NCBI GenBank assembly: GCA_004284765.1
Contig: NQJD01000064.1
Location: 1 to 8,501 of the forward strand
DNA: 8,501 nucleotides
From: Candidatus Electronema aureum
GTDB lineage: Bacteria; Desulfobacterota; Desulfobulbia; Desulfobulbales; Desulfobulbaceae
Direction: 5' to 3'
Part shown: positions 1-8,501 of the stretch, piece by piece
How the letters are laid out: every line of letters begins with the position of its first letter
Position numbering within the stretch: position 1 is the first letter of the stretch
Notes under the pieces: generated by a model
The model's input: the letters and a program-made list of their open reading frames with translations, nothing else
Told to the model about the DNA's origin: nothing
Database searches by the model: none
Translations under genes and position numbers: made by a program

Positions 1-26
1 TCGGTGACTTGTGTGTAGTTTTTCAT
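1..26 (-). CDS. 5' end of an unidentified divergently transcribed gene (partial, continues off the left edge)
   Basis: The reverse strand shows GAGGAG (complement of 33-38), a 6-nt spacer, then ATG (complement of 24-26). This is followed by M-K-N-Y-T-Q-V-T, open to the window edge. Only 8 codons are visible, so the product cannot be assigned. Confidence 0.3.
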
Positions 27-201
27 CCGTGCTCCTCTTGCTTGGCGGTAAGAAATGAGCCATCATACTACCACAACTCACTTTTTTTACAACCAGACAA
101 AAGTTGCACTTACAAGTTGAATTCACCCGCTAAGAAATTGCCTTTCGTTGCTAATTAGGGTATATGCTTCCGGTAGAAAATTCTTCAACCAAGTTGATCA
201 C

Positions 202-666
202 ATGCCCATACCCCCCTTCAACATCGTCCTTGTCGAGCCAGAAATCCCGCCAAACACCGGCTCGGTGGCCCGGCTTTGCGGAGCCACGGACTCAGTTCTC
301 CATCTTGTCCATCCGCTCGGCTTCAGCACGGAAGACAAGCATCTCAAGCGGGCCGGGTTAGATTATTGGCCGCACGTTAATATCAAGCACTGGCAGAATG
401 TTAACGAATTTCTCGCTGCCGAGGATGAACGCAGGCTCTTCTTTTTCACCACCAAGACCGAGCGGCCTTATCATCACGCTGCTTTCACACCCGGCGATTA
501 CCTGATTTTCGGTCGGGAAACCAAGGGGCTGCCTGAAGAAATCCTTGCGCTCTACGCAGACCATTGTTATACCATCCCGATGAGCAATCCGCATATCCGC
601 AGCCTCAATCTGGCCATGAGTGTCGGCATAGTTCTGTATGAGGCGTTGCGGCAGCAAAGCCTTTAA
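202..666 (+). CDS. trmL: tRNA (cytidine/uridine-34 2'-O)-methyltransferase, SpoU/TrmH-family TrmL (YibK-like), 154 aa
   Basis: The ORF 148..666 begins at a TTG. The internal ATG at 202 gives MPIPPFNIVLVEPEIPPNTGSVARLC, the typical TrmL N-terminus. Three SPOUT motifs are visible: NTGSVARLC, LIFGRETKGLPEE and IRSLNLAMSVGIVLYEALRQ. At about 155 aa, the size matches TrmL. Confidence 0.85.
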   Translation: MPIPPFNIVLVEPEIPPNTGSVARLCGATDSVLHLVHPLGFSTEDKHLKRAGLDYWPHVNIKHWQNVNEFLAAEDERRLFFFTTKTERPYHHAAFTPGDYLIFGRETKGLPEEILALYADHCYTIPMSNPHIRSLNLAMSVGIVLYEALRQQSL

Positions 667-700
667 TGGCTGATTTTTGGTGCAGAGCGAGAGAATCAAG

Positions 701-1249
701 ATGATCACGGAACAAATTATAGGTGCTGCCGTAGGATTTATTGTTGGCATTATAACCACATGGTGCTTTTGGAAATATATGCTTTTTCTACGACCAAATG
801 TTTCCATTTCACCGCATGTTGCAAAGGAGCTTGACGCAGAACATGGGCAGGCATTCTATCGATTTAAAATTAGAAATAACGGGAAAAGACAGGTTATCAA
901 TGTGTCGTTGATTATCACGCTGTGCAGGCTCCGTGACGTTCCTGAAGGAAGAATCTCATCAAGTATCAGAACAGTGCTTCCAAGAAAAAACGTCTCTGCA
1001 TTGGCAGAATATTCGAGAGGATGGACTCCTTGGGAACTGCCGCCAATCTATATCTTTGTTGCGAAAATAGACTCCAACGTAGAAGAAGAGCTTGATAAAC
1101 CGAATACAAGAATGATTGCCACCTTATCAGTTACAGATGCTAAAAGTGGAACTACTTATGTCCAACGGACAACGTATAGAAAAGAAGAAGTCGTTATAGG
1201 AGACTTCATCAAAGGATTGAGTCTTGAGGTCAAACAGATCAATTCCTGA
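701..1249 (+). CDS. Hypothetical single-pass membrane protein (N-terminal TM helix plus a roughly 150-aa soluble, probably beta-rich domain)
   Basis: The ORF 677..1249 starts at a TTG. The ATG at 701 is preceded by GAGAGA. A TM helix, IIGAAVGFIVGIITTWCFWKYMLFL, sits at the N-terminus. I recognise no family motif in the remainder. The gene is AT-rich (23/60 G+C in 1081-1140) compared with its neighbours. Confidence 0.6.
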   Translation: MITEQIIGAAVGFIVGIITTWCFWKYMLFLRPNVSISPHVAKELDAEHGQAFYRFKIRNNGKRQVINVSLIITLCRLRDVPEGRISSSIRTVLPRKNVSALAEYSRGWTPWELPPIYIFVAKIDSNVEEELDKPNTRMIATLSVTDAKSGTTYVQRTTYRKEEVVIGDFIKGLSLEVKQINS

Positions 1250-1297
1250 ATTCTATTGTCTAGTTAAATGTACCCATTAAAAGGAGAACCTTGTATC

Positions 1298-2380
1298 ATG
1301 CCAGAGAGAATCTTCAACTTCAGTCCCGGCCCAGCCGTGCTGCCGCAGTCCGTCCTTGAGCAGGCAGCCAAAGACATCGTTAATTTCAATAACAAGGGCA
1401 TGGGCCTGATCGAGATGAGCCATCGGTCTAAGGACTTCATGGCCGTGCTTGATGAAGCCGAGGCCCTGATTCGTGAGCTGCTGGCCGTGCCGACGAATTA
1501 CAAGGTGCTGTTCTTGCAAGGCGGCGCATCGTCGCAGTTCTTCATGGTGCCGATGAACCTGCTCGGGCCAGGCAAGAAGGCCACCTACCTGAACACCGGC
1601 GTGTGGGCAGGCAAGGCGATCAAGGAGGCCAAGGCGTTCGGCCAGGTTGACGTGGCCTACACTGGCGAGCCGAACCGCTTCAAGCATGTGCCGACCGATG
1701 ACGAATACAGCGTGGCCGCTGATTCAGAATATCTGCACCTTTGCTCGAACAACACCATCTACGGTACTCGTTTCCCCAAGTTTCCAGACAAAGGCTGTAT
1801 GTTGATCAGCGATATGTCGTCGGATATCATGTCTCGGCCTGTGGATGTGTCGAAATTTGGCATCATCTATGCCGGAGCGCAGAAGAACATGGGGCCTGCG
1901 GGCGTGACTATTGTCATCATCCGCGAAGATTTGCTCGACAGATGCCCTGCCACAGTGCCTGCGATGCTCAAATATAAGACCCATGCGGACAAGGGTTCGA
2001 TGTACAACACCCCGCCGACTTTTGCGATTTACTGCGTGGGCTTGGTGATGCGCTGGCTGAAGGAGCAGGGCGGTCTGGCAGCGATGGAGCGGCGCAATGA
2101 GGAGAAGGCGGCCTTAGTGTATCAGGCGATTGATGCGACAGATTTCTACCGGGGCCATGCCGAAAAGGAGTGCCGCTCGCTGATGAACATCTCCTTCAAT
2201 CTGCCGACTGCCGAGCTGGAGGCCAAGTTCATAAAAGAAGCTGCTGCGGTTAATTTGGACGGGCTAAAAGGCCACCGCGACGTGGGCGGCTGCCGCGCTT
2301 CGATCTATAACGCCTTTCCGCTGGAGGGTGTGCAAAAGTTGGTTGAGTTTATGGCGGAGTTTGCCAAGAAGAACGGCTAA
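1298..2380 (+). CDS. serC: 3-phosphoserine/phosphohydroxythreonine aminotransferase SerC, 360 aa
   Basis: AAAGGAG lies upstream of the ATG at 1298. The N-terminus IFNFSPGPAVLP is typical of SerC, as are the LFLQGGASSQF motif and the PLP-lysine motif YAGAQKNMGPAG. The length of 360 aa is typical. The ORF-track start at 1268 adds 10 residues that are not expected. Confidence 0.95.
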   Translation: MPERIFNFSPGPAVLPQSVLEQAAKDIVNFNNKGMGLIEMSHRSKDFMAVLDEAEALIRELLAVPTNYKVLFLQGGASSQFFMVPMNLLGPGKKATYLNTGVWAGKAIKEAKAFGQVDVAYTGEPNRFKHVPTDDEYSVAADSEYLHLCSNNTIYGTRFPKFPDKGCMLISDMSSDIMSRPVDVSKFGIIYAGAQKNMGPAGVTIVIIREDLLDRCPATVPAMLKYKTHADKGSMYNTPPTFAIYCVGLVMRWLKEQGGLAAMERRNEEKAALVYQAIDATDFYRGHAEKECRSLMNISFNLPTAELEAKFIKEAAAVNLDGLKGHRDVGGCRASIYNAFPLEGVQKLVEFMAEFAKKNG

Positions 2381-2390
2381 TGCACGAGCA

Positions 2391-2416
2391 GGGGCAGGTA
2401 ATGGCCTGCCCTTTTA
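2391..2416 (+). terminator. Rho-independent terminator of serC
   Basis: GGGCAGG (2392-2398) pairs with CCTGCCC (2405-2411) around a 6-nt loop. The stem is followed by TTTT (2412-2415) and lies 11 nt after the serC stop. Confidence 0.6.
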
Positions 2417-2447
2417 GCGTTAAGAAATATTTATAATGGAGCGTGAG

Positions 2448-3551
2448 ATGCTACAAAGACTTTATGTTCATAACTTCAGATGTCTGGAGAATTTTGAACT
2501 GACCGCAAAGGAATTGCCATCTTTTCTTTTAATTGGAAAAAACGGCGTAGGAAAATCTACTGTTTCTTATGCACTGGAGATGTTTCAATCTGTCGGCAGA
2601 GGAATAAACAGAATTAAGGAACTTGTTAAAGAGAGTGATTTTGCTCGTGGAAGGTCTGATGTTCCTATCAGATTTGAGATGGAAGTGCTGCTTGACAACA
2701 AGCTATACAAATATGAACTTGCTTTAGAATTGCCGGAAAAATTTAAGGAACTTCGAGTTGTCGAGGAGCAACTATCAGTCGCAGGATCCCCGGTTTATTC
2801 CCGGAAAGAAGCTCAAGTAACTCTTCATTCTCAAAATCGTGCCGCGCAGTTTTTAGTTGACTGGCATCTTGTTGCTCTACCGGTCATTCAGGAACAATCG
2901 GAGACTGATCCGCTTCGTATTTTCAAAACTTGGCTGGCCCGTATGATTATTTTGTCGCCAATTCCAAGCCTGATGACTGGTGAGTCCAGCGGCGAAACAC
3001 TGGACCCGAAGCGGGACGGCTCTAACTTTGGCGAGTGGGTTTCCGGGCTGTTCAGTCGTTATCCAGCAGCCTATATGCAGGTTGACAAGTATCTTCGCAA
3101 CGTCATGCCTGATATTCAAGATTTTATGAATGAACCTGTCGGCAGGGACTCGAAAAGTATGATTGTTCGATTTGAAGCCAATAATGCAACTCTGGGTGTT
3201 GACTTCAAGGAATTGTCTGACGGGGAGAAATGCTTTTTTCTTTGCGCTGCGGTCTTGGCTGCCAACAAATCGTATGGTCCGCTATTCTGCTTTTGGGATG
3301 AACCAGATAGCTATCTCGCTCTTTCTGAGGTTAGACATTTTGTAACAGAATTGAGACGTTCATTTCATGGTATGAGCCAAATATTAATGACATCCCATAA
3401 CTCTGAGGCGATACAAAGCTTTTCAAACGAAAACACCTTTGTGCTCGACAGGAAAAGCCATCTTGAACCAACTTTGATTAGACGACTCAGCGATCTGAAT
3501 ATCGAAGGAGATATTATTGAATCCCTTATCATAGGCGACATAAAAATATAA
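2448..3551 (+). CDS. ABC/SMC-head-type (AAA_15/AAA_21-like, OLD/RecF-like) ATPase, about 367 aa; candidate defence-system ATPase
   Basis: The N-terminus LQRLYVHNFRCLENFEL is followed by Walker A GKNGVGKST (2535-2561). The ABC signature LSDGEK is at 3213-3230 and Walker B LFCFWDEPD at 3282-3308. An H-loop-like MTSH motif is present (His codon 3396-3398). GGAG (2439-2442) precedes the ATG at 2448; the ORF-track ATG at 2436 is an alternative start. The gene is AT-rich (22/60 G+C in 2461-2520). Confidence 0.85.
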   Translation: MLQRLYVHNFRCLENFELTAKELPSFLLIGKNGVGKSTVSYALEMFQSVGRGINRIKELVKESDFARGRSDVPIRFEMEVLLDNKLYKYELALELPEKFKELRVVEEQLSVAGSPVYSRKEAQVTLHSQNRAAQFLVDWHLVALPVIQEQSETDPLRIFKTWLARMIILSPIPSLMTGESSGETLDPKRDGSNFGEWVSGLFSRYPAAYMQVDKYLRNVMPDIQDFMNEPVGRDSKSMIVRFEANNATLGVDFKELSDGEKCFFLCAAVLAANKSYGPLFCFWDEPDSYLALSEVRHFVTELRRSFHGMSQILMTSHNSEAIQSFSNENTFVLDRKSHLEPTLIRRLSDLNIEGDIIESLIIGDIKI

Positions 3552-3553
3552 GC

Positions 3554-4042
3554 ATGGATAAACACAACCCACAACTTCTCATTCTGCCTGAAGATAAAGC
3601 TAACTGTCAGATTGCAAATGGATTTTTTCTAAATCTGAATATCAAATCTCGCTCTTTTCGGGTACTGCCGATTGCTGGTGGATGGACAAAAGTCTTGAAA
3701 AAGTTCAAGACTGATCACCTTGACAAGATGAGGAGGTGTCCAGACAGGAAGATGGTGTTTCTGATTGATTTTGATGAAAATAAAGAGCGATTAGATCGTA
3801 TCAAAAAAGAGATACCTCAAGATTTGATTGACAGCGTTTTTGTTCTCGGTGTCTGGTCTGAACCGGAGAAGCTAAAGAAAAAAACAGGGAAAGATTTTGA
3901 AACGATCGGAAAGGCACTTGCGGAAGGATGCCCAATCAGCAGAAACGAATTATGGTCAGATGAGCTGCTTCAGCATAACGAAACTGAATTAGACCGTATG
4001 ATTCCACTTGTCAAATCCTTTCTGTTTGAAAAAACAGAATGA
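3554..4042 (+). CDS. 162-aa hypothetical protein, possible minimal Toprim-like (RloB/DUF4276/DUF4435-style) partner of the upstream ATPase
   Basis: Its ATG lies 2 nt after the ATPase stop (TAAGCATG), which suggests translational coupling. It shares the AT-rich composition (24/60 G+C in 3721-3780). The pattern is: hydrophobic strand plus acidic residues LLILPED (E13, 3590-3592), then AGGWTKV, then hydrophobic strand plus DxD VFLIDFDE (D72/D74, 3767-3775). The coding call is fairly secure. The fold and function are inference only. Confidence 0.65.
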   Translation: MDKHNPQLLILPEDKANCQIANGFFLNLNIKSRSFRVLPIAGGWTKVLKKFKTDHLDKMRRCPDRKMVFLIDFDENKERLDRIKKEIPQDLIDSVFVLGVWSEPEKLKKKTGKDFETIGKALAEGCPISRNELWSDELLQHNETELDRMIPLVKSFLFEKTE

Positions 4043-4177
4043 TGGGTTATACCCAAGGAGACAGTGTTATATAGCAAAAAGATAAGCTGCACTTTTAATA
4101 AAATTGCTCGCAGCTTCGGTCTCATAGCGCGTGAAAAGACGCACGCAGCCCTTCATCTTTCTTCCATCAAAGGCAGC

Positions 4178-5650
4178 ATGGAACAGAGCGAACAACGCAT
4201 GAAATCTTCTGAAATCCGTTATCGGCGGCTTTTTGAAGCGGCAAGAGACGGCATCCTGATCCTTGATGCCGAGACAGGGAAGATTGCAGATGTGAATCCC
4301 TTTTTAGTGGAAATGCTCGGCTATTCCTATGCAGATTTCTTGGGGAAAAATCTTTGGGAGTTGGGAGCGTTCAAAGATGTTGCGGCATCAAAGGCCGCAT
4401 TCTCGGAACTGAAGCAGAAGAAATATGTCCGCTACAACGATCTGCCGCTGAAGACTAAAGACGGTCGCCTGATTGCGGTGGAGTTTGTCAGCAATGTCTA
4501 TCAGGCTGGTCAGGAGGAAGTGATTCAGTGCAACATCCGCGACATCACGGAACGGAAAGAGATTGAAGCAGCCTTGCTGAATGCCAGCGCGGAGCTGGAG
4601 CATCGCGTCGAAGAGCGCACGGCGGAATTGCAGACAGCTCTAGCGGCAATCAATGTGCTGCAGGAGCAGGTTGAGGCTGAGAATCTCTTTTTCCGCAGAG
4701 AGCTGCGGCAGAAGTATCAATTCACCCGGATTATCGGCCAAGACAGCGGCCTCAGAGATGTCCTCCGCATGGCCGAGCAAGTCGCGCCCGGCAACACCAC
4801 GGTGCTTATCCTTGGCGAGACTGGCACCGGCAAAGAATTGATTGCGGCGGCCATTCACGACATGAGTCCGCGCCGGGAACATCCGCTGATCACAGTCAAC
4901 TGCGCCGCGCTGCCCGGCAATCTGATCGAAAGCGAACTGTTCGGGCGCGAGAAAGGTGCCTACACCGGGGCGGACACCAAGCAGGCAGGCCGCTTTGAAA
5001 TCGCTGACGGCTCCACCCTCTGCTTGGATGAAATCGGCGAACTGCCGCTTGAACTCCAGGCAAAACTGCTCCGAGTCATTCAGCATAACGAGTTTGAGCG
5101 GCTGGGATCATCCCGCACTGTCAAAGTGGATGTGCGAATCGTGGCCACCACCAACCGCAACCTTGATGAAGAGGTCAGCCAAGGCAGGTTTCGTCAAGAT
5201 CTCTACTATCGGCTCAACGTCTTCCCGCTCACTGTGCCGCCTCTGCGGCAGCGGAAAGAAGACATTCCGATGATGGTTCATGCCTTTGCCGAGCGGTATT
5301 CCAAAAAGCTCGGCAAAGCGATCACCTCTGTCCGCAAGGAGACGATCAGGGCTTTGCAGGACTATCCTTGGCCCGGCAACATCCGAGAGCTGGAAGGTGT
5401 CATTGAGCGGGCAGTGATTCTCTGCGTCGGCCCAGTGCTGTATCTCACCGACGAGCTGAAGATTCTCGCCCCGCTTGCCTCGCCGTCTGACAAGCAGACC
5501 TTAGAAGAGACAGAACGGAATCACATCATCAAGATCCTCTTTACAACCAGATGGCGGATTGAAGGCAAGGACGGCGCAGCCCTGATTCTTGGCATCAATG
5601 CCAGCACCTTGCGCGCACGAATGCACAAGCTCGGAATACTTCGCCCCTAA
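4178..5650 (+). CDS. Sigma-54-dependent transcriptional activator (bEBP): PAS sensor, coiled-coil linker, AAA+ sigma-54-interaction domain and Fis-type HTH; no receiver domain
   Basis: The PAS S-box runs from RYRRLFEAARDGILILD to IRDITERK. Walker A GETGTGKE is at 4814-4837. A GAFTGA-type loop reads GAYTGA (4955-4972). Walker B is LCLDEIGEL, and the sensor II / Arg finger motif is PWPGNIRELE. The C-terminal HTH reads AALILGINASTLRARMHKLGI. The start is ambiguous: the GTG at 4064 (ORF track) would add 38 residues with no domain. The ATG at 4178 gives MEQSEQRMKSSEIRYRR just before the PAS domain. Confidence 0.9.
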   Translation: MEQSEQRMKSSEIRYRRLFEAARDGILILDAETGKIADVNPFLVEMLGYSYADFLGKNLWELGAFKDVAASKAAFSELKQKKYVRYNDLPLKTKDGRLIAVEFVSNVYQAGQEEVIQCNIRDITERKEIEAALLNASAELEHRVEERTAELQTALAAINVLQEQVEAENLFFRRELRQKYQFTRIIGQDSGLRDVLRMAEQVAPGNTTVLILGETGTGKELIAAAIHDMSPRREHPLITVNCAALPGNLIESELFGREKGAYTGADTKQAGRFEIADGSTLCLDEIGELPLELQAKLLRVIQHNEFERLGSSRTVKVDVRIVATTNRNLDEEVSQGRFRQDLYYRLNVFPLTVPPLRQRKEDIPMMVHAFAERYSKKLGKAITSVRKETIRALQDYPWPGNIRELEGVIERAVILCVGPVLYLTDELKILAPLASPSDKQTLEETERNHIIKILFTTRWRIEGKDGAALILGINASTLRARMHKLGILRP

Positions 5651-5695
5651 CCTAATCACCCGCTTCTCAGTACCGCTCATCCTTCCTCTCTTGCC

Positions 5696-5731
5696 CCTCA
5701 ACATGCCGAGGTTTTCGGCCAAATGTTGAGG
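5696..5731. promoter_or_regulatory. Compound palindrome: candidate bEBP upstream activating sequence, or a terminator-like hairpin of the bEBP gene
   Basis: CCTCAACAT (5696-5704) is the exact reverse complement of ATGTTGAGG (5723-5731). The inner pair GCCGA (5705-5709) / TCGGC (5715-5719) also matches. The centre lies about 105 bp upstream of the -24 GG of the sigma-54 promoter. It starts 46 nt after the regulator stop and has no trailing T-run. Confidence 0.4.
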
Positions 5732-5816
5732 TTAGCACCACCGCAGTATCTTCTTTTTTATTCTAAGCAGCACGCAACACCTCTTTATACAACAATCTTT
5801 TATTTATTCCGCAAAC

Positions 5817-5832
5817 TGGCCCTTAGTTTGCA
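5817..5832 (+). promoter_or_regulatory. Sigma-54 (RpoN) -24/-12 promoter
   Basis: TGGCCC-TTAGT-TTGCA matches the consensus TGGCAC-N5-TTGCW. The invariant GG (5818-5819) and GC (5830-5831) are exactly 12 nt apart. The site lies 167 nt downstream of a sigma-54 activator gene and about 130 nt upstream of the first Gly-X-Y lipoprotein start. Confidence 0.65.
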
Positions 5833-5913
5833 ATAGTGGTTGTATCCTTGCGTTCATTCGGCCCACTGCTGGAGAAAACCTTGGAAGAAGAACCTGTTCG
5901 AGAGAAAAATCTC

Positions 5914-5934
5914 AGCAATGAAATGCATTGCTGA
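5914..5934 (+). promoter_or_regulatory. Conserved 5'-leader hairpin, copy 1
   Basis: CAGCAATG (5914-5921) pairs with CATTGCTG (5927-5934) around a 5-nt loop. The hairpin ends 27 nt upstream of the GTG start. A counterpart sits at the equivalent place in copy 2. Confidence 0.3.
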
Positions 5935-5960
5935 TCGCATTCACCAAGGGATCAACTGCC

Positions 5961-6383
5961 GTGAAAAAGAATACTCTCATCTCGTCGCCTGTCACCAGTG
6001 CTGCAAAGAAAGCAGCCGGACGCGCCGTCCTGTTTGTCGCATCGTTTCTTGTGCTTTCGCTGATTGCCTGCAATGGCCCTGCCGGGCCGGCGGGAGAGAC
6101 CGGTAAAACAGGCAATACTGGTAACACAGGAGACACAGGTTATACAGGAGCGCAAGGAAACCAAGGCAACCAAGGCAACACTGGAAATCACGGCAAAGCC
6201 GGAGCTGATGGTGCGCAAGGCAACCAAGGTAACACCGGGGATACCGGAGACACAGGAAACACTGGCAACACTGGAAATACCGGCAAAGCCGGAGCTGACG
6301 GTGCGCAAGGCAACCAAGGTAACACCGGAGACACCGGCAAAAAAGGCTCAGGCGCTACAATAATTATCGAAAAAAAAGAATAA
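5961..6383 (+). CDS. Small lipoprotein with a collagen-like (Gly-X-Y)31 mature region, 140 aa precursor
   Basis: The GTG at 5961 is preceded by AAGGGA. The signal peptide [36 protein letters not shown] has the lipobox L-I-A-C (Cys codon 6069-6071). It is followed by an uninterrupted [30 protein letters not shown]...GDTGKKGSG run and a 9-residue tail, ATIIIEKKE. The ORF-track start at 5928 is a TTG that adds 11 residues. Confidence 0.8.
6075..6353 (+). repeat. 9-bp-periodic coding repeat (31 Gly-X-Y triplets) with an internal 90-bp duplication
   Basis: GGN-NNN-NNN periodicity is visible throughout. The segments at about 6174-6246 and about 6264-6336 are near-identical, both reading GGCAACACTGGAAAT..CGGCAAAGCCGGAGCTGA.GGTGCGCAAGGCAACCAAGGTAACACCGG. 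Confidence 0.9.
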
Positions 6384-6506
6384 GAAGAATAACAGTCAAG
6401 TTTATGAACTGCGGACGTTTGAGTGGTCAGCAGACATGTTGGAAGGGAAGTGTTTGGCAGTTCGTGGAGGTTCCTCTGAATTCCGGGCTGGTTCAAAAAA
6501 ATATCT

Positions 6507-6526
6507 CAGCAATGGACTCATTGCCG
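6507..6526 (+). promoter_or_regulatory. Conserved 5'-leader hairpin, copy 2
   Basis: CAGCAATG (6507-6514) pairs with CATTGCCG (6519-6526), 7 of 8 pairs, around a 4-nt loop. Its position relative to the GTG start at 6554 matches copy 1. Confidence 0.25.
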
Positions 6527-6553
6527 ATCGCATTCACTAAGGGAGCAACTGCC

Positions 6554-7014
6554 GTGAAAAAGAATACTCTCACCTCGTCGCCTGTCACCAGCACTGCAAA
6601 GAAAGCAGCCGGACACGCCGCCCTGTTTATGGGCTTGTGCCTTATGCTTTCACTGACTGCCTGCACTGGCCCTCGCGCGGCCCTCGTGGAAATACTGGCA
6701 ATACCGGAAATACTGGCAACACGGGGGTTTCTGGAGACACCGGCTACACAGGTGCAACTGGGGCCACTGGTGCGCAAGGAAACCAAGGCAATACAGGAGA
6801 TACCGGAGACACTGGTTATACAGGTGCCACCGGAGCGCAGGGAAACACCGGCAACACCGGGGATACTGGGGCTGATGGTGCGCAAGGAAACCAAGGCAAC
6901 ACTGGAGATACCGGAGACACTGGTTATACAGGTGCCACCGGAGCCACAGGAAGGACTGGAAATACTGGCAACAGAGGCCCAGGTGCTACTGTGATTGTTC
7001 AACCAGAATTATGA
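6554..7014 (+). pseudogene. Paralogous collagen-like lipoprotein gene, frameshifted as sequenced (signal peptide and Gly-X-Y region lie in different frames)
   Basis: The GTG at 6554 gives [36 protein letters not shown] (lipobox L-T-A-C, Cys codon 6662-6664), then T-G-P-R. The (Gly-X-Y)34 run, [10 protein letters not shown]...GNRGPG, and the tail ATVIVQPEL are in the other frame (6679-7014). Removing the GC at 6677-6678 from CGCGCG (6674-6679) gives a continuous ...C-T-GPR-GPR-GNT... register. Confidence 0.6.
6679..6984 (+). repeat. 9-bp-periodic coding repeat (34 Gly-X-Y triplets) with an internal 108-bp duplication
   Basis: The segments 6769-6836 and 6877-6944 are 65/68 identical. Both read GGTGCGCAAGGAAACCAAGGCAA....GGAGATACCGGAGACACTGGTTATACAGGTGCCACCGGAGC. 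Confidence 0.9.
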
Positions 7015-7055
7015 ACCGCAGACGATTCAGCGGCCAGCAGAAAGGAAAGGAGAAC

Positions 7056-7364
7056 ATGATGTCAGAATATGAAAAACACCCTAGTCACTTTGCGATGTTT
7101 TTTTTGATGGGCGGTGCGTTAGGCGCATTAGCAGGTATTTTCCTCGCCCCGAAATCGGGCAAAAGATTGCGGGCTGATCTCAGGAATAAAGGCAGCGAGG
7201 CGGTCGATGACACCAAGGAAATGTACGCTGATGTGAGCACTAAGGCAAAAGAGATCATTGAGGAAGCCGAGCATCAGGCAGAAGCTCTGAAGAAGGAAGC
7301 GGAACGCTATCTCTCAGAGGCCCGCCTGCGGGTGAAAGAAATCTTTGCCCGCAGTGAAGAATAG
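7056..7364 (+). CDS. YtxH-domain protein (general-stress-type small membrane-anchored protein), 102 aa
   Basis: AAAGGAAAGGAG (7041-7052) precedes the ATG at 7056. An N-terminal glycine-zipper helix, FFLMGGALGALAGIFLAPKSGKRLRADL, carries the YtxH hallmark APKSGKxLR. A charged helical tail follows. The ORF-track start at 7011 adds 15 residues that are unlikely. Confidence 0.85.
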   Translation: MMSEYEKHPSHFAMFFLMGGALGALAGIFLAPKSGKRLRADLRNKGSEAVDDTKEMYADVSTKAKEIIEEAEHQAEALKKEAERYLSEARLRVKEIFARSEE

Positions 7365-7402
7365 AAAGACTGAGCAGCCGAGTCTGAACCTCTGGAGAGG
7401 CC

Positions 7403-7816
7403 ATGGAAATACTGCTGGTGGTCAGCGTTACGGTCATTGCGGCGGTCATGGTGATGAGGGCTGTTTTTGAAATTCTTGCTCTTGTCCAAGTTCGCCGTAC
7501 TGCTCGAGAGGCCGAGAAATTACTTGCTTCGGTCAGCCATGAAGTCGGTTTGATTTCCAGTGAAGTCAAAAGTCTTGTTCAGTTCATTCAGGAGCAGGCG
7601 GAACGAGTCGAAGACAGTATTGAAACCTTTCATGACATGGCAGCTTGGATGAAAGCGTTTCAGTCAGAGGTTAAACCGGGCATCGAAGAAACCCTCTTGC
7701 AGCTGGCCGCAGTCCTTGGCGGTGTTCGGCGAGGCGTCGAAGCCGTCACCAGCAGCATGCATGGCAAGAAGCCAGATTCTGAAAAATCGCAGCACCGGAG
7801 AAATAGAAATGAATGA
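7403..7816 (+). CDS. DUF948-like membrane-anchored coiled-coil protein (YtxG-type), 137 aa
   Basis: GGAGAGG precedes the ATG at 7403. The N-terminal TM helix ILLVVSVTVIAAVMVMRAVF is followed by helical heptad-like segments (REAEKLLASVSHEVGLISSEVKSLVQFIQEQAERVEDSIE). It is adjacent to a YtxH gene, as in ytxGH-type loci. The family call comes from architecture and context only. Confidence 0.65.
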   Translation: MEILLVVSVTVIAAVMVMRAVFEILALVQVRRTAREAEKLLASVSHEVGLISSEVKSLVQFIQEQAERVEDSIETFHDMAAWMKAFQSEVKPGIEETLLQLAAVLGGVRRGVEAVTSSMHGKKPDSEKSQHRRNRNE

Positions 7817-7994
7817 GCATTCAAGCGTGAAAGATCGCGCAGAAGGACAATTCCATCAAGTAAATGGAAAGATCAAAGAAGTTGTCGGGAATATGTTTAA
7901 TAATCAAGAACTGGAAGCCGAGGGCAGGAAAGAAAACTTGTCAGGCAAAGTTCAGGATAAAGTCGGCCAAGTCGAGAAAGTGCTAGGCATGTAG
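7809..7994 (+). CDS. CsbD-family stress-response protein, 61 aa
   Basis: GGAG (7797-7800) precedes the ATG at 7809. The sequence KDRAEGQFHQVNGKIKEVVGNMFNNQELEAEGRKENLSGKVQDKVGQVEKVLG matches the two-repeat CsbD pattern, and the size is typical. The start overlaps the DUF948 stop (ATGAATGA, 7809-7816). The ORF-track start at 7716 is an antecedent in-frame extension. Confidence 0.85.
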   Translation: MNEHSSVKDRAEGQFHQVNGKIKEVVGNMFNNQELEAEGRKENLSGKVQDKVGQVEKVLGM

Positions 7995-8002
7995 GGATAA
8001 CT

Positions 8003-8037
8003 GAAGAAAAGCAGGCAAGTTAGCCTGAGTTTTCTTC
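8003..8037 (+). terminator. Terminator-like hairpin closing the putative operon
   Basis: GAAGAAAA (8003-8010) pairs with TTTTCTTC (8030-8037). CAGGC (8012-8016) pairs with GCCTG (8023-8027) around a 6-nt loop. The hairpin starts 9 nt after the csbD-like stop. There is no separate 3' U-tract beyond the Us in the descending arm. Confidence 0.45.
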
Positions 8038-8064
8038 AAGAAGCAGCAAAGGAGTTTGTTTGTA

Positions 8065-8235
8065 ATGAAGAGTGAAAAGCCAAGAAGAAAGGGTCAAGGC
8101 GTAGTGGAATTTCGGCAAATACTAGGTGGGATTTATTATACTGCCGGGAAGCGCACTGATCACCAGAAGATGAAGAGAGAAGAAAGAGAAGAAGATGCAG
8201 TCAGCGGTAAGGTTGAAGAAGCACCTGGAGTGTAA
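8065..8235 (+). CDS. Possible small ORF (56 aa), charged; perhaps a degenerate CsbD-like remnant
   Basis: AAAGGAG (8049-8055) lies 9 nt before the ATG at 8065. The translation is MKSEKPRRKGQGVVEFRQILGGIYYTAGKRTDHQKMKREEREEDAVSGKVEEAPGV. The ORF is below the ORF-track size cutoff. I recognise no family motif except a weak ...SGKV... resemblance to the CsbD C-terminus. Confidence 0.3.
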   Translation: MKSEKPRRKGQGVVEFRQILGGIYYTAGKRTDHQKMKREEREEDAVSGKVEEAPGV

Positions 8236-8298
8236 GCAGGATTGAAAGGATAACGCAGAAGAAGCAGGCAACCTAATGTGCAACTCTTTTAAACTTGA

Positions 8299-8501
8299 TT
8301 AGGCAGCAATCAAGCCATCCAAGTCAAGTGGAGGGCGGTTATAGACCAAATTAAGGAAGACACAAACAGTGTGTGCCAAAATTTTACGAATCAGACGGTG
8401 TTGAAAATGCCAAAGATCGTGTACACGAATCTGATCTATTTTGAAACGTCTTGTCAAATGTGAGCCTACTGTTTCGATACGCTTTCTGATACGTCTACAG
8501 A
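8299..8501 (-). mobile_element. 3' end (C-terminal 66 codons) of a DDE transposase gene, IS982-like (IS4/IS5 superfamily); the element continues off the right edge
   Basis: The reverse-strand frame is open from the window edge (8499) to TAA (complement of 8299-8301). It reads CRRIRKRIETVGSHLTRRFKIDQIRVHDLWHFQHRLIRKILAHTVCVFLNLVYNRPPLDLDGLIAA. The R-x3-E (RKRIE) block followed by ...RKILAHT... is the C-terminal catalytic-Glu region typical of IS982/IS4-type transposases, from memory. The ORF track misses it because no start codon lies in the window. Confidence 0.55.

Follow-up and report, generated by a model that had tools for sequence, protein, structure and literature searches.

Tandem genes for putatively lipid-anchored, Pro-poor collagens without a folding domain in Candidatus Electronema aureum

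Can a protein made of little more than a lipid anchor, a run of Gly-X-Y triplets and a tail of nine residues be a complete collagen, and if so, what might it do? The question is raised by two adjacent genes, here called copy A and copy B, in a stretch of DNA from Candidatus Electronema aureum (contig NQJD01000064.1), which was analyzed over its full 8,501 nucleotides and which we call 'the window'. The source of this tandem pair is a freshwater cable bacterium. The features of the locus are collected in Table 1. The mature part of copy A, 104 aa long, is essentially one collagen-like segment in which position X is occupied by N, A, K or D, and Y by T or Q. The original prediction described Asn/Asp at X, Thr/Gln at Y and a scarcity of Pro, and copy A bears this out: Pro fills 3% of its X and Y positions (3–4% more generally). 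The Pfam Collagen match that was also predicted (PF01391) is present in copy A and in the collagen frame of copy B (E=3.4e-17; 62.4 bits, gathering cut-off 27.2). Pfam detects no other domain in these proteins, and a C1q/TNF-like trimerization domain of the BclA type is absent. The proposed plan, a lipobox followed at once by pure Gly-X-Y and a hydrophobic nine-residue tail, with no globular domain, is found exactly in copy A and in every intact orthologue of copy B.

Table 1. Features of the collagen gene pair and its surroundings in the window
Feature	Position	Strand	Remarks
PAS/sigma-54 enhancer-binding activator (PAS, AAA+ Sigma54_activat, HTH_8)	4064..5650	+	Pfam 3.4e-71; PAS_9 5e-11; HTH_8 9e-5
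Candidate enhancer (UAS), nested palindrome CAACAT-GCCGA-ggttt-TCGGC-caa-ATGTTG	5699..5728	+	The -24 element lies ~105 bp downstream
Sigma-54-type -24/-12 promoter element TGGCCCTTAGTTTGCA	5817..5832	+	Sole match in the window
5' leader inverted repeat TCAGCAATG-aaatg-CATTGCTGA, ahead of copy A	5912..5934	+	9-bp stem
SD-like AAGGGA ahead of copy A	5946-5951	+	
Copy A (type A), intact gene for a precursor of 140 aa	5961..6383	+	GTG 5961 to stop 6383
Copy A signal peptide	5961-6068	+	36 aa, lipobox LIAC
Copy A lipobox Cys codon	6069-6071	+	
Copy A Gly-X-Y run	6075-6353	+	31 unbroken triplets
Copy A tail ATIIIEKKE	6354-6380	+	9 residues
Leader inverted repeat again, before copy B	6506..6527	+	Unique T>C gives an A.C mismatch
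Copy B 5' part, frame 2: signal peptide, lipobox LTAC, then TGPR	6554..6678	+	Start GTG 6554; Cys 6662-6664
Frameshift site: (CG)3; (CG)2 or CCCG in the in-frame orthologues	6674..6679	+	2 extra bases
Copy B 3' part, frame 1: 34 Gly-X-Y triplets (6679-6984), tail ATVIVQPEL, stop	6679..7014	+	Pfam Collagen
YtxH-like protein, N-terminal membrane helix	7056..7364	+	Pfam YtxH 5.6e-18; syntenic in all related loci
DUF948 (YtxG-like) protein	7403..7816	+	Pfam 8.7e-9, slightly under gathering score; syntenic
CsbD-like stress protein	7809..7994	+	Pfam CsbD 7.1e-16; syntenic
Terminator-like hairpin past CsbD, possible operon end	8012..8027	+	Consensus match only

The anchor is predicted from the signal peptides. 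Both copies match the lipobox pattern {DERK}(6)-[LIVMFWSTAG](2)-[LIVMFYSTAGCQ]-[AGS]-C (a PROSITE PS51257-type rule), behind a hydrophobic h-region, and the Lys or Arg that the rule expects within the first seven residues is supplied by K2 and K3. Counted from GTG 5961, the Cys is residue 37, two residues past the PROSITE window of 15–35, because the n-region is unusually long; in other family members the Cys stands at 19–21. The same minimal design, comprising a lipobox, GPxGPxG, 11–38 triplets and a tail of the form G-x-T-[VI]4-P, recurs in 59 of the top 120 database matches, and C-x-G-P-x-G-P-x-G is invariant across the 33 members aligned. Since so many matches share both the design and the tail motif, the lack of a trimerization domain is native and not a sign of decay; the refuting condition originally set, homologues that reveal the loss of a larger C-terminal domain here, is not borne out. 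By these sequence criteria the pair belongs to a widespread, unstudied family of lipid-anchored collagens without a folding domain. In about half of the 120 matches the collagen is joined to a globular C-terminal domain; these matches lack the lipobox and are similar through the Gly-X-Y repeats only. Sizing the family is frustrated by the repeats as well: a family-profile search of 1.84 billion representatives gave 101,416 matches, and each of the top 150 was a giant collagen-repeat protein of 728–4756 aa, so that the profile, swamped by Gly-X-Y, is unusable for counting. A genome scan with a narrower family alignment matched Electronema-type genes alone, and a PDB sequence search matched generic collagen chains alone. 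Our literature search found no description of a minimal collagen lipoprotein family, and no paper that ties collagen-like proteins to cable bacteria.

The repeat itself is under constraint. Because 31–35 Gly residues follow one another at period 3, and the tandem-repeat periods of 9, 18, 45, 90 and 108 nt are free of indels (0%), the periodicity cannot be due to chance. Internal repeats are indel-free multiples of 9 nt, all length changes are whole triplets, and the run is uninterrupted in every intact orthologue, at 23–41 triplets. When the Gly-X-Y frame is compared between orthologues, most substitutions lie at third codon positions (e.g. [5,6,35] and [5,4,30]), and this bias, as read from the aligned genes, shows purifying selection on that frame. 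It also marks Gly-X-Y as the coding frame, and alternative open frames (the ETKAT... frame and minus-strand ORFs) are by-products of composition. Positions X and Y are far from interchangeable. Over 1298 family triplets, Asn accounts for 23% of X and 0.1% of Y, Tyr for 6.3% and 0%, Thr for 3% and 64%, and Gln for 0.5% and 12.7%, an asymmetry that agrees with the triple-helix residue preferences reportedly seen in the host–guest data of Persikov et al. Inspection also disposed of two other interpretations of the repeat: RTX calcium-binding nonapeptides do not fit the register, and Asn-Thr-Gly is not an N-glycosylation sequon (N-x-S/T).

Copy B departs from the original prediction, in which both paralogues encode a lipobox joined to a Gly-X-Y run. 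Copy A does so exactly; copy B is frameshifted between the two, and its frame 2, translated straight through, yields no Gly-X-Y. The site reads GGCCCTCGCGCGGCCCT in the window and GGCCCTCGCGGCCCT in an in-frame orthologue (L004); the extra CG of the cgcgcg is absent from L004 and from all five other aligned copies. Deleting it in silico gives a 152-aa precursor with 35 triplets and a mature part of ~116 aa. Owing to this 2-nt insertion, the copy B protein that was originally predicted is what the orthologues encode rather than the present sequence, and copy B, as the sequence stands, is disabled. Programmed frameshifting was considered and rejected, as inspection revealed no slippery heptamer. 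The insertion could be a very recent mutation or an error of the assembly consensus. The second, a polishing or assembly fault concealing two intact genes, we rate at slightly under an even chance. In its favor, the downstream collagen frame is perfectly intact, tail and stop included, and copy B shows no excess of non-synonymous changes against L004 (28 synonymous and 15 non-synonymous codon changes); single indels occur in related assemblies too (L003 has a G-run that is shortened, and the activator gene of L007 has +1 nt). A true inactivation, or on/off slippage of the CG repeat, is the alternative. It is favored by the unique T>C in the copy B leader stem, which is otherwise invariant, and by the distribution of frame breaks, which, among the genes common to the seven related loci, occur only in the activator and collagen genes of this regulon. 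Three of the seven clusters carry such a break in the regulator or a collagen gene (copy B of the window, L003 and the L007 activator). Against slippage, efficient phase variation would need a longer repeat than (CG)3. Two scans of metagenome DNA matched neither allele of the site, nor the leader hairpin.

The surroundings of the pair are conserved. In seven related loci the collagen genes head one conserved cluster: PAS/sigma-54 activator, palindrome, -24/-12 promoter, collagen gene(s), YtxH, DUF948, CsbD and BON. A set with YtxH, DUF948, CsbD, BON, DUF3309 and DUF5670 is kept in six to seven Electronema-type genomes. The activator gene adjoins the collagen gene(s) in six of the seven loci, the exception being L001; the palindrome is almost invariant in all seven, L001 included, and is probably bound by the activator. 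The -24/-12 match alone is not significant (78 of 200 shuffles contain at least one), but TGGYCC-N5-TTGCA occupies the same position in all seven loci. This conservation, the activator gene upstream and the palindrome at its distance from the promoter together argue well for the sigma-54 control that had been proposed. Copy B has no sigma-54 promoter of its own, since the conserved TGGCAG-ttcgt-GGAGG upstream of it lacks the -12 GC. The stem of the leader repeat is invariant in 12 gene copies, and its loop is variable. Covariation is absent, so that an RNA hairpin and a DNA operator are indistinguishable; Rfam, run on the whole window, reported nothing relevant, and the hairpin is therefore not a known RNA family. 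In Bacillus, ytxGHJ and csbD are sigma-B genes, and YtxH, DUF948 and CsbD are typical general-stress or hydrophilin-type proteins.

What, then, might the pair do? Gene structure, purifying selection on the Gly-X-Y frame, and the conservation of both end motifs, of promoter architecture and of synteny are established; lipidation, trimerization, localization, the inducing signal and the physiological role we infer. On balance, and with moderate confidence, we favor a stress-induced envelope lipoprotein that would form a Pro-poor, triple-helical rod. Some stress or redox signal would act through the PAS-domain activator encoded upstream, which, on the palindrome, would fire the -24/-12 promoter and give a single transcript for collagen A, collagen B, YtxH, DUF948 and CsbD. 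The precursors would be exported, lipidated at the lipobox Cys and cleaved, and the Asn or Thr at +2 predicts sorting to the outer membrane if the E. coli rule applies. Once anchored next to one another in the membrane, three chains could associate, with the GPxGPxG after the Cys and the beta-branched T-[VI]4 tail setting the register and capping the helix. The product would be a rod 1.5 nm thick and ~27–30 nm long, strongly hydrated because it is rich in Thr, Asn and Gln. Such rods may serve as a spacer or brush on the membrane, in an envelope-protective stress response shared with the YtxH, DUF948, CsbD and BON proteins. Several features temper this reading. Helix stability is uncertain, given that Pro occupies just 3–4% of X and Y, compared with ~19% of X in bacterial collagens overall (PMC8968730), and the variation in rod length argues against a precise structural role. 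The frame breaks in three of the seven clusters and the position of the lipobox Cys also count against it, as do the neighborhoods of distant family members, which are mostly unrelated to stress genes; in its favor, some distant members adjoin DUF3309, DUF5670 or kdp genes.

The same scarcity of Pro raises the question of whether there is a helix at all. The proteins might instead be lipid-anchored, disordered, Gly-rich and water-retaining, protecting the membrane under osmotic or desiccation stress in the manner of hydrophilins or LEA proteins. The mature proteins are hydrophilic enough (GRAVY -1.0 to -1.3, Gly 31%), the operon partners are of kindred types, and AlphaFold2 (AF2) finds no structure in the repeats. 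In the AF2 monomer the sole helix is the signal peptide (residues 15–35), and pLDDT is <50 over the repeats; such a model is uninformative on a triple helix, nor does it show any compact fold of another kind, for example a PPII bundle. Disorder, however, requires neither Gly at every third residue over 23–41 triplets nor so extreme an asymmetry between X and Y as that of Asn and Thr, nor does it account for length changes in whole triplets, and the conserved end motifs suggest a defined assembly. We consider a disordered protectant unlikely.

Less likely again is a surface nap or adhesin like Scl1/2, Lcl or BclA, a stalk pointing outward from the outer membrane for attachment or for cell–cell or sediment contact, with diversifying selection behind the variation in repeats. 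Surface collagen-like proteins typically differ this widely in triplet number between close relatives; gene conversion between the tandem copies, their unequal crossover and a weak NCBIfam similarity to Scl and Lcl point the same way. But a ligand-binding domain is absent, no surface-export signal is known for the family, and the neighbors are stress proteins rather than adhesion or secretion genes. The NCBIfam similarity, moreover, comes from the Gly-X-Y repeats only and lies far beneath the cut-offs: 58–59 bits for the Scl models NF038330/NF038329 (cut-offs 400/325), and 49 bits for Legionella Lcl NF046116 (cut-off 500), which has a C-terminal GAG-binding domain where these proteins have a tail of nine residues. 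The streptococcal proteins Scl1/Scl2 (SclA/SclB) do share with the window proteins a Gly-X-Y run without hydroxyproline, polar X and Y residues, variable repeat number and envelope anchoring; they differ in having an N-terminal V domain that nucleates trimers and a C-terminal LPXTG, in place of which we find a predicted N-terminal lipid, no V domain and much less Pro. Bacillus anthracis BclA is likewise Thr-rich at Y (GxT triplets), and polymorphism in its repeat number sets the length of the BclA filament, but it has a C-terminal C1q-like trimerization domain and GPT triplets, with Pro at X where these proteins have Asn, Ala or Asp. Finally, the globular-domain matches could hint that the pair is left over from the decay of some larger collagen-like gene, for instance one for a phage tail-fibre or for an adhesin now minus its C-terminal domain; this is effectively refuted by the minimal design shared within the family, by both tail types being kept across Electronema species, by purifying selection on the frame and by the conserved chromosomal synteny.

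Returning to the favored lipoprotein rod, we can ask what it most resembles. The domain-less architecture, originally described as unusual, is real, but less unprecedented than was implied: Burkholderia Bucl8 and Bucl3 are predicted Gram-negative envelope lipoproteins with a collagen-like region plus extra domains (PMC4565658, PMC7682875). There the collagen is an appendage, to an OprM-like efflux channel in Bucl8 and beside a Talin-1-like domain in Bucl3; here it is the whole mature protein. As an analogy of working only, Braun's lipoprotein Lpp is also a small lipoprotein of the abundant type, and in its mature form it consists of one trimeric rod. Lpp, however, is an alpha-helical coiled coil of ~8 nm and fixed length, whereas these rods would be collagen-type, ~20–35 nm and variable, with Gly-X-Y in place of heptads. 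Lpp ends in Lys, and 64% of the collagen family end in Arg or Lys, but the last residues of the two window proteins are Glu and Leu. Among animal collagens, types XIII and XVII have an N-terminal membrane tether, and folding of type XIII is thought to begin next to the membrane; Hydra minicollagens have a short collagen segment without a large trimerization domain. All of these differ in their coiled-coil or Cys-rich flanks and hydroxyproline, and homology is limited to Gly-X-Y.

A bolder proposal, which we regard as quite unlikely in its entirety, is that domain-less, Pro-poor collagen lipoproteins form a widespread, unrecognized group in Betaproteobacteria and cable bacteria, trimerizing with nothing more than three co-anchored, lipidated N-termini, the invariant GPxGPxG as a clamp and, at the C-terminus, a clasp of four beta-branched residues, and acting as an envelope strut or tether—an analogue of Lpp where Lpp is lacking—that cable bacteria deploy under stress. 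Such a rod-shaped family, heading a sigma-54 stress operon, would be a new element of the Gram-negative envelope. If they fold, no smaller natural collagens would be known that find their register without a trimerization domain, and these would do so nearly free of Pro; the range of sequences accepted for a triple helix would become wider, and recombinant collagen materials would gain a minimal scaffold.

The first of the two tandem collagen-like genes, copy A, encodes a predicted lipoprotein of minimal construction. A basic n-region and a hydrophobic core lead to a lipobox, L-I-A-C, that fits the PROSITE-style pattern, with the cysteine two residues past the usual positional range owing to the long n-region. 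The uninterrupted Gly-X-Y run follows almost at once (see table), and after the last triplet comes the tail ATIIIEKKE. Copy A matches Pfam Collagen at 62 bits (cut-off 27), a check proposed with the original prediction, and its composition is as described there: GNT (8), GDT (4), GNQ (4) and GAQ (3) are the commonest triplets, and proline, at 3% of X and Y positions, is confined to the first two triplets of the run. The claim of a tandem pair, both with lipobox and collagen run, holds for copy A but not for copy B as sequenced, which is frameshifted.

Coordinates of features in the window
Feature	Position	Strand	Details
190-aa ORF	677-1249		between trmL and serC; N-terminal hydrophobic segment
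AAA_21 ATPase and 162-aa partner	2436-4042		between serC and sigma-54 activator
PAS/AAA+ sigma-54 activator	4064-5650	+	Fis-type HTH; directly upstream of collagen genes
Nested palindrome	5699-5728	+	CAACAT-GCCGA-ggttt-TCGGC-caa-ATGTTG; ~105 bp 5' of -24/-12 element; nearly invariant
-24/-12-type element	5817-5832	+	TGGCCCTTAGTTTGCA; sole such match in window
Leader inverted repeat	5912-5934 (copy A); 6506-6527 (copy B)		TCAGCAATG-loop-CATTGCTGA; 9-bp stem
SD-like AAGGGA			nine bases 5' of copy A GTG
Copy A	GTG 5961 to stop 6383	+	140 aa
Copy A lipobox Cys37	6069-6071
Copy A Gly-X-Y run	6075-6353		31 triplets, no interruption, starts one residue after Cys
A-B spacer	6384-6500		gtttatgaactgcggacgtttgagYggtcagcagacatgttggaagggaagtgtttggcagttcgtggaggtt...
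Copy B signal peptide	GTG 6554; Cys 6662-6664	+	lipobox L-T-A-C; frame 2
Copy B collagen run	6679-6984	+	34 triplets; frame 1
Copy B tail	stop at 7014	+	ATVIVQPEL; frame 1
YtxH, DUF948, CsbD			downstream of collagen genes, in that order
Terminator-like hairpin	8012-8027		after CsbD
56-aa ORF	8065-8235		after terminator-like hairpin; small, basic, Lys/Glu-rich

The same minimal design occurs in 59 of the best 120 database matches (clusters at 90% identity); named sources of the family are Telluria/Massilia, Rhodocyclaceae/Dechloromonas and Burkholderiaceae. These members have lipoprotein signal peptides of 18-21 residues, 11-38 triplets in a run starting 1, 5 or 12-39 residues past the cysteine, and a tail that conforms to G-x-T-[VI][VI][VI][VI]-P-(P)-x; in 64% of members the C-terminal residue is Arg or Lys. 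In a 33-member alignment C-x-G-P-x-G-P-x-G is invariant. The rest of the 120 are collagen proteins of the ordinary kind: they have globular C-terminal domains, lack a lipobox and are matched through their repeats only. That the pair lacks a globular domain had been remarked on earlier, with the proviso that a larger C-terminal domain might simply have been lost here; the 59 homologues rule this out, and by this comparison the domain-less architecture is evidently ancestral and conserved. Usage of X and Y is extremely asymmetric across 1298 family triplets: Asn (23.0% at X, 0.1% at Y), Tyr (6.3%, 0%) and Ser (10.5%, 1.5%) sit at X, Thr (3.2%, 64.2%) and Gln (0.5%, 12.7%) at Y. According to the host-guest data of Persikov et al., position Y reportedly accepts Thr and Gln, while Asn and Tyr rank among its worst occupants. 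Selection for triple-helix packing would thus be expected to produce this asymmetry. In a subfamily (members P0028, P0068, P0070, P0072, P0076 and others) the residue at +2 from the lipobox cysteine is Asp, which suggests inner-membrane retention, and a Pro/Val-rich linker, C-D-R-P-T-V-V-x-V-P...V-P-G-P-A-G, repeats the C-terminal T-V-V-x-V-P motif at the N-terminal end of the run; the two end motifs possibly pair. Distant members mostly have unrelated gene neighbourhoods; a few are suggestive, with DUF3309 directly downstream (L015) or kdp and DUF5670 nearby (L006 and L011).

The nearest proteins and loci belong to Candidatus Electronema, freshwater cable bacteria of the Desulfobulbaceae. The related loci are L003 (Ca. 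Electronema sp. VV), L007 (sp. JC), L008 (sp. PJ), L009 (E. nielsenii F5), L010 (a Desulfobulbaceae MAG), L001 (GCA_052784985.1) and L004 (a Logan contig). The activator protein encoded in the window shares 95.6% identity with its sp. PJ counterpart. Differences between orthologues in the collagen part fall mostly at third codon positions in the Gly-X-Y frame (positions 1, 2 and 3: 5, 6 and 35 for window B vs L009 B; 9, 4 and 21 for window A vs L007 A; 5, 4 and 30 for L008 vs L010). The internal tandem repeats, with periods of 9, 18, 45, 90 and 108 nt, contain zero indels, and all intact orthologues keep Gly at every third residue despite big length differences. By this pattern the collagen genes are evidently real and selection acts on the Gly-X-Y frame; the other open frames that cross the repeats were rejected as by-products of composition. 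Two paralogue types are kept across the loci, type A (tail GSGAT[VI]IIEK(K)E; 27, 30, 31 or 41 triplets) and type B (tail G-x-GATVI[VI][QK]P-x-L; 23 to 39 triplets), and both copies are intact in L001, L007 and L009. L008 and L010 have one gene each, A-like at the N-terminus and B-like at the C-terminus, which looks like the product of unequal crossover; the identical N-termini of the two L007 copies indicate gene conversion.

Copy B as sequenced is a frameshifted gene: read straight through, frame 2 gives no collagen run after the signal peptide. When it is aligned with copy A and four orthologous copies, two extra bases prove unique to the window's copy B (GGCCCTCGCGCGGCCCT vs GGCCCTCGCGGCCCT in L004), and deleting one CG in silico restores a 152-aa precursor with 35 triplets. 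The sequence 3' of the site has the same third-position substitution pattern and no further lesion, so the frameshift either arose very recently or is an error in the consensus. A real, recent change would accord with the T>C that copy B alone carries in the otherwise invariant leader stem, and with the fact that, among genes common to the seven loci, the only broken frames are window copy B, the L003 collagen gene and the L007 activator. An error would explain the intact downstream frame, and single indels are also present in related assemblies. The site gave zero matches in two metagenome scans. Breakage of a regulator or collagen gene in three of the seven clusters, with no other shared gene broken, could itself be an assembly-error pattern or recurrent inactivation. 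The L007 activator is split into two frames at 8067-8086 by a 1-nt insertion (ccgCatgatgg vs ccgatgatgg in the window, 5258-5276). The single L003 collagen gene is frameshifted (8255-8295) at a G4 run, where G5 is expected, inside a duplicated 18-nt unit, and the frame 3' of the break still ends in GTTVIVQPDL and a stop.

A -24/-12 match alone is not significant, at least one occurring in 78 of 200 shuffles; the element recurs as TGGYCC-N5-TTGCA, identically placed, in all seven loci. Together with the adjacent activator gene and the near-invariant palindrome, this lends support to the sigma-54 control originally predicted. An A/T-rich tract follows the palindrome, and enhancer-bend-promoter is the classic sigma-54 promoter layout; palindrome, tract and element apparently constitute one, with the palindrome as putative activator site. 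Copy B has no -24/-12 promoter of its own. The leader inverted repeat precedes every collagen gene copy (12 of 12), with an invariant stem and a variable loop; it scores as a terminator on the minus strand and has no Rfam match. Because the stem lacks covariation among the 12 copies, the two candidate readings, an RNA stem-loop and a DNA operator, are indistinguishable. Beyond CsbD, the longer loci add to the cluster small basic proteins, a secreted protein with a BON domain, DUF3309, a protein of 157 aa and DUF5670. Such partners are typical general-stress or osmotic-stress proteins (e.g. the Bacillus sigma-B genes ytxGHJ and csbD, and E. coli OsmY).

What the computational evidence shows is the gene anatomy, the pattern of selection and the conservation. 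For inducing signal, lipidation, location, folding and role, the best-supported reading, an inferred one, has four steps. Sigma-54 and its activator would induce the operon headed by the collagen gene(s); the precursors would be exported by Sec, lipidated and cleaved, with Asn or Thr at +2 predicting outer-membrane sorting by the E. coli rule. Chains confined to the membrane would then homotrimerise: the sole Pro-containing triplets of A and B, GPA-GPA and GPR-GPR, lie at the anchor itself; the tail, which is beta-branched, may set and cap the register. The result would be rods, by calculation 26.6 nm long for A and 30.0 nm for B (0.286 nm per residue), that form a hydrated spacer or brush aiding envelope protection. 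Homotrimers seem more likely than A/B heterotrimers because paired lengths do not co-vary (31/35, 27/23, 30/35 and 41/39 triplets) and single-copy genomes exist. The main rival is that the mature protein is non-helical and hydrophilin-like, as low proline content and the stress context would allow; it leaves the strict periodicity, the X/Y asymmetry and the conserved ends unexplained. A precise 'ruler' role for the helical rod is unlikely, since close relatives range from 23 to 41 triplets.

Pfam places the window proteins in the collagen-repeat superfamily; tested for membership of the Scl1/2, Lcl and BclA groups, they fall outside each. Burkholderia Bucl8 and Bucl3 are also lipoprotein collagen-like proteins, but they carry large functional domains that the window family lacks (PMC4565658). 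Characterised prokaryotic collagen-like proteins have non-collagenous flanking domains, and the Scl variable domain nucleates trimerisation (2022 review, PMC8968730). Bacterial collagens overall have Pro at 19% of X and Thr at 31.6% of Y positions (PMC8968730), compared with 6-9% and 48-69% in window-type collagens. Our literature search found no description of this minimal lipoprotein collagen family, and none of a collagen-like protein from cable bacteria. That a domain-less, Pro-poor collagen is conserved throughout the family is a real puzzle in collagen folding, and a cheaply testable one.

The AAA_21 ATPase matches PADLOC AbiLi (3.7e-23), and also HEC-01A and AriA; its partner has no family match, and the two look like an anti-phage defence insertion. 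The pair is absent from L008, where the activator directly follows serC. The 190-aa ORF has no match in Pfam or PADLOC and is likewise absent from L008, where trmL abuts serC. The 56-aa ORF, which has no family assignment, occurs in all related loci at 55-62% identity. The A-B spacer, with its equivalents in L001, L004, L007 and L009, is almost invariant between species, with higher conservation than the coding repeats. Its opening portion recurs after copy B (7009-7042). Possible readings of the spacer are an RNA element, a processing site and a duplication junction.
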